DNA of 64,000 bases from Candidatus Micrarchaeota archaeon (lineage in GTDB: Archaea > Micrarchaeota > Micrarchaeia > Norongarragalinales > SBBD01): positions 256,001 through 320,000 of the forward strand of contig JAHJQN010000004.1 of the NCBI GenBank assembly GCA_018819225.1, given 5' to 3'. Shown one piece after another: positions 1-64,000 of the stretch (positions within the stretch are counted from its first letter, which is position 1; every line of letters starts with the position of its first letter). The notes below the pieces were generated by a model that saw only the letters and a program-made list of their open reading frames with translations, did no database searches and had not been told where the DNA came from. The translations under genes were made by a program, and so were the position numbers.

Positions 1-375
1 GCGGAACGTGACCCCGATCGGCACATTCGAAAAAAAGGCGACGCCCTCGGAATCCGTGATGCCCTCCAATCGTTCGTGAATGCCTTCCGTGTCCACCAAA
101 TAAACGGCGGCATTGATGACGGGAAATCCGTCGGCCGTCTGAATTTCGATGGCGACGTCCGATTGCTGAGGCCCTAACAGCGCGGTCCCCCCCAGTAAAA
201 AGAATCCGGCGCCGCCGATCAGAAGCAGCAATATTAAAACAAACGCGGGTAGCGACGGAATGCCTTTTTCTTCAAGGGTTTCGGCAACGCTCTTGAACGG
301 CAGTCCTTTTTCCTCGCTCCAATCCAAGAAATTGGCCCAACCATCCTGGATTTTTTCAAATAAGTCTTCTAGCAT
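1..375 (-). CDS. Membrane-anchored surface protein, N-terminal part (runs off window start)
   Basis: ATG at 375 reads MLEDLFEKIQDGWANFLDWSEEKG...IPSLPAFVLILLLLIGGAGFFLLGG (TM helix), followed by a beta-rich segment resembling carboxypeptidase-regulatory-like domains (ITDSEGVAFFSNVP); open to base 1. Confidence 0.65.
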   Translation of the reverse strand, partial: MLEDLFEKIQDGWANFLDWSEEKGLPFKSVAETLEEKGIPSLPAFVLILLLLIGGAGFFLLGGTALLGPQQSDVAIEIQTADGFPVINAAVYLVDTEGIHERLEGITDSEGVAFFSNVPIGVTFR

Positions 376-451
376 GGGGCTATCGTAGAAAATACTATTA
401 ACTCAGCTATTTAAAGGCTTACGAAAGCCGAAAAAAGCAACGGAATAATGG

Positions 452-790
452 TTAAGAAAACCGGCGAGGCAACGCGTAAATGGAACCGCATTTCTTGCAT
501 ACCTTCTCCTTGTGCTTCCAATTTAATTCAAACGAAGTCGATCCACATTCATTGCACGCCTTCACATCCGTTTTGTGAAAGTCTTTCCAGCCCGCCTTCC
601 CCTCACGAGCCACAAACGATTGATGCGAATAAGCCACGCGTTCTTTGTGGAGAGGCGACGGATGATCGGGTCGACCGCGTTTTTCGATCGCACGACGAAC
701 TTTCCGAGAACTGCAGCGCGGGCAATTCATCGGATCTTCTGCATCAAACTCCAACTTGCAATTTTCGCACGAGTACTTATCGGATTTCAT
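452..790 (-). CDS. Double zinc-ribbon protein
   Basis: Four CxxC pairs (CENC, CPRC, CNEC, CKKC); second pair TFIIB-like; same strand, 6 bp after ATP-cone gene. Confidence 0.7.
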   Translation of the reverse strand: MKSDKYSCENCKLEFDAEDPMNCPRCSSRKVRRAIEKRGRPDHPSPLHKERVAYSHQSFVAREGKAGWKDFHKTDVKACNECGSTSFELNWKHKEKVCKKCGSIYALPRRFS

Positions 791-796
791 GGGGCA

Positions 797-1075
797 TCAC
801 GTCGAAAACGCCTTGGTAGACGTTTTAAATTCAAGATATGCCTTCGCGAGATCGGGGTCTCGGGCCTTTAACAAATCGCCGACTTCTTCTTTCACGCATA
901 ACGTACTGATGACGCCGCCGTGCGTACGATCCTTTAATTTGGGAATCAGCTGCTCAAGGAGTTCCCGCGCGGTCGATTCCGAACCCCCGGCGTTCAAAAT
1001 ACTTTTCATCACCTTGTCCGGTGAAAACGGTTCGACGCTGCCGTCAAATTTTCGAACGTTTTGAATCTCTTCCAC
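797..1075 (-). CDS. Stand-alone ATP-cone domain protein
   Basis: VRKFDGSVEPFSPDKVMKSI...VISTLCVKEEV...AKAY, the ATP-cone signature. Confidence 0.8.
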   Translation of the reverse strand: MEEIQNVRKFDGSVEPFSPDKVMKSILNAGGSESTARELLEQLIPKLKDRTHGGVISTLCVKEEVGDLLKARDPDLAKAYLEFKTSTKAFST

Positions 1076-2072
1076 GCGGAATTTCCCTCAAAATATAGCG
1101 TACAAAGCGCGCCATTCCCTCATGCAAAAGAATACGGGGACGGAATCCCAGCACCCGTTTCGCCTTGGAAATGTCGTACCGACGATCTTCAGTAAGCGTA
1201 TGCAAATACGCATTATAAAATCTTTGCTTGCGTCCAAGCAACCGGTCGCGAAAACGGAATCCCGCGAACAGGATGAAGGCGGCCGACCGCGAAATATGTT
1301 TCGTGGGAGGCGATGCACCGAAAGCCGTCGCCAATTCCGAAAACAATTGTTTCTGGGTGTGCGTTTCGCCGGAAGTAATGATGAAATCCTCCCGGCCTTT
1401 TTTCAACATCAACGCGCGGCGTATCGCTTGCACCACATCGTCCACGAAAATCAAGGGAATCGCATTCTCACCGGATCCGATCGTGCGCAATTGTCCTTTA
1501 CGCAGCATGCGCACCATGAATTCAAATCCGGATGTGAATCCTTCGCCGTAGATAATGGGCGGGCGTAAAATCACGTAGTCCAAATGACTTTCCTTCAACG
1601 CGGTTTCGGATGCCCGCTTGCTTCGACCGTACGGGCTAACGGGTTGGAACGGCGTGCGTTCATCGATGCGTTTTCCGCGAGGAGACTTAATGCCTCGGTA
1701 GACCGAGGTGGATGAAAGAAATACGAATCGCCTCACGCCCTTCAATTCAGCCGCCCGAATCAATTGAAGCGTCCCTTTGTAATTAACCGTCCAATGGCGG
1801 GTCTCCGGAGCCCCGTAATCGATGAGAGCCGCCAAGTGAATCAGGCGATCCACGTGTTGGCAGGCTTCCGTCAACCCAATAAAGTCCGAAGAAGACAGGT
1901 CGTGGGAAACGACTTGAACGCGATTTCCGAACAAGCGCTTCGCTTTAATGGGATCACGGACCAGAACGCGAATCCTTTTGCGAAAATTTTTTTGCGCTAA
2001 TAAGTCGTTGACGATCGCGGTTCCTAAACGACCCGTCGCTCCGGTCACCAGAATCCAGCCGTTCCGAGTCAT
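1044..2072 (-). CDS. NAD-dependent epimerase/dehydratase (extended SDR)
   Basis: GATGRLG, HLAA, SSTSVY and YGRSK motifs. Confidence 0.9.
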   Translation of the reverse strand: MTRNGWILVTGATGRLGTAIVNDLLAQKNFRKRIRVLVRDPIKAKRLFGNRVQVVSHDLSSSDFIGLTEACQHVDRLIHLAALIDYGAPETRHWTVNYKGTLQLIRAAELKGVRRFVFLSSTSVYRGIKSPRGKRIDERTPFQPVSPYGRSKRASETALKESHLDYVILRPPIIYGEGFTSGFEFMVRMLRKGQLRTIGSGENAIPLIFVDDVVQAIRRALMLKKGREDFIITSGETHTQKQLFSELATAFGASPPTKHISRSAAFILFAGFRFRDRLLGRKQRFYNAYLHTLTEDRRYDISKAKRVLGFRPRILLHEGMARFVRYILREIPRGRDSKRSKI

Positions 2073-2116
2073 GAACTACAACAGAAATCTCCGATATATA
2101 AACCTCAAGGAGAGCG

Positions 2117-5100
2117 CTAATCGTGCAGCGCGTTCAACGATACCAACGAGAAAGGCGAGCGAACCACGCGCATCGAACGAGCCAGTTGAAGCGCCAAATA
2201 CGCGCTCGTGAGCACGGGCAGGCCTCGTTGAACCGCTTCCCTGCGCAATGCAGAATCAGATCGAGCGTTGGAGCGGCTGCGAATCCCGTCAATGATGAAC
2301 GAGATCTCTCCGTTCCTCAGATGAGTAAGCGCTTCTTCGGGGGACCACGCCGGTAAAACGCGAATGCCCGCTTCCCTGAACGCATTGACCAACGCCTTGC
2401 GCCACTTTCCGCATGATCCGATGTAAACGGTTGGACCGAAGGAATGCCCTGCGGCGCTCATGGCCTTCAAGAATGCTTCTTCAAAAGTCGGCGCGACGCC
2501 CATGACTTCTCCCGTGCTCTTCATTTCAGGCGACAACACGGGATCGACATCCGCAAATTTTCGAAACGGAAACACGGGGGCTTTCACCGCATAGTATCCT
2601 TTCGGGGGAATCAGTTCGCGATCGAAATCCTTGAAGTATTCCGTCAGCTTCCCGCCCACTTGAATGGATGCCGCAATTTTCGCTAATGGAATGCCGGTCG
2701 CCTTACTCAAAAAAGGAATCGTGCGGGAAGCCCGCGGATTCACTTCCAAAACGTATACCGCATCGCCTTTCACGGCCATTTGAATGTTGACGAGTCCAAG
2801 AATATGAAACGAACGGCAAATATCGATAGTGAAACGGCGGATTTTTTTCATGGCTTCCTTTGAAATACGAACCGTTGGCAATACGCATGAAGAATCTCCG
2901 GAATGCACGCCCGCTTCCTCGATTTGTTCCATAATGCCGGCCAATTTAGTGTGCGTACCGTCCGCGAGCGCGTCCACGTCGACTTCGATGGCATCCTCCA
3001 GGAAACGGTCCATTAAAATCGCGTAGTTCCCAGAAACGAAAAGCGCTTCGTCCACGACGTCTAAAAGTTGAGACTCGTCGTATACGATTTCCATGGCCCG
3101 ACCTCCGAGAACGTAGGAAGGACGGACGAGCAACGGATAGGAAATGCCGCGGGCGATGCCGACGGCTTCCTCGCGCGTAAATGCGGTGCCGCTCTCGACG
3201 GTGGGAATCCGAAGACGTTGCATCACGTTTTTGAAACGTTTTCGATTCTGCGAAGCGTCAATATCGGAAATGGAAGTGCCCAGCACGTTGATACCATTCT
3301 CATGCAAGGGGAGCGCCAAATTCACGGCGGTTTGGCCTCCGAATTGAACCAAAACACCTTCCACTGGATCGCGTTGAAGAACATGCAAGACGTTTTCGGT
3401 TGTTAAAGGCTCGAAATACAGTTTATCCGCGATATCAAAGTCGGTACTCACGGTTTCGGGATTATTGTTGATGATGAGGGTCTCAAAGCCTTTTTCCTTG
3501 AGAGCCAGTACGGCGTGAACCGAGCAATAGTCGAATTCGATGCCCTGACCGATGCGTATAGGACCCGAACCCAAAATCGCGATCTTCCGACGTTTTTTCT
3601 TCACCAGAATCTGCGATTCGTCCAACGCATCATACGAGGAATAATAGTAAGGGGTTTTAGCAGGAAACTCCGCGGAACATGTATCGACCATCTTGAATAC
3701 CGGCGTCATGTGATGCTGGTTCCGGAAAAAGCGAATGGATGACGTGGATAGGCCGGACAAGCGACTGATGTCTTGATCCGAAAACCCGTCTTGCTTTGCC
3801 CGATGCATTAACGCCATGCCCGGCTCGTCCGCTTTCAAACGTTTCAACTCGTTTTCCATCCGCGCAACGCGCTCGATGCGTTCAATAAACCACGGGTGAA
3901 TCATCGTGCGCTTGGCGATCTCGGAAACGGACATGCGTCGAGTTGAAAGTAATTCTTGGATGGCCAGCAAGCGTAATTCATTGGGTTGCAACCACTCGTT
4001 AATCGTCTTTTCATCATCAAAACGGAAATCCGTTTTTACCTGCATTTCCAGAGAATGCATCGCTTTGTGTAAGCACGCCTCGAACGAGCGCTCGATCGCC
4101 ATGACTTCCCCCGTGCTCTTCATCTGCGTACCCAAGCCGCGTTGGGCCCGCAACTTGTCAAACGGCCATTTAGGAATCTTGAGTACCACGTAATCCAGCG
4201 AGGGTTCAAAAGCAGCGGATTGACCCGTCATACGATTCTCAATCTCATGCAACGAGTAACCCAGAGCAATCTTCGTGGCCACTCGCGCAATGGGATACCC
4301 CGTGGCTTTGGACGCGAGAGCGGAGGAGCGCGAGGTTCTTGGATTCACTTCAATGATCCAGTACTCCCCATTCTTCTGATTCAAAGCGAATTGGATATTG
4401 CATGCCCCACGCACTCCAAGAGCACGAACGATTTTGATTGCGGAGGCTCTCAAAAAATGGTATTCCTTATCCGTCAGAGTTTGCGAAGGCGCGACCACCA
4501 TGCTTTCTCCCGTATGCACGCCCATCGCATCCAAATTTTCCATGTTGCAAATCGTAATGCAATTGTCTTCCGCGTCCCGAATGACTTCATACTCAAATTC
4601 CGCCAGTCCCTCAAGACTTCGTTCGATTAATGCGGAGCGCGTCGCACTCAATTCCAATGCCCGAAGCACCGCCGGTTCAAATTCCTCGTCGCGGTGCACG
4701 ATTCCACTCCCGGTTCCCCCTAACGTGAAATCCGGCCGGATAATGAGCGGCAAGCCCAATTTTTTCAACGCGCCCCGAGCTTGCTCGAGCGACGTGCATC
4801 GTTGGCTTGGAGGAACCGGTTCCTTAATGCGTTTCATGAGTGCTTGAAACTGTTCCCGGTCCTCCGCTAATTGAATGGTTTCAATGGAAGTACCCAATAA
4901 CGTTATGCCGTGTTTTTTCAGAACCTCTTTTAATTCAATGGCGAGGTTGAGGCCGGTTTGACCGGCCATGGTGGCAATCATCGCCTCCGGTTTTTCCTTT
5001 TCAATGACGCGGGTAAGGGTTTCTTTGGTTAACGGTTCAATATAGATTTTGTCCGCGAACTCGAAATCCGTTTGAATCGTGGCCGGGTTGCTGTTCACTA

Positions 5101-5233
5101 GTATGATGCGCACGCCTTCTTCCTTCAGCGCTTTACAGCACTGCGTTCCCGAATAATCGAACTCGGCCGCTTGACCAATCACGATGGGCCCGCTTCCGAT
5201 GACCAACACGTTTTTTGGAACGGTTTTTTTCAT
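2117..5233 (-). CDS. carB: Carbamoyl-phosphate synthase large subunit
   Basis: GSGPIVIGQAAEFDYSG, duplicated ATP-grasp domains, EVNPRTSRS/EVNPRASRT, MKSTGEVM. Confidence 0.98.
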   Translation of the reverse strand: MKKTVPKNVLVIGSGPIVIGQAAEFDYSGTQCCKALKEEGVRIILVNSNPATIQTDFEFADKIYIEPLTKETLTRVIEKEKPEAMIATMAGQTGLNLAIELKEVLKKHGITLLGTSIETIQLAEDREQFQALMKRIKEPVPPSQRCTSLEQARGALKKLGLPLIIRPDFTLGGTGSGIVHRDEEFEPAVLRALELSATRSALIERSLEGLAEFEYEVIRDAEDNCITICNMENLDAMGVHTGESMVVAPSQTLTDKEYHFLRASAIKIVRALGVRGACNIQFALNQKNGEYWIIEVNPRTSRSSALASKATGYPIARVATKIALGYSLHEIENRMTGQSAAFEPSLDYVVLKIPKWPFDKLRAQRGLGTQMKSTGEVMAIERSFEACLHKAMHSLEMQVKTDFRFDDEKTINEWLQPNELRLLAIQELLSTRRMSVSEIAKRTMIHPWFIERIERVARMENELKRLKADEPGMALMHRAKQDGFSDQDISRLSGLSTSSIRFFRNQHHMTPVFKMVDTCSAEFPAKTPYYYSSYDALDESQILVKKKRRKIAILGSGPIRIGQGIEFDYCSVHAVLALKEKGFETLIINNNPETVSTDFDIADKLYFEPLTTENVLHVLQRDPVEGVLVQFGGQTAVNLALPLHENGINVLGTSISDIDASQNRKRFKNVMQRLRIPTVESGTAFTREEAVGIARGISYPLLVRPSYVLGGRAMEIVYDESQLLDVVDEALFVSGNYAILMDRFLEDAIEVDVDALADGTHTKLAGIMEQIEEAGVHSGDSSCVLPTVRISKEAMKKIRRFTIDICRSFHILGLVNIQMAVKGDAVYVLEVNPRASRTIPFLSKATGIPLAKIAASIQVGGKLTEYFKDFDRELIPPKGYYAVKAPVFPFRKFADVDPVLSPEMKSTGEVMGVAPTFEEAFLKAMSAAGHSFGPTVYIGSCGKWRKALVNAFREAGIRVLPAWSPEEALTHLRNGEISFIIDGIRSRSNARSDSALRREAVQRGLPVLTSAYLALQLARSMRVVRSPFSLVSLNALHD

Positions 5234-6336
5234 AAGGATTTCACGAACTCATCGAATAATTCATTCGAATCTTTCGGGCCCACATGGCCCTCCGGATGAA
5301 ACTGGCACGAGAAAATGGGCAAGGTCTTGTGGCGCAGCCCCTCGTTGGTTCCATCATTGCAATTCTCATACAAGGGAAGAACATCGGAAGGCAAATCCGT
5401 CACCGCAAAACCGTGATTCTGCGAAGTAATGAAGAGGCGCTGCGTTTCCAGATTGCGGACCGCGTGGTTGCTGCCGCGGTGACCAAACGTGAGTTTGAAC
5501 GTTTTCGCACCCAACGCGAGTGCCAGCACTTGATTTCCTAAACAAATGCCGAACAACGGTTTTTCCGCCAGCAGTTGTTTGGCCGTTGCGACGGTTTTTT
5601 TCATCATGGTGGGATCGCCCGGGCCGTTGGAAAACAATAGGCCGTCCACGCGATCGCGCATGATCTCTTCAGCAGACGTTTGGTAAGGATAGACGGTCAC
5701 GTTCATTCCGCGAAGCAATAACTCTTGGAGCATGCTCGTTTTACCGCCGCAGTCAATGAACGCCACGTGTTTTTTCGCGTTCTGGACGACGTGTTTTTTC
5801 TTTTCGGGTACGCTGACTTCCCGCACGAAATCAATTTCCGAATACCGGTATTTGGTTATAGTGGATTGCAATGCGCGAACTTGGTCTTCAACGCTTTGAG
5901 ACGGATCGCGTCGTGCCACCGCACACGGAACCACCCCGGATTCCCGCACGCGTCGAACAATGGCACGGGTATCCACACGGTGAATTCCCGGAATGTCTTG
6001 CGTTTTCATCCATTCATCTAACGAGGAACGGGCTTTGTAATGCGAATAGAACGAAGTCACTTCACGGCAAACCATGGCTTTGACATGAATGCGCTGCGAT
6101 TCATTGTCTTCTTCATTGATCCCGTAATTGCCAAGGAGAGGGTAAGCAAACGTGAGCACTTGTCCCGCATAAGAAGGATCCGTCATGGCTTCCTGATAGC
6201 CCGTCATAGAGGTATTGAAAACGAGTTCTCCAATCGTTGTGCGATCAGAACCGAATCCTTCACCGAGAAAAAAGGAGGCGTCTTGCAACACCAGAAGCGC
6301 ATCTTTCGCACTAACCCCTCCTCTCGTGAAAGACAT
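5230..6336 (-). CDS. carA: Carbamoyl-phosphate synthase small subunit
   Basis: GELVFNTSMTGYQE, SNGPGDP, GICLG, QFHPE. Confidence 0.98.
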   Translation of the reverse strand: MSFTRGGVSAKDALLVLQDASFFLGEGFGSDRTTIGELVFNTSMTGYQEAMTDPSYAGQVLTFAYPLLGNYGINEEDNESQRIHVKAMVCREVTSFYSHYKARSSLDEWMKTQDIPGIHRVDTRAIVRRVRESGVVPCAVARRDPSQSVEDQVRALQSTITKYRYSEIDFVREVSVPEKKKHVVQNAKKHVAFIDCGGKTSMLQELLLRGMNVTVYPYQTSAEEIMRDRVDGLLFSNGPGDPTMMKKTVATAKQLLAEKPLFGICLGNQVLALALGAKTFKLTFGHRGSNHAVRNLETQRLFITSQNHGFAVTDLPSDVLPLYENCNDGTNEGLRHKTLPIFSCQFHPEGHVGPKDSNELFDEFVKSL

Positions 6337-6390
6337 GAGAATCAGAATTAATAAAAGAGGCTTCAGTTATTTAAATGGATCGGCGGGTGT

Positions 6391-6687
6391 TTAAGAAGAA
6401 CGGCGTTGACGAACCGCAAACAGAGCAAAAACGGCCATTATCAAGCCCATCCAAACCGGTATATCCGGCGTTGACCCCTGAACGTCGCCAGTGCGCTGAA
6501 TCGTGCACGAAGCGCTTCCGAGATCAGCCACAAGCGCTTGCAAGTGGTAATCGCCTAATGTGAATGGTTTCCACGCGATATGCGACGAACCCATCGCCTT
6601 CCTCTTCCACGATGCTTGGCGAACCCGTCAACAGAATATCGGAATCAGAAAAAGAAATAAGAAGCAATGAAAGCGTCGGGCGATCAT
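6391..6687 (-). pseudogene. Small secreted/anchored protein with an in-frame TGA at codon 20 (possible remnant)
   Basis: ATG 6687 gives hydrophobic MIARRFHCFLFLFLIPIFC, then TGA (6628-6630); same frame continues into ORF 6391..6594 ending TPDIPVWMGLIMAVFALFAVRQRRSS (sorting-signal-like tail). Confidence 0.35.
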
Positions 6688-6773
6688 ACATTGAGAATAG
6701 GCCCGTTGAATAAAAACGTTCAGCTTGAAGGAAGGCACAAAAGGATTTAATATCCAGAACCAGTTAACTTCCC

Positions 6774-7472
6774 ATGCTCTTTTTGGATACCGTGCTGAAG
6801 ACGTTCGCCAAGATATTCCGAGTCATCAACCAACGGCGCACGGTCCTGATCATGCTATTGATCGGAGGACCCGTATCCATTTACTTGTTTCAAGACTTAT
6901 GGATGAAACAAGAATTCACGATTCAGATTATCGCGGTATACGTTCTGGCCTTGTTACCCTTGATGCTCTATAAAGCATTTCTGTATTTTATACTCGCGAT
7001 ATTCGATGTACTCGTGATGTCCTTTGCAGACTACAGCCAAGTATACGAGCTCGATTTCGAACGCGTGCGCGCGCGCATCTCCTCCATTTTATACGAACAC
7101 AAAGTGAAATACCAGTCACTCGAAAAACTGGCTCTGGGAGGCGAACGAGGGCTACTGGCCGCATATCGCTCCATTTTCAAGACGAATTACCCGCTGATTT
7201 TTGTTTGTGCGGACGAACCGTTTATTGTCATTAAAATCTTCCAGAAAATTCAAGCCCCCAACCTCGTGCGCATCCGACAGCAGTTGCGACCCCATCAAAA
7301 CATCCGCATTCACATATTTACGAGCCAGGATCCCAAAGCGAAGGTGGTGGCTAAGCTGATCATCAACTCGTTGCAGATTCTAAATCAAGATCACATGCAA
7401 GCACTTGAAAAAGGAAAATTCAATGAAGCCATTGACGTGACCGTCCCTCTCTCCAAAAAAAAGGCGAAATGA
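6774..7472 (+). CDS. Hypothetical membrane protein (paralog of next gene)
   Basis: Two N-terminal TM helices plus soluble domain; TTTAATA box upstream. Confidence 0.7.
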   Translation: MLFLDTVLKTFAKIFRVINQRRTVLIMLLIGGPVSIYLFQDLWMKQEFTIQIIAVYVLALLPLMLYKAFLYFILAIFDVLVMSFADYSQVYELDFERVRARISSILYEHKVKYQSLEKLALGGERGLLAAYRSIFKTNYPLIFVCADEPFIVIKIFQKIQAPNLVRIRQQLRPHQNIRIHIFTSQDPKAKVVAKLIINSLQILNQDHMQALEKGKFNEAIDVTVPLSKKKAK

Positions 7473-7473
7473 A

Positions 7474-8067
7474 ATGGGCGGTTTAGAATCAGCGTACGAT
7501 GCCATCGAAATCATGAGTGCGCGGGCGTTGTCGATTCTACTCATTATAGCGGGAATCGTATTGGCGATTCTCTTGTTTCCGGAATTGTATCATGAAGGCC
7601 TCGGGAAAAAAGACATTGTCATTGAAATCCTCGTCATATTTTTGCCTTATCTGACTTTAAAAGTTCTGACGCTCCTCTTGGCCGCATGGATTGAAATTTC
7701 GGCGTCCACCCATCACGATTATCAGCGCCAATACGGTATGGGAGTCGAAAAGGCTAAAGCCCGATTGTTCCGCATCCTTTATGAAAAAAAGGCCCGATAT
7801 TATTTCTTGTCCAATACCGCATTGGGCATTGAACGTGCGCTCCTCATACCCATTCAAGAAATTCTCGCGAACACCTCTAAATGGAACGGGATGCCGATTG
7901 TGATCATCACCAAACGACCGTTCATGGTCATCCACATTCGCCATCGATGGGAAAAGGAACGGGATCTCGTTGAAATTCAGATTGCGGCGGAAGACCCGCC
8001 AGCGCGCATCCTCGCCAAAGTGATCACGAGTTCCCTGGAAGCGCTATCCCGAGAGCAAAAAGAGTAA
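7474..8067 (+). CDS. Hypothetical membrane protein (paralog of previous gene)
   Basis: KARLFRILYEKKARY...LGIERALL...PFMVIHI...DPPARILAKVI vs RARISSILYEHKVKY...LGGERGLL...PFIVIKI...DPKAKVVAKLI. Confidence 0.7.
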   Translation: MGGLESAYDAIEIMSARALSILLIIAGIVLAILLFPELYHEGLGKKDIVIEILVIFLPYLTLKVLTLLLAAWIEISASTHHDYQRQYGMGVEKAKARLFRILYEKKARYYFLSNTALGIERALLIPIQEILANTSKWNGMPIVIITKRPFMVIHIRHRWEKERDLVEIQIAAEDPPARILAKVITSSLEALSREQKE

Positions 8068-8134
8068 AAATCAACGATTCGTTGATTCGCGGTATACCCA
8101 ATCCATATAGCATGCGAAGAATACGCAAAACGTC

Positions 8135-9451
8135 ATGGATTGGGGATGGCAGATAACGACTCAAGCGGATGCCACGTATACGTTGGATTCCCGTTGGATA
8201 CTGAATCCAACCGAACGCTTTATCTACGAGACGCTGTACAGTCAATTAAAAAATAAAAAAGACATTTCTTTGAACGAACTGCCGGAGCACCTATTCCGAT
8301 TGTGCGAACGTCGAAATCATGCTCTAAAAAGCGATCGGGCCCGCACCATTATCCAATTGGTTCAAATGAACGTGGAAGGATTCGGGATACTCGATCCGTT
8401 ACTCCACGATGATCGGATTGAGGAAATTGCGGTTTGGACGACGAATGAACCGATTCGAGTCTACCTTCGCGAAAAAGGGTGGCAGAAAACCAACGCGGTA
8501 TTTACGTCCAACGAATCCTTAATTTCCTTGATCAATAAGATGGCGCGACCCCTGGGAAGGCGGCTTTCATATCAAACGCCGCGCATCAACGCGTTCTTGC
8601 CAAACGGTAATCGGTTGCATGCGGCCATCCCACCCGTTACGTTAAACGGAACCACGCTCACGATTCGGCGGTTCCGCGAATCCCCTTGGAGTATCACCGA
8701 TTTGGTTCGGAATGGAACGATATCCGCAGACGCCGCCGCATGTGTTTGGATGGCGTGCCTAACCGATACGAACATACTGATTGCAGGGAACACGGGAAGC
8801 GGTAAAACGTCATTCCTCAATGCGTTATTTGCATTTGTTCCCATCCAGGAACGCATCGTTCTCGTCGAAGAGACCCCGGAGATCCGTATTCCGCAGACGC
8901 ATTGCGTGCGGTTAATGGCCCATACCGGATGGGGTATCACGATGAGCAGTCTCGTTCTGGATACGCTGCGCATGCGACCCGACCGGCTCGTGATAGGAGA
9001 ATCCCGGTCCGAAGAAGAAGTGCGCGCGTTGTTCGACGCATTATCTTCAGGACAAGCCAAGGGAACGTTTGCAACGTACCATGCCCGAACGGCATCGGAG
9101 GCCTTGCATCGGTTGAAAGCACAAGGAATTCGCGATTATGAAATGAGCGCCCTGGACTTGATCGTCGTTTTGAGGAGATACGATTTTTTCAAGGGTCATC
9201 AGTCGACGGAACGTCGAAAAGTCATGGAGATCGCATGCATTGAAAACGGAGAATGTAAAACGCTGAAAACCGTTAACGATCCGTATCGTTTAGGAACTTC
9301 AAGTGCATTCGGGAAAAAAATGGTGAACGCGTTCGGAGGGTTATCCGCGCATCAAAAGCAGTGGAGGAGACGGTCCCAGTTCATTAAAGCCCTCGCGGAT
9401 CGTCGTGCGGATCCGACGGAAACCACTCATGCACTGCAATCGTTTCGATAA
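8135..9451 (+). CDS. Type II/IV secretion ATPase (CpaF/VirB11/FlaI family)
   Basis: Walker A GNTGSGKT, Asp box EETPE, LRMRPDRLVIGE, TYHA, IRRFR. Confidence 0.92.
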   Translation: MDWGWQITTQADATYTLDSRWILNPTERFIYETLYSQLKNKKDISLNELPEHLFRLCERRNHALKSDRARTIIQLVQMNVEGFGILDPLLHDDRIEEIAVWTTNEPIRVYLREKGWQKTNAVFTSNESLISLINKMARPLGRRLSYQTPRINAFLPNGNRLHAAIPPVTLNGTTLTIRRFRESPWSITDLVRNGTISADAAACVWMACLTDTNILIAGNTGSGKTSFLNALFAFVPIQERIVLVEETPEIRIPQTHCVRLMAHTGWGITMSSLVLDTLRMRPDRLVIGESRSEEEVRALFDALSSGQAKGTFATYHARTASEALHRLKAQGIRDYEMSALDLIVVLRRYDFFKGHQSTERRKVMEIACIENGECKTLKTVNDPYRLGTSSAFGKKMVNAFGGLSAHQKQWRRRSQFIKALADRRADPTETTHALQSFR

Positions 9452-9459
9452 AAAACGGG

Positions 9460-10458
9460 TCACCAAAGCACGCGTTCTTGATCCACGCGCACTTTCTGAT
9501 CGGGGACTCGGTTTTTGCCATACTCGTGACGGGCTTGCATGAGACCCGTCAACGCAATCATGCCCGCATTGTCCCCGCAGAACTCAAACGAAGGAACGCC
9601 GAATTTCACGCGATGTTCCTTGCCGACGAGCCTCACCATCTCCTGCAAGCGTTTATTTCGAGCATTTCCTCCCACCAACAACACTTCTTTTTTCCGTGAG
9701 AGAACCAACGATTTCTCTACAGCCTCGCATAACATGGAAAACGCGACTTCCTGGGAGGAAAAACAAATATCGGCGGGCGGAGTCGTGGAAGGAAGACGTT
9801 TCACCGTGGTCAATAATCCCGTAAAGGATACGTTCATTCCTTTCACGGCATATGGAAGCGGAATCAATTGTCCTTTCGGCGCCGCTTTGAGGACGCCCAC
9901 CGCATCCGGCGGGGACAACCGAAGATGACGGCCCACAAGGTCGAGAAAGTTGCCTAAACCGATGTCCAGTGTTTCTCCTAAAATGGCATAACGGCGTTCG
10001 GACCCCCGCGGTTCAAGAGAAAGCAGTTGGGTATTGCCTCCCGATACGTAAACGGCGAGAGGAGAATCTTGTTTGCAGAACAAACGGCCGACCTCGACAT
10101 GGGCCAGCGCGTGGTTGACCCCCAAAAAAGGGACGTGCTGAACGACAGAAAACGAACGCGCGGCCATAAAACCAATATGCAACGAATGTCCGAGACCCGG
10201 TCCATACGAATATGCGACCATATCGACATCGGAAGGACGCATTCCGGCGGAAGCAAATGATTCCTTGAGGATGCGCGCATAGTGTTTGACGTGATGGTCC
10301 GCCAGCTGGCGGGGAATAAATCCTTCCGGCTTTGCAGGATATTTGGCGTTGACATTGGAAAGTACGCGCGTGTGGCTGGAAAAGGGATGGTCGGGATTCC
10401 CTTCGACAAGGGATGCTCCGAACGTGTGCGCGGTGGCCTCAAAACCTAGAATGCGCAT
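9460..10458 (-). CDS. kae1: tRNA N6-threonylcarbamoyltransferase Kae1 (KEOPS)
   Basis: ILGFEATAHT, YSYGPG, VNHALAH, YVSGGNTQ, GETLDIGLGN, DNAGMIA. Confidence 0.95.
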   Translation of the reverse strand: MRILGFEATAHTFGASLVEGNPDHPFSSHTRVLSNVNAKYPAKPEGFIPRQLADHHVKHYARILKESFASAGMRPSDVDMVAYSYGPGLGHSLHIGFMAARSFSVVQHVPFLGVNHALAHVEVGRLFCKQDSPLAVYVSGGNTQLLSLEPRGSERRYAILGETLDIGLGNFLDLVGRHLRLSPPDAVGVLKAAPKGQLIPLPYAVKGMNVSFTGLLTTVKRLPSTTPPADICFSSQEVAFSMLCEAVEKSLVLSRKKEVLLVGGNARNKRLQEMVRLVGKEHRVKFGVPSFEFCGDNAGMIALTGLMQARHEYGKNRVPDQKVRVDQERVLW

Positions 10459-10463
10459 TCAGA

Positions 10464-12212
10464 TCACGATTCGTGCTCATCGTTAGGGGACTCCTCGGAA
10501 TCATCGGATAGGGTATCCGCACGTTTATTATCCTGCGGATCCGAGCCCGTCAAACCCTTCAAGAAATCAAGCGGGTTTTTAGAGGAAGACGAATAATAGA
10601 GCGCGACGAGCACGATGACAACGGCGATGACGAATCCGGCGGTTGCCGCATTACCGCGTTGCCACGAAGCGAATCGAATCTGAGCATCTCGAACGGACCC
10701 GCGCACGCGACCCATAAGAGTAGCGGATTCTTGATGCCGGCGTTGTTCCAAGAGTTCACGTGCACGCGCCAACTCTTCCTCCGCATCCGCAACGTCTTCA
10801 CCGGCTGCACGAAGCCGGCGAATGCGCTCTTCCAAATCATCCATTTCTTCAACGGGAGTCATGGAAGGCGAAGGGTTCAACGAAGGAACCGGAGTCGGCT
10901 CATAAGAAGGAGAGACCGAAACGGAGGGAGTCGGGGTTAGCGAGGGATCCGGCGTTGAAGAAGAGAATGGTGGTGAAGACGGGGAAGGAGTCGATGAGAC
11001 GCTAGGGAGTGGAGTCGGAGAAGAGGAAACAGACGGCGAGCCTGAAGGAGTCGGGGTAGGGGTCGGAGTGGGTGTTGGGGTAGGAGTCGGAGTGGGTGTT
11101 GGGGTAGGAGTCGGAGTGGGAAGCGGATCCCCGGTACCGAACGAAAAATCGTATGCACCCGATTGCGTCACTTGAGCCTGAAACTCTTCCCCAGGCCACC
11201 CAGGGCCTTCAATCGCAAAATAATGAGGGGTAAAAAGACTTTCGCCGGAATTCGTCAAACGTTTCTCGCGTATCCGAAACGTGGAAATGCCGTCTGCATT
11301 GGTATCGTTCGTTTCAATAAAAGAGTGCGTTTTATCGAAAACGGAAACCGATCCTACGGCCGGTGAACTATTGTCGGCGTAAGTAAAACGGGACAGTATT
11401 CGCCATTCGACATCCACGTAAGAGGGATCGCCAAACCATCCATACCGCAACGGAACCGCCGCGCTCGCATTCAATAACGTTAACGCATTAGAGTACGATA
11501 GTTGAATATGCCAATTGGATACGGGAGTTAAAAACTGAGAGTCGAATGCATCCACGGTCGATTCTCCAATTAACAGCAGGTGAACGCGACCGCCGGAAAA
11601 CACGTTACGCTCCAATAAGGCGCCGTCCACTAATTGAAAATAAAGGGCAAAATCATTATTGATGAATTGATTGTCATCCAAGACGTTATCCGATGAGACA
11701 TAAATGAATCCACCGTACATGCTGTCTGAAAACACGTTGCGGGAAAGATGGTTGATGGAAGAATGATCTAAACGGAAACCCATAGCGCCACCCGAAACCA
11801 TATTCTCAAACACGGTGTTTCGATGAGATCCCTCCAACAGAAAACCGTATCCGTGATCCCCATTCAGGTCAATCTCATTGCCTGAAAAAATGCCGGAATC
11901 GGAGTTCACGAGTCGGATGGCCGCTATATCCGTCCCGCCCCCGGGTGTTTGAAATCGGCAATTGCTTACTTCCAAACGATCTTTTCCGGAAGCCGAAACC
12001 CCATACTTGTAAAAGGAGACGGAATGCCCGGCACAATCCAGTTTCGCGTCATGACCCACCACCAAAAAACACTCGTTCGCCGACGCAGTGACGTCCTGCG
12101 TTAAAACGTACTCCGTACCATAAAGCATTTGACAATCGTCAATCTCAGAAGCCGCACTCGGAAGAAGAGTAAAAAGCAAGAAAAAAACGAATCCCGTTGC
12201 CAACTGGTTCAT
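10464..12212 (-). CDS. Cell-surface protein with parallel beta-helix (NosD/CASH) domain, Pro/Thr/Ser linker, helical stalk and TM anchor
   Basis: Signal peptide, LDCAGHS, G-x-x-L-x-x-S-x-x-N repeats, (TP)n linker, C-terminal TM. Confidence 0.8.
   Translation of the reverse strand: MNQLATGFVFFLLFTLLPSAASEIDDCQMLYGTEYVLTQDVTASANECFLVVGHDAKLDCAGHSVSFYKYGVSASGKDRLEVSNCRFQTPGGGTDIAAIRLVNSDSGIFSGNEIDLNGDHGYGFLLEGSHRNTVFENMVSGGAMGFRLDHSSINHLSRNVFSDSMYGGFIYVSSDNVLDDNQFINNDFALYFQLVDGALLERNVFSGGRVHLLLIGESTVDAFDSQFLTPVSNWHIQLSYSNALTLLNASAAVPLRYGWFGDPSYVDVEWRILSRFTYADNSSPAVGSVSVFDKTHSFIETNDTNADGISTFRIREKRLTNSGESLFTPHYFAIEGPGWPGEEFQAQVTQSGAYDFSFGTGDPLPTPTPTPTPTPTPTPTPTPTPTPTPSGSPSVSSSPTPLPSVSSTPSPSSPPFSSSTPDPSLTPTPSVSVSPSYEPTPVPSLNPSPSMTPVEEMDDLEERIRRLRAAGEDVADAEEELARARELLEQRRHQESATLMGRVRGSVRDAQIRFASWQRGNAATAGFVIAVVIVLVALYYSSSSKNPLDFLKGLTGSDPQDNKRADTLSDDSEESPNDEHES
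11047..11121. repeat. Tandem repeat encoding a poly-(Pro-Thr) linker
   Basis: Unit gtcggagtgggtgttggggtagga repeated inside CDS 10464..12212. Confidence 0.85.
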
Positions 12213-12223
12213 GAACGGAACGC

Positions 12224-12748
12224 CTAAACTCTTTTCTTTCTTTTCGGGATAGCCGGAAGATGATTGAATGGGCCGTGAAGACGTTCACGGAAGCGCTGAA
12301 CAGGGTTTTCCCACGAATGCGTGAAAGCGAGAAGCAGAACAACCATGGCAATTAAAACACCGTAGAACATGCGGGAGAGCAAACCGTTCTTGACCTCCGA
12401 TTTCATAATAAAAATAAGCACTTCGGCTTCCCGAAAACGCGCATCCGCCTGTTCTCCTTGACCGACGTATTGCAATTGCTTGCCTTGAAGAATTAAGTCT
12501 TCAATATCTGACACATCTTCGCCCGCTGACCGCAACGCCGTCACTTGAACCTCCAGCTCCAGAATCTTATCATTCGTGAATGTCACGTAAACGACGGAAA
12601 CCCGAGGCAGCGGAGCCGCCGTATGGGGGTTGGTGGAAACGATGAGCGCCGGAACAGGGTCTTTCGAATCCAATGAAAGCGTTTGGGTTTCGATGGAAGT
12701 GATTAGCCCGCCCAGCAAAACCAGGAATAGAAAAACGGATACACGCAT
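12224..12748 (-). CDS. Secreted membrane-anchored protein consisting mainly of the helical stalk domain
   Basis: Signal peptide; LRSAGEDVSDIEDLI matches LRAAGEDVADAEEEL of neighbour; C-terminal TM. Confidence 0.7.
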   Translation of the reverse strand: MRVSVFLFLVLLGGLITSIETQTLSLDSKDPVPALIVSTNPHTAAPLPRVSVVYVTFTNDKILELEVQVTALRSAGEDVSDIEDLILQGKQLQYVGQGEQADARFREAEVLIFIMKSEVKNGLLSRMFYGVLIAMVVLLLAFTHSWENPVQRFRERLHGPFNHLPAIPKRKKRV

Positions 12749-12900
12749 GAGGCTCTAAAATCATAAATCGAGCGCGGAATAAAAAGGTTGCCCGAAGGGC
12801 ATCCGGACACGATGAGGGGTAAGTCGGCGGCAAACCCTATTTAAATACCCGTCGAATTAGAGATGATGCGTTAAGAGGGGCGAATGGCAAGGGGAATCAC

Positions 12901-14406
12901 ATGGCTAGCGTCCGGCAACAAATTCTGGAAAAACTGCAGGAAAAGGAAGTGATGATAGCGCCGCCTGCACTTGAAACGCTCGAACAACAAGAACGCGCCA
13001 TGGATTTGGTGGGTGAGCTGCTTTCCGAAAGCTCGGAACTCGTCATCAGCGAACAAGCCGTGAACGATTTTCTGGATAGCAAGACCGCCGGAAAAAAAGT
13101 CGTCCAAGTCGACGTCATTCAAAAAAAGAACTATAACCCCCCGGCGAAAAGCGTCGAACCCCAACTCGAGTTATCCGTACGGGATAGCGATATTTCCAGC
13201 AAAAGCCGGTGTACGGGAAGCGTGGACGATTTCGTACGCCACTTCCGAAACCGTTTCCGAAAACAACGCGACGTCTTGCGAGGCATTCGAAGCCAAGCCA
13301 GCGGAATCTATCCGTTAAAGGAAGCCAAAAGCGGAGTCACTCAAAGAGAATTCCGAGTCATCGGGATGGTTTATGAAAAACGCGTGACCAAAAACGGGCA
13401 CCTCCTACTCGAAATAGAAGATGAAGAAACCAGCGCGAACGTGCTCGCCGTCAAAGACTCACCCGCATTCGAGCAAGCCCAAAAGATCATGCTCGACGAA
13501 ATGCTGGCGTTTGATGTTCGGGCATCCAAATCCTCGCTCCTGATCATCCAGCGCATCGTCCAACCCGGCGCCATGCTCCAAGAACGCCGGAAAAAAACCG
13601 TTGAAGAAGACATTTCGATGGCATTTCTAAGCGACTTGCATGTCGGCAGCCGATATTTTCTTCAAGAAAATTTCCAACGCATGCTTCGCTTCCTGAATGG
13701 GGAAGGAGACGAGAAAGAAAAAACCATTGCCGGACGCATTAAATATATCTCCGTGGCCGGAGACCTCGTGGACGGAATCGGGGTGTATCCTCGGCAAGAA
13801 CAGCAACTCGTCACCAAAAATATTTATACCCAGTACGAAATTTTATGCGAATTCCTGAAAAATATTCCCGAACACATCGAAGTCATTATCTGCCCAGGAA
13901 ATCATGATGCGGTGAGAACGGCTGAACCTCAACCCGCTATTTCCGAGGAGTTTCGCCGATCCCTGAATGGCTATTCCAACCTGCATTTCGTAGGCAATCC
14001 GTCTCGCCACCGCGTTCACGGACTCGAGCACTTAATGTATCACGGAACCAGCGTCGACGGATTGATTTCTCATTCCGCGGCATTGAAGGAAGGATACGAG
14101 CATCCCGAGCAAGTCGCGGTCGCCATGCTCGAGCGGCGGCATTTGTGTCCCGTGTACGGGGAGGACCCCGTCGTTCCAGAAGTGCCGGACCTGATGTTAA
14201 TTGATGAAACGCCTGACGTATTCCATTTTGGTCACGTGCACAAGCTCGGATACCTCGAGGACTACAACGGCACGTTCGTCATCAATTCGGGAACGTGGCA
14301 GGACCGAACCGATTTTCAAGTGCGCATGGGACACATTCCATCCCCGGCACTGTTCCCGGTTTACGACATGAAGACCGGAAAAATCAAAGTGCTGAATTTC
14401 CTTTAG
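12901..14406 (+). CDS. polB: DNA polymerase D small subunit DP1 (3'-5' exonuclease)
   Basis: OB fold followed by phosphoesterase motifs SDLHVG, GDLVDGIGVYP, PGNHD, YHG, FGHVH, NSGTWQ; directly upstream of DP2. Confidence 0.96.
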   Translation: MASVRQQILEKLQEKEVMIAPPALETLEQQERAMDLVGELLSESSELVISEQAVNDFLDSKTAGKKVVQVDVIQKKNYNPPAKSVEPQLELSVRDSDISSKSRCTGSVDDFVRHFRNRFRKQRDVLRGIRSQASGIYPLKEAKSGVTQREFRVIGMVYEKRVTKNGHLLLEIEDEETSANVLAVKDSPAFEQAQKIMLDEMLAFDVRASKSSLLIIQRIVQPGAMLQERRKKTVEEDISMAFLSDLHVGSRYFLQENFQRMLRFLNGEGDEKEKTIAGRIKYISVAGDLVDGIGVYPRQEQQLVTKNIYTQYEILCEFLKNIPEHIEVIICPGNHDAVRTAEPQPAISEEFRRSLNGYSNLHFVGNPSRHRVHGLEHLMYHGTSVDGLISHSAALKEGYEHPEQVAVAMLERRHLCPVYGEDPVVPEVPDLMLIDETPDVFHFGHVHKLGYLEDYNGTFVINSGTWQDRTDFQVRMGHIPSPALFPVYDMKTGKIKVLNFL

Positions 14407-14524
14407 TATTTCACCGACGAATTTGATGCAAAATTCTACGGAAAGTCCAGAAGGCCCGCAACGGTTTTATACGTTCATGCCGATGAAGAGCAAGGGATTG
14501 AATCGTCGAGAAAAAGGGATTGAC

Positions 14525-17500
14525 ATGCCGGTATGCTCACCCGCCATCCAACAATACTTTGATGCCATCGAGGCGCAATTCAACGACGGTCTGGAAAAAG
14601 CACAAACCGCCCGCCAAAAAGGACTGGATCCGTCCACGGAAGTCGAAATCAAACCCGCCAAAGACCTGGGAGCCCGCGTGGAAGGACTGGTGGGACCCGT
14701 TGGCATTGGAAAACGGATTCGCGAGCTCTCGGAACACCCGCGCGAACAAGCGGCTTTCGTCATCGCAAAGGAAATCGTTTCCGGAATTATCCCCATACCC
14801 GTGGATACCGATAACGAGAACGAACGCAAAGAAATATTTTTGGAGCATGCGGTCCGAACCGGTCTCGCGGTGTTTACGGAAGGCGTCGTCAGTGCGCCCA
14901 TCGAAGGCATTACGGCACTGAAACTCAAGGAGAACGCGGACGGAACGCAATACGTAGCGGTCTATTTTTCAGGCCCGATTCGCGGGGCCGGGGGCACGGG
15001 ACAAGCCTTTACCCTGTTACTGGCGGATTATTGCCGCAAATTACTGGGAATCAGCCATTATCGAGCCACCGAAAGCGAAGTCGAGCGGTACGTGGAAGAA
15101 AGCAATTTATACGCGATCAAGACCCGAGCCGGCCAATACGTACCGACCGAAGAAGAAATCAGGCATATCGCGCAAAGCTGTCCGGTATGCATTACCGGGG
15201 ATCCCACGGAAGACTACGAAGTCAATGTAAACAAAGACGTTCCAAGCGTGGAAACGAATCGGGTGCGCGGGGGCTTGTGCCTCGTGCTCTCAGAAGGCAT
15301 TTGCCTGAAAGCCACGAAAGTACTCAAACTCTCAAAAAAAGCTGGTTTGAACTGGAACTGGTTGGAACCGCTCATCAAGGTCACGAAAACCTCCGCCAAA
15401 CAACTGGAGTTTAAGCCCATCGGAAAGTATATTGACGAAATTGTGGGCGGGAGACCCATTCTCGCATACCCCATGCGACCCGGAGGCTTCCGGTTGCGAT
15501 ACGGGAGGACGCGGTTCACGGGAATTGCCAGCAAAGCCATTCACCCCGCCACGATGGCTTTACTCGACGGATTCATTGCCGTGGGCACGCAATTAAAAAT
15601 CGAGAGACCGGGTAAAGGATGTATTGCCACGCCTTGCGAACGAATCGATGGGCCCATCGTCAAGCTGAAAAGCGGCGAAGTGCGTGCGTTCTCCAACGTA
15701 GAAGAAGCGCGAGCGGAATCCAGTCAGGTCGAAGAAATACTGTGGCTGGGCGATTTGCTCGTCAACTACGGAGACTTCTATAAAGCCAACCATCCCCTCG
15801 TGCCGTCTGCTTGGTGCAATGAATGGTACCAAATGGAACTGGAAGAAAAAGGCATCCGAAAAAGCGAGAAAGAAATTGATGAGATGGATGCGAGCCAGGC
15901 TTTCGCTTTATCCAAACAAACCGGCGTGCCGTTGGCTCCAAAATACACGTTTTTCTGGCACGATTTATCCGTCAACGAACTGCGCGAGTTGGCCAACGGA
16001 TTGGTGAAGGGCCATCTGAATTTCGAATGGTTTGATTTGAAAGGATATTCGTTGAAACACGATGAAACGGGGATGAAAACTAAAAAGCTCCTTGAAAAAC
16101 TTTGCGTGCCCCACCGGATGGATAACCAGGACATCGTGATTCAGAAGGAGAATGCCATCGCCGTCCTCAAAACGCTCGGCATCCTTCAAGAAAAAAATTT
16201 GTCGATGGAGTATTTCATGAACGCCTATTCCGATACGAAGGAGGTTATGGGCATCGTGAATGAGACGGCGGGCATACCCATCAAGAAAAAAGCCGGGATT
16301 TACGTGGGGGCCAGCATGGGTCGTCCCGAAAAGGCAAAAGAACGAAAAATGAAACCCCCCGTGCACGCCTTGTTTCCCATTGGAAATTGGGGAGGAAAAA
16401 TGCGCAGTCTTCTGAAGGCATCGGAACAAGTCCGTCGAAGAGAAGGAGCTAAAATCGAAGTGAATGTGGAAGTGCGGGCATGCCCGGTATGCGGAAGACG
16501 CGTCCTCGGATCCCAATGCGGCACGTGCAACGAACCCACGAAAAAGCACCTGATTTGCTCGAAACCCACGTGTCAGAGACTGAATGCGGAAGAGGCTACG
16601 GAATGCCGGCATTGTAAAAGCCCGTTGCGACAACACGAACTGCTCGTCATTGACTTCGCTAATGAATTGCATAAAGCCATGGAACGCATGCACGCGAAAC
16701 CGCATGAAATTAAAGGGGTTCAAGGACTTATTTCCGCTTCAAAAACTCCGGAGTCACTGGAAAAAGGCGTGTTGCGCGCCAAATACCAGCTCTCTGTTTT
16801 TCGAGATGGAACGTGCCGTTTTGACGGAACGGAAATCCCGCTCACGCACTTCGTCCCAAGAGAAATCGGGACGCCCATCGAACAATTGAAACGACTAGGT
16901 TACACGACGGATCGGCACGGGAAACCCCTCGAGAACGAGAATCAAGTCGTGGAACTCATGCCTCAAGACGTCGTGGTATCCGATTACGCATCCGAATACT
17001 TTATGCGCGTCGCCCAATTCGTGGACGACCTGTTAACGTACCATTATGGAATCCCGGCGTATTACCACGCCAATAGACCCGAGGACATGATTGGACGACT
17101 CATCGTATCCATTGCCCCCCATACCTCCGCAGGGATCCTGGGACGCATCATTGGAGTGGCTCCCGCTCGCGGCCTCATGGCCCACCCGTACTTGCATTGC
17201 GCATGCCGACGGAACGCCGACGGAGACGAAATCTCCTTCATTCTACTCATGGACGCGCTCCTCAATTTCTCCAAACAATTCCTTCCGGCGACGCGGGGTG
17301 GAAAAATGGACGCCCCCCTCGTCTTGACGACCATTCTGGATCCCAGCGAAATCGACGATGAAGCGCATGCGATGGACACCGTATCCCAATACCCGCTCGC
17401 ATTTTATCGTGCCAGTGAAAACATGGCCGCTCCCGGAGAGGTTCCGATTGAAACCGTTCGACAACGCTTGAACACGCCGAATCAATACGAAAACATCCAG

Positions 17501-17956
17501 TATACGCATGAAGCCAGTATGGAAGGAGTGATGCAAACCAAATACGTGCAACTTAAAACCATGCAGGAAAAAGTGGCGGAAGAGTTAAACCTCATGCGAA
17601 AAATTCGGGCGGTCGACGTTCAAAACGCTGCGGAAAAAATCATTCTCTCGCATTTCCTGCCCGATCTCTACGGCAATCTGCGCAAATTTTCAAGACAGCA
17701 ATTCCGTTGCGTGGATTGCAGTGCGAAATACCGTCGGGTTCCGTTGCAAGGCAAGTGTCGGCGTTGTGGAGGAAAAATCCTGTTGACGATCAACAAAGGA
17801 GGCATCAAGAAATATTTGGAACTCTCCAAGACCCTAACGGACACCTATCAACTTCCGCTCTACCTCAAACAACGGCTCCTCCTGATCGAGAAAGAGATTG
17901 CAAGCATTTTTGAAGACGAACGTTCCAAGCAGTTTTCATTGGCGGATTATGCATGA
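14525..17956 (+). CDS. polC: DNA polymerase D large subunit DP2 (no intein)
   Basis: EGVVSAPIEGI, YFSGPIRGAGGT, GGFRLRYGR, MGRPEKAKERKM, RRNADGDE, C-terminal Zn finger and QFSLADY PIP-like box; ATG 14525 chosen over upstream TTG because of SD and TATA. Confidence 0.97.
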   Translation: MPVCSPAIQQYFDAIEAQFNDGLEKAQTARQKGLDPSTEVEIKPAKDLGARVEGLVGPVGIGKRIRELSEHPREQAAFVIAKEIVSGIIPIPVDTDNENERKEIFLEHAVRTGLAVFTEGVVSAPIEGITALKLKENADGTQYVAVYFSGPIRGAGGTGQAFTLLLADYCRKLLGISHYRATESEVERYVEESNLYAIKTRAGQYVPTEEEIRHIAQSCPVCITGDPTEDYEVNVNKDVPSVETNRVRGGLCLVLSEGICLKATKVLKLSKKAGLNWNWLEPLIKVTKTSAKQLEFKPIGKYIDEIVGGRPILAYPMRPGGFRLRYGRTRFTGIASKAIHPATMALLDGFIAVGTQLKIERPGKGCIATPCERIDGPIVKLKSGEVRAFSNVEEARAESSQVEEILWLGDLLVNYGDFYKANHPLVPSAWCNEWYQMELEEKGIRKSEKEIDEMDASQAFALSKQTGVPLAPKYTFFWHDLSVNELRELANGLVKGHLNFEWFDLKGYSLKHDETGMKTKKLLEKLCVPHRMDNQDIVIQKENAIAVLKTLGILQEKNLSMEYFMNAYSDTKEVMGIVNETAGIPIKKKAGIYVGASMGRPEKAKERKMKPPVHALFPIGNWGGKMRSLLKASEQVRRREGAKIEVNVEVRACPVCGRRVLGSQCGTCNEPTKKHLICSKPTCQRLNAEEATECRHCKSPLRQHELLVIDFANELHKAMERMHAKPHEIKGVQGLISASKTPESLEKGVLRAKYQLSVFRDGTCRFDGTEIPLTHFVPREIGTPIEQLKRLGYTTDRHGKPLENENQVVELMPQDVVVSDYASEYFMRVAQFVDDLLTYHYGIPAYYHANRPEDMIGRLIVSIAPHTSAGILGRIIGVAPARGLMAHPYLHCACRRNADGDEISFILLMDALLNFSKQFLPATRGGKMDAPLVLTTILDPSEIDDEAHAMDTVSQYPLAFYRASENMAAPGEVPIETVRQRLNTPNQYENIQYTHEASMEGVMQTKYVQLKTMQEKVAEELNLMRKIRAVDVQNAAEKIILSHFLPDLYGNLRKFSRQQFRCVDCSAKYRRVPLQGKCRRCGGKILLTINKGGIKKYLELSKTLTDTYQLPLYLKQRLLLIEKEIASIFEDERSKQFSLADYA

Positions 17957-19185
17957 ACATGTTTAGATCCCTGGACATTCGAGGCCGGTACGCCATCGAG
18001 ATAACGGAAACGAATTTTACTCGTTTGGGCGCCGCCTTACCGCCCGGATTCAACCCGCTCATTGCCGGCAGCGATTATCGGCCGCATAACTCGGAATTGT
18101 TAAAGGCGTTGGCAGCCGGATACGGACAACCGATCCAATATGTCGGAAACGCGCCTTCTCCGGCCATCGCGTTCCTCAGTCCACATAACGGAATGGCCCT
18201 CACGGCGTCTCATAACCCAGCGAATTACAATGGAGTCAAGTTTTTCCAGCAACAGACCTACGTATCCGAATCGTTCATGGAGGCGTTGAGATCACGGTAC
18301 GGGCAAATAGCGACTCCGACCGTTCACCCGCCAAGAATCGAAAACGACATGGATCGCTTGAAAGAATACGAAAAACGATTACCCTCGTTCCAGCAAGGAA
18401 TCTATGATTTGGCCGGCGGCGCGGTATGCCGAATGAAACACCTCTTTCCTCACGCGTTATTCTCGGAGCCGGACCCGTTATTTGAAAAACACGATCCGGA
18501 GCCTAAGAATGAAACCTTGCAAATGCTCAAAGGGGCGACACGCTCGAAAAATCAAGTCGGGTTCGCATTCGATGGAGATGGCGATCGCGTCATGCTCGTG
18601 GATCAAGGTCACGTCATCGAAGGGGATATCACGGCCGCGTTTATCGCGAAACACTTGCTGTCAAAAAATGATCGCGTCGTGCTCAGCATCGATTGCCGGC
18701 AGGAAGTCTTCGAGATGCTGAAAAAAGAGAATCGTACGGTGATCACATCGAAGGTCGGGGATGCGAACGTACTGCGTTTGGCGCGGAAGCACCGCGCAAT
18801 ATTTTCCGCGGAACGCTCTGGACATTATTCCTTCTTGACCCATGCACCGAATTCGGACGGATTGTATGCGGCCGCCCGCTTATCCGATACGAGACCCGGT
18901 GAACTCGCCACGTTCGCTCAAACGTTTCGGAATGTAACCCTCAAAAAAGAAGTGAAAGGACGTTATGATTTTCAAGCCATGAGAGAGAAATTGGAGAAGA
19001 ACGTCATCGAACTGAACACGCTAGATGGTCTCAAAGCCGTTTTCGATGAGTTCACGGTTTTGATAAGAGCGTCCACCACCGAAACGAAAGTCCGCATCAA
19101 CTGCGAGGCCCCAAACGCGGAGCAAGCCAAGAAGGGAATGGCATTCGCCCTTCGCATCGTCACCGCGACGAAGAGAAAAGAATAA
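17953..19185 (+). CDS. Phosphomannomutase/phosphoglucomutase family
   Basis: LDIRG, TASHNP, FDGDGDR, SAERSGH, RASTTE. Confidence 0.93.
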   Translation: MNMFRSLDIRGRYAIEITETNFTRLGAALPPGFNPLIAGSDYRPHNSELLKALAAGYGQPIQYVGNAPSPAIAFLSPHNGMALTASHNPANYNGVKFFQQQTYVSESFMEALRSRYGQIATPTVHPPRIENDMDRLKEYEKRLPSFQQGIYDLAGGAVCRMKHLFPHALFSEPDPLFEKHDPEPKNETLQMLKGATRSKNQVGFAFDGDGDRVMLVDQGHVIEGDITAAFIAKHLLSKNDRVVLSIDCRQEVFEMLKKENRTVITSKVGDANVLRLARKHRAIFSAERSGHYSFLTHAPNSDGLYAAARLSDTRPGELATFAQTFRNVTLKKEVKGRYDFQAMREKLEKNVIELNTLDGLKAVFDEFTVLIRASTTETKVRINCEAPNAEQAKKGMAFALRIVTATKRKE

Positions 19186-19224
19186 GAAGGCGAAAAGCCT
19201 ATTCCGCGTTAGGGGTTCACCGGC

Positions 19225-19680
19225 ATGTATGCGCTACCCGTTTACGGAATACTGGACGTTTTCACCGATTTGAAGTTTGTTCTTCAAGTCATCGTTTTTT
19301 CGTACATTTTATTCTGGCTCTACATGACCTTTCGGGACGTTCAAGTGCTATTCGGACTCGGGGCCATTGTGGCGGCCTATTTTGTTCTTTTGAACCCCAT
19401 TTCCACGACCGTTTTACTCGTCTTGTTCTTCGCATTCGTGCTCATGGGAATGCACTTCCAAATGTTGTTCCAATTCGGATTATTCCCCTTGCTCCGGTTC
19501 TTTGGAGTGGAAATGGAGCATCCCGAAATGGTGGAGCAACAAAAAATGCAGAAAATTGAACAGAAGTTGATGCACGGCCAAGAACTCTCTGCCGATGAAG
19601 TGTCGTTCCTGGAAAAGAGCCAGAGAAAACAAATGGATTACCAGAAGAATATGCAGCAATACATGAGGCCGCCCACATGA
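19225..19680 (+). CDS. Hypothetical membrane protein
   Basis: 3-4 TM helices, Q/E/K-rich tail. Confidence 0.7.
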   Translation: MYALPVYGILDVFTDLKFVLQVIVFSYILFWLYMTFRDVQVLFGLGAIVAAYFVLLNPISTTVLLVLFFAFVLMGMHFQMLFQFGLFPLLRFFGVEMEHPEMVEQQKMQKIEQKLMHGQELSADEVSFLEKSQRKQMDYQKNMQQYMRPPT

Positions 19681-19952
19681 TCCAATCAATAATCGCCGCC
19701 GGCTTTCTGGAATGGATCCAGTACTTATGGTGGTTGTGGTTGTTCATCGTGGCATGGTTCTTCTACAACTGGGCCCGAGAACATCTAGCGTTCTCGCCGA
19801 TATTGACTCTCGCAGTGGCCGCCATATTGATTTTTTATTTGGTGATCGAACACCCCATTTTCGGCTCGATGACCTTGCTGGGGTGGACCTTATTATCCTC
19901 GGGAATCCTGTATTTATTGCCGTTATTCCTCCCGATGTTCAAAAAACGATGA
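19677..19952 (+). CDS. Hypothetical small membrane protein
   Basis: 3 TM helices; ATGA overlap with previous gene. Confidence 0.7.
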   Translation: MIQSIIAAGFLEWIQYLWWLWLFIVAWFFYNWAREHLAFSPILTLAVAAILIFYLVIEHPIFGSMTLLGWTLLSSGILYLLPLFLPMFKKR

Positions 19953-19968
19953 TATCGAAGGTGATGAT

Positions 19969-20319
19969 ATGAGTTTCAAAGAGTTCGTGAAAGCGTATAA
20001 GTACATCCACAAAACCCGCGCGTCATGGTATCATCTGCAATGGAGATTGTTTGCGATCGTCGTCGCTGCCGCAGCCATCGGGCTCATCCACAATTACTTG
20101 TTCTTCAAGTTCAACATCTTCTTGCCCGAGTATGGCGCCTTCCTGGGCGAACGCTTCTTTTACTGGTTCATGCTCGGCATCCTCTTCGGAATCGTGACCG
20201 TGGCCGCTGTATTCGAAGGCGAATTCATGCTCGGCGTACGTCGCGTCGCAAAAGAAGTGGAATCCGAAGCCCGGCAGGAATTCAAGAAACCGATTCGAAA
20301 ACGCCGACAACGCAGGTAA
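19969..20319 (+). CDS. Hypothetical membrane protein
   Basis: GGTGA SD, 2 TM helices, basic tail. Confidence 0.7.
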   Translation: MSFKEFVKAYKYIHKTRASWYHLQWRLFAIVVAAAAIGLIHNYLFFKFNIFLPEYGAFLGERFFYWFMLGILFGIVTVAAVFEGEFMLGVRRVAKEVESEARQEFKKPIRKRRQRR

Positions 20320-20356
20320 CGCGTTTTTAAAGAGCGAATCGCATAATAGGTTCAGA

Positions 20357-20417
20357 GAGGAGTGACCTCAAACCGCTGGTTCTTGCAAAAGAACCGGAAG
20401 GAGGAGATGCCCATATG
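20357..20417 (+). promoter_or_regulatory. endA 5' leader with BHB-like fold (candidate mRNA intron 20372..20406)
   Basis: CCTC(20366-69):GAGG(20401-04) helix, bulges AAA and AGA, 9-bp stem with GCAA tetraloop; TTTTTAAA box at 20324-31. Confidence 0.55.
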
Positions 20418-21578
20418 GCCGTACAGTTTGAACTCGACGACGACAAGTTACTAGTCAAAGACCTCATTTCCGTGCAAGCCCTTGACCGCGGATACTTTGG
20501 AACCGATTTTCAAGGTAAAAAAAATTTGCTCGAACTCATTCCAGAGGAAGCCTTGTACCTGATGGACGTACGCAATGCGATCTGCCTGAAAAAAAAGCGA
20601 AAAATTTCATTTAACCAAGTCGCCCGAAGACACAACAAGGAAAAGAAGTTTCTGGCACGATACTTTTGTTACAAGGATTGGCGCGATCGCGGCATCATTG
20701 CCCGACGAATTGATCGCACGGACACCGAATACGGAAGAAGTCCCGTGGTCAAGTACCCATCGAAAGAATTCCTTCCACTACGCATCCACGCCAAGGCGAT
20801 GTTCTTCTCCGACGATCTCATGGCCATCATTGATGACGAAACCGAAGGTCAGCGGGTCTATGAAGAACGATGGTTCGGACAATACGGAACCTATAAAGCC
20901 AAAAAGCACGGCCGATTTTTGAAACTGGATGCGTACGAAACCTTGTTTCTCATCAAGCACGCCGGATTGAAAACCAATGTCAGTGAAACGCAATTGATTC
21001 GAGCCTGCCAAAAACGACGAAAAGACTTTCTCGCGCTCTATGAAGTGTTTGAAGACTGGCGTCTGCGTTCATTCGTACTCAAAACGGGTTTCAAGTTCGG
21101 AACGCATTTTCGCCTATATTTTCCGGGCGCATCCCCGAAACTAGGCAATGAAGAGTGGATGCATAGCAAGCACGTCATTCACGTGTTCCCTCGCGAAAAT
21201 AAGATGTTAATTAGCGAATGGGCCCGCGCCATACGGGTGGCACACGGCGTCAAAAAAACGTTTATTCTCGCGATACCGGGGGTGAAAACTGAAAAACCAG
21301 CGGAAGTCGATTTCTTGTTGTACCACCGCAAGAAAGGCGGCCTCATCGAAAACCCAAAACAGGATTCCCCGAAATTTGTTATGCTTGCTTTGAGCGAAGA
21401 AGAAGAAATTGGAGGAGAAGAATTGGCGCAAGCCATTGAAAAATCTAAGGGAATGGGGTTGGATCTCATGCTCGCGATCTGCGACCGAGAAACCGCCATA
21501 ACCTACTATCGAGTGAAGCGCGTCGAGCTCCCGAAAAGCAAGTACGAGTACTATGAGATTGAATGGAAGCAACCCTAA
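20415..21578 (+). CDS. endA: tRNA splicing endonuclease, three-unit (ARMAN epsilon2-like) type
   Basis: LIPEEALYL...YKDWRDRG (first unit), LDAYETLFL...KTGFKFGTHFRLY...HSKH...RVAHGVKK (catalytic Y/H/K), C-terminal unit AICDRETAITYYRV; 387 aa. Confidence 0.93.
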   Translation: MAVQFELDDDKLLVKDLISVQALDRGYFGTDFQGKKNLLELIPEEALYLMDVRNAICLKKKRKISFNQVARRHNKEKKFLARYFCYKDWRDRGIIARRIDRTDTEYGRSPVVKYPSKEFLPLRIHAKAMFFSDDLMAIIDDETEGQRVYEERWFGQYGTYKAKKHGRFLKLDAYETLFLIKHAGLKTNVSETQLIRACQKRRKDFLALYEVFEDWRLRSFVLKTGFKFGTHFRLYFPGASPKLGNEEWMHSKHVIHVFPRENKMLISEWARAIRVAHGVKKTFILAIPGVKTEKPAEVDFLLYHRKKGGLIENPKQDSPKFVMLALSEEEEIGGEELAQAIEKSKGMGLDLMLAICDRETAITYYRVKRVELPKSKYEYYEIEWKQP

Positions 21579-21594
21579 TCCGAACGCATCCGAC

Positions 21595-22455
21595 TTACAT
21601 GCGTCTCGAGATGTAAAACCCTCCGATCAAAATGATGAGGACGCCTACGGCTTGCTCGACGGAAAGCCATTCATTGAACCAAACCATTGAAAAGAACGCC
21701 GTTATAACGGGGGCTAACATGAGGAACGTCGATGAAAGAGTCGCCCCCGCGGTTTCAATGGATTTGAGGATGAAAAAAGAGGAAAGGAACACGAAAAATC
21801 CTAACAGAACGATCCATTCGAATGCCTCGAACGGAAACGCCCATTGATTCCAAAGAATCGCTGCGAGTAACAGAAAAAGGGTGCCGAAGAGAACGCGACC
21901 CGCAATGATGAGTTGAATGGAGACGCGCTCATTCAATCGTTTAACATACACGTTCGTAAAACCCACGATTCCCCCGGAAATGACGACGAGTATATCGCCG
22001 AAATTCGGAATAAAGAATTGACCATTCGTGGAAACCAAGAACATGCCGATCACCATGACACCAAAAACAATCGCAAACGCTTTCGGAAGACGCTCTTTCA
22101 AGAAAAGATATCCGAACCAAGCGGTAAAGATGGCCACGAAAGCCTGTGAGAGACCTAAACTGACGGTAGAGGTCAACGTTAAGGCGTAGAGTTGGAGAAG
22201 AATCGTAATCCCCCCTGCAAGAATTCCAACCAGGATCAAATCCCGCCAGTCCGTTAACGTGAGACGGTGCACCGACGCATTCATCAAGAAGAGAGGAATC
22301 GATAGAATGGAGGCCACCAATGCCATGTACAACGAGATCGAAAAAAAGTCTGCTCCCGTTCGAAGAGCAAACCGCTGAATAATAAACGAAAAACCGAGGA
22401 AAAAAGAAGCCAGAAAGAGGTAAAATAATGTGCGGGAATTCACGAAAAATTTCAC
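21595..22455 (-). CDS. EamA/DMT family transporter
   Basis: About 10 TM helices, duplicated repeat, FLKERL and FNEWLS motifs. Confidence 0.88.
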   Translation of the reverse strand: MKFFVNSRTLFYLFLASFFLGFSFIIQRFALRTGADFFSISLYMALVASILSIPLFLMNASVHRLTLTDWRDLILVGILAGGITILLQLYALTLTSTVSLGLSQAFVAIFTAWFGYLFLKERLPKAFAIVFGVMVIGMFLVSTNGQFFIPNFGDILVVISGGIVGFTNVYVKRLNERVSIQLIIAGRVLFGTLFLLLAAILWNQWAFPFEAFEWIVLLGFFVFLSSFFILKSIETAGATLSSTFLMLAPVITAFFSMVWFNEWLSVEQAVGVLIILIGGFYISRRM

Positions 22456-22467
22456 CTCCCGAATGAA

Positions 22468-23823
22468 TTATTTCTCGTGACGCAAAGCGTTCATATGGTT
22501 CACGCGTTTTTGAACGAGCGCCGTAGTTCCAATGTCTTTCCGATGCGTGACCGGACCCTTGATACGTCGCACGGCTTCCTCCGCAATGCGTTCCGCATCT
22601 TCCAGCTTATCGGCAATGCCCACGCACGCGATGGCCCGAGAGGCGCCCATGCGCAACTGAAGGGCATCCGAACCATCCAAGGATTCCACGGAACCCAAAT
22701 AGACTTTCAGCTTCCCGCCCAATTCGTTCTCGTATGCACGAAGACTCGAAATATCGATGATTTCCCCTTTTTTGGGCTTCAACGGATACCCTTCCGGAAC
22801 CGCGTACTTGCATACCGTCGCTTTCTGCGCAAACTCAAGCTTTACGTCACGCAAACGCTCGTGCACGATCGCATCCATCACTTCCACAAAATCCGATTTA
22901 ATTAATGGAAGAATATTCATCACTTCCGGATCGCCGAAACGGACGTTGTACTCGATGAGCTTCACCCCTTCCACGGTCAACATGAACCCCCCGTACATAA
23001 TGCCCTTGAACCGAATCCCCGTCTCCTTGAAAATGGCTTCAGCCACCTCCTGCGTAATTCGTTTAGCGGTTTCCAAATCCGATGCTGAAACAAAAGGCAG
23101 CAAGTGGTTTTGCATGCTGTATGAACCCATACCGCCCGTATTCGGTCCCGTATCATCTTCAAACGCCCGCTTGTGATCCTGGGCAATCGGAGAGGGAATA
23201 ACGGTCTTGCCGTCCGTAAAGAATTGAACGCTAAACTCTTCACCCTCCAGTTTCTCCTCTAAAACCACTTTCGAACCCTGATCCAACAATTGTTGACAAT
23301 ACGTTTTGGCATCCTCGACGCCTTTCAAGTGATCGCCCAAAACCTTCACGCCCTTTCCACCCGTCAACCCGTCGGGTTTGACCACGAACTTTCCAAGGTC
23401 GATCAAATAATCTTCCACGCCGTCCATTGAATCAAACACGTGATACTCGAGGCTGCCTTCAATGTCGTATTTTTTTAATAGGTTTCGCATGAATGACTTG
23501 CTGCTTTCTAAACGAGCATTCGTTTTTAACGGACCCGCACACGGAACGCCCACTTCATTCAATGCGTCTACCACACCCGCAGCCAGGGGCGCTTCCGGAC
23601 TAATCACAGCCAGATCCGGCGTCACTTCCCGAGCGAATCGTTGAATGGCTTCCAGGTCATTGGCGCGTCCCACGACATGATTTTTTGAACGGGCAATCAC
23701 CGACGGATTCGCATGGGAAAGGTAACTGAATAGAGCCGTATTTTTACATCGGGAAATGGCTTCAGCCAAACAGTCCGCCCGAGCCGTACTGCCTAACGCA
23801 ATCAATAACACGTTCCTCGTCAT
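22468..23823 (-). CDS. purD: Phosphoribosylamine--glycine ligase
   Basis: PEAPLAAGVVD, LESSKSF, VVKPDGLTGGKGV, QDHKRAFEDDTGPNTGGMG, EYNVRFGDPE. Confidence 0.97.
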   Translation of the reverse strand: MTRNVLLIALGSTARADCLAEAISRCKNTALFSYLSHANPSVIARSKNHVVGRANDLEAIQRFAREVTPDLAVISPEAPLAAGVVDALNEVGVPCAGPLKTNARLESSKSFMRNLLKKYDIEGSLEYHVFDSMDGVEDYLIDLGKFVVKPDGLTGGKGVKVLGDHLKGVEDAKTYCQQLLDQGSKVVLEEKLEGEEFSVQFFTDGKTVIPSPIAQDHKRAFEDDTGPNTGGMGSYSMQNHLLPFVSASDLETAKRITQEVAEAIFKETGIRFKGIMYGGFMLTVEGVKLIEYNVRFGDPEVMNILPLIKSDFVEVMDAIVHERLRDVKLEFAQKATVCKYAVPEGYPLKPKKGEIIDISSLRAYENELGGKLKVYLGSVESLDGSDALQLRMGASRAIACVGIADKLEDAERIAEEAVRRIKGPVTHRKDIGTTALVQKRVNHMNALRHEK

Positions 23824-23852
23824 TCCAAATCCCCTCAACCCAAATCAACGAC

Positions 23853-24170
23853 TCAACTGAAAATGCTTCCAAAACCCGCTGCAGCCGATCCTTCATCGGA
23901 ATCCAGTTTCATCAACACCGTCTCGCGATCGCTTCCATCCAATACCTTGAGAGATTCAATAGGCTTCAATGCCTCCAACAATTTTTTTTCCCTCGCTCCA
24001 TCATCGCATTGAAAAACCAGTACGTAATTGCCGCCCTTCAAACCCAGACGATTGCTTTCTCGAAGCGTATACCCCACGCGACTGAACGAGTCAGCCCCAT
24101 ACGGATTCTCCTCGAGCAATTTCTTCAGGCTCTTGTAATCCGATCCTTCAACCAGGAAGACCCGCTTCAT
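23853..24170 (-). CDS. Hypothetical protein
   Basis: 105-aa ORF in an operon-like run; ends AAAGFGSIFS. Confidence 0.7.
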   Translation of the reverse strand: MKRVFLVEGSDYKSLKKLLEENPYGADSFSRVGYTLRESNRLGLKGGNYVLVFQCDDGAREKKLLEALKPIESLKVLDGSDRETVLMKLDSDEGSAAAGFGSIFS

Positions 24171-24179
24171 AGTCCGTCA

Positions 24180-25130
24180 TCACGCTCGCTTCGATCTAAC
24201 AACGCGCTTGACCTTCACCAAACCCTTCTCCTGCAACATGACATGGTAAACGTGCAACACCGCAAGAATAACGGAGAGGGTATACAAGGGGCCGGTGATC
24301 ATCCCAAAACCTTGTTGTAACAAGACGCCGATTCCCGCCATTCCCACCGTTGACATGAAAACTCGAATACCCCAAAACAGTGCATTAGGAATAAGCAATA
24401 CGAGGGCAATGAGCACATAAACGGTTAGGCTGGCGCCCACGATTCGCGCGAACACCCCTAGTACCCGGCCCTGCGTCAACTTCCACGATACGGATAGTGC
24501 TTCGGAAACAGAGAGATCTTCATGCGCAAATGCGTACATGGAGAGACTCAAACGAACCGACATATAGTAAACAATAAGGAGGTACACGAACATCAACATG
24601 AAGCCCAAAAATAGGGTGAATAGGTTCCAGCTCCCCATACCAATTCCTAACAACATCGCGGACACAACGCCGAGCAATAAATACGTCTTGTCCCGCCAGC
24701 AAAAAACGGCTTGTAAAAAGGCAACGATGCCGACAAAAATAAATGAGAGGACTTTCCGCGGAGTCACATGAATGGCCGACAATTGTTTCTTTCGAAGACC
24801 GTACGTCATAATATACAAGGAAAGGTACGAAATGGCGAAATAATACAATAAGCCGATTAATACTCCAACGAAAAGAATGCCGAAAATGACTCCCACGAGT
24901 CCCGCCATATTAGAACCCGTAAAGAAATGCGTCCAATACGAGATATCCGAGAATAGCGCGACATGAATACCGATCGCAGCAGCAAACGCGAGAACGGCTC
25001 CGAACACCAAGCCGAACAAAAGAATTTGAGCCAGAATCAACGCCAAATAATACTTCCAGACCTCGATATCACGAATCCACGAAAACCCGAAACGGACGCT
25101 GTCCATCACATCCTGCAAGAAATCTCCCAT
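24180..25130 (-). CDS. Multi-pass membrane protein
   Basis: About 7 TM helices; EALSVSWKLTQG motif common in GDPD-membrane-like domains. Confidence 0.7.
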   Translation of the reverse strand: MGDFLQDVMDSVRFGFSWIRDIEVWKYYLALILAQILLFGLVFGAVLAFAAAIGIHVALFSDISYWTHFFTGSNMAGLVGVIFGILFVGVLIGLLYYFAISYLSLYIMTYGLRKKQLSAIHVTPRKVLSFIFVGIVAFLQAVFCWRDKTYLLLGVVSAMLLGIGMGSWNLFTLFLGFMLMFVYLLIVYYMSVRLSLSMYAFAHEDLSVSEALSVSWKLTQGRVLGVFARIVGASLTVYVLIALVLLIPNALFWGIRVFMSTVGMAGIGVLLQQGFGMITGPLYTLSVILAVLHVYHVMLQEKGLVKVKRVVRSKRA

Positions 25131-25136
25131 AAACCC

Positions 25137-26237
25137 TCACCACCAATACGCGAGTTTTTTCAACCCCGTGATTTCAGACGTCCCCCTTCCCGCGTAATGA
25201 CGCCCCCTAAACTCGACGCGCGCTTCATTCGGGAACGCCGCATAATCGATATCGGCCGAGCGCACCTTCAAAGGACTTAACAACGTGACGCCCTTAATTA
25301 ATCTTTTCTTGGGTGCATGCAAAGCCGTCGCTTGAATGCGCAAATGACCATCCGGAGTCGAAGCCGAAATATGAGGTTTTCGTCGCACGTGACTCTCAGT
25401 ACTCGTCGCATCGCCAAACAAGTGAAAGGCCCCGCTCATCAAATCCACGACGTAGACTTGATAATTAATGGGTATCCGCGTCTTCTGCAGTTCAACAAAA
25501 AACTTCATGAGACCCACAAACTTCGGATTCCCCTTACCCAACGTCGGTACGCAATAGAAAATGTTCCAGTTCCATCCCGCCGAAAACAAGGGCAACGCAA
25601 TATGAACCATTTCCGTGTACGCAAACGGCGACTCCAACCACTTTCCATTAATGCATTCCAATTCCGGGGGCAGGCGAACCGAGTTCGGTTGTCCTTCAAT
25701 ATCTAAACGCATGCGGGCCTTCAACGGATATAATACCCAACTGGCGAGCACCTGATTAAACACCGTAAACACGCACCGATAATTCCCGATTTTGCGACGA
25801 ATCCGAGAGAAATCGTATTGAAACACCAGATCCGCCTTCTTTCGCTTGACCACGAACCGAACCTTCGACTGCAACGCATTGAATCGCCATCGCAGTTCCC
25901 GCTCGGAATCGGAAACGAGCGCTTCCCGGGGATAGAACCGGGATTTGCACGAACCCTCTCCAAACAACCACGTCTTTTTCCCGCTGCGAAGCTCATGAAA
26001 TAAATAATTTTGGTGTTCATCAAACGCCAGACCAATAAACGATTGAAGAACCTCTGCTCCAAAATAGCCGTACAACCAACCTCGCTCGAAAGCCGTTGAC
26101 GAACCCTGAAACAGTTTTTCCTTTGAAAAAAAGGAAGAGAACACGGCATGCTTGGGATCGTGCGGAGGCACGCGCCGCACCCCCCGCTTACGCCCATCAA
26201 AATAAAATTCGAAAATGTCTTGATTGCTTCCCTTCAT
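25137..26237 (-). CDS. Hypothetical protein
   Basis: 366-aa ORF overlapping the elp3 stop (ATGA), beta-rich and aromatic. Confidence 0.65.
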   Translation of the reverse strand: MKGSNQDIFEFYFDGRKRGVRRVPPHDPKHAVFSSFFSKEKLFQGSSTAFERGWLYGYFGAEVLQSFIGLAFDEHQNYLFHELRSGKKTWLFGEGSCKSRFYPREALVSDSERELRWRFNALQSKVRFVVKRKKADLVFQYDFSRIRRKIGNYRCVFTVFNQVLASWVLYPLKARMRLDIEGQPNSVRLPPELECINGKWLESPFAYTEMVHIALPLFSAGWNWNIFYCVPTLGKGNPKFVGLMKFFVELQKTRIPINYQVYVVDLMSGAFHLFGDATSTESHVRRKPHISASTPDGHLRIQATALHAPKKRLIKGVTLLSPLKVRSADIDYAAFPNEARVEFRGRHYAGRGTSEITGLKKLAYWW

Positions 26238-27835
26238 GCTAATCGCTTCCCCATGTACACGCCGTCGCGAGCATACCCCCGAGAACGGTAATACTCGCGA
26301 ACGCCCACCCCCGAAATCACCAGCATTTTGCGCGCATCGAATTCCTCTCGGGCCGTACGTTCCGCTTCGGCCAGAAGTCGCGAGCCCAATCCATCGTGTT
26401 GAACGCGAGAAAAATGAGAGGAACGCTCACGGCTACCGATGCGCAACGGCTCTCCGTACACGTGCAATTCACGAATCCCTACGGTATTCTCCGTAATCTC
26501 CGGACGGAAAGGAGCTGCCGGAACGCGCAACCGAAGAAAACCAAGCAGCGCATCCGCAGAGCCATCCTCAAAACTCAAAAAAACTTCGCGCCCACCGGAA
26601 GCCGCATAATCGCGGCGAACCAGTTTGGCATGAAGAGAATTGACGTCGACATTCTCCTTTAACATCTTCAAGCCCGCTTCCCGGCAGCGAATACATCGGC
26701 AGGAAACGCCTTTCTGTTTCAAGTTTTGGAATATGAGCTCCCGCAAATTACTTTTTTTTACGCCATCCACAATCAAGTTCGCCGGAATGTCTCGGTTCAC
26801 GCGCATGATACGGCAGTATTCCGGAACAAACCGCTTGCCTTCCGCAATGACTTCCGCCGCTTCTTCCGAAGTGTACGGGGTATACGCCCCCTTACGCCAC
26901 AATTCATATAAAGGAGTTTGAGGCATGACGAGCGTCGGATAAATTTTAAGCATATCCGGTTGAAACCGTTCATCGTCAAACAATTGTTTCGCATCCGAAA
27001 GATCTTGGCGACGATCCGCAAATAATCCGGGCATCATATGAAAACAAATCTTCAAAAACGAATCCTTGAGTCGAGCCGTTGCATCCACGACCGCCTGCAA
27101 ATCATGACCCCGGCCACTTTTCTTCAATACCTCATCCGACAGCGATTGGACTCCCATTTCGATACGCGTCGCACCAAAATCAAGCAGGGAAGAAACTTGC
27201 TCCGGGGCACAATGATCGGGACGCGTCTCAAAGGTTAACCCCACGAGGCGGTGTTCCGCGTTTTCATTCACGGTTTGAGCATGCTCAATCGATGGCGACT
27301 GCGAGGTATTCAGGGCGTTATACATGCCTAAGACAAACTGACGCTGGTAATCGTCAGGAAGCGCGTTAAACGTCCCCCCTTGCACAATCAACTCGCATTT
27401 CTCGGTGTGGTGACCCAATAAAGAAAACTGGTGCAACCGCGCCGAAACCATTTGGTACGCATCATAATTATTTTGAGCGGCTCGTCGAGCCGCCGGTTCC
27501 TTGCCCGTATAACTTTTCGGCGAATTAAACGCCGGTCCGCCGGGACAATAAATGCAACGACCCGGACACGGCATCGGAGCCGTCATAATCGCGATATTGC
27601 TTATCCCGGAAAGCGCCCGAACATGCTTGGATTTCAATGTTTTTTGAAGTTCCGCAGGCAAGCGTCCTTCCCGCTCTTGAATCCATTCCACGACCTGCGG
27701 ATTCTTGATCACTTGAGGAAGCTGGTGCTTACTTGCCAACCGGTTTTTCAATTGCTGGACCTGTCGGGGACTCAGGAGAGGATTGCGCTTGAGCTCCGAA
27801 TATAAGTCTTGCATGAAGACGTCTTTGGCGTTCAC
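26234..27835 (-). CDS. elp3: tRNA uridine(34) acetyltransferase Elp3 (radical SAM + KAT)
   Basis: CPGRCIYC, SPKSYTGKEPA, ETRPD, KIYPTLV, CRCIRCRE, RELHVYG, VISGVGVREYY. Confidence 0.97.
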   Translation of the reverse strand: MNAKDVFMQDLYSELKRNPLLSPRQVQQLKNRLASKHQLPQVIKNPQVVEWIQEREGRLPAELQKTLKSKHVRALSGISNIAIMTAPMPCPGRCIYCPGGPAFNSPKSYTGKEPAARRAAQNNYDAYQMVSARLHQFSLLGHHTEKCELIVQGGTFNALPDDYQRQFVLGMYNALNTSQSPSIEHAQTVNENAEHRLVGLTFETRPDHCAPEQVSSLLDFGATRIEMGVQSLSDEVLKKSGRGHDLQAVVDATARLKDSFLKICFHMMPGLFADRRQDLSDAKQLFDDERFQPDMLKIYPTLVMPQTPLYELWRKGAYTPYTSEEAAEVIAEGKRFVPEYCRIMRVNRDIPANLIVDGVKKSNLRELIFQNLKQKGVSCRCIRCREAGLKMLKENVDVNSLHAKLVRRDYAASGGREVFLSFEDGSADALLGFLRLRVPAAPFRPEITENTVGIRELHVYGEPLRIGSRERSSHFSRVQHDGLGSRLLAEAERTAREEFDARKMLVISGVGVREYYRSRGYARDGVYMGKRLA

Positions 27836-27875
27836 AGATAACTCCCATTAAGCCCGTTGACTCGACGCAAGACAT

Positions 27876-28205
27876 TTAACGCGGATGAATGAAAATGCCT
27901 GCCGCGATAAAAATTACTCCAATGACGAGATTAACGAGCGCGCCTTGCATGTACGCATTATTGACTTTGGCAATGCTTTGCCCTACTAACGAGCGCGCTT
28001 GCTGGCTCGTCGCCGCAATCTCGGAGGGAGTAAGCCCTTGCATGGCCGCTAACTCTTCCTGCTGGTTCAGGGTTTCCTCCAAACCCATCATGGCTACCTC
28101 GCTCTGCGCCGTGCTGACCATCAGCTGATTCACTTGAGCGAGAGCGAGTACGAGACCTCCGACTCCAAAAAGAATCAGGGCATATGAAAGCGCTTTCTTA
28201 TTCAT
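27876..28205 (-). CDS. Hypothetical membrane protein (2 TM)
   Basis: N- and C-terminal TM helices around a helical loop. Confidence 0.65.
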   Translation of the reverse strand: MNKKALSYALILFGVGGLVLALAQVNQLMVSTAQSEVAMMGLEETLNQQEELAAMQGLTPSEIAATSQQARSLVGQSIAKVNNAYMQGALVNLVIGVIFIAAGIFIHPR

Positions 28206-28293
28206 TTCCAACCACCTACTAGAAGCATATCGTAAGAAATAGAGCAAGAACAGGTTTAAAACGGCTCCGGAAACCCTTAACCATAAGTCCGGT

Positions 28294-31137
28294 TTACTCC
28301 ATGTTTAAGTCGGGGAAGAAGGAATTCGGGGGTTCCGGAGGTTCCTCGATGATTTGAGACGGTCGCGTCGAAACATAAACCGCAATGACAACAATGAGGA
28401 GGATACCCAACAACCAAATGTATGCATTGGAAGATGCTTTCGAGCTGCGTATGCGATTCAAAGCCACTTGAATTTTCTCTTTCGCACGTTCCCAAATCGA
28501 TTGAGCTTCAACGGTTTTCCCTTGCTCTTCCAACTGTTGAGCTTGCAAAATCAATTGCTCAATCTCCTGCGTATCCTCGTTATTTTCATTCAATTCTTGA
28601 ACCGCTTTCTTCACGTCTTGATCATCCACTAAAGAAAACGGCATCCATTCCGTGGGCGTTACATACGGCGTCGGATGGATCAGTTGAGAACGGGGAGTCG
28701 GAGAACCCGCCATAGGAGGGCCGGTATAGTCTCCCGAATTTCCTCCGTTATAACTACCCCCGTTCGCATAGGGGGGCGGGCACTCCCCACAATCCGATTT
28801 ACACGTACGACACGTTTCGCCCGCATCGGAATTGCATATTCCATCTCCACACGATGGTACGGGAGTCGGAGTCGCAGAACACGTACCCGTACAACACACT
28901 CCAAAACTGCAGAACCCGCTTGAATCTGCAATGCATGAATCGTAATTGGCGCAATCGACAAGGCAGGTACCCCCTACGTCTTCACAAGAAGTCGGCAAGA
29001 CCGGATCACCCAAACCCGTAGGAACATAATCCAAATCCGATGTAAGCAACAAACGATCCAACCAGGTTCCATCCTCCCGGTTTCGAATCGTCAACGTATG
29101 CTCGCCAGCGGCCAATGAAAATAACAAGGGATCAATGTCCGGATCGCGACTATTAGCAAGATCCCATACGTAAATCGTTCCATCCGCGGAAGGCGTGTCC
29201 CACGTGTACTCGGTCTGATCGTCCATGGTCACGTAAAAGCTGTTGGAAGCAGTGGAAGGCGATTTAACGCGTCCCCACAAATAAAAGTCTCCGAACCCCG
29301 GTATATAGAAATCGTACGAAATGGTTCCCACGTAATTGCCTTGATCTTCGGGAACAACCGCGTAATGCTCATTTGAAGACATCACATGTTCAACAATGTC
29401 CCAAACGCCGTCCGTTGAATCAAAATCTTCTCCTTCAATCCAAAGGAAAACATCGTCCCCGGACGGCGGTGGAGTCGGGGTAATTGTCGGAATCGGACAA
29501 TCACCGGTACAACAAACACCTGAATCACAAAAACCATCCGTATCCAAGGTGCATAAATCATGATTCGAACATGCATCCAAACACTGACCGCCGATAGCCT
29601 CGCACGAATCCATGGGAGGCGGAGTCGGCGTCACCGTCGGAACCGTGCACGCTCCCACGCAGCATAAGCCCGAATCACAAAAGCCGTCTGGCTGCCAATT
29701 GCAATCATCGAAATCATTGCAATTCAACAAACAACTTCCGCCAAAATCCCCGCACGGAACCTCCGCTCCGCTTCCTTCACAATACTCGAACGCCCCAATG
29801 TCCACTCGGCCATCACACGAAGAAGGATAAGACGGATCGCCGGAATCGCGGGCGGGACTGTTAGGTAAAATATGGAAATCATCCGTCGACGCATCCACGA
29901 ACAACGGATCCCCACTCACGGAATGAGAATCGCGACCCGTAGCCATATACTCTTCCAACGTATTGTAATCCGTTCCCGCCACATGAATAAGCGCACCCGG
30001 AGTATCACGATAGTATAAGTTGTAATCACTATCCAAATCATTGGTGCCATAATGACTATAATAAGCGGGCTGAGAACCACTGTAAAAAATATTATTTCGT
30101 TGCAGAAGTGTGGCGCCCGAACGTTGATAACTCTTCACCGCGGATAAATCATCCGTATAAATCGTATTACCCGTCATCACCAACGATTTCTGCCAAATAA
30201 TTATTCCGAGACCGGTTGCATGACACACATTATCCACGAAATTGTCGGTCCAAGTCGGTTGGCTCACCGAAGCCGCTGAATGCGAATAGCATACTTGTGC
30301 ATAAATCGTATTATTACGCACCGTATTATCATGCGCAAGACTCATCACAGCGATTTCATTACTCCGAAACACATTCGCATTCAAATCATTATCAGTCGAA
30401 TACTCCGGCCCACTGTGCCGTAAGCTGACGGACCACGACAAATCTCCGTCATTCGGAGGTAAATACGTCTGAGTAAACGAATTATTGAAAAACGTATTGA
30501 AATGCACACCCCCCAACTGAAGAATCTGCCCATTACTCCTCAGGAGCTTAACATCGTTAAATTGAAACGTATTATGATCACTTTTACTCATGAAAAAGAT
30601 CATGTTGTTACCGGCCGGCGGATTCGAATCCTCTAAATAAAACGAATTACCGGAAATAAAATTCTCATCCGAACCGTCTTTTGAATTATACGCGTCTCCT
30701 AACACCAAACCCCCTGAAACCGCATTATTGATGAATCGATTACGGTCCGAATCGTATATTTCGATCGTGCCAAGAATATTTGATTTCAGCAGGCTATCAT
30801 CGGTATACTGAAATAACACACCTCCCTTTCCAGATCCTTTAATCAATTCCAGGTTCTGCACCGTCACATTCACTTGATGTTGACTTTTGATTCCATTCCC
30901 ACTCACAAACGTAATCCGCCTATGGTTTCCTTCCAAGATCACGTGATCCGCGTCGATTGTAATGCCGCCGGATGAAGACACCAAGTCAGATTCAAGCACA
31001 TACAAGTGATTTGGAATGGAAATCGTATAGGGAACCGAGGTAATGCAAGTGGTGCCAGGATCGTTGCAGTTGTATGCAGAAGTCCAAGATACAAACAAGA
31101 GGAGGGATACGCCCCAAAATACACTTTGACGATTCAT
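28294..31137 (-). CDS. Large cell-surface protein: beta-helix, three 8-Cys repeats, CBM-like domain, helical stalk, TM anchor
   Basis: Signal peptide; SDYNLYY...DPLFVD...DFHI...SPARD...DIGAFEY; WIEGEDF...YLWGRV...LDRLLLT; PTPTP linkers. Confidence 0.8.
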   Translation of the reverse strand: MNRQSVFWGVSLLLFVSWTSAYNCNDPGTTCITSVPYTISIPNHLYVLESDLVSSSGGITIDADHVILEGNHRRITFVSGNGIKSQHQVNVTVQNLELIKGSGKGGVLFQYTDDSLLKSNILGTIEIYDSDRNRFINNAVSGGLVLGDAYNSKDGSDENFISGNSFYLEDSNPPAGNNMIFFMSKSDHNTFQFNDVKLLRSNGQILQLGGVHFNTFFNNSFTQTYLPPNDGDLSWSVSLRHSGPEYSTDNDLNANVFRSNEIAVMSLAHDNTVRNNTIYAQVCYSHSAASVSQPTWTDNFVDNVCHATGLGIIIWQKSLVMTGNTIYTDDLSAVKSYQRSGATLLQRNNIFYSGSQPAYYSHYGTNDLDSDYNLYYRDTPGALIHVAGTDYNTLEEYMATGRDSHSVSGDPLFVDASTDDFHILPNSPARDSGDPSYPSSCDGRVDIGAFEYCEGSGAEVPCGDFGGSCLLNCNDFDDCNWQPDGFCDSGLCCVGACTVPTVTPTPPPMDSCEAIGGQCLDACSNHDLCTLDTDGFCDSGVCCTGDCPIPTITPTPPPSGDDVFLWIEGEDFDSTDGVWDIVEHVMSSNEHYAVVPEDQGNYVGTISYDFYIPGFGDFYLWGRVKSPSTASNSFYVTMDDQTEYTWDTPSADGTIYVWDLANSRDPDIDPLLFSLAAGEHTLTIRNREDGTWLDRLLLTSDLDYVPTGLGDPVLPTSCEDVGGTCLVDCANYDSCIADSSGFCSFGVCCTGTCSATPTPVPSCGDGICNSDAGETCRTCKSDCGECPPPYANGGSYNGGNSGDYTGPPMAGSPTPRSQLIHPTPYVTPTEWMPFSLVDDQDVKKAVQELNENNEDTQEIEQLILQAQQLEEQGKTVEAQSIWERAKEKIQVALNRIRSSKASSNAYIWLLGILLIVVIAVYVSTRPSQIIEEPPEPPNSFFPDLNME

Positions 31138-31274
31138 GAATAAAATTTACCCGACGTGAGTATAAAAACGAAACGTATCAAGAACCTCATGCGGCGTGTT
31201 GGATTAGAGCCATTCAAGCAAACCTTTTCTTTTAAAAGAAAAGCCTTACCAAAAGAATATCGCAGTTCATAAGC

Positions 31275-31373
31275 GCCTCCGTAGCTCAGGGGTAGAGCGC
31301 CTGTCTTGTAGGGATGGTTAGAAACGCGTTCCAAGAAAACAGGAGGTCGCGAGTTCAATTCTCGCCGGAGGCT
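31275..31373 (+). tRNA. tRNA-Thr(TGT) with 27-nt intron at 37/38 (31311..31337)
   Basis: Acceptor GCCTCCG/CGGAGGC, anticodon stem CCTGT/ACAGG, T arm GCGAG-TTCAATT-CTCGC; BHB helix CTTG:CAAG. Confidence 0.95.
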
Positions 31374-31605
31374 TCCGGAAATAATTATTTTCTGTTTTTC
31401 TTTCTGGAACATGACCTCGCCAGTTTGAGTGTGACCTTCGCCGGTTTGGCTCCAACCGTAATTGACTTGAATTCGACGCGTTGAATGAGAATTTCGTGTG
31501 CAACGCGTTTCCGCACTGCGGGTACGCGACATCCTTTTCAATCGAACGCCATTTCCGCACAGGACTAAAAAACGGCTTTTGGGTTCGATGAGGGAAACCA
31601 GAAAC

Positions 31606-32427
31606 CTATGCCGTGTTCTGCACGCACGCGTAGTCCGCCTTGACTTCCTCAGGGGAGAGAGCGCGGCTATAGAGCACGACCTGGTCCACGTCGCCGATGT
31701 CAAATCCATCGAACAGCACGTTGAACGGATAGTTCTCGTTGTGGTCGGGAATCCAGTCCGTTCCAGGGTATGCTTGCGTGGCATCTTGCATGCCGTCCAA
31801 GTATAAGGAAACGGTGTCGGCGTCAAAGTCATAGGTTAAGGCAATATGGTGCCATTGGTTGATTGAAATGACGGTATTTCCAACGAGAGCTGTTCCCGTC
31901 ACTCCAACGATTGCGCCAGCGAGTTTCCCATCAACTGATCCGAGGATATACTCGTCCACGAGGGCGACAAAGCTTGCGCTCCCGCCGGCATGTGGTGCCA
32001 AGGGATGAATCCATGCCTCTATTGTAAATGATCGTTCGTTGAGGTAGAGCGATTCGTCTCGAGGAACGTCCACTGAAGCGTAGTCGAATCCTGCCCCGGT
32101 TTCAAGGTGTATTCCGTTGCCGGATATCCCTGGAACCCAATAGGGGTTCGGCGCGTTCCCATGGACGGTCATCACGCCGTCGCTTCCGCCTGTCGAATCC
32201 TTGGCCGTCGCACCGACTCCTTCGTCGAACTTCCACCAGTGAGCCGGCCTTTCCCCCATATACGTCGGAAGGCACGTGAGGCTATTGAACACGCCGAGAT
32301 TGCTTTCAATGCCCTGCTTTCCGGCAAAGAGCGTGCTCCTGAGAATGATAAACGTCAGGGCGACAATAAGCAGAACGCCTGCCACAAGCAGAACGTACTC
32401 AAAGGCACCCTGCCCGCGTTTCAGCAT
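31606..32427 (-). CDS. Class III signal peptide (pilin-like) protein with LamG/concanavalin-like domain
   Basis: MLKRG|QGAFEY plus hydrophobic helix; WWKFDEG, FTIEAWI, QWHHIALTYD, LYSRALS. Confidence 0.88.
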   Translation of the reverse strand: MLKRGQGAFEYVLLVAGVLLIVALTFIILRSTLFAGKQGIESNLGVFNSLTCLPTYMGERPAHWWKFDEGVGATAKDSTGGSDGVMTVHGNAPNPYWVPGISGNGIHLETGAGFDYASVDVPRDESLYLNERSFTIEAWIHPLAPHAGGSASFVALVDEYILGSVDGKLAGAIVGVTGTALVGNTVISINQWHHIALTYDFDADTVSLYLDGMQDATQAYPGTDWIPDHNENYPFNVLFDGFDIGDVDQVVLYSRALSPEEVKADYACVQNTA

Positions 32428-32537
32428 GCATTCGGTAATGGGTCAGACGCTTTTTATACTTAATCTCGCCAGTATGAGCTTTGTCAAGGAGAAAACCATC
32501 GAAAAAACAATAGAAAGAGTCAGATCCCGTGAAAGGG

Positions 32538-32576
32538 AGGCGGCTCATGTGAGCCGCCTAGAAAAAAGAAAAAAAG
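32538..32576 (-). terminator. Oligo-U tract plus perfect hairpin after the surface-protein gene
   Basis: AGGCGGCTCA-tg-TGAGCCGCCT; minus strand reads T7 C T6 right after the stop at 32578. Confidence 0.6.
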
Positions 32577-32577
32577 G

Positions 32578-34389
32578 TTATTTCTTCTTGCCGCTCTGCT
32601 GACTGTAATAGTAGTATCCCACTATGGCCACGAGAATCACAACGACAATGATCCAAATCGCGTAGTCAGGTCCAGCAGCTGCTGCCGGAGCAGCCGCCAC
32701 CCCACCCGTTGAAGCGGGGCGTTGCGTCGGAATGGCCGTCGGCTTTACCCCATCATCTGCAGGAGTGGTTGCCGCTTTCGTCGAAGGCGCTTGGAACTCC
32801 TCCAATACGCTTTCATCAACGCCCTTGCGGACCGTTACATCCGCTTTGAATTCCTGGTTCGCAGCCAAATTGACATCCCACACGGCGATCAGACTACCTT
32901 CTTCCACATGCGAAGGAGCCGGACTCAATGAAATGACTCCGCTCACGTAGTCCGCGTAATCGAAAGGCAATCGGAACGAAACCGTTCCACGGAAAGCGCT
33001 CGTGGGCTTGTACGACAAGGTGAACGTGGCACGCGAGGCGCCAAACGATCCCTTAACGGATGCACCAGAGCCAATGGTCTTTGTCGACGAACTCAATTCA
33101 GGTTCTTCCTCGTCTTCAGGTTGAACCGAAGGAGCCGATGTCGGAACAGGCGTGGACGTCGAAGTCGAGCAGTCCGGATCCGTTCTTCGGGCGCGTACAC
33201 ATAACTCGTTGCAACTTCCGTCGTCAGCACAAGAGGTGGAAAGACCCAAGCAATAGCCTGACGGACAATATGATCCAACCGGACATTGGGTATCCAACGT
33301 GCAAGTAACTCCGGAAGATCCTCCGGTAGGCGTCGGGGTTCCAGAAGACGTGCAGTTGCCAACCGTCATGATGGTTGCGTTGATCGCAAGAATGTGTTCA
33401 GAGTACACGGAGATGTTGGCTTGACCCGTAGAAATACCGGTACCGTTAATGATCACGGCCGTCGTACCATTTCCAGAATAAACGGTAGCCACGTTCGTGT
33501 CATTGGAAGCCCAGTAAAACTCACCCGTCGTATTCGTATTACCTTGCGCGTCCAATCCATACGCCCCAATCGGCGTCGGAATCGAACAGCCCCCGATATT
33601 GAAATACGCTTGCGTGTTGTTAACGTATACCAAGGTAATATTGCCTGCAGTAACCGTTACAACCGTCGAGTTGGTCGCAGACGCGTTATCCGCATGGAAC
33701 ACCGTAATCAATGCCTGCCCCACCAACGTCCCGTTGACGGTCACCTCCAGCGAATTGTTACCAGCAGTCACTTCAGAAACCGTGGATGCGTTCGAAGACC
33801 AGTCCAAATTAGTCGTGCTGTTGACGTTACCATACTGGTCCAAAACAGATGCTAAAATGCGGCTGGAATTCCCTGCGGTAACATTTAACGCGGTAACGTT
33901 AACGTTTATGGAGTACGCGTTGCCTGCCGTGGCCGTATACGTACCGGTACCACTATCCACGAGATCCGTACTCGGGGTGTCCGTCATGTTATAGGTATAA
34001 GCGGCAAGCGTGTGCAAACCGGTGGTCGTGTTAATAGTAATACCAGCAATCTCCAGCGACACATTCGTGTCTGCTGCAAAACTGGTGTTGGCGAAGTTGT
34101 AGGTCACGTTTTGGCCGCTTACGGCTACCGTACCCGAGCTGGGGATGGTAATTGTTGAAATTACGCTGGCACCGGAGACGGTATAACCAGTCGGGAATTC
34201 GACGGTAATGTTAGACATATTCAAATGCGCGGTAGGTACGTCAAGCGTAATGTTGAACGCGACATCGCTCGTTCCAACAACCGTGGAGTTGGGGGTCACG
34301 TTCACGGCAGTCAAGGCTGCAGCCGAAGAAAATGAGGCGAGGGTGACTAGCATTAACGAAAACAAAAACACTTTGAACAATGGATTCAT
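32578..34389 (-). CDS. Cell-surface glycoprotein (Ig-like domains, Cys-rich segment, TM anchor)
   Basis: Signal peptide, many NxS/T sequons, T/V/N-rich beta repeats, C-terminal TM and KKK; GGTGA SD. Confidence 0.8.
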   Translation of the reverse strand: MNPLFKVFLFSLMLVTLASFSSAAALTAVNVTPNSTVVGTSDVAFNITLDVPTAHLNMSNITVEFPTGYTVSGASVISTITIPSSGTVAVSGQNVTYNFANTSFAADTNVSLEIAGITINTTTGLHTLAAYTYNMTDTPSTDLVDSGTGTYTATAGNAYSINVNVTALNVTAGNSSRILASVLDQYGNVNSTTNLDWSSNASTVSEVTAGNNSLEVTVNGTLVGQALITVFHADNASATNSTVVTVTAGNITLVYVNNTQAYFNIGGCSIPTPIGAYGLDAQGNTNTTGEFYWASNDTNVATVYSGNGTTAVIINGTGISTGQANISVYSEHILAINATIMTVGNCTSSGTPTPTGGSSGVTCTLDTQCPVGSYCPSGYCLGLSTSCADDGSCNELCVRARRTDPDCSTSTSTPVPTSAPSVQPEDEEEPELSSSTKTIGSGASVKGSFGASRATFTLSYKPTSAFRGTVSFRLPFDYADYVSGVISLSPAPSHVEEGSLIAVWDVNLAANQEFKADVTVRKGVDESVLEEFQAPSTKAATTPADDGVKPTAIPTQRPASTGGVAAAPAAAAGPDYAIWIIVVVILVAIVGYYYYSQQSGKKK

Positions 34390-34564
34390 AGTATAACATC
34401 ACCTACGGATTGTTAGAGTGAGAAAGTGTCAAGGCCTATAAAAGCATTTGCATTGCAAATAGCAGGACGTGTAGCCTCCAACATCCCCGTCGAATAACCC
34501 ATTCCATTAAACGCAATAGATTAAAATAGAGGTTAAATAGAAGAAGTTAAGAAGGTGATTACGA

Positions 34565-34795
34565 ATGGCGCGAATGATTATTCACGAGGCAAAAGGTCCC
34601 GTGGAACTCAGAGTAGGGAATGAAAGCAAGTGGATTTGTAAATGCGGTTTGTCCAAAAACACGCCGTACTGTGACGGATCGCATAAAAAGACGGCCGATG
34701 AACCCGAAGGAAAAGTATTCAAATACGCTGAGGATGGGACGAGGAAAGAAGTCTGGCAGGAAGGGAGTAACCGAAAAGCTATTGCAAGTGCTTGA
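34565..34795 (+). CDS. CDGSH iron-sulfur domain protein
   Basis: [16 protein letters not shown]; GGTGA SD. Confidence 0.93.
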
Positions 34796-35510
34796 CCTTC
34801 GGGAATTCTTTCACGCCCACTTCTCGGTCAATAACGAAAGGAACCATGTCGCCCACTTGGCATTGCTCCATGATCGGGGAAACGAATTCCTTCTCCTTTT
34901 CGCTTCGCGTGACGTCGAATCCGGAAGCCAACGGTGAAAGCGAAGGCAGTACGATCAGCGTTTGATCGCGGTACTTCCCGCGCAGCAAGCACTTGAACTT
35001 GTGCGCCACGCCTATTTCATCGCGTATGCTGACCGCGGGATGCACGTGACCGATGACCAGCGTGTGAAACGGTTTCCAGCGCCTGAAGCCCGGGTAATCG
35101 CTCAAAAGCCGGTGCCCGTGAACGAACAAATATCCGGATTCTTGATACGCGTCCACAAGCCTCATTTCCTGATCGCGAAGAATCTTTCCAAGAAACGCAT
35201 CGTGATTTCCGCGGACGAAAATCGTTTGAACGCGCTTGGACTTCAGAAACCGGAGCAACGACAACACTTCTTCCCACTCCTGTTGATGCGGACGCGAAAA
35301 ATGGTGTTTCACGTCCCCATTGATCAGAACGCGCTTCGCATGCGTCGCGCGAAGCATATCGCGCAAAGCAACTTCCACTTCAGCATATTGAGAAACCGGG
35401 ACGTGGATGCCTTGCGCTTGCAGTACCGCCTCGTATCCAAACTGCAGATCCGAAATCGCGAGCAGATCCATCTCCTCAAAAAAGACGCCCGCCTGTTGGA
35501 GAACCCGCAT
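34779..35510 (-). CDS. Metallophosphoesterase (Lhr-associated family)
   Basis: SDLQFG, NGDVKH, RGNHD, HGH, GHVHP, LPSLSP. Confidence 0.88.
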
Positions 35511-35897
35511 TCAGTGATCCACCTCCTTCACCAAAGCGCGCACGCGTTTCTCGAGTTCGTCGCGCGTTTGCCGATAGCTATCCAGACGGCCATACGGACA
35601 ACCCACATCCCATTCCGCAACGTGGGAACCCTTCACTTCAAACCTCGCGCCGCCCATGACAATGACGTTATACGCGGCCGAAAGCAGGTGTGGAGTCAAC
35701 CGGCGCGGGACGTGGGCACGAACATCCAACCCCCGTTCCTTCATCACGACAACCACTTCCGGTTTAATGGAGGAAGAGGGATCCATGCCCGCGCTCTCCG
35801 CACGCGAATGCCGAGCCCATTGATTGAAAAATGCCTCGGCCATCGGACTCCGAATCCCGTTATGCGAGCAAACGAATAAGACGATGCGTTTCTTCAT
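35511..35897 (-). CDS. LMW phosphatase/ArsC-family protein
   Basis: LFVCSHNGIRSPMAEAF (CX5R loop), SAG. Confidence 0.85.
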   Translation of the reverse strand: MKKRIVLFVCSHNGIRSPMAEAFFNQWARHSRAESAGMDPSSSIKPEVVVVMKERGLDVRAHVPRRLTPHLLSAAYNVIVMGGARFEVKGSHVAEWDVGCPYGRLDSYRQTRDELEKRVRALVKEVDH

Positions 35898-38671
35898 CCC
35901 GTCCACCTCGGCCGTTTTCGGGGAAGGCGACGGCTCGGCTTCAACGGATTAAAGGGTTCCGGCGCCTCTTTTTTTCGCTCGGGTTCCAAATTCACGGGAG
36001 CCTCAGGCACGGATTTACCCAATCGTTTGAGAACCAAAGAATGCAGGCGTTCAAGTATGGCGCGCCGATCCGCCAAGAGCACGACGTCGGAAATACCTTG
36101 CGTAATAAGCAATTGAGCAAACGGAGACGGAAGATCGTAAGGCTTCAGAATCGAAAGCTGCAATTCATTTTTGCGCAAGCGTTCCTGGATGACGCGCGCG
36201 TTGCGCAAATCCATGTGGTCCTCCAAGATCTCGCGAAACGTTTCCTTCACGACCGGAAAATTCGCGAGACGGGACGAAATACCGAACAATACGTGCGCGC
36301 TCATCTGCATTTTGCCCACGGAACGCTTTCGCCCCATATAATTACGAAGAATCATGAACGAACGGACGGCCACATGCCGGAATTTTCGCCGCAATGTTTC
36401 CGTGCGTTGAATCGCCTCCATGGCCTCCTCATCCAAATGAAGCCGCGCAAACATAAACAGTTGTTTCTTGATATCCACGTGCACGGCCCGCGTACACGTG
36501 AGCACGAATCCGTTGTCATTAAAGGAGATGAGCACGTTGCGGTTGATTTCGTGCGAAATGCGCTTCGCAAGAATCTTGCTCAACACTTCGTTGACGCGCC
36601 TCCCGAACAACGCGTGAAAGATAAAATGCCTTCGCCCCTCGGACTGGAACTCCTCCACAATCAAGCGCTCGTCCGAATGAAATCCGTGAAAGCCCAAGAG
36701 CTTGAAAAACCCCATTTGCTCCGCAAAATAATGGTAAATGGCTAGCGCCGCATTTTCATTGCACGAGCATTCCTTTCGAATATAGGCGAGCACCTCTGGT
36801 TGCCCCTTGTTTTGCATCGCCAACGCCAAGTTCCCCCGGAAACGGCCGATCGCGGACGCCAAATCAAACGAAAGCGGAAGCATTTCCGAAAACCATTGGG
36901 GAATCGTCGGTCGCATCCCTCCCGCCTTGGAAACGTAACACTGCATGCCCCTCGCATACTCGAATTGATACGTCTTCCCGCCCAGAACAAAACGGTCTCC
37001 TTTCTTCAAACGCTCCAGAAAATCCTCTTCAATATTTCCAATATGCATGCCCGCCGGATGCAAATTCACGCGAACGGAAACCTCGTCGGGAATCGTTCCG
37101 ATGTTGGTGCAATAAATGATGCGAACGAGTTTCCCGCGCTTTCCAAACGCGTTCTTCTCCTCGTCAAACCAAATTTTGCCATACACGCGATATTTTTCCA
37201 GCTGACCGAAACCCCCCGATAGAAATCTCAATACATTCAAGAAATCGTCGCGGGAAAGATTCCGATAACAATAACTTTGTTTCACGAGCTGAAACGCCTC
37301 TTCCACGTCCCACGGCTTCTCGATCGCCAACCCGACCACGTGCTGCGCCAATACATCCAACGCGTTCTGCGGAATCTGCACGCGGTCTATATGCCCTTTT
37401 TTCGCCTCGGAAAGCATCACACCCATTTCCACGACGTCATCCCGATCCAACGCGATGAGCTTGCTTTCCGAGACCTTGTAAATATCGTGACCGCTTCGAC
37501 CCGTCCGTTGGAGCGCTCGCGCAACGCTCTTCGGCGAACCCACCTGCACCACCAAATCAATATACCCGATATCAATGCCCAACTCGAGCGACGTCGAACA
37601 CACGACCGCTTTTAACTCGCCGTTCTTCAAACGATTTTCCACTTTCTGCCGCTCCGAACGCGACAACGAGGAATGGTGCGCCTCCAAGCCCTCCCCGTAC
37701 GTCCCCGGAAAATAGTTTTTCAAATGATGCACGATGCGCTCCGTTCCCGCCCGCGTGTTCGTGAAAATCAACGTCGTGCGATGCGATCGAATCAATTCAT
37801 CCAGAATTTTATACGAACGTTTTTGAAGCTGGTCTTGCGTCACGTACACGAGATCCGGAGACGGAGAAAGGAGTTCAATATCCATTTTTTTGGAGAATTG
37901 GGCGTTCACGATCGTGCAATCCCGACTACGACCGTCCTGGTAACCCACGAGAAATTCAGCGACGTCTTCGAGAGGGGCTATCGTCGCGCTTAAACCGATG
38001 CGTGAAAACGTTTTTTTATTCAAGCGCTGCAATCGCTCGATGCTCAACGACAAGTGAACGCCGCGCTTGGAATTGCATAGCTCATGGATCTCATCCACCA
38101 CCATCCATTGAACGGCCTGAAAATTCTCGATGAATTTCGGGGACGCGAGAATGATGGCGAGCGACTCCGGGGTCGTAATCAAAATGTGAGGCGGTTTTTT
38201 AGCCATGCGCGCGCGCTCCGCCGGCGGGGTATCTCCCGAACGCATCGCCACGCGAACCCCGTGCGTTTTGCCCGTGGCTTGCTGGAAAGCCGCTTCCATT
38301 TCCTTCAACGGCGCACTCAAGTTTTTCTCGATGTCGGCAGCCAAGGCGCGCAACGGCGAAACGTATACGCAGTACACGCGATCCTCCAACTTCTTTTTCT
38401 CCGCCAGTTGCACCAACTCGTTGAGAATGCTCAAGAAGGCCGTGAACGTTTTCCCGCTTCCCGTTGGCGCCGATATCAACGCGTTCTGGCGGTCGTGGAT
38501 CAACGTTACGCCGTACTGTTGAGGCAGCGTGATTTCCTTGAATTGGGAAAACCACTGGGCGACCGTAGGATGGAGCAGCTGCAAAAGCTCTTTTCGGGTA
38601 GACGCGTGATGGGCTTCCGTCAACAATTCGAATGACAACTCCTCCCGCGAAAAGCGGAAGCCAGATATCAT
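35894..38671 (-). CDS. lhr: ATP-dependent helicase Lhr-core
   Basis: APTGSGKT, ITTPESL, DEIH, GLSAT, SLELGIDIG, QRTGRSGH, IGTIPD. Confidence 0.95.
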   Translation of the reverse strand: MISGFRFSREELSFELLTEAHHASTRKELLQLLHPTVAQWFSQFKEITLPQQYGVTLIHDRQNALISAPTGSGKTFTAFLSILNELVQLAEKKKLEDRVYCVYVSPLRALAADIEKNLSAPLKEMEAAFQQATGKTHGVRVAMRSGDTPPAERARMAKKPPHILITTPESLAIILASPKFIENFQAVQWMVVDEIHELCNSKRGVHLSLSIERLQRLNKKTFSRIGLSATIAPLEDVAEFLVGYQDGRSRDCTIVNAQFSKKMDIELLSPSPDLVYVTQDQLQKRSYKILDELIRSHRTTLIFTNTRAGTERIVHHLKNYFPGTYGEGLEAHHSSLSRSERQKVENRLKNGELKAVVCSTSLELGIDIGYIDLVVQVGSPKSVARALQRTGRSGHDIYKVSESKLIALDRDDVVEMGVMLSEAKKGHIDRVQIPQNALDVLAQHVVGLAIEKPWDVEEAFQLVKQSYCYRNLSRDDFLNVLRFLSGGFGQLEKYRVYGKIWFDEEKNAFGKRGKLVRIIYCTNIGTIPDEVSVRVNLHPAGMHIGNIEEDFLERLKKGDRFVLGGKTYQFEYARGMQCYVSKAGGMRPTIPQWFSEMLPLSFDLASAIGRFRGNLALAMQNKGQPEVLAYIRKECSCNENAALAIYHYFAEQMGFFKLLGFHGFHSDERLIVEEFQSEGRRHFIFHALFGRRVNEVLSKILAKRISHEINRNVLISFNDNGFVLTCTRAVHVDIKKQLFMFARLHLDEEAMEAIQRTETLRRKFRHVAVRSFMILRNYMGRKRSVGKMQMSAHVLFGISSRLANFPVVKETFREILEDHMDLRNARVIQERLRKNELQLSILKPYDLPSPFAQLLITQGISDVVLLADRRAILERLHSLVLKRLGKSVPEAPVNLEPERKKEAPEPFNPLKPSRRLPRKRPRWTG

Positions 38672-38716
38672 GCTTATGAATAGATAAAAGCGTTGCGTTG
38701 AATACCCCGGTTTCTA

Positions 38717-40288
38717 TTAAGGAGTTCCGCGGAATTGCGAAGGACGGAAGGGACGGTCGGAGGAATCCGTCGGTTCCGAAGGTCCCATGGTCTTAGGAGC
38801 CGACGAGGGCGGTTTCTTGGCCGGATGCGCATCCGTGGCCTTTTGGATAAGCTTCGGCATCAGGATCTCGGAATAGAATTTCTGCATAAACAAGTTGACG
38901 TCTTCAATGCGATGAATATTCTTCTCCACCAAATAACCGAGCAGTTGAGAGCGCTGTTTCATCTCGTTATTGATTTCAGGAATGGACAGGCCCACCATCT
39001 TCGACAATTTTTCTTTGGCTTGCGAAGGCAGCGACGTCTCCTGCACGCGGAACGTATCCAAATTGAAATCAAAAATCTCGTTCACCGTGACATTGCCTTC
39101 CAAGCGCGACAATTCCGCCACCTGCGTAATTCGGCGAATGAGTCCTTCCTTCTTGCTATTAATGCGGTGCTGCACCACCACGATATCGACCAACGGAATC
39201 AAGTCCGGAGACACTTCCATGGGATAGCCTTTCAAGCGCTTCACGGAATCCTTCGCGTCCTCGGCATGCAACGTAGTGAGCATGCCGCGATGACCCACAT
39301 TCATGGCCGTAAACAACGGCAACGCCTCTTTTCCGCGCACTTCCCCGACAATGATGCGGTCCGGACGCATGCGAAGCGAGTTTCGAACCAATGATTCCAA
39401 ATCCATTTCCTCCGTCGTCCGCGTCGGAATCCAGTTCTGCATTCCATATAAATTCAATTCCCGCGTATCTTCCATGCTGACGATTCGCTCGGAAGGCGGA
39501 ATGAAACTGCTTAATGCATTCAACGTCGTTGTTTTCCCGCTCGCCGTCGCCCCGACAATCATGATGTTCAACGGATGCAAGCGTAATCCATCAATGCATA
39601 CCCAAAGAAACGAGGCCAAATCAACGGAAAACGTGTGGTTCTTGATTAAGTCCACAATACTGAAAGGCTGCACGCGAAACTTTCGAATGGTTACGGAAAC
39701 GTGTTTCGTGGCCGGCGGATGCAGAATATTGGCCCGGCTGCCGTCCGGCAACCGCAAATCCTCATACACTCGCCCGCCTTGCGACGTCATTTGTTGCAAG
39801 AAAAACTCGAATTGACGTTCACTCGAAAACTCCAAGTTCGTTTTGCAAATGCCCAGCGTTCGATGAAAAACGTAAATTTCAATCGCGTTATTGATCATGA
39901 TTTCTTCGAGATCCCCGTCTTCGAATAACGGTTGAACCACCAGGAAACCGAACAACCGATCCATGATCTGATACGCCAAGACTTTTTGCTGCAAGGGATC
40001 TGACACCAGTTTGGAGACCAAGAGCTCCAGGCTTTCGAGCACGTGCCGACGCTCCTCCACTTCCAAGGGCTTTCCAATCTTCGTTTCATCGATCGTCGCC
40101 AGAAATTCTCGGAAAAACGATTCCTCCGATTCGGCGCGGTATTGCTGCAAAAAAGCCTCGAGGGCCGTTTTACGCCCGACCATGGAAGCAAATGACATGA
40201 TCAACTGCTCTTGCTCCGCATTCAGGTCCGGCTGTTTCACGATATATTTAGAAAACGGATAATCCACTTCCACAGTCGCATTGAACAT
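38717..40288 (-). CDS. Type II/IV secretion ATPase (CpaF/VirB11/FlaI family)
   Basis: LEEIMIN, TIRKF, GATASGKTT, EDTREL, LRMRPDRIIVGEVRG, TTLHA. Confidence 0.93.
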   Translation of the reverse strand: MFNATVEVDYPFSKYIVKQPDLNAEQEQLIMSFASMVGRKTALEAFLQQYRAESEESFFREFLATIDETKIGKPLEVEERRHVLESLELLVSKLVSDPLQQKVLAYQIMDRLFGFLVVQPLFEDGDLEEIMINNAIEIYVFHRTLGICKTNLEFSSERQFEFFLQQMTSQGGRVYEDLRLPDGSRANILHPPATKHVSVTIRKFRVQPFSIVDLIKNHTFSVDLASFLWVCIDGLRLHPLNIMIVGATASGKTTTLNALSSFIPPSERIVSMEDTRELNLYGMQNWIPTRTTEEMDLESLVRNSLRMRPDRIIVGEVRGKEALPLFTAMNVGHRGMLTTLHAEDAKDSVKRLKGYPMEVSPDLIPLVDIVVVQHRINSKKEGLIRRITQVAELSRLEGNVTVNEIFDFNLDTFRVQETSLPSQAKEKLSKMVGLSIPEINNEMKQRSQLLGYLVEKNIHRIEDVNLFMQKFYSEILMPKLIQKATDAHPAKKPPSSAPKTMGPSEPTDSSDRPFRPSQFRGTP

Positions 40289-40348
40289 GTGTAACTCATT
40301 CCGGCAGTCTATAAAAAGCTTACCTGCTTTAAACGATCGGTGGTTCGC

Positions 40349-40732
40349 ATGCCCGGTATGACGGCAAAAGAAGCTTATCTGGAAGGACGCATTATTGGTT
40401 TGCATAACCTGATTAACGTGTTAAAAGAATCCGTGGATTCCGATGACAAAGTCGAAATGACGACCATCGTCAAATCCATGGTCAACCACATCGCGGACGA
40501 AATGGATGAAATCATCAAGGAAATGCATAACGTTCATTCGGAAGCCGGAACGGAAGTCCCTCCCATGCTCCAAGACGTTCAGAAGAAAGCAGCAGTCATT
40601 CGAAGGGAGGCACCCGAAATCGAAGAAAATCCAGAAGAGGCGCCCCAGCAAGTCAAGAAGCACGTCAACCAATCGGACGACTTGATGAACAGCCTCATGG
40701 AGCTCCGAAAGAAAACCGCGGGAAGAAGTTAA
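40349..40732 (+). CDS. Hypothetical acidic helical protein
   Basis: TTTAAA box upstream; helical composition; fills gap before SRP RNA. Confidence 0.65.
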   Translation: MPGMTAKEAYLEGRIIGLHNLINVLKESVDSDDKVEMTTIVKSMVNHIADEMDEIIKEMHNVHSEAGTEVPPMLQDVQKKAAVIRREAPEIEENPEEAPQQVKKHVNQSDDLMNSLMELRKKTAGRS

Positions 40733-40776
40733 GCCCATTCGAAGGCCTTAAAAACGTCCAACCCGCTAATTTTGAA

Positions 40777-41055
40777 TGCAGTCTCCAAGCTGGCCGGGGA
40801 GCTAGAGGTTCCCTATCATCGCCAATCCTCTTTACGGCGAGCGGTGGTTGGAGCGAGGAAAAGACGTCAACGTGCAGTCCGGTCAACGCCGTCGATGTCT
40901 CGCCTCATGTTATGTTTTTGAGTACGAATGGGCCAGGCCGGAAGGAGCAACCCTAAGCACTGAAGAGCATGCTCATGAGAACCGAGGCGGAGGCAATGAT
41001 TGGAGTCCCTGCATGCGGACGTTTTTTTCAAAGCCCAACGTGCTCGGAGGCTGCA
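40777..41055 (+). ncRNA. ffs: Archaeal SRP (7S) RNA
   Basis: Helix-8 motif GGCCAGGCC-GGAA-GGAGCAACC; terminal pairing TGCAGTCTCCAAGC with GCTCGGAGGCTGCA; ~280 nt; CTTAAAA box upstream. Confidence 0.9.
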
Positions 41056-41070
41056 CTCTTTACACTCGCG

Positions 41071-41859
41071 TCAACCGAACTCCACCGTTCCCGGCAGCAG
41101 ACGCGAAATCTCGTCCTGCACTCCCGGAATATGTTCCGCATCCAACTTTTTGGCAATCGTTAACGATGCGGAATGCTTGCTCCGTGAACCCGGCACCAAT
41201 AACACGTTTTTCGTCGAAGCGGGAACGGAATGCGATTCTGGAAACACTACAAAACGGCGGTCATCGCGAACGAGTCGTATCTTGAGCGGCACGTGCCGAT
41301 GAAAATTCTTTTTACCGTAAATCATGAATCCACCTTTCGCCACAAATTCACCGTGCGAATACTTGCTGACTTGCTGGGGATTCGCGGAAAAAACGTCTGC
41401 GATGGCGTGCTGGGCTTTCCATGCGCTCGAGAAACAAGCCGCAAACTGGGCCGCCTCATTTTTTTCTTCCTCGCTCGCGTGTTGGCCTTCTTTCAACACG
41501 ACGGCCGAAGCCCCGTGAACATCCGCGTGAAAGAACAGGTCTTGAGCATCCATGTGTTTGGCGACTAATAGCTCGTTTTGCTTCGCGTCACGACCGGCCA
41601 AACACCGTTTTCCCCCGCTCGTGATAAAATGATGGAATTTCTCGAACCACATGCGTTCCCGAGAAACTTTAATGGTTACCCTCTTCTCCGATTTCGCGTA
41701 TTTCAAACGGTTTTCTTGACTCCGGATTTTTTTCCGCGTGACCTCTAGAGCTTTCACCAATCCCTCGCGCTTTTTCTTCAGTTTTTTTGCCTGCTCGTAG
41801 TACTTCGCCGCGTTTTCTTCCAGCGACTTCGAGGCATCGAGAATGATTTCCAGAGACAT
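41071..41859 (-). CDS. NFACT-R (DUF814) protein, C-terminal half of Rqc2/NEMF
   Basis: NAAKYYEQAKKLKKK, WFEKFHHF, GRDAKQNE, FFHADVHGA, AACFSSAW, GGFMIYGKKN. Confidence 0.9.
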   Translation of the reverse strand: MSLEIILDASKSLEENAAKYYEQAKKLKKKREGLVKALEVTRKKIRSQENRLKYAKSEKRVTIKVSRERMWFEKFHHFITSGGKRCLAGRDAKQNELLVAKHMDAQDLFFHADVHGASAVVLKEGQHASEEEKNEAAQFAACFSSAWKAQHAIADVFSANPQQVSKYSHGEFVAKGGFMIYGKKNFHRHVPLKIRLVRDDRRFVVFPESHSVPASTKNVLLVPGSRSKHSASLTIAKKLDAEHIPGVQDEISRLLPGTVEFG

Positions 41860-41911
41860 GAAGTCATAACGTAAACAACGCTTTTAAAGCATGAAATCCT
41901 AGTCAGTGCTC

Positions 41912-42523
41912 ATGGACTTTGACCTCATGAAGGAACTGTTCCCGATCAAGAAGCCCGTGCACAAACTGAAGTGGGGGATTCCGGAAGCGCGGTTTACGGC
42001 TCCCATTGACGACGCTGAAAAAATCGTGTCCACGATTAGAAAACAAGCCATTTTCTCCGGCGGCGGGGAATTCCTGGAAGAAATCCATTTCAAGGATTAC
42101 GGGAACAACATTTACGCGTACTATATTCTGAGGACGGACAAGCGCTCGCAAGAGGAAACCGTGCATTTTGACGGCTATATGCTGCAGGAAAAAGATCGCA
42201 TTGGAGTCGATGTCACGGATGCCGGAAAAGTTTCGAGAGACCTCGACAATCTAGGATACGTATACGCCTTCAATCGGGAAATAGAAGTATGGAGCTTCCG
42301 AAGTCTGACGCGCGTCATCGCCGTGTTCAGCGTCACGGGACTCGGCGATTTTGTCGAAGTCGCTTTACCCGAAACCAAGATCGCGAAACAACGGGATAAA
42401 GACTCAACGTGGGGGGAAAAATTTTTTGCGCGCTTGAAAATCGATCCGAAAGACATTATTCCGACGGACTTGATTACGCTGCAGCTGGTTTCGATGCAAC
42501 AGCCGCAGGAACCGAAGGCTTAG
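41912..42523 (+). CDS. Divergent CYTH-like (class IV adenylate cyclase fold) protein
   Basis: LDNLGY...REIEVW...VTGLGDFVEV resembles the CyaB C-terminal motif; canonical ExExK not seen. Confidence 0.55.
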   Translation: MDFDLMKELFPIKKPVHKLKWGIPEARFTAPIDDAEKIVSTIRKQAIFSGGGEFLEEIHFKDYGNNIYAYYILRTDKRSQEETVHFDGYMLQEKDRIGVDVTDAGKVSRDLDNLGYVYAFNREIEVWSFRSLTRVIAVFSVTGLGDFVEVALPETKIAKQRDKDSTWGEKFFARLKIDPKDIIPTDLITLQLVSMQQPQEPKA

Positions 42524-42956
42524 AAGACACGGGAGCAATAGACGTTAATTCTTTAGCCGTCTTTTCAATGAACTTGCGGCCAGCCGGAGACAACACCCGG
42601 CCCGCTTTCTCTTTTTTGATGAGGCCCGCTTTCTCCAATTGTTGAAGCGCTAAACGGATGCCTTTACCACCGGCTTTCACGTGATGACTCTTAGAAACGA
42701 CGTGCACTTGTCTGCCACCGAACTTGTGGCGCAAACGTTGAACGCCCACCGCCTTCGAATTCAAGGAAATCGTTCTCAACAAAGCGGCGCAACGCATGAA
42801 CCAATAGTTTTCTTGTTGAGGAACGCGTTCGGTATGTGCACTGCTTTTGACGTTCAACACCCAAACCGGCGCCTGGATTTCGGGAACGCTTTTCAGCGCC
42901 TCCGCTAACTTGGCCACCAGTTCCGTGGGCGAAACCGCGAGTGCATTCATTACCAT
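42474..42956 (-). CDS. rps19e: 30S ribosomal protein S19e
   Basis: PVWVLNVKSSAHTERVP, WFMRCAALLR, VGVQRLRHKFGG, IRLALQQLEKAGLI, GRVLSPAG. Confidence 0.95.
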   Translation of the reverse strand: MVMNALAVSPTELVAKLAEALKSVPEIQAPVWVLNVKSSAHTERVPQQENYWFMRCAALLRTISLNSKAVGVQRLRHKFGGRQVHVVSKSHHVKAGGKGIRLALQQLEKAGLIKKEKAGRVLSPAGRKFIEKTAKELTSIAPVSSKPSVPAAVASKPAAA

Positions 42957-42963
42957 AGACGGA

Positions 42964-43290
42964 TCAACTCGATCGTTCTTTCCTGCGCAATAGGCGTTCA
43001 GCTTTCTCTCGCATGAACGGAAAAGAAGCGGGATGGTTACAGGAAAGACAAGTATATAAAACCCTTCGTTGGCTCGAAGAAACCCGCGTTTTATACGTGG
43101 TTCCGGACACCCAAACCACGCCGCATTTCTTGCAGAAATCCTTGCTGCCCAAAGAAAAACGGTGGCGCATGGCGATCTTGCGGGCAAGGGAAACGTAGCG
43201 CTTGGAAAGAACGGGATCCGGTTCCAACAGGTCTTTCGCTAGCGATAGCAGCTTACGACAGCGTTCTCTTGCAATGGCATTCAGATTCAT
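42964..43290 (-). CDS. rnp4: RNase P protein component Rpp21
   Basis: IARER...RYVSLARKIAMR...FCKKC...YTCLSC. Confidence 0.92.
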   Translation of the reverse strand: MNLNAIARERCRKLLSLAKDLLEPDPVLSKRYVSLARKIAMRHRFSLGSKDFCKKCGVVWVSGTTYKTRVSSSQRRVLYTCLSCNHPASFPFMREKAERLLRRKERSS

Positions 43291-43310
43291 TTTCTAAACC
43301 AGATTAAAGA

Positions 43311-43931
43311 TCATATGGATACGGAACGCAACAATCCGTTTCTTCCGAATAATGTGCGTAAGCGAGATAGATCCGCTCGATTCGTTTTGACCAAACGCAA
43401 CAGATTTCGATTGCGGATATTCCGAGAGGATTCCAGAGAAACAGAGATACCGGCTCGTTCGAATAAGGGGGTAGCCTTCTTCAAAATCCGTTCAATTTCG
43501 GGATCGCCTTTTCGCACCAATAATCGAACATCGCCCTCGCGTGCAACGACTCGCAACATCTCCAACGTTGACTGGCCAAAAGGGATAAATCGATTGTAAT
43601 AACCCACGGAATTCGTCGAATATACGTGGTGAAATTGTTGATCTCTAAATGGGAGGGACTCTGCTTTCGCGCGAACACTTCGTTTACGGGCCATGGGCGT
43701 CGGATGAGGGGAATACGCTCGTTTACCCAGAATCGGATCCGCTCCATAAACGCGAGGTCCCCAGTTTAACGTGGTTCCCGCATGTCCGGCGCCCACATCC
43801 AAAAAACGCTTTTCAGAAGAGAAATCATGTTTTCGAAAACCCAGCGCCCGGAAACCCATATTCCATCCAGAAGTTAACAATACCGTTCGTTCAATGACAC
43901 CGCGTTCATGATTCGGCCGAATTTTTGGCAT
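43311..43931 (-). CDS. Class I SAM-dependent methyltransferase
   Basis: FLDVGAG, AESLPFRDQQF, EMLRV. Confidence 0.8.
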   Translation of the reverse strand: MPKIRPNHERGVIERTVLLTSGWNMGFRALGFRKHDFSSEKRFLDVGAGHAGTTLNWGPRVYGADPILGKRAYSPHPTPMARKRSVRAKAESLPFRDQQFHHVYSTNSVGYYNRFIPFGQSTLEMLRVVAREGDVRLLVRKGDPEIERILKKATPLFERAGISVSLESSRNIRNRNLLRLVKTNRADLSRLRTLFGRNGLLRSVSI

Positions 43932-43969
43932 AGCGCAGCATATGATTGCACTAAATTTAAAGAGGTGCG

Positions 43970-45517
43970 CTAATGACGGAAATGCCGTTCTCCCGTAAAA
44001 ACCATGGCCATGCCGTGCTCGTCGGCAGCGGCGATCACTTCCGGATCTCGCTTGCTGCCGCCCGGTTGAACGATCGCGGTAATGCCGACTTGAGCGGCAA
44101 AATCAACGGTGTCTCGGAACGGGAAAAACGCTTCCGAAGCCATGACCGAGCCCTTGACGCTCAAGTTCGCGCGTTTCGATTTCTCGATCGCTATCTGGCA
44201 CGCATCCACACGTGATTGTTGACCCGTACCACACGCGATCAAACGGTCACCCGTTGCAAAAATCACGCAATTGCTTTTAGGCACTTTCACCAGACGCCAC
44301 GCAAACTCTAACGCCTCCCATTCTCCACCCGTAGGCTGGCGTTTCGTCGGGATCATTAAATGGTCTCGTTTGAATGATTGGCCGGAATCCGGAGACTGTA
44401 CTAAAACGCCGCCCACCACGTCGCGAATACCGTCCTTCTCATACAAGTTCTCGTTCAGCAGGCGAGGGACCTCCAACACGCGAAGATTCCTTTTCTGTTT
44501 CAGGACTTGAAGCGCATCGGTCTCAAACCCGGGAGCCAGAACGATTTCCATGAACGTTTTAATGAGCTCTTCCGCGCACGGCTTGTCCAACTTTTGATTA
44601 AAGATGGCAATGCCGCCGTAAGACGATAAGGTATCGGCTTCGTGCGCTTTCCGGTACGCATCAAGCAACGTCGCGCCCTTTGCAGCGCCCGTCGGACTCG
44701 CGTGCTTGAAAACCGCTGCGAACGCCTTGGATTCGTCACGGAAGTCATGGGCCAGTTCAAGAGCCGCCTGGGCATCCAGCACATTGTTGTACGAAAGCTG
44801 TTTTCCGTGCAGCTGGTTCATGTCCTTGAAGCTCAGCACGGAATCCGTATAACGGTACAACGCCGCTTTCTGGTGCGGATTCTCGCCATAACGCAAATCC
44901 TGAATTTTCTTTAAGGAAAGGAATAGGCGCTCGGGATAACCTTCTGCTGAATCCAATTCAGAGAAATAATTCTGAATAGCCGCATCGTATTCGGTCATAA
45001 GTGAAAAAGCGTCGGCCGCCAGTTGTCTTCGAAACGCCTCATCATCCTGACCTTGTTCCAATGCGTCCAATACGGAAACGTATTGATCGGGCGAGGTAAC
45101 GACCAGAACGTCCTTGAAGTTTTTAGCTGCCGAACGAACGAGTGTCGGACCCCCAATATCGATGAGCTCCAGCGCTTCATCCAGCGACTTCTTTTTTTCC
45201 ATGGCCTCAAAAAACGGGTAAAAGTTGACGCAAATCAAATCAATCGCGCTCTTGCCTGCTTGCTTGACGTGATCGGGATCCGAACGCTTGAAAAGAATTC
45301 CTGAAAGGACAGCGGGATGCATGGACTTGACACGTCCGTTCAGCATTTCCGGAGATCCCGTAAAGTCGCTGACCTCCCGAACGGGAATACGGTTATCCCG
45401 AAGTAAGCGAGCCGTTTGTCCGGTGGAAAGCAATTCGTAGCCCAGTTTATGAAGACCGGTAGCGAAATCCGCGATTCCCCGCTTGTCAAAAACGCTTACC
45501 AGCGCTCTAGGAGCCAT
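43970..45517 (-). CDS. purH: Bifunctional AICAR transformylase/IMP cyclohydrolase
   Basis: [56 protein letters not shown]; alternative GTG start at 45535. Confidence 0.97.
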
Positions 45518-45577
45518 GTTTTTTGGAAAACCCACAGCGAATGCAATAGAAACATTTATATATTACTAATGCGAATG

Positions 45578-45652
45578 TGTCATGACAGTGTCGTGACAAT
45601 AACATGATGCTTTCGCGACAATCTCGCGAGACCATCGGTTTGCGTCATGACA
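45578..45652. repeat. Array of 10-bp palindromes (consensus TGTCRYGACA) at 11-bp period
   Basis: TGTCATGACA 45578, TGTCGTGACA 45589, TAACATGATG 45600, TTTCGCGACA 45611, TCTCGCGAGA 45622, CGTCATGACA 45643. Confidence 0.8.
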
Positions 45653-45689
45653 AAAGGGTTGAGCGAATCAAAGTATTTAAACGTGATGT

Positions 45690-46118
45690 TTGGTGGACGA
45701 AAAAAGCGAATTCGAGGTCACGCAGGAAGAATTCCGGCGCTTCCGGGAACACATGAGGGACCCGCTAGTGCTCGGAGCCTTGATGCACAAGCTCTCGGAA
45801 GAACGCGCGTCATCAAATCTCGTACTCAAAGAAATTAACGCTAAACTCGACCGACTTCTTTCGCTTGAGGAGCGTCTTATCCAAATGGAGACGCGCATGA
45901 GTCGTGCGCCGACGGAAGAGGCGCCGTTGGCGGAAATCGATGAAGACATCGTGAAATTCGTTGCGAGAAAGAAGCGCGTGTGCGCCGATCAAGTGCAGAA
46001 ACAGTTTGGCTACCGGGGATCGAATGCGGCGTCCAGTCGATTGAATCGCATGGTCCGCGAAGGCCGTTTAAAAAAAATGCAGGTGGGACGAAAAGTCTTC
46101 TTCATGACCTTACACTAA
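45690..46118 (+). CDS. Coiled-coil plus C-terminal winged-helix DNA-binding protein
   Basis: Heptad INAKLDRLLSLEERLIQME; wHTH pattern IDEDIVKFV...CADQVQKQF...AASSRLNRMVREGRLKKMQVGRKVFF. Confidence 0.8.
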   Translation: MVDEKSEFEVTQEEFRRFREHMRDPLVLGALMHKLSEERASSNLVLKEINAKLDRLLSLEERLIQMETRMSRAPTEEAPLAEIDEDIVKFVARKKRVCADQVQKQFGYRGSNAASSRLNRMVREGRLKKMQVGRKVFFMTLH

Positions 46119-46175
46119 TAGATAGCCATTGGCTTTGATCTTCTTGATGTGATAAGCCGACGGTTCAACCCACAC

Positions 46176-46197
46176 GTGGGGGGCTTCGGCCCCCCAC
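46176..46197. other. Very stable GC hairpin with cUUCGg loop between convergent genes
   Basis: GTGGGGGGC-TTCG-GCCCCCCAC. Confidence 0.7.
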
Positions 46198-46205
46198 ACC
46201 CCTCT

Positions 46206-46970
46206 TTACGATCGCTTTCTATGTTTTTTCAACTCCGCTTTTTCTGCCGTCATCATCAAGCGATACGGGCCGTGCGTCCACTCGGCGGTTTCGAGCACCC
46301 GAAACCCTTTTTCCTTTGCGACCGAACGAAAAACGCGTTGCTGCTCTTGAACGTTTCGGGCTTTCTGGTGGATGCTGAACACGACGCGGTTCACGTTCCG
46401 ATCCAGCGCGTCCTGAAAAACATGACTCAGTAAATGCTCCCGCCACTGCCAGTACTTGGATGCCGTGCCCCGGGTCAGCGCGCTGGCATGCTTCTTGATG
46501 AAGCTGCCCTCCAGGTCATGAACCCAAAGGTAGTCAGGGCTTCGTTCGTTTTTCCAAAAGGGTTTCAATAAACGCTTCAGCCAATCCGACGCACGCATCA
46601 TGCGCATGTCCCGCACTTGCACCGTGCCCACCGAGCCGCGCAAGAATCCTCCCGGGGCGCTCGTACGAATCTCCAAAGCACTTGAGGCGAAGGGATACGC
46701 GTGTTCGAGCTGGGGGTAAAATGCAAGCACGCGATTACGGAAGCTGTGTTCTTTCCGACGATTCGTGTCCGTCGGATTCGCGTGTAAATCGAAGTAGAAA
46801 AGAGGGAAGGTTCCGGCTGCTTCTGCAATCAACCCGCGGCCGACTTGTTTCAGTGGCTGAACGGACCAACCACCCGGGGTGATTACCGTTCCTTTCTTCC
46901 AGAGATCCTTCACAAAATGAGTGACGGAGGCGCGAATCCATTCCTCGTTATTGAGCATGTCTTCAAGCAT
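46206..46970 (-). CDS. Hypothetical protein
   Basis: 254-aa ORF with a TATA-like box upstream; no family recognised. Confidence 0.6.
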   Translation of the reverse strand: MLEDMLNNEEWIRASVTHFVKDLWKKGTVITPGGWSVQPLKQVGRGLIAEAAGTFPLFYFDLHANPTDTNRRKEHSFRNRVLAFYPQLEHAYPFASSALEIRTSAPGGFLRGSVGTVQVRDMRMMRASDWLKRLLKPFWKNERSPDYLWVHDLEGSFIKKHASALTRGTASKYWQWREHLLSHVFQDALDRNVNRVVFSIHQKARNVQEQQRVFRSVAKEKGFRVLETAEWTHGPYRLMMTAEKAELKKHRKRS

Positions 46971-47032
46971 GGATTTGCGCGATTATTAAGCCGCGTGGGT
47001 GCAGGATAAGCAGGCCACCCCAAACCTTTTTA

Positions 47033-47080
47033 TTGCCACTAATAGTGTATGATTGGCTTCCTAGACCCCAGATATTGTGG
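47033..47080 (+). promoter_or_regulatory. Tandem NrdR boxes downstream of a TATA box
   Basis: ACCCCAGATATTGTGG (47065-80) fits acaCwAtATaTwGtgt; weaker TTGCCACTAATAGTGT (47033-48) lies 32 bp upstream; CTTTTTA at 47026-32. Confidence 0.65.
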
Positions 47081-47105
47081 GTTCGGGAATGGAGGATGGC
47101 AACGC

Positions 47106-47561
47106 ATGAAATGCCCGTATTGCGGACACGCGGACAGCAGCGTACTGGATTCCCGGGACGCCGAAGATTTCGAGATCACGCGTCGGAGAAGAGAATGCAG
47201 CAAGTGCGGCAAGCGGTTTACGACTTACGAGCGCGTCGAAATGGTGAACTTGCTCGTGCACAAGAAGGATGGGAAAAGCCAGCAATTTGAGCGAAATAAA
47301 CTGGAAGGGGGTATTGTGCGGGCGTGCGAAAAACGGCCCGTCACCCGAGAACGCATCGGGCAATTGGTGGACGAAATCGAACGCGAGCTACGGCGCAAGA
47401 AAAGCACGGAAATCGCGAGCAAGGAAATCGGGGAAATCGTGATGCGCAAGCTCAAAACAATCGACAAGGTCGCGTATATTCGATTTGCCTCCGTCTACCG
47501 GGAATTTGCGGACGTCGAGGACTTTGAAGACGAATTGCATAAACTCTTGAAGAGGAAATGA
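47106..47561 (+). CDS. nrdR: Transcriptional repressor NrdR
   Basis: MKCPYC...VLDSR...RRRREC...RFTTYER, ATP cone, VAYIRFASVYREF. Confidence 0.97.
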   Translation: MKCPYCGHADSSVLDSRDAEDFEITRRRRECSKCGKRFTTYERVEMVNLLVHKKDGKSQQFERNKLEGGIVRACEKRPVTRERIGQLVDEIERELRRKKSTEIASKEIGEIVMRKLKTIDKVAYIRFASVYREFADVEDFEDELHKLLKRK

Positions 47562-47565
47562 ACGC

Positions 47566-49740
47566 GTGAAATCCATTCAACGCATCAGGAAACGCGACGG
47601 CAGCATCGTTCCATTCAATAACCAACGCATTGAAAACGTCATTTTTAATGCGGCGCAATCCGTGGGCGGCAAGGACCGGAAGATGGCCGAAAAACTGGCG
47701 GGAAAAGTCGTGGAAGAGTTGGTCAAGCGTTTCGATGAAACGCGTATTCCCGCCGTGGAAGACGTTCAAGATACCGTTGAAAAAATTCTGATCGAAAACG
47801 GGCACGCCGCCACCGCGAAAGCATTCATATTATACCGCGAGAAACGACGCGAAATGCGTCAAACGAAAATGGAGGTGGCAGGCAAGCCGTTCAAGAGCCC
47901 GATCAGCGTCAACGCCATGCACATTCTCAAGGAACGCTATTTGTTGAAGGATGCGGAGGGGACGGTAATGGAAACGCCCGACGAGATGTTTCAACGCGTC
48001 GCGCGAGATGTATCGCAAGCGGATGCGTATTACGGTGCGAATGAAAGCCAGCGAAAACAAACCGAGGAGCGTTTTTACATGCTCATGCAGCGCTTAGTGT
48101 TCCTCCCAAGTACGCCGACGTTGATGAACGCGGGGACGTCACAACGCATGTTGAGTACGTGCTCCGTGATCCCCGTCGAGGATTCCATGGACAGCATATT
48201 CAGCGCCTTGAAAGCCGGGGCGCTAACGCATCAAGCCGGGGGCGGCACCGGATATGCATTCTCTCGTATTCGTCCGAAGAAGGACCGCGTGCGGGGCAAG
48301 CACGGGGTAGCGAGCGGACCCGTATCATTCTTACACGTGTTCGACGCCAGTTCGGACGCGATTCGGCAAGGAGGAAAACGTCGAAGCGCCAACATGGGCG
48401 TGTTACGAGTCGACCACCCCGATATTCTGGAATTCATTTCCATCAAACACAACGGAAATCAATTGCAGAGCTTCAATTTATCCGTCGGATTAACGGACGC
48501 GTTCATGAATGCTTTAAAGAAGAAAACGGAGTACGCCCTCGTTAACCCACGAAACCAAAAAGAAGCGGGGAAGATGAATGCGGAAGAAGTGTGGCAGCAC
48601 TTGGTGAGCGAAGCATGGCTGACGGGAGATCCCGGCGTCATATTCTTGGATGAGATCAATCGAACGAACCCGACGCCTGCGCTGGGACGCATTGAAGCCA
48701 CGAACCCGTGCGGGGAAGCGCCGCTTTTGGCCTACGAGCCGTGTCCTTTGGGCAGCATCCGCGTCTCGTCCTTTGTGGATCAGAAAGAATTGAATTGGAA
48801 GGAATTGAAAAAAGCCGTTCATGATGCGATTCACTTTTTAGATAATGTGATTGATCGGACGCAATACCCCTTGCCGCAAATGGGTGCGATGACGCGAGGC
48901 AACCGAAAAATTGGGTTAGGCATCATGGGATTCGGCGATCTCCTGTACATGATGCGCATACCCTACAATTCAACAGAAGGGATCGCATTCGCCGAAAAAC
49001 TGATGGCATTCATTTCCATGGAAGCGGACGCGGCATCTGAAAAACTGGCCGTAAAACGCGGCGCATTTCCGAACTGGCGTAAAAGCGTTTATTCAGCGAA
49101 GGGAAGAAAGCTGAGAAACGCGACGCGTACCTGCATTGCGCCGACGAGAACCATCGGAATGATTGCGGATTGCTCTCCGGGAATCGAACCCGTTTACGCG
49201 TTAAGTTACGAGAAGCACGTACTGGAAGGAGATCGATTGCGATACGCGAACCCGCTTTTCGAGGAAGCCGTTCAAGAAAAAGGGCATGATCTCCCGAACG
49301 TCTTAAAACAAATTTCGGCTACCGGAAGCTCCAAAGGAGTGCGCGGTTTGTCCCCTGCATTGAAACGCGTGTTCGTTACGGCACGGGGTATCGCACCGGA
49401 ATGGCACGTACGCATGCAGGCCGCGTTCCAGAAGCATACGGACCTCGGCGTATCAAAAACCATCCACTTCGCTCATTCCGCTACCCCGAATGAGGTAGGG
49501 AAGGCGATGCGTCTCGCATACGAATTGGATTGCAAGGGCATTGCCGTCCATCGAAACCAAAATCGGCTGGATCAAGTGCTTCAAACGGGTTCCGACGAGG
49601 AACCGGTAATGGAAAGAACGGAAGATAAGGAAATCAGCGAAGAAAAACGAGAACCGTGTCCGAACTGTCGGAATGTTATAGTTTACAGGGGGAATTGTGC
49701 CACCTGCAATAAATGCGGGGCGGTATTCTGCGTATCGTGA
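47566..49740 (+). CDS. nrdJ: Class II (adenosylcobalamin-dependent) ribonucleotide reductase with N-terminal ATP cone
   Basis: TPTLMNAG, STCSV, GGGTG, RRSANMG, HPDI, ATNPCGE, CPLGS, RKIGLGIMG, VSKTI, C-terminal CxxC pairs; no nrdB nearby. Confidence 0.93.
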   Translation: MKSIQRIRKRDGSIVPFNNQRIENVIFNAAQSVGGKDRKMAEKLAGKVVEELVKRFDETRIPAVEDVQDTVEKILIENGHAATAKAFILYREKRREMRQTKMEVAGKPFKSPISVNAMHILKERYLLKDAEGTVMETPDEMFQRVARDVSQADAYYGANESQRKQTEERFYMLMQRLVFLPSTPTLMNAGTSQRMLSTCSVIPVEDSMDSIFSALKAGALTHQAGGGTGYAFSRIRPKKDRVRGKHGVASGPVSFLHVFDASSDAIRQGGKRRSANMGVLRVDHPDILEFISIKHNGNQLQSFNLSVGLTDAFMNALKKKTEYALVNPRNQKEAGKMNAEEVWQHLVSEAWLTGDPGVIFLDEINRTNPTPALGRIEATNPCGEAPLLAYEPCPLGSIRVSSFVDQKELNWKELKKAVHDAIHFLDNVIDRTQYPLPQMGAMTRGNRKIGLGIMGFGDLLYMMRIPYNSTEGIAFAEKLMAFISMEADAASEKLAVKRGAFPNWRKSVYSAKGRKLRNATRTCIAPTRTIGMIADCSPGIEPVYALSYEKHVLEGDRLRYANPLFEEAVQEKGHDLPNVLKQISATGSSKGVRGLSPALKRVFVTARGIAPEWHVRMQAAFQKHTDLGVSKTIHFAHSATPNEVGKAMRLAYELDCKGIAVHRNQNRLDQVLQTGSDEEPVMERTEDKEISEEKREPCPNCRNVIVYRGNCATCNKCGAVFCVS

Positions 49741-49746
49741 GAGCGA

Positions 49747-50136
49747 ATGAAATTTTACTTTTTGGTACTCGCCGTTCTTTTGATAGGATGCATTCAACCG
49801 CCTCCACCCGAATCAACCGAAGAATGGATTGCTGTGACCATCGTGATCGATAACGGAACGCTATCGAAAACGGTTATGGATGAAGTGATACCGGGAACGA
49901 CGGCGTTGGAAGCGTTCCAGAAAGTGGCGATTCTGCATACGAGAGACTATGGAAACTTGGGAGCGTATATTGATGGAGTCGATGGATTGATGGAGAATGC
50001 GGGCGGGAACGGAAAGTTCTGGCAATATTACGCGGATGGGGAGTACGCGAAAATCGGGGTTTCGCAGTACCCGATTCGCGAGCCGGTGACACTGGTACTC
50101 AAGTACGAGTCCCAACAAACGCAGGAATTCGAATAA
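49747..50136 (+). CDS. DUF4430 / transcobalamin C-terminal (beta)-domain-like lipoprotein
   Basis: Lipobox LIGC; GTTALEA...GAYIDGVDG...FWQYYADG...GVSQY...LVLKY. Confidence 0.82.
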   Translation: MKFYFLVLAVLLIGCIQPPPPESTEEWIAVTIVIDNGTLSKTVMDEVIPGTTALEAFQKVAILHTRDYGNLGAYIDGVDGLMENAGGNGKFWQYYADGEYAKIGVSQYPIREPVTLVLKYESQQTQEFE

Positions 50137-50137
50137 A

Positions 50138-50740
50138 CTAGTTTAACCAGTTCAACGCAGCTGCCCATGCTCCGCGTTCGGACAGCACGCGACTGGGGCC
50201 GTAACTCAATACCAATGCATCGCCGTTCTGGGCGGAAATGGAGTCCAGAAGCGATTTCGCTAACGGATCGCCCGACGATTCACGCGTACCCGGAAAGAAC
50301 AGCCGGTTCTTCTCAACGACTAAAACGGTTGCGCCCAACGCGCCTTCACGGATTGCGGCATCGCGTTCCTCCAAACCCCGTTTAACCACCGACGCGGCTC
50401 CGGAAACCATCAAACCATAAGCCGGCAAATGAAACGTCAACGGGCTTTTCGGTGCATCTCCCATCCAACGCAATTTTTTCATCATCCGATACCAATACGA
50501 TGACCCTTTTGGAGTCAAACGGCAACCGGCCTTAGTCATACGTACAAAGCCCTCGCGGGAAAGAATGCCGAGCAGAGTCCGCATGGATCCTTCCCCGACT
50601 CCCAGACGTTCACTCAAACGTTTTCTACCCAATGATTCAAGAGAAATGAGTCTCAGAGCACGTAAAAGATCGACGCCCACGAAAGCGGGGCGCGGGCCAT
50701 ACGCGCTCGGAACCGCCTTTTTGATGAGAGAAGAGAGCAT
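50138..50740 (-). CDS. HTH-containing protein, DUF4443/DUF2111-like (putative regulator)
   Basis: GPRPAF, LGRKRLSERLGVGEGSMRTLL (HTH), GLEERDAAIREGALGA. Confidence 0.78.
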   Translation of the reverse strand: MLSSLIKKAVPSAYGPRPAFVGVDLLRALRLISLESLGRKRLSERLGVGEGSMRTLLGILSREGFVRMTKAGCRLTPKGSSYWYRMMKKLRWMGDAPKSPLTFHLPAYGLMVSGAASVVKRGLEERDAAIREGALGATVLVVEKNRLFFPGTRESSGDPLAKSLLDSISAQNGDALVLSYGPSRVLSERGAWAAALNWLN

Positions 50741-50746
50741 GAAGGG

Positions 50747-50792
50747 GTTGGATGGAAAAAGGAATATAAAGATGTTGGATGATACATCCAAC
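50747..50792. promoter_or_regulatory. Palindromic operator in a divergent promoter
   Basis: GTTGGATG-ata-CATCCAAC (50774-92) just 3' of AATATAAA (50763-70); extra half-site GTTGGATG (50747-54). Confidence 0.65.
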
Positions 50793-50803
50793 CCGAGATT
50801 CTC

Positions 50804-52381
50804 ATGGATTGGAAAAGTTTCGGCGCAGTCTTTGTCGCGCTTTTTTCGCTGGCTTCAGCCGGCGCCTTGGAGAATGCAACCGAATGGCTTTCCATTCACC
50901 AGAACCCGGACGGAAGCTGGGGAAACTTCAATTGTTGGGAGCCGCTTTGCACGCCGTGGGCTTCGCATGCGCATCAGAACACGTACGGAAACACGAGCAA
51001 TTTTTCCTCTGCACTCGTCTGGATGATCAGCGATCTGGAAAACGGGGAATCGTGGAGCTGGGCCGAAGCGGATATCCCGGGAGCGGAATTGTACGCGATT
51101 GCGCGGTCCGGTAATTTCTCGGACTTGAATCTCACGAACGTTTCAACTCGATTAAGGGGCATGCAAGCGGATAACGGGGGTTTCTCGGGCTGGTGGACGG
51201 AAAACGGAACGATTGCAGATAGCGTGGACACCGTGTTTGCACTACGAGGGCTCATGGCCGCCAACGAAATCAATGAAAGCAACGTCTCTTCCGCCACACA
51301 GTTTTTGCTTTCTCTTCAAAACGGGGACGGGAGCTTCAACCATTCTCTTGAAATCGCGGAAACCAACCTGAGTTCCCTGGGTCCTGACCGCGCGACCACC
51401 ACCGCTCTCTCCGTAATCGCATTATTGGAAAGTGGTTTGAACGCCTCGGATTCATCCATCCAAAACGCGTCCCGATTCTTAAAGGAAGAAGCGCGTGCGT
51501 GTTTCGGGGAAAACGGTCACGGCTACACCGCTTCATGGAGCGCGCAAGCGCTTTATTCAATAGGAGAAGAGGAATACGCGGAAGCCATCCTGCGATATTT
51601 AACGACGCTTCAGAACGTGGATGGAGGGTTCCGCGACAGCTACCGGACCGGAAACGAGTCCAATGCGCTGGATACCGGACTAGCCATTTTGGCGCTGACT
51701 CAAAATCATTCATCGAACGGGTCCGTTTGTTTCCCGTTAGAGACGCCGATCCTTTCGTTCATTCAAACGCTTTACCCGGGAGAGCAGCAAAACATCTCCG
51801 TAAACGTTTCTGAAATCCCGCTTTCGATCACGGGAAATATAACGACGCCGGAAAATGCGACGCACAACCTTTCCTTCACGTTCAATGCCAACCGTTCGCA
51901 ATATACTGCCTTATTCAATGAAACAAACGGAACCGGAAATTACGTTCTCGACGTGCGAGTAGATTATATTGGCAATACATTCGAACTCGAGGGGACATTT
52001 CAAGTGGAAATGCAGCCGACTCCCACGCCCGAACCGCCTCCCGTGCCCACGAATCCGCCAGTGTACAACACCGGGTATTATAGCAACCCGTACTTGACGC
52101 CGACGAGCACACCGACGCCAACCAATACTCCAACACCTACCCCTCGAATCCCGTTCGTTTCCATTGTGAATGAGACGACAACCCCTATTCCGTCCGCAAC
52201 TTGGGCTCCGACCAACAAACCGACTTCGAGTCCCTCACCATCCATCGATCCGTCACCCACACTTCAACAGACCACGGGTTTAGTCGGTGCAGGATACGAT
52301 TGGGGATACGGACTCGTGTTCATGGCAATGATTTTATTAATCGCTGGCATCTTTCTGGTACGCAAGCAGGTGAATCCGTGA
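50804..52381 (+). CDS. Membrane-anchored prenyltransferase/squalene-cyclase-repeat (alpha6/alpha6 barrel) surface protein
   Basis: Signal peptide; QNPDGSW, QADNGGF, QNGDGSF, QNVDGGF repeats; PT linker; C-terminal TM. Confidence 0.82.
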   Translation: MDWKSFGAVFVALFSLASAGALENATEWLSIHQNPDGSWGNFNCWEPLCTPWASHAHQNTYGNTSNFSSALVWMISDLENGESWSWAEADIPGAELYAIARSGNFSDLNLTNVSTRLRGMQADNGGFSGWWTENGTIADSVDTVFALRGLMAANEINESNVSSATQFLLSLQNGDGSFNHSLEIAETNLSSLGPDRATTTALSVIALLESGLNASDSSIQNASRFLKEEARACFGENGHGYTASWSAQALYSIGEEEYAEAILRYLTTLQNVDGGFRDSYRTGNESNALDTGLAILALTQNHSSNGSVCFPLETPILSFIQTLYPGEQQNISVNVSEIPLSITGNITTPENATHNLSFTFNANRSQYTALFNETNGTGNYVLDVRVDYIGNTFELEGTFQVEMQPTPTPEPPPVPTNPPVYNTGYYSNPYLTPTSTPTPTNTPTPTPRIPFVSIVNETTTPIPSATWAPTNKPTSSPSPSIDPSPTLQQTTGLVGAGYDWGYGLVFMAMILLIAGIFLVRKQVNP

Positions 52382-52923
52382 ACTCCATTTCCAGTATAAT
52401 CAAATTCATCATCGGCATCGTGTTCACGATGTTGTTTCGATTGCTGCACATGCCGCTGCCGAACCTGGAACCCATCATGGGTACCACGATTCCGTTCGCG
52501 CGGAAAATGGGTAAGTACGCCGGAATGACGTTTGCGTTCCTCGCATTGGTTTCCTTCGACTTCATTACCGGACGAATCGGAGCATGGACCGTTTACACGG
52601 GAATCGCTTATTCCGCCGTCGGTTATTTCGCTGCCGGTTATTTTGCTAAAAGAAAATTGAAGCTCAAGAACACGATTCCGTTTGCCGTGGGAGCGACATT
52701 GTTCTATGATGCTTTGACCGCGGTACTGTTCGGATGGCAGTTCGGTCAACCGCTGAGTATTACGATGATGGGCCAAATACCGTTTACGCTTTACCACCTG
52801 CTCGGGAACATCGCGGCCGTTGGGATTTTGACACCCCTCATCAACTCGGCGATTGTCGAAAACAAGGCGTTGGATGCCGTTTTAGATCGCTGGATTCAAG
52901 GAGTTAAAACCGCAGTCTCGTAA
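52378..52923 (+). CDS. ECF transporter S-component (CbrT/DUF6580-like)
   Basis: GTGA overlap with upstream stop; FRLLHMPLPNLEPI motif, 5-6 TM, IPFTLYHLLGN. Confidence 0.78.
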   Translation: MNSISSIIKFIIGIVFTMLFRLLHMPLPNLEPIMGTTIPFARKMGKYAGMTFAFLALVSFDFITGRIGAWTVYTGIAYSAVGYFAAGYFAKRKLKLKNTIPFAVGATLFYDALTAVLFGWQFGQPLSITMMGQIPFTLYHLLGNIAAVGILTPLINSAIVENKALDAVLDRWIQGVKTAVS

Positions 52924-52965
52924 GGCTTAAATACTTAGAAAAGTAATATTCCGTTGAGGAGGCCT

Positions 52966-53220
52966 ATGTTTAAAATAAAGTCAATGACCCTAGAAGTACT
53001 CAAACCAAGCGAGTTGCAAACCATCGAATTGCTGAGAGCACTCGAAAAGGTTCCGAATGCGACACGAGTGGAAATCTCGTTAACCGATTTCGAGCGCAAC
53101 ACGGAAACCTTGAAAGTGATCGTGGAAGGGCAAGGCGTCAATCCGGACAAGCTCGCAAAAGTCATTCATGATTACGGCGGGGTTGTCCAGAACATCCAGC
53201 ACGTGCTGGGAGAACGGTAA
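52966..53220 (+). CDS. DUF211 family protein
   Basis: LEVLKP...ETLKVIVEG...IHDYGGVVQNI; upstream of a VIT1-family gene. Confidence 0.8.
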   Translation: MFKIKSMTLEVLKPSELQTIELLRALEKVPNATRVEISLTDFERNTETLKVIVEGQGVNPDKLAKVIHDYGGVVQNIQHVLGER

Positions 53221-53226
53221 CGAGAA

Positions 53227-53778
53227 ATGCTCGAACGCATCCAACGTTTTTTCTCCCATGCTAGATACATCACGCTCGGAATGATGGATGGAGGGCTGGC
53301 CACGTTAAGTGTCGTAACCGCAGCGTATTTTACCAGTATTGAGAGCACGACGGCGTTGATACGCGTTCTGTTAGGAGTAGCCATTGGAATCTCTGCATCC
53401 AATTTCTCAGGAGCTTATTTAGCGGAACAAGCAGAAATCAACAAGGATCGAAGGAAAATCGAGCGGTCCATGGGTTTGAAATCCGGGCATTTACAGCATA
53501 CGCTATTAGGCTATCAACTGAGAAAGAAAGTCATTATTCGGGCACTCACCAATAGCGGGGCCGCGTTTCTCGGAGTACTGATCAGCATTCTCCCCTTATT
53601 GTTTTTCCCGTATTATTCCGGAATCTTTGGCTCGATTCTCGTTTCCATGGGCCTATTGTTTTTACTAGGAGTCTATTTAGGCCACTACAACAAGACGGAC
53701 TTGTTCTTGAACGGAGTGAAAGTATTGTTGATCGCATTACTTGTACTCGTGGTCAACGTACTGATTTCGTACGTTTAA
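53227..53778 (+). CDS. VIT1/CCC1 family transporter
   Basis: LGMMDG, GAYLAEQAE, LFLLGVYLG. Confidence 0.82.
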   Translation: MLERIQRFFSHARYITLGMMDGGLATLSVVTAAYFTSIESTTALIRVLLGVAIGISASNFSGAYLAEQAEINKDRRKIERSMGLKSGHLQHTLLGYQLRKKVIIRALTNSGAAFLGVLISILPLLFFPYYSGIFGSILVSMGLLFLLGVYLGHYNKTDLFLNGVKVLLIALLVLVVNVLISYV

Positions 53779-53779
53779 A

Positions 53780-54241
53780 TTACTCTCTCATATTGATGAC
53801 CAAATCCGCCGTGTTCTTGAGCGCGGACGAAAAATCGGGCTCCGTTCCCACGACAATGGTTTCTTTGCCGTGCTTTTTCGCAATCGTCAGAAGAGGCTTG
53901 TAATCCGAATCGCGGGAAACCACGACAATCACCTCGATATTGGGATTAAACACGGATTCCGTGGCATGAACCGCCAACGCCACGTCAACGTCCGAAGGAA
54001 CGATAATCACTTCATATCCTTGATTGGTGACGGCTTCAATGAGTTTGTCGGAAGCGTATTGATCCAAGAACACTTTCGCGACTTTAATGGTGCCGTGCTT
54101 CTGCAACCTCTTCCGCACTTTACCGAGATCAATACCCAACTCCTTGCGAATCATGTTCGGGCCATCCACAAAACACGCCAAGCCTTTCTCGCGCTTGGCT
54201 TTCGCTACCATCGACTTGAACTGGTCTAACACATTCGGCAT
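53780..54241 (-). CDS. NYN-domain protein (TIGR00288-like)
   Basis: FVDGPNMIRKE, DVDVALAV, SRDSDY, FSSALKNTAD. Confidence 0.9.
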   Translation of the reverse strand: MPNVLDQFKSMVAKAKREKGLACFVDGPNMIRKELGIDLGKVRKRLQKHGTIKVAKVFLDQYASDKLIEAVTNQGYEVIIVPSDVDVALAVHATESVFNPNIEVIVVVSRDSDYKPLLTIAKKHGKETIVVGTEPDFSSALKNTADLVINMRE

Positions 54242-54392
54242 CAAAACCACCTATCAAAATAATCAAAGGGAATAAAGGCCATGTTACCAGCGAACTATTT
54301 AAGTGCTTCGGCCATCCATGAAAAGGGATTCATCCTTTCAGGAAAAGGGTTAAATACGGCGCAAGCGTAATGCGGGAAGAGGGAAACGCGTT

Positions 54393-55145
54393 ATGGAGAA
54401 AACCACCAGCGGCATATATGGACTCGACCCCTTATTGGGCGGCGGATTGCCTACGCGGCGAACCATCCTCGTGTCCGGAGCATGCGGAACCGGTAAAAGC
54501 ATTTTTTCCATGCAATTTCTGTACCGCGGCGTACTCGAAACCGAAGAACCAGGCGTATTCGTGAGCTTCGATGAAATGCCGGATAAGATTCGCGCCGACA
54601 TGCTCAACTTCAAGTGGAATCTGAAGGAATTGGAAGACAATGAGCTGTTGGCGATTGTGGATGCGACGTCGGCGCGAGCCGGTGTCCCCAGCGAAGAAGA
54701 ACATGCGATTCTACCCGGCCAACTCGAACTCGACAAATTGTTGGTCGACATATTGGGTGTTGCGCGGTCCATTGGCGCCAAACGATTGGTGATTGACTCG
54801 ATTCCCGCCATGGCCGCTCAATTAGATACCGAGGCCGCGATCCGTAAAGCGATTCTGAAAATCTCATACATTCTGTCGCGATCGGGACTCACGAGCATCA
54901 TTACCTCCGAAATTCCGGAGCAAACGTTGGGTAGCGGCACCTCCATGCAGTTCTCAAAATACTCCGTGGAGGAATACGTGGCGGATGGCGTGATCCTGCT
55001 CAACTTTTTAGGAGTGGGAAGCGGGGCCACGCGCACGCTTTACATCCGAAAAATGAGGGGCTCCGCGCACAGTATGGAAATCCATCCCATGGAAATCTCG
55101 GATAAAGGCATTACCGTCAAGAAAGTAGAGGATGTCTTCAAATAA
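54393..55145 (+). CDS. KaiC/RAD55-like single-domain RecA-family ATPase
   Basis: SGIYGLDPLLGGG, GACGTGKS, RLVIDSI, EEYVADGVI, RKMRG. Confidence 0.92.
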   Translation: MEKTTSGIYGLDPLLGGGLPTRRTILVSGACGTGKSIFSMQFLYRGVLETEEPGVFVSFDEMPDKIRADMLNFKWNLKELEDNELLAIVDATSARAGVPSEEEHAILPGQLELDKLLVDILGVARSIGAKRLVIDSIPAMAAQLDTEAAIRKAILKISYILSRSGLTSIITSEIPEQTLGSGTSMQFSKYSVEEYVADGVILLNFLGVGSGATRTLYIRKMRGSAHSMEIHPMEISDKGITVKKVEDVFK

Positions 55146-55165
55146 TCGTTTTCCTGAAACGGATT

Positions 55166-55897
55166 CTAGGAAGGACAAGCGGCCATCAATTTCTCGGTTA
55201 AATACGCGATGGGTTCCGTTTCCATTTGCAGCAATAGCGACTCCTGCAACTTATGATCAATGAATACCATGACGCGGTATTGATCGTCATGACAGAAGAA
55301 CATCGCCGATTGACCTAAGCTGAACGGAGAAGGAACGTACTCGCTGTATAACGAGACGTAGTACGGCCGGGCATCCAAAACACCTTCGCGGCGATAAAAC
55401 GTGGATGCCGGTTTGTGTTCATACCGCAATTGCATTCCAAATTTCGCGGCCTGATTAATATCCGTTCCTCCAACGGCGATTGAAACCGTCACGTCATGCT
55501 CGACTCCAAACTCGCGCGCATTATTCAAGCGGTCCGCATCCCACATGTCCATGGAAAAGGGAGCGTAATCTACCGTGAACGGCGGGAGGGCCTCGTTGCC
55601 AATATCCTCGAGTTCGGCCGTGATCGTGAAAAGGATCTCGCTGACATTGTACGTGGGCACGGGAGTCGGCGTACTCGTAATATACGCTTGCTCGGTAGGA
55701 GTCACGTTCGGGGCATCCGTTGGAATCCATGTGGGTTCTTCCGTGGGTTCCGGAACCTCGGAAGGAGTAGGCTCAGGAGTGGATGCGGGAGTCACGGTTA
55801 ACGCGGGCGTTGAAGTCGGTACCGGTTCCGGAGGCGCCTGAGTGCAACCCATGATCAGAAAAGCGATAAGTAATAGTGATACGAGCACTTGTTTCAT
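55166..55897 (-). CDS. Lipoprotein with P/T-rich linker
   Basis: Lipobox IMGC, PTST/TPEP linker. Confidence 0.75.
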   Translation of the reverse strand: MKQVLVSLLLIAFLIMGCTQAPPEPVPTSTPALTVTPASTPEPTPSEVPEPTEEPTWIPTDAPNVTPTEQAYITSTPTPVPTYNVSEILFTITAELEDIGNEALPPFTVDYAPFSMDMWDADRLNNAREFGVEHDVTVSIAVGGTDINQAAKFGMQLRYEHKPASTFYRREGVLDARPYYVSLYSEYVPSPFSLGQSAMFFCHDDQYRVMVFIDHKLQESLLLQMETEPIAYLTEKLMAACPS

Positions 55898-56009
55898 TGA
55901 AATCCCTCCAATATAGTGGATGGTGCGACACTATTAAAAACAATCGTATGCGCCGAGACGTTTTTTCAAGAGATAACATTTATTATCGCGAACGCGCACA
56001 AACGATACA

Positions 56010-56807
56010 ATGAGCACGCGAAACACTAGGAGAAAAAGAAAAGCAGAGGCGAAACGAAAACTCGAAGAAAAAACGGACGAGATTCTGCGAGTGTTTGCCC
56101 GAACGAAGATGGTGAAGGCGCCGCCCTCCAATCCCGAGTTATTGCGAGGTCATATTCACAGCGGGCTTCATAGAAAACGCCCCCTTCATCTCGTGGTGTT
56201 TTGGGGAGGATCGCGACAAGGAAGAAGGAAAACAGCAGGGGGATCTGAAGGGCACGCTTTAAGGACACTACACCAGTTTCGCGAGCTAATCCATAAAAAA
56301 GGGTTAGAAACGGAAGTGCAGTTACTATTAATGGATACCTATTCACGACACGTCAATAAACGTCCAGACAGCGAAATTCAAGCCTATGAGAAAAGCATGC
56401 GGCGCGTAGTTCGCGATAGCCGGTATGCCGGAGTGTCCATTGGAAAAACAAGCGATCACGTCAATTTCGTTCCATTTCCAGAAAAGGCGCGAACGCCTTC
56501 TCAGTACAAGTGGGCGCGAAGAGCTGAAGAAATTCACAGAAGAATCATGAAAAATCCAGGCGTACTTGAAACCTTGCAGAAATTAGCTACATCGCATGGG
56601 GGAAGCACCCATGCATTATCCGATTATATCCGAAGACATGCCTATGAGGATCCCATGCTCGCGCGACGTTTTCCGAGATCCGTATTCCTTTCATTCGGTC
56701 ATGACCAGGCTCAACGAGCGATCTCAAACTTGCCAACGGGTTTTCTTTATTACCGAAAGGAGGCGGGAAAAATCGGGATTCGAGGCGTTCCATGGTTCAG
56801 GGAATGA
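56010..56807 (+). CDS. Hypothetical basic protein
   Basis: 265-aa ORF, TTTATT box upstream; ends 2 bp from the tRNA-Cys 3' end. Confidence 0.6.
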   Translation: MSTRNTRRKRKAEAKRKLEEKTDEILRVFARTKMVKAPPSNPELLRGHIHSGLHRKRPLHLVVFWGGSRQGRRKTAGGSEGHALRTLHQFRELIHKKGLETEVQLLLMDTYSRHVNKRPDSEIQAYEKSMRRVVRDSRYAGVSIGKTSDHVNFVPFPEKARTPSQYKWARRAEEIHRRIMKNPGVLETLQKLATSHGGSTHALSDYIRRHAYEDPMLARRFPRSVFLSFGHDQAQRAISNLPTGFLYYRKEAGKIGIRGVPWFRE

Positions 56808-56809
56808 AA

Positions 56810-56930
56810 AGCGGGGGACGAGAATCGAACTCGTCTAATCCGCTCGCTGCAAAAACCCCCATTCTAAGATAAAATGGATATCGAACGGGTTTTACTGCAG
56901 GCGGATGCATAACCAATCTGCCACCCCCGC
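56810..56930 (-). tRNA. tRNA-Cys(GCA) with 50-nt intron at 37/38 (56845..56894)
   Basis: Acceptor GCGGGGG/CCCCCGC, anticodon stem TCCGC/GCGGA, T arm ACGAG-TTCGATT-CTCGT; BHB helix CTGC:GCAG. Confidence 0.94.
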
Positions 56931-56965
56931 ATACGCTTAGTAAAAGGAAAGGAATGCATTTAAAG

Positions 56966-57808
56966 TTAGTTGCGTCCGCGACCCCGCTTTCGTTTCCTTC
57001 CCGCGATGCCACGAATCAAAGAAATAAGGTAATCACCCAACTCAAGGTACTCTTTGCGACTCGCCATCATTTGTTTGCGTCGGAACAAGTACACGTACAG
57101 CAAACCAGCCAGCACGCCGTAAATGTGAACGAATAAGTCCGTGGGCACGGATTCCTCACGCGACTTCCCTTCCTGCGTCGTCTCCAGTTTTTTATCGGTT
57201 TGATGCAGGCTCGAATTCAATTGCTGAACGTGCATCTGCAATTCCGCCGATCGATTGTATTGGGATGCGTTGAGCGCCGTGGCATATTGATTTCGGAGTC
57301 GCTGTTGGTCGCTCTGCAAACGCCCGGCGTACCAGTCATCCACGTAGGTTGCTCCGGGAATCACAATGAAACTTAACAGGAACGGAATGGCCAACAGCAC
57401 CACCAAGGCTTGTTTGGGTTTTAACGCGAGCGCAGCACCCAACAGACCGGATATGCCGGCGCTGGCGCCAATTAATGCGATAAACGGATTCGTCAGCGCG
57501 AAAATGAAGGACGCCAGGATACCCGAGAAAAGGAATACGGAGACCACGTGCGGCCAGGCCACCGCCATTTCAAAAACAAGCGCGAACAAGATCAAAGGAA
57601 TTAAGTTCCCGATAAAATGCAGAATGCCGACGTGCACGAACAAGTGCGTGACATAGGAATAGGGGTTGAGGTTCGTCAACGCGTATTCGTACAACGAAGA
57701 AGATGGGATGTACGTGGTTTCTTGGGACAAAAGGACATAGACGATAATCAATGAAAGCGCCAAAATAAGGGTTCCCCAAGGAAAACGCTTGAATTCAACG
57801 AACGGCAT
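56966..57808 (-). CDS. Rhomboid intramembrane serine protease with coiled-coil insertion
   Basis: HLFVHVGILHFIGN, GASAG, VHIYG. Confidence 0.88.
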   Translation of the reverse strand: MPFVEFKRFPWGTLILALSLIIVYVLLSQETTYIPSSSLYEYALTNLNPYSYVTHLFVHVGILHFIGNLIPLILFALVFEMAVAWPHVVSVFLFSGILASFIFALTNPFIALIGASAGISGLLGAALALKPKQALVVLLAIPFLLSFIVIPGATYVDDWYAGRLQSDQQRLRNQYATALNASQYNRSAELQMHVQQLNSSLHQTDKKLETTQEGKSREESVPTDLFVHIYGVLAGLLYVYLFRRKQMMASRKEYLELGDYLISLIRGIAGRKRKRGRGRN

Positions 57809-58004
57809 GCTCCTTTTTCACACGATCAGCATATAAAGCTATATTCGTTCGGAAAACCCCGAATATTAGCGCTTGAACAATACAGATGAATCTAAAATCA
57901 TATAAAAACAATACAATTGTCTTAATAATTAGGAAAAGGTATTTATTTGCGAATATTTTTATCCGTATCGACTAATACGTTTAAATAGAGAAGGGGGTTT
58001 GCCG

Positions 58005-59468
58005 ATGGAAATGAAAACAGTCCAGCAGTATAAAGATCGGGATAGTACATCGCTAGAAGTGCTTCGAAAAGCCCGCCATCTTGAAGTGAAAGTCATCGAC
58101 TTCAAGTTTACGGATTTGCTGGGAAAATGGCATCATAAAAGCGTGCCCGTACGCGAACTCACCACCGACGTTTTTGAAGAAGGCGTGGGATTTGACGGCA
58201 GCAGCATCCGCGGCTTTCAAAACATTCACGAAAGCGACATGCTGCTCATGCCCGACACGAAAGGAACGTTCATGGACCCGTTCACCCAACAACCCACGCT
58301 CAGCATCCTATGCGATGTAGCCGAACCCGGAAGAACGAAAGACCGTTATGCGAAAGATCCACGCCACACGGCCCAAAAAGCGGAAGCGTACCTGAAGCGA
58401 ACCGGTATAGCCGACACGAGTTATTGGGGTCCTGAAATCGAATTCTTTATCTTCGATAATATCAGTTACCACAACAACAACATGGAAGCGGGTTACCGAA
58501 TCGGAATCGGCGAAAGCCACGAAACGGGCGGTACGAGCAGTCTCGGCCACAAGATCCGGCCCAAAGAAGGCTATTTTCCAGTCCCTCCATCCGACACGCA
58601 CATGGACGTGCGAACCGACATGATCCTCGAAATGGAAAAAATCGGTATTGAAGTGGAAACGCATCACCACGAAGTCGCGCCGTGCCAAGCCGAAATCGAC
58701 ATGCGGTACGGCAAACTCACGGAAATGGCGGACAAGTCCATGAAATACAAGTATATCGTAAAAAATGTCGCCGCCCGACACGGAAAAACCGCGACGTTCA
58801 TGCCGAAACCCATGTTTGGAGACAACGGAAGCGGCATGCACACTCACGTCAGCTTGTGGAAAAACGATGCGACCTTGTTTTACGACGAACAAGGCTATGC
58901 GGAACTCAGCGAGCTCGGCTTGTACGCCACCGGAGGCATTCTCCGGCATATAAACTCTTTGCTGGCGTTCTGCGCACCCACCACGAATTCGTACAAGCGA
59001 TTGGTCCCTGGATATGAAGCGCCCGTAAATATCGCGTACGCTCAACGCAACCGCTCTTCCGCCATCCGCATCCCCGTGTATGCGTTCGGCCCGCAAAACG
59101 CGAAAAGCAAACGCATCGAGTTCCGGTGCCCGGATCCCTCCAGCAACCCATACTTCGCGTTCTCCGCCATCCTCATGGCCGCCATTGACGGTGTCAAAAA
59201 GAAAATAAATCCCGTCAGCGAAGGATTCGGTCCGTGGGACACGAACATTTACAGTCTCCCGACCGCCGAACGCCATAAGATAAAAAACGTTCCGGGCTCC
59301 CTCGACGCCGCGCTAGACGAACTGGAGAACGATCAACAATACCTGTTGGAAGGCGGCGTGTTTTCAAAAGAATTACTGCAGGTTTGGACGGAAGTGAAAC
59401 GCCAGGAAGCAGAAAGCGCGCGCATCCGACCCAGCCCGTACGAATTCCACTTGTATTACGACGTGTAA
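58005..59468 (+). CDS. glnA: Glutamine synthetase type I (GSI-beta-like)
   Basis: FDGSSI, GPEIEFF, HHHEVA, TFMPKP, NGSGMH, YKRLVPGYEAP, RIEFRCPD, NIYSLP. Confidence 0.97.
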   Translation: MEMKTVQQYKDRDSTSLEVLRKARHLEVKVIDFKFTDLLGKWHHKSVPVRELTTDVFEEGVGFDGSSIRGFQNIHESDMLLMPDTKGTFMDPFTQQPTLSILCDVAEPGRTKDRYAKDPRHTAQKAEAYLKRTGIADTSYWGPEIEFFIFDNISYHNNNMEAGYRIGIGESHETGGTSSLGHKIRPKEGYFPVPPSDTHMDVRTDMILEMEKIGIEVETHHHEVAPCQAEIDMRYGKLTEMADKSMKYKYIVKNVAARHGKTATFMPKPMFGDNGSGMHTHVSLWKNDATLFYDEQGYAELSELGLYATGGILRHINSLLAFCAPTTNSYKRLVPGYEAPVNIAYAQRNRSSAIRIPVYAFGPQNAKSKRIEFRCPDPSSNPYFAFSAILMAAIDGVKKKINPVSEGFGPWDTNIYSLPTAERHKIKNVPGSLDAALDELENDQQYLLEGGVFSKELLQVWTEVKRQEAESARIRPSPYEFHLYYDV

Positions 59469-59487
59469 TACACGACACCAACGCTTT

Positions 59488-59521
59488 GGAACCCGCCATC
59501 AAAAGGGCGGGTTTCCTATTT
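59488..59521 (+). terminator. Hairpin plus T-tract after glnA
   Basis: GGAACCCGCC...GGCGGGTTTCC followed by TATTTT. Confidence 0.6.
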
Positions 59522-59580
59522 CTCAAGCCCAAAGCGGTCCAAACGCTTTATATTCCTTAAACTTCCTTTGTTTTTCAGAT

Positions 59581-59717
59581 GGCGTGGGTCGTCTAGTCTG
59601 GTCTAGGATTGGGGACTGTGGTTTTTGCGCCGTAAAGCAAAAGCAGAAATCCCCCGACCTGAGCTCCTCTCCTTTAAACGAAAGAAGAGGGCAGGAATTC
59701 AAATCTCAGCCCACGCC
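59581..59717 (+). tRNA. tRNA-His(GTG) with encoded G-1 and two introns: 37/38 (59622..59648) and 53/54 (59664..59697)
   Basis: Acceptor GCGTGGG/CCCACGC, anticodon stem GGGGA/TCCCC; both introns form BHBs (CTGT:GCAG; CCTG:CAGG); removal restores CTGAG-TTCAAAT-CTCAG. Confidence 0.93.
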
Positions 59718-59743
59718 CTCATACCCTTAAAAGGCGAACGACC

Positions 59744-61060
59744 ATGGAAGAAAAAATGCTTTCAGCACCCAGAGGAACACGCGACTTTCTCCCCGATGAA
59801 AAACGCGTGCGCGACCTAGTCGTAACCAGTATTCGAAAACAATTCGAGCGATTCGGATTCGAGCCCCTTGAAACGCCGGCCATCGAACGGTTCGACGTAC
59901 TGGCCAACAAGTTCGCGGGCGGGGAAGAAATCTTGAAAGAAGTGTTCCAATTCCAAGATCAAGGCGCCAGAGCGCTCGGACTCCGATACGATTTTACGGT
60001 GCCGATGTGTCGCGTCGTGGCGGACAATCCGCGCATGCCCATGCCCTTCAAACGGTATCAAATGGGACCCGTATGGCGCGACGGCCCGCTGAAAGCCGGC
60101 CGCTACCGAGAATTCACGCAATGCGACGCGGATATTTCTGGCAGCAAATACATGATCGCGGACGCGGAAATCATTGCGCTAACCAAACAAATATTGAACA
60201 CGTGGTTCAACCAGAAATTCGCGATCCGATTAAGCAACCGGAAAATTCTGTCCAGCCTGCTGGAAAGTTCCGGCATCCCCAAAGAAAAAACCAATACGGT
60301 CATGCTTTCCCTCGATAAACTCGAGAAAATCGGCCTATCCAATGTCATCAAGGAACTAAAGGAAAACGGGATACCCGTCAATACCTCGGAAAAAATCGTG
60401 GCGCTGACTTCCCTGAAAGGAACGAATGAAACCATTCTAAGCGAATTGGGAAAAAACGCGAAAACGGAGCAAGGAAAAGAAGGCGTTCGCGAATTGAAGG
60501 AAGTCATGGAACTCGCAAAACAACTGGGAGCCGGTGACGTCATTCAAATAGATCCCTCCCTCGCCCGCGGACTCAACTACTACACGAGTACCATCTTCGA
60601 AGCCTTTCTCAACGAAGGACCCGTTACATCTTCCGTTGCAGCGGGCGGGCGTTATGACGACATCATCCAAAAGTTTACCGGAAAGCAATCCGTTCCCGCC
60701 GTCGGCATTTCATTCGGGCTCGACGTGATCTGTGAAATCATCAAACAAACGCCATCCCTACCTGTTTCCGAGAAAACGAAGGTATTCATCATCCCCATCT
60801 CCAAAGAACCCGACAGCAAAGCCCTCGCATTCTCGCTTGAAATCGCTCGAACGCTTCGAACGCTTGAAGTCAACACCGCCATCGACCTCATGCAACGCAG
60901 CCCCAGCAAGAACCTGGATTACGCGAGCCGCAAAGGATTCAAGTACGCCTTACTCATCGGAGAAAAAGAAGCGGCCCAACAGAAAGTCACCGTCAAAGAA
61001 TTGGCGACCGGAAAAGAAGAACTGCTTCCCGTCAAAGACGCGTTGCGCCATTTGAATTAA
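59744..61060 (+). CDS. hisS: Histidyl-tRNA synthetase
   Basis: PRGTRD, LRYDFTVP, GRYREFTQCD, LARGLNYYT, AGGRYD, AVGISFGL; start may be ATG 59756. Confidence 0.97.
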   Translation: MEEKMLSAPRGTRDFLPDEKRVRDLVVTSIRKQFERFGFEPLETPAIERFDVLANKFAGGEEILKEVFQFQDQGARALGLRYDFTVPMCRVVADNPRMPMPFKRYQMGPVWRDGPLKAGRYREFTQCDADISGSKYMIADAEIIALTKQILNTWFNQKFAIRLSNRKILSSLLESSGIPKEKTNTVMLSLDKLEKIGLSNVIKELKENGIPVNTSEKIVALTSLKGTNETILSELGKNAKTEQGKEGVRELKEVMELAKQLGAGDVIQIDPSLARGLNYYTSTIFEAFLNEGPVTSSVAAGGRYDDIIQKFTGKQSVPAVGISFGLDVICEIIKQTPSLPVSEKTKVFIIPISKEPDSKALAFSLEIARTLRTLEVNTAIDLMQRSPSKNLDYASRKGFKYALLIGEKEAAQQKVTVKELATGKEELLPVKDALRHLN

Positions 61061-61068
61061 ACGGTAGT

Positions 61069-61980
61069 CTATTCCGAAGGCCACAAGCACAATCGCAGCA
61101 CGAGATTCAAGCTCTCAAAACCTCCGCGAGGATTTCGGGAATTACTGGAATCCAGTGCTCCCACAATAATCTTAAACGGGCTGCGGAGCACGAGCAATTG
61201 ATTACTATCAATCTTCGCGCAATCAAACGCTTCTAAAGGAGGCCCGCTACCCGTTTCCAGGAACGGCGCATACTCCAGACCCGTTCCTTCGCCCGGGCGG
61301 TAAAGATACATGAAATCGCTCGCATAACCCAGATCATTCGCTATGTACGCCGGCGGAATGGCGACATCCAAAATGGCAGCGCCCGCTATTTCCGTTGAAC
61401 GGGTGACCTCGGACATATAGTGATATCCAGAAAACGTGAACGGCTTCATGATCTCTTTCATGGAACAGCGCAACGCGGTTCGCCCGCGTTGATTTGAATG
61501 GCCGTAATGATCATCCAAGAAAGTGCCGGTTGCCGAATCAGTGGTAAAGGACTCGTCTAGTATGATTCCACCCACAATCGGAGAAACGTCTTTTTTCAAC
61601 AAATCGGCTACGGTAATCAAGTTCGAGTAATCGGTCAAGGAAGGGCAATCAAACGTATCAATGCTGCTTCCATCAGATAATGTAAAACGATCAAACCGAT
61701 CGTTATTCGATGCAAGAGTTTTACAGTAACGTTCCGAGTTTGCGCCACCCAAGTCCGCGCAGTACGTCTCAACGTCCCCTAACGTGTTCACGTCAATGAA
61801 ATACAAGGCTTTCGCGGTGCTTTGAAGATAGTTCATGAAATACGCGCTGCGCAACGCCCGATCCTGCGAAACCGTGTACGAGTTTAAGGTCACGAAGATC
61901 ATGGCCACGCTGAACACGACGACCATGAGGAACAGGATCCCGTCAAAGAACGACGCTTGGGCTTTTCTGGAACGCATCAT
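61069..61980 (-). CDS. Class III signal peptide (pilin-like) protein
   Basis: RKA|QASFFDG plus hydrophobic helix. Confidence 0.7.
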   Translation of the reverse strand: MMRSRKAQASFFDGILFLMVVVFSVAMIFVTLNSYTVSQDRALRSAYFMNYLQSTAKALYFIDVNTLGDVETYCADLGGANSERYCKTLASNNDRFDRFTLSDGSSIDTFDCPSLTDYSNLITVADLLKKDVSPIVGGIILDESFTTDSATGTFLDDHYGHSNQRGRTALRCSMKEIMKPFTFSGYHYMSEVTRSTEIAGAAILDVAIPPAYIANDLGYASDFMYLYRPGEGTGLEYAPFLETGSGPPLEAFDCAKIDSNQLLVLRSPFKIIVGALDSSNSRNPRGGFESLNLVLRLCLWPSE

Positions 61981-62501
61981 CTCCACCCGGCCACGCTAAT
62001 GAACGCCAGACCGCGCTTTCCGTCACCGCAATCCGTTGCCATTGGAAAACTCATGATCACCGTGTTCTCATCCCCAAATTCGATATCTCCGCTTCCCACG
62101 GAATCCATATCCTCATGACGAGTGAAACTGGAACAAACGCGGGCTGGATAACTACCGAGAGCCGGATTAACCGCAAAGAATTGGTTCACATTCACGGGGC
62201 CGCAAAACGGCTTCAAAATCATCGTGAAATTAAGCTGTCTTTTTAACGCGATCTCTTTCACCAGCGAGCATTTCAAATCGAAGTCGCTCGCCAGATCAGG
62301 AACGCGGCTCATATAACCTTTCTCCGTTGCCACGTATGAAACCTGGAGCACGTCGTCCCGCAAATCAATGTATTCGTTGCGCGCATTAATCTGGCTTTGA
62401 ATAAAACCAATGGAGATCAAGAAAATGAATATTCCGGCGATGATCGGAAATAGGCTCGGAATGTCGTCACCAATTGGGCCAATAAATCCTTTCTTATGCA
62501 T
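61977..62501 (-). CDS. Class III signal peptide-like protein
   Basis: KKG|FIGPIGDD plus hydrophobic helix. Confidence 0.65.
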   Translation of the reverse strand: MHKKGFIGPIGDDIPSLFPIIAGIFIFLISIGFIQSQINARNEYIDLRDDVLQVSYVATEKGYMSRVPDLASDFDLKCSLVKEIALKRQLNFTMILKPFCGPVNVNQFFAVNPALGSYPARVCSSFTRHEDMDSVGSGDIEFGDENTVIMSFPMATDCGDGKRGLAFISVAGWR

Positions 62502-62510
62502 ACTCAATCC

Positions 62511-63203
62511 CTATGGAATGGGAGTCGGGAAGCCGCAAATGCCGATAGCGTTGATCGCGTTATCGGTAACCAGATTAATACAGGTATTCACGTTGTCATT
62601 AGCGCAATCCTGAATCCATAAATGCCGTTCTTGCGCGGGACCCGGAGGGATATACTTGTTCGCGCACTTAATGATAATCAAATACTTTGAACGGGAATTT
62701 AGATCGCGATCCGATGGACTTAAATGAAGGCTCGTGCGAACAGGAGGCGTCGAAATATCATCCAATAATCGATGCGGATTATTTTCAAAATGAATCATGT
62801 AATTCTGGAACGGGATACTGGAACCGCGTTCGCAGGTGCGTTCTCCCACGGGAGAGGCATTCACGATTAGCTTGCCGTCCCCCCGAACCGTCTCATAATT
62901 GGCTCCCGAGTCATGAAATAAGGTTATGTCTACTAGATATCTCGTACGGTCATCCCGGCCGAGTTCAAGGGCCAAAGGGAATGCGAAAGCGCGCTGTTCA
63001 TCCTCCGCAGGAGACTCGAGAACCTGTTCGATTCGGCCGACAATCGCACTCGTAATCACTTGGGTTTGATCCGAGCAAATCTGGCGCTTCGCGTTCACTT
63101 GAAACATGAACACGATGGCGGATAGCGCGATAATAAAGAAGATCATGCCGAACTTGGTCAGCATCCAAAGCTCGATCTGACCTTTACTGGATTGGATTGG
63201 CAT
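62511..63203 (-). CDS. Class III signal peptide (pilin-like) protein
   Basis: SKG|QIELWM plus hydrophobic helix. Confidence 0.7.
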   Translation of the reverse strand: MPIQSSKGQIELWMLTKFGMIFFIIALSAIVFMFQVNAKRQICSDQTQVITSAIVGRIEQVLESPAEDEQRAFAFPLALELGRDDRTRYLVDITLFHDSGANYETVRGDGKLIVNASPVGERTCERGSSIPFQNYMIHFENNPHRLLDDISTPPVRTSLHLSPSDRDLNSRSKYLIIIKCANKYIPPGPAQERHLWIQDCANDNVNTCINLVTDNAINAIGICGFPTPIP

Positions 63204-63260
63204 ACGTTGGAATAAAGAAAAGGGCATTTAAATGCCTGCGCTTCATTCTTTTTGGTTCCA

Positions 63261-63836
63261 ATGGAGTTGTTAGCCTCGTTCATCAAATCGTTCGTGCTCT
63301 TGTTCGCCATCATGGACCCATTCTCGTGCATCCCCATCTTCGTTTCCTTGACCTCCAAGTTCAAAGAAGTCGAACGGAGGAAAAGCGCTAACGAAGCCAT
63401 TCTCGTCGCGGCCCTCTTGATTGCAGTCTTCGCCTTGTTCGGGACCTCGCTGCTGGACTTGCTCGCTATTCGCATGAGCGACTTCATGGTCGCCGGCGGA
63501 CTCGTCATCGGCCTTCTGGGACTGCAGCTCATGTTCGCCGATGAGACGCCTAAAAAGGCCTCGAACTACCAGCTTGCGGCCGTGATCATTGCGACACCCA
63601 TGCTCACCGGTCCCGGAGTCATCAGTACGGTCATCGTGCTCACCGTTTCCGAGGGCTTGCTGGTGACGCTGGCAGCTGCTTTCGCTTCTCTGGCTCTCGC
63701 TTGGATTATCCTGCGGAAATCATACGCGTTCATGCAATTACTCGGGAAGGAATTCATCAGCGTTTTCTCGCGTATCATGGGATTGTTGATCGTGGCTTTG
63801 GCCATCGGTTTTATCCGGAAAGGATTAGGAGCATAA
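63261..63836 (+). CDS. MarC family membrane protein
   Basis: LFAIMDPFSCIPIF, PMLTGPGVIS, RIMGLLIVALAI. Confidence 0.9.
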   Translation: MELLASFIKSFVLLFAIMDPFSCIPIFVSLTSKFKEVERRKSANEAILVAALLIAVFALFGTSLLDLLAIRMSDFMVAGGLVIGLLGLQLMFADETPKKASNYQLAAVIIATPMLTGPGVISTVIVLTVSEGLLVTLAAAFASLALAWIILRKSYAFMQLLGKEFISVFSRIMGLLIVALAIGFIRKGLGA

Positions 63837-64000
63837 CGTGCATGCGCCGGAAAGGAATCCAACCAGGAAAGCGGTCAGGGGACGCGTAACGGCAAGCTCG
63901 TTAACTGCATATCACGTTGCATCCCATGGAAACAGGTATTTGGACGAGGAGCAATGGGTCCATGAGCAAATGACGTTCCCGAACGCGGATTACGGTAGGA

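Follow-up and report, generated by a model that had tools for sequence, protein, structure and literature searches.

EndA, the archaeal RNA splicing endonuclease, is the equivalent of RNase III in stem processing, and it cuts its bulge-helix-bulge (BHB) substrates after the second base of each bulge. In E. coli, RNase III, a nuclease that processes pre-rRNA stems, cuts the 5' UTR of its own rnc gene and thereby lowers its own level (Bardwell 1989; PMC8708148). Archaeal mRNA splicing has very few targets in print, namely cbf5 and the HVO_1309 leader (PMC7714728). The cbf5 pre-mRNA intron of Crenarchaeota is removed by EndA-type splicing at a BHB-like motif; it lies in the coding region, and its removal restores the gene (Watanabe 2002; Yokobori 2009, PMC2738675). 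The 5' UTR of HVO_1309 in Haloferax volcanii carries a short BHB intron (46 nt), which EndA cuts in vitro and for which a circle was seen; this is a peptidase gene whose expression seems to be favoured by splicing, and the accessible sections of the report do not describe removal of a Shine-Dalgarno sequence (SD) (Schwarz 2020, PMC7714728). The endA mRNA of Haloferax is leaderless.

Here, we describe an endA leader from a Micrarchaeota archaeon that resembles all three systems: like HVO_1309, it holds a putative short BHB intron in an mRNA leader; as with cbf5, EndA-type splicing would act on an mRNA; and, as with rnc, a stem-processing nuclease would cut its own leader and lower its own level. 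It differs from rnc in that enzyme and motif are unrelated and that the rnc transcript is destabilised, with no SD excised as an intron. Unlike removal of the cbf5 intron, predicted removal of the endA leader intron takes the SD away and, in contrast to both rnc and HVO_1309, the piece predicted to be excised is the enzyme's own SD. No description of a BHB in an endA leader was found in the literature searched, a search outside which most subscription papers lay.

The gene lies in a window of 64,000 nt, by which we mean the whole stretch of DNA analysed. Its product carries the Pfam domains PF01974 and PF02778 and matches the epsilon2 EndA of Ca. Micrarchaeum acidiphilum ARMAN-2 over its full length (PDB 4FZ2, E 6e-125), whose catalytic triad (4FZ2, 9W2K; PMC12397907) is kept as Tyr235/His250/Lys281. 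A three-unit chain of ~390 aa, homology to the ARMAN-2 enzyme and the Tyr/His/Lys triad, which define an epsilon2-type EndA, were all found, and the close homologues are from Micrarchaeota, several of them named Norongarragalinales. The gene at 20415-21578 is thus the epsilon2-type endA of a Micrarchaeota archaeon (Norongarragalinales). Only one endA copy was found in the genome, which also contains rtcB. Epsilon2 EndA accepts relaxed motifs and cuts both BHB and BHL substrates (PMC12397907), in agreement with the tolerance for relaxed motifs that an earlier, sequence-only reading of this DNA had ascribed to ARMAN epsilon2 enzymes. Upstream of endA, a phosphomutase gene is followed by three small hydrophobic ORFs (151, 91 and 116 aa; window 19225-20319, +) without Pfam match. 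The features of the locus are as follows.

19969-20319, + strand: co-oriented ORF before endA, 116 aa, without Pfam match, ending 95 nt before endA
20324-20331, + strand: TATA-like box TTTTTAAA; transcription start predicted near 20350-20356, upstream of the BHB
20357-20365, + strand: SD1, an SD-like word GAGGAGTGA, specific to the genome under study; pairs with CCTC in a competing hairpin
20366-20369, + strand: 5' strand of the BHB central helix, CCTC; consensus C/A-Y-T-Y
20370-20372, + strand: AAA, the 5' bulge, with the cut predicted to fall between positions 20371 and 20372
20372-20406, + strand: predicted 35-nt intron, which takes in the hairpin and the larger part of the SD; relatives have introns of 30-98 nt
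20373-20400, + strand: inner hairpin with one C-G pair, a 2x2 loop, a 9-bp stem and a tetraloop; relatives keep the pairing while the sequence is free
20401-20408, + strand: true SD GAGGAGAT, with 7 of 8 matches to the 3' end of the genome's 16S rRNA
20407-20454, + strand: out-of-frame 15-codon ORF from a 'decoy' ATG; real in the sequence, not conserved
20415-21578, + strand: endA, a 387-aa three-unit epsilon2-type RNA splicing endonuclease (by Pfam, homology to 4FZ2 and the triad)

All leader elements named in the sequence-only reading lie where it had placed them, with the transcription start itself a prediction. The central helix is a canonical 4-bp one (CCTC/GAGG, four Watson-Crick pairs), and the two 3-nt bulges (AAA and AGA) each lie 3' of a central-helix strand, as a canonical BHB needs. 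On the inner side, C20373 pairs with G20400, followed by the 9-bp stem (20376-97) with its GCAA loop; on the outer side, A20365 pairs with U20408. Because GAGGAGAT matches the 16S rRNA 3' end (GAUCACCUCA) at 7 of 8 positions and has the usual spacing, the SD consists of the 3' helix strand (GAGG, 20401-04), the 3' bulge (AGA, 20405-07) and the first exon bases, up to the outer-pair base 20408, with the predicted 3' cut falling between 20406 and 20407. The flanking helices have one pair per side in the window copy, which is among the weaker ones; in relatives, the inner helix is well supported and the outer one has 0-5 bp (80% paired). The element has a relaxed BHB geometry, not that of a strict BHB.

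In computed folds of the window leader, the strict BHB lies 1.9 kcal/mol above the minimum-energy fold. In the ensemble, the central helix has a probability that ranges from 0.26 to 0.65 with the choice of 5' end; the value is ~0.1 for the C-G pair beneath the bulge and ~0 for the outer pair, and only the 9-bp stem is firm. SD1 and CCTC form a small hairpin that competes with the central helix, and this role of SD1, which would free the true SD, may outweigh a role as decoy. Geometry alone is near chance: among the 659 other gene leaders in the genome, 62 (~9%) pass the BHB scan with the criteria kept fixed, at scattered registers, and the window holds 28 BHB-like folds with 3-bp flanks; it is conservation that sets the leader BHB above chance. 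A scan without the energy-gap filter matched nearly every leader, including the controls, and was dropped. Searched against the Rfam cis-regulatory families, the leader gave no match, either above the gathering threshold or when E values as high as 1 were admitted.

Searches of endA leaders covered Micrarchaeota. In an unanchored scan, 29 of the order's 55 genomes had a BHB, and 28 of these shared one register, as compared with BHBs in 6 of 83 other Micrarchaeota and 0 of 26 rtcB leaders of the order; the same scan did not find the element in the small-genome families sampled (f13 and f14). With metagenome loci added, the order provided 87 distinct endA leaders, of which 51 were BHB-positive and 49 were in the common register, so the fold is conserved in related genomes. 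In an anchored scan, 50 of 56 SD-bearing endA leaders had a BHB, versus 25 of 303 other SD-bearing genes of the studied genome; in reading these counts, it should be borne in mind that the leaders had already been seen when the thresholds of the scan and the sequence anchor were chosen, and that kin are not independent. The consensus is a central strand C/A-Y-T-Y, a bulge A-R-N, a variable hairpin, GAGG and a 3-nt bulge (mostly AGA). Among the 49 common-register leaders, the intron varies from 30 to 98 nt while both bulges stay at 3 nt, and the start codon lies 4-12 nt beyond the 3' cut. Their central helix is fully paired in 32 and has an A-G mismatch at its outer end in 17; an A-G mismatch also occurs in the central helix of the tRNA-Leu intron of the studied genome.

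Pairing was also maintained through sequence change. In 46 aligned copies, 88.8% of the cells were paired, versus 72.4% in shuffles, with 79 double changes versus 24, while slid controls were 40-59% paired. Because this set had passed an energy filter, pairing was recounted with sequence anchors only. The 5' anchor, itself derived from these leaders, was present in 52 of the 55 SD-bearing ones, and inner pairs 2-4 were Watson-Crick in 42, 38 and 31 of the 52, versus 4, 3 and 10 of 25 control genes. Twenty double changes were counted across 20 disjoint tree-neighbour pairs. The stem pairs adjoining the bulge thus covary; the central helix shows one-sided changes only, because the SD leaves its 3' strand no freedom to vary. 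The sequence-only reading had proposed to look across endA leaders for a covarying BHB and a conserved out-of-frame ATG: the covariation was found, while the ATG proved not to be conserved.

A covariance model of the element gave a single match in the whole studied genome, at the endA leader; in the order, 29 of its 32 matches were at endA, and it was nearly silent in other orders. The motif that the enzyme recognises is thus a conserved and specific feature of its own leader. Matches away from endA were rejected in G057 and G017, where they lie inside reading frames, and in G013 and G076, where they are weak and the SD does not evidently precede a gene start. A near-perfect endA leader motif was seen before an unrelated gene in G095 (L362; C21:14309-14362), which we take to be DUF126-like; the motif is absent in 24 relatives. 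The distribution of the element is patchy, with 13 changes on the tree, and it is dispensable, since ~40% of the order is without it.

The predicted consequence of excision is the same throughout the common register: the SD is removed in all 49 leaders, and the median computed SD pairing energy changes from -8.3 to -1.5 kcal/mol, with weaker pairing in 49 of 49 (the anti-SD of the studied genome was applied to all leaders). An EndA-spliced intron is one whose removal restores a functional RNA; the leader element fails in this respect and would instead behave as an off switch. Leaders of the order fall into those with a strong SD and a BHB (50), with neither (26), with an SD only (10) and with a BHB only (1), and several SD-only leaders look by eye like BHB near misses. 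The start codon is GTG or TTG in 30 of the 49 BHB leaders, whereas it is ATG in 25 of the 26 leaders with neither SD nor BHB; the spliced product would therefore be of a kind that hardly ever occurs among intact genes. In most leaders, TATA-like boxes lie upstream of the 5' helix strand at a distance of 30-55 nt, so both BHB strands should be transcribed. In computed ensembles of the leaders, the central helix is rarely formed (median probability 0.03, versus 0.74 for the inner stem) and the SD is mostly unpaired. Their outer helices have 0-5 bp, versus 4-8 bp in the tRNAs of the studied genome.

A second BHB type was found in six endA leaders (L085, L100, L264, L272, L278 and L287) that form a separate, well-supported clade; two of them belong to family f17, of which Ca. 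Fermentimicrarchaeum is also a member. This type has a central helix CGAT/GTCG, a 31-33 nt intron and a 3' bulge AGG, unrelated in sequence to the first, and its 3' cut would fall inside GAGGTG, reducing SD pairing from ~-11 to ~-3 kcal/mol; the start codon is TTG in 5 of 6. Since sequence and register differ while the result is the same, these data suggest that the second type arose separately, although it may also be a shifted descendant of one common ancestor. The endA leader L210 (G173, family f19) has a helix GCAT/ATGT and a 3' bulge AGG in the second-type register. Other designs were observed as well. Six endA leaders from Anstonellaceae and kin (L089, L096, L097, L101, L102 and L276) share a hairpin that overlaps the SD; it has an internal AG/AG loop, does not form a canonical BHB and is possibly a third control structure. 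In family f7 and kin (L056-L058, L225, L228, L235, L236, L253 and L259), a ~28-nt invariant block around the TATA-like box upstream of endA, with neither SD nor BHB, looks like a conserved promoter or operator.

Reference substrates of EndA are present nearby. The four tRNA BHBs that the sequence-only reading had counted in the window do exist, in Thr(UGU) (27 nt), Cys(GCA) (50 nt) and His(GUG) (27 and 34 nt).

31311-31337, + strand: BHB intron of tRNA-Thr(UGU), at position 37/38; reference substrate
56810-56930, - strand: gene of tRNA-Cys(GCA), interrupted by a BHB intron of 50 nt; reference substrate
59622-59648 and 59664-59697, + strand: two BHB introns of tRNA-His(GUG), the second non-canonical, at the T arm

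Removing both introns of tRNA-His(GUG) yields a clean tRNA-His. ARAGORN and Rfam at default settings missed most tRNAs of the window, which were recovered by in silico splicing; the tRNA-His(GUG) gene at 59582-59720 was among those missed by both.

BHB introns were also found in protein-coding sequence. Six of them, 27-51 nt long and at two sites, interrupt rtcB in five genomes of the order (loci L311 in G017, L314 in G039, L316 in G027, L318 in G020 and L320 in G006), and a cut after the second bulge base restores the motifs HEGYG and GYDINCG exactly, through stops and frameshifts. Because splicing restores these conserved motifs, cells of the order very probably do cut and join mRNAs at BHBs. 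The rtcB gene of the studied genome has no BHB intron. Four of the five genomes with rtcB introns (G017, G027, G039 and G006) also have the endA leader element. In the rtcB genes of G013, G015, G026, G031, G032 and G040, large in-frame insertions were observed near Pfam position 47-50, which are probably inteins.

We propose that EndA finds in the leader of its own gene a substrate that is weak by design and has the Shine-Dalgarno sequence of that gene at its core, and that this leader would give negative feedback, with spare EndA cutting this substrate and removing its own ribosome-binding site; to this reading we assign a probability of about 0.7. The uncut mRNA would be the translated form, with an SD that is available because the central and outer helices are mostly open, and its stable inner hairpin would keep the BHB strands close. 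EndA beyond what pre-tRNA and pre-rRNA occupy would capture the leader BHB and cut it as it cuts its other substrates. The 3' cut alone would leave the coding region on a 4-12 nt leader without an SD; exons joined by RtcB would give a product that still has no SD, and most such genes start with GTG or TTG. EndA synthesis would then drop until substrate draws the enzyme off. The comparison shows the conserved geometry, the covariation, the SD inside the intron and the loss of SD pairing in the computed product; the start of transcription, the cutting and joining of the RNA, the direction of the effect and the competition with tRNA precursors are inferred. Since the intron holds the SD, EndA action should shut off endA translation, and this central proposal of the sequence-only reading is borne out at the level of the conserved BHB. 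A rarely formed central helix and short outer helices fit a substrate whose default fate is translation and which only spare enzyme would cut; the weakness of the fold is also the main reason for doubt.

This weakness would suit an enzyme that binds the BHB, blocks the SD and rarely cuts, and so acts as a translational repressor of its own mRNA. The helix and 3' bulge are the SD itself, the motif is often mismatched, and binding alone would also select the geometry; however, the catalytic triad is kept, the enzyme is a competent nuclease on BHB and BHL substrates (PMC12397907), and both bulges are fixed at 3 nt, as cleavage needs, and we regard repression by binding as unlikely. The element might instead have no control function, being a neutral or selfish mini-intron of the sort seen in rtcB, a plain hairpin beside the SD or a DNA signal, with the 5' strand and bulge serving as a TATA box. 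Mini-introns with a BHB are indeed present in rtcB genes of the order, CTTTAAA resembles a TATA box, and the distribution is patchy. Against this, removal of a harmless intron restores function, while the leader intron takes the SD along in 49 of 49; the common variants CTTCAAA, CCTCAAA and ACTCAGT are poor TATA boxes, and separate TATA-like boxes lie 30-55 nt further upstream; the bulge-adjoining stem pairs covary, and the covariance model matches essentially only endA. An absence of function is thus quite improbable.

The sign of the effect could also be the reverse: the hairpin would hide the SD region, and the cut would free a short-leader mRNA for leaderless-like translation, which would be positive feedback. 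The cut does leave only 4-12 nt, relatives without the element have short SD-less leaders, and any archaeal mRNA type can start with GUG or UUG (PMC7531240); splicing of the HVO_1309 5' UTR likewise seems to favour expression (PMC7714728). A strong SD at normal spacing would, however, be purposeless in the intron of 50 leaders if the cut form were the active one. In addition, the SD is mostly unpaired in the ensemble, a missing SD combined with GTG or TTG occurs in only 1 of 26 intact genes, and leadered mRNAs without an SD went untranslated in a Saccharolobus system (PMC7531240), which makes activation very unlikely. In the sequence-only reading, the switch worked by moving an upstream SD through splicing onto the out-of-frame ATG at 20407. 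The ORF at 20407-20454 translates as it had claimed, with endA starting at 20415, and the geometry fits the studied genome: SD1, with a computed pairing of -6.5 kcal/mol, would come to lie at normal spacing to this ATG, an unligated 3' piece would start exactly at AUG 20407, and the nearest relative also has the ATG. Yet an ATG opens the 3' exon in only 4 of the 49 leaders, 7 have an SD-like word ahead of the 5' cut, and only the leader of the studied genome has both, where 0.57 would be expected by chance; the nearest relative lacks SD1; and the ATG is not enriched, since the AT at the start of 33 of the 3' exons is forced by the SD and only 4 of these continue with G. The swap is also unneeded, as SD loss explains the shut-off, and as the working switch it has the slimmest chance of all the readings. 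We take the decoy to be accidental or supplementary and local to one genome, and SD loss to be the conserved switch; because the geometry allows it, the swap may add to the shut-off locally in the studied genome.

Negative feedback through SD loss has a wider form, which we consider probable on balance: archaeal splicing would serve as an off switch, with EndA excising its own ribosome-binding site in two Micrarchaeota lineages that use different sequences and registers, and, where rtcB introns are also present, the EndA level would lower the nuclease and permit ligase synthesis, thereby balancing cutting against joining. If true, this would give archaeal mRNA splicing a clear regulatory job and RNase III autoregulation an archaeal counterpart, and it suggests how a nuclease of broad specificity, able to cut chance BHB folds in mRNAs, stays in check. 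The proposal is directly testable: recombinant epsilon2 EndA and an assay exist, the substrates are 50-70 nt long, and 55 natural variants can serve as compensatory mutants. A possible use is an EndA-gated translation switch.

Several further features were observed. In the window, positions 40783-41049 (+) match the archaeal SRP RNA below the gathering score (80.8 bits, E 2e-16). On contig C3 of G000, a group-I-like intron with an ORF interrupts the 16S gene near its 3' end (~98390-99100; L292), and the anti-SD, CACCUCA, follows this intron at ~99200. The same tRNA-like stretch occurs at two contig ends of G000 (C3:111056-111167 and C5:30-141), which suggests that C3 and C5 overlap.

Follow-up and report, generated by a model that had tools for sequence, protein, structure and literature searches.

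A predicted corrinoid capture and import module next to the class II ribonucleotide reductase gene of a Micrarchaeota archaeon

Described systems and the nrdJ locus

Several described systems share components with the locus analyzed here. In L. delbrueckii a nrdJ-cbrS-cbrT-pduO cluster encodes CbrT, a proven B12 S-component that is inactive without its ECF module, and the structure of ECF-CbrT is available (PDB 6FNP; Santos et al. 2018, PMC5997447). Proteins containing SLBB and toroid domains, mainly fused and found in Gram-positive bacteria in operons with CbiO/CbiQ, have been predicted to be B12 scavengers, while the archaeal SLBB copies were considered to occur only sporadically and perhaps to act on a different metabolite (Burroughs et al. 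2007, PMC1796856). In Latilactobacillus sakei, Lsa1836-1840 comprises split transcobalamin alpha-like and beta-like proteins together with a complete ECF module, and heme has been proposed as its substrate (bioRxiv 10.1101/864751). Lastly, BtuM of Thiobacillus denitrificans is an S-component-type B12 carrier of hosts without an ECF module and uses a cysteine as cobalt ligand (PMC6072759).

We analyzed a 64,000-nucleotide stretch of the genome of a Candidatus Micrarchaeota archaeon (JAHJQN010000004.1:256001-320000), referred to here as the window. All sequence features named in an initial annotation of this DNA were found where it had placed them: on the plus strand, nrdJ (47566..49740) is followed by a DUF4430 lipoprotein gene (49747..50136) that starts 6 bp past the nrdJ stop, by a gene for a surface protein with an alpha/alpha toroid (50804..52381) and by a gene for an S-component (52378..52923). 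That annotation overlooked a gene between the DUF4430 and toroid genes, which lies on the minus strand (50138..50791, or ..50740) and codes for a DUF4443/PH0730-like wHTH regulator; because of its orientation inside the cluster, the four plus-strand genes do not form one operon. The order nrdR-nrdJ-DUF4430-(DUF4443)-toroid-S-component-NYN is also found in three other loci (L017, L019 and L020). The nrdR gene (47049..47561, plus strand) encodes a repressor with a Zn-ribbon and an ATP-cone, which scored 187 bits against TIGR00244 (cut-off 125) with an alignment from residue 20, and also matched PF22811 and PF03477; its true start is likely M20, at 47106. The nrdJ product, an adenosylcobalamin-dependent class II ribonucleotide reductase (RNR) with an N-terminal ATP-cone, scored 634 bits against TIGR02504 (cut-off 400) and matched PF02867 at 2e-120. 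In the 1.37-Mb genome, which is 90% complete, we did not find CobS, CbiB, FecCD/BtuC, NrdD or NrdB, and a PduO-type adenosyltransferase is encoded elsewhere in it. The host, an archaeon with a tiny genome, is apparently unable to synthesize B12.

The cluster is an uncharacterized variant of a known theme, as similar kits have been predicted or partly studied in bacteria. It resembles ECF-CbrT in having a member of the same small S-component sequence family, with the common motifs PN-x-x-P and F-x-L-x-H-x-x-G-N, in the proximity of this gene to a class II RNR gene, and in a kit that includes PduO (encoded outside the locus here and next to the S-component gene in CPR loci). It differs from it in its archaeal (DPANN) host, the additional toroid protein, the lack of an ECF module at the locus, none being found in most relatives either, and the presence of a protein regulator with a palindromic operator. 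With the SLBB and toroid proteins of Gram-positive bacteria it shares an exported or anchored SLBB (DUF4430) protein tied to an alpha/alpha toroid by adjacency and fusion, a host in which the B12 synthesis genes sought were not found, and the same predicted role. However, the two proteins are separate here, with separate anchors, and are encoded beside nrdJ and a CbrT-like carrier, and the window holds no CbiO-like ATPase or CbiQ-like T component, the sole such pair being on another contig. The L. sakei system also has separate beta-like and alpha-like proteins encoded next to an S-component, but it is bacterial, includes a complete ECF module and has no described link to nrdJ.

The surface proteins

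The signal peptide of the DUF4430 protein (129 aa) terminates with LIGC, and the G-C lipobox is kept in the six archaeal copies aligned (the window and five Micrarchaeota loci). The protein carries the motifs GAYIDGVDG, FWQYY and GVSQY and matched PF14478 (E 1e-9), in agreement with the transcobalamin/intrinsic factor beta domain that had been recognized in it initially. When its AF2 model (pLDDT 87.7) was compared with the PDB using Foldseek, all 19 significant matches, which were also the top ones, corresponded to the beta domain of transcobalamin, haptocorrin or intrinsic factor or to 3U7Z (best E 1.5e-6), followed by a gap to 1e-2. The model aligned with transcobalamin 5NO0 with a TM score of 0.74 and an rmsd of 2.8 Å, and the family profile matched haptocorrin 4KKI (E 1.6e-4). 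As modeled, the protein has the transcobalamin beta-domain (SLBB) fold, and we predict that it is a surface corrinoid binder.

The toroid protein starts with a signal peptide, which is followed by an (alpha/alpha)6 barrel (approximately residues 20-305), by a middle domain and by a stalk rich in Pro and Thr that leads to a C-terminal transmembrane anchor; the Q-x-x-D/N-G-x-F/W repeats, four in number, and the membrane helix reported before were both present. Pfam gave weak Prenyltrans, SQHop_cyclase and TED matches, the profile matched SHC at 1.7e-13, and the best structural match of the AF2 model (pLDDT 88, pTM 0.87) was the squalene-hopene cyclase 2SQC (Z 26.7, rmsd 2.9 Å, 273 residues), so that both sequence and fold rankings place it closest to terpene cyclases, prenyltransferases and TED domains. 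The protein shows the (alpha/alpha)6 barrel with QW-type repeats typical of class II terpene cyclases and prenyltransferase beta-subunits. A function as such an enzyme is not supported: the DxDD catalytic motif is absent from its sequence, and the domain is extracytoplasmic, given the signal peptide and the C-terminal anchor, and would lack access to isoprenoid substrates.

Regarding transcobalamin, the window toroid did not match PF01122 (Cobalamin_bind), its profile retrieved no transcobalamin, intrinsic factor or haptocorrin at E values up to 10, and transcobalamin was absent among the best 50 structural matches; one CPR homologue gave a weak match to PF01122, the eukaryotic cobalamin-binding family (E 4e-4). 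The toroid has no specific kinship to the transcobalamin alpha domain beyond the common (alpha/alpha)6 fold. Three relatives, nevertheless, have a single protein of 583-621 aa that combines toroid and DUF4430, with the toroid preceding the SLBB domain as in transcobalamin; the fusion shares 42% identity with the window toroid and 35% with the window DUF4430 protein. In the window they are two polypeptides, each with its own membrane anchor, and the minus-strand gene lies between their genes. The split transcobalamin-like pair proposed in the initial annotation was supported by the beta-domain fold, the fusions and the riboswitches found in CPR bacteria (see below), with the caveat that the toroid is not specifically similar to the alpha domain. 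In comparison with animal transcobalamin, intrinsic factor and haptocorrin, the likeness lies in the beta-domain fold, the (alpha/alpha)6 toroid partner and the domain order of the fused relatives; the differences are the two membrane-tethered polypeptides instead of one soluble chain, a toroid not detectably homologous to PF01122, and a predicted delivery to a membrane carrier and not to an endocytic receptor.

The S-component, its distribution and the operator

The GTG start of the S-component gene overlaps the toroid stop by 4 bp (GTGA), in line with the translational coupling claimed earlier; homologues start at the same place, and the overlap is also found in L005, L006 and L017. Its 181-aa membrane protein contains the motif R-x6-P-L-PNLEP. 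No Pfam or NCBIfam model matched the window protein itself, and in its 81-member family PF07155 was found in 32 sequences, PF20221 (DUF6580) in 24 and PF12822 in 15. The profile of this family, when compared with solved structures, matched 6FNP_A (E 9.3e-13, positions 5-155), a chain of 182 aa that is the only S-component-sized one of ECF-CbrT, and the next S-component was FolT, with an E value of only 6.6. CbrT was thus the only match among solved chains, and the protein did not group with other substrate families. In contrast to BtuM (6FFV), which the profile did not match at E values up to 10, there is no conserved cysteine among the invariant columns of the family alignment. From the family profile and the gene context described below, we predict a CbrT-like corrinoid carrier.

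As noted initially, ECF partners are missing from the window, where tblastn searches with the EcfA and EcfT of this genome detected neither an ABC ATPase nor an EcfT, but this did not extend to the whole genome, in which another contig (C6) carries an S(267 aa)-EcfA-EcfT operon. Two different queries failed to detect EcfT in 18 of the 22 S-component-bearing related genomes, and several of these EcfT-negative relatives are at least 90% complete and assembled in 5-20 contigs. Most relatives of this archaeon likely have a carrier without an ECF module, as BtuM hosts do.

The 80 S-component loci that were kept are all labeled DPANN or CPR except for a few labeled Methanosarcinales or Gammaproteobacteria, doubtful labels that we take as binning mislabels. 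The expected association with class II RNR was observed: an RNR gene lies within 8 kb in 33 of these loci, in 23 of them directly adjacent and on the same strand. For six sampled CPR RNRs the best model was TIGR02505 (adenosylcobalamin-dependent RTPR), with 262-308 bits, below its cut-off of 340 bits yet far above any other family. A PduO adenosyltransferase gene is located beside the S-component gene in 16 of the 80 loci. Furthermore, S-component and DUF4430 genes co-occur, DUF4430 being present in 19 of 22 related genomes with the S-component and in 2 of 19 without it; among the 19 relatives lacking the S-component, 12 possess NrdJ as well. Three loci of Micrarchaeota and four of CPR have the DUF4430 and toroid genes side by side, and in three CPR loci cobalamin or AdoCbl-II riboswitches are directly upstream of the pair. 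The module genes are separable: the S-component occurs without the rest of the set in three relatives (L001-L003), DUF4430 and the S-component are found without a toroid gene in two loci (L022 and L018), another (L010) has the DUF4443-toroid pair and lacks the S-component, and in one genome (G016) the genes are dispersed.

The regulator matched PF14544 at 8e-19 and PF22167 at 2e-8. It would have 200-217 aa depending on the start, and its homologue in L010 has 201 aa; judging from the sequence, the start is probably the ATG at 50740 (200 aa). Its gene is divergent from the toroid gene, and the promoter/operator region (50745..50794) contains a half-site, GGGTTGGATG (50745-50754), a TATA-like element, AATATAAA (50763-50770), and a perfect palindrome, TTGGATgatacATCCAA (TTGGAT-N5-ATCCAA, 50775-50791), which ends 12 bp upstream of the toroid ATG. 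Perfect sites occur only twice in the genome, and 1.12 Mb of related loci contained only three perfect palindromes, each between DUF4443 and toroid genes (L010 and L019). In every locus with a divergent DUF4443 gene next to the toroid gene, the perfect palindrome is located upstream of the latter, and the DUF4443 protein is likely a repressor.

Proposed function and alternatives

All these data suggest that the module probably captures and imports corrinoid (B12) to serve the NrdJ of this auxotrophic archaeon. Corrinoid scavenging, already proposed in the initial annotation, is well supported, notably by the profile match to CbrT and by gene co-occurrence; we infer in addition that DUF4430 and the toroid could physically clamp the corrinoid and that the S-component could be ECF-independent. 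The DUF4430 lipoprotein, presumably co-transcribed with nrdR-nrdJ, would bind corrinoid at the surface through its beta-grasp domain, the domain by which transcobalamin holds B12 on the nucleotide side. The stalked, anchored toroid is predicted to bind corrinoid as the other face of the site, both proteins making up a two-chain transcobalamin analogue. The ligand would then be handed to the S-component, which would transport it across the membrane, and the PduO-type adenosyltransferase would produce adenosylcobalamin for NrdJ inside the cell. The S-component may work alone, because no ECF T subunit was detected in most relatives, or it may use the one EcfA-EcfT pair of the genome, located on the other contig. 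The divergent DUF4443 regulator would bind the palindrome, located downstream of the TATA box and ahead of the start codon, and control the toroid/S-component operon, standing in for the cobalamin riboswitches of the bacterial versions.

The substrate could be heme or another tetrapyrrole, as linked to the split pair and ECF-like transporter of L. sakei (bioRxiv 10.1101/864751), since folds alone do not reveal the ligand. We consider this very improbable because the context is B12-specific, with class II RNR, PduO and cobalamin riboswitches ahead of DUF4430-toroid, because CbrT, to which the S-component is closest among solved structures, carries cobalamin and cobinamide (PMC5997447), and because cytochrome bd and heme-copper oxidase, the two families sought, were not detected in this genome at 90% completeness. 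B12 might also be handled by DUF4430 and the S-component only, the toroid being a co-regulated surface protein with a different task, for example in anchoring or in binding glycans or the envelope. The resemblance of the toroid to enzymes and TED domains instead of transcobalamin favors this option, as do the binding of cobalamin by the isolated transcobalamin beta domain (PDB 5NP4, among our Foldseek matches) and the loci in which the toroid gene is missing or occurs without the S-component. It appears unlikely, however, in view of the fusions in transcobalamin domain order, the CPR pairs behind B12 riboswitches, the 4-bp overlap shared by four loci and the weak PF01122 match of one CPR toroid.

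In a more probable alternative, the S-component could dock on the EcfA-EcfT pair of contig C6, in a group II ECF sharing like that of L. delbrueckii CbrT, which needs its ECF module (PMC5997447). The two x-S-R-G coupling motifs of the C6 EcfT are consistent with this arrangement, which we regard as a serious possibility, although an S-component of its own is encoded next to that module and EcfT went undetected in most S-component-bearing relatives, including nearly complete ones. The most specific form of the corrinoid import model, in which a motor-free CbrT-type carrier is fed by a two-chain tethered transcobalamin analogue and DUF4443 acts as a B12 sensor on TTGGAT-N5-ATCCAA, is put forward only tentatively. 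If true, it would be the archaeal equivalent, based on a protein, of the cobalamin riboswitch regulon of bacteria, with a transport part in common with CPR bacteria.

Probable corrinoid dependence and the layout of the cluster

The genome studied here (1.37 Mb in 8 contigs, about 90% complete) has its nearest relatives in public data among genomes labelled Candidatus Micrarchaeota; the window is 256001-320000 of its contig C2. NrdD, NrdB, CobS, CbiB and FecCD/BtuC were not found in this 90% complete genome, and a PduO-type adenosyltransferase was. From this gene content, DNA synthesis would rely on imported corrinoid, with no BtuCD-type importer detected. On another contig of the same genome (locus L101, G000:C5:92000-101000), a second nrdJ carries inteins in a 1648-aa open frame (562-5508 of the locus), and the PduO gene lies 1.3 kb downstream of it on the opposite strand (6794-7411).

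In the window, nrdR (47049-47561, plus strand; TIGR00244, 187 bits) is followed on the same strand by nrdJ (47566-49740; TIGR02504, 634 bits) and, 6 bp past it, by the gene of a 129-aa DUF4430 protein (49747-50136; PF14478, 1e-9) with a signal peptide ending in LIGC. A DUF4443/PH0730-like winged-helix regulator, assigned by domain matches and absent from the initial annotation, is encoded next on the minus strand (50138-50740/50791). The plus strand then resumes with a 525-aa protein (50804-52381) in which a signal peptide is followed by a toroid domain bearing four QxxDGxF/W repeats, then by a Pro/Thr stalk and finally by a C-terminal TM helix, and with the 181-aa membrane protein predicted to be an S-component (52378-52923), whose GTG start overlaps the toroid stop (GTGA) and occupies the same position in homologues. 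All the motifs quoted in the initial annotation were found in the sequence. Further downstream (53227-54250) lie the genes of a TIGR00267/VIT1-like membrane protein and of a TIGR00288 NYN-domain protein, the latter kept in position in seven related loci.

The same association of genes recurs in other genomes. Scanning prokaryotic genomes, one per species, we obtained 80 S-component loci (L016-L095), labelled as DPANN archaea or CPR/Patescibacteria except for a few Methanosarcinales or Gammaproteobacteria labels, which we take to be binning mislabels; an ultra-small, host-dependent lifestyle is common to DPANN and CPR/Patescibacteria. The S-component co-occurs with its neighbours, as the reading in the initial annotation requires: a gene for the RNR large subunit lay within 8 kb in 33 of the 80 loci (31 of these on the same strand and 23 directly adjacent), and 19 of the 22 related genomes with the S-component also had DUF4430. 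Six sampled CPR RNRs matched TIGR02505, the adenosylcobalamin-dependent RTPR, at 262-308 bits with no other family near, and a PduO-type adenosyltransferase was encoded next door in 16 of the 80 loci. Three Micrarchaeota loci (L017, L019, L020) repeat the order nrdR-nrdJ-DUF4430-(DUF4443)-toroid-S-component-NYN; the toroid gene is missing from L022, and both nrdJ and the toroid gene from L018. Furthermore, S-component, nrdJ, DUF4430 and toroid genes occur in that order in four CPR loci (L088, L076, L051, L092), with pduO after nrdJ in the first three and, in the last three, a riboswitch of the cobalamin or AdoCbl-II type immediately ahead of the DUF4430-toroid pair. Among 41 related genomes, which are not independent, so that the counts are descriptive and not statistical tests, the S-component was present in 22 and DUF4430 in 21, three having the former without the latter and two the reverse; NrdJ was found in 18 of the 22 genomes with the S-component and in 12 of the 19 without it, and EcfT in six altogether (Pfam CbiQ and own-genome EcfT queries agreeing), four of them among the 22.

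A predicted CbrT-like carrier and a proposed transcobalamin-like surface pair

The S-component alone matched no Pfam or NCBIfam model. Word-based searching retrieved 15 relatives and exhaustive profile searching 352, and full-length members of this family matched PF07155 (32/81), PF20221 (DUF6580; 24/81) and PF12822 (15/81), all of them S-component families. Among solved structures, the family profile was significant only for chain A of 6FNP, the ECF-CbrT B12 transporter (E 9.3e-13), a 182-aa chain that we take as CbrT because it is the sole S-component-sized chain in the entry; the motifs PN-x-x-P, G-x-W-T and F-x-L-x-H-x-x-G-N are aligned between the two. FolT was the next S-component in this search (E 6.6), and BtuM was not among the structures matched. 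Transport by ECF-CbrT has been proven, an nrdJ-cbrS-cbrT-pduO cluster was noted in the same study, and solitary CbrT was inactive in its assay (Santos et al. 2018, PMC5997447). The genome-wide search for ecfAA'T genes proposed in the initial annotation uncovered one S-EcfA-EcfT operon, the sole ECF-type operon of the genome, on contig C6 (4918-7025 of locus L009, G000:C6:113000-127000), which encodes a 267-aa multi-TM protein without a Pfam match, an ABC ATPase and a short EcfT of 185 aa in which x-S-R-G occurs twice, but the window itself holds no ABC ATPase or EcfT gene, as had been stated. The S-component of the cluster may act independently of an ECF module.

The DUF4430 protein had been described as transcobalamin-like, and its AF2 model (pLDDT 87.7) argues for this fold. 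Foldseek gave 19 significant PDB matches, each of them either 3U7Z, the R. gnavus DUF4430 protein, or a beta domain from transcobalamin, intrinsic factor or haptocorrin; the best was 5NO0 (E 1.5e-6, target-normalised TM 0.74, rmsd 2.8 A), and beyond these 19 the E-values rose above 0.01. Searched as a single sequence against those of the PDB, the DUF4430 protein gave no match, and a word-based homologue search returned only the protein itself; a 7-row DUF4430 profile matched haptocorrin by sequence (1.6e-4), homologues having been drawn from loci obtained via the S-component.

The other half of the proposed split transcobalamin fared differently. The toroid model (pLDDT 88) is a complete (alpha/alpha)6 barrel, with squalene-hopene cyclase and further terpene cyclases as its closest structures (Z 26.7, rmsd 2.9 A over 273 residues). 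An enzymatic role as cyclase or prenyltransferase was rejected because the DxDD motif is absent and the protein is extracytoplasmic. Since transcobalamin was absent both from the best 50 matches of the model (with Foldseek and with VIA-align) and from the sequence-profile matches, homology to the transcobalamin alpha domain was not found and the fold class alone is common; within those 50 structural matches the toroid shows no specific kinship to transcobalamin, although one may exist. What links the toroid to DUF4430 is instead adjacency, the CPR B12 riboswitches and gene fusion. The two genes adjoin in seven loci, archaeal and bacterial ones together, and three related Micrarchaeota genomes encode 583-621-aa fusions with the toroid N-terminal and DUF4430 C-terminal, which is the transcobalamin order. 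Compared with the window proteins, the fusion of G016 shows 42% identity to the toroid (E 4e-55) and 35% to the DUF4430 protein (E 9e-12). The 248-aa genes downstream of the fusions in two of these loci (L098 and L100) are unrelated to each other. Prediction of the toroid and DUF4430 complex without cobalamin scored 0.00, which weighs neither for nor against binding. In soil archaeal contigs (L011-L015), a 377-394-aa toroid homologue (about 36% identity) has an ECF_trnsprt-like membrane protein of 203-208 aa nearby and, in L011-L013, also a Peripla_BP_2 (BtuF-type) binding protein.

Candidate regulatory sites

No riboswitch was detected in the window, where the sole Rfam match was one tRNA (31275-31373); this match covers 99 bases against a model of 71 positions, a difference suggestive of an intron in the tRNA gene. 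Between the DUF4443 and toroid genes, a gap of 63 bp holds three elements, the half-site GGGTTGGATG, the TATA-like AATATAAA and the perfect palindrome TTGGATgatacATCCAA, which ends 12 bp ahead of the toroid ATG. Only two perfect copies of TTGGAT-N5-ATCCAA exist in the genome. Related loci totalling 1.12 Mb had just three, all between DUF4443 and toroid genes (L010, L019); at the corresponding position L023 carries a version with two mismatches, and loci without a DUF4443 gene lack the palindrome. DUF4443 could be a B12 sensor acting via the palindrome. The second copy in the genome (8194-8210) lies about 60 bp into a T2SSE-type ATPase ORF (8135-9451) and is probably unrelated; it may be due to chance, or the ORF may begin later. 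Additionally, upstream of nrdR the palindrome CACTAaTAGTG (47038-47048) and CCCAGATATTGTGGG (47067-47081), with centres about 31 bp apart, look like NrdR boxes in tandem, and a possible archaeal NrdR regulon merits a look.

Precedents and significance

A role in B12 scavenging has been predicted for bacterial SLBB proteins, which are often joined to alpha/alpha toroids in one chain and have CbiO and CbiQ encoded alongside (Burroughs et al. 2007, PMC1796856), and in L. sakei proteins like the transcobalamin alpha and beta domains are encoded separately in an ECF operon for which heme uptake was proposed (bioRxiv 10.1101/864751). The cluster is an uncharacterised archaeal variant of this known or predicted bacterial theme, and it is precedented in that the theme was predicted for bacteria in 2007 and one member of the carrier family has been characterised.

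The observation behind the initial annotation holds, and independent lines of comparative evidence make corrinoid scavenging a well supported reading of these sequences. We infer that the DUF4430 and toroid proteins would clamp the corrinoid between them and hand it over to the S-component. DPANN and CPR rely on other organisms for cofactors, and we know of no experimental study of how they acquire B12. The cluster suggests what three uncharacterised families are likely to do, namely the CbrT-like/DUF6580-type carrier, prokaryotic DUF4430 and the surface toroid family. In addition, binding could be studied on a transcobalamin-like pair that is naturally in two chains, and DUF4443 with its palindrome is a concrete candidate regulator-operator pair for how archaea, to our knowledge without riboswitches, sense B12.
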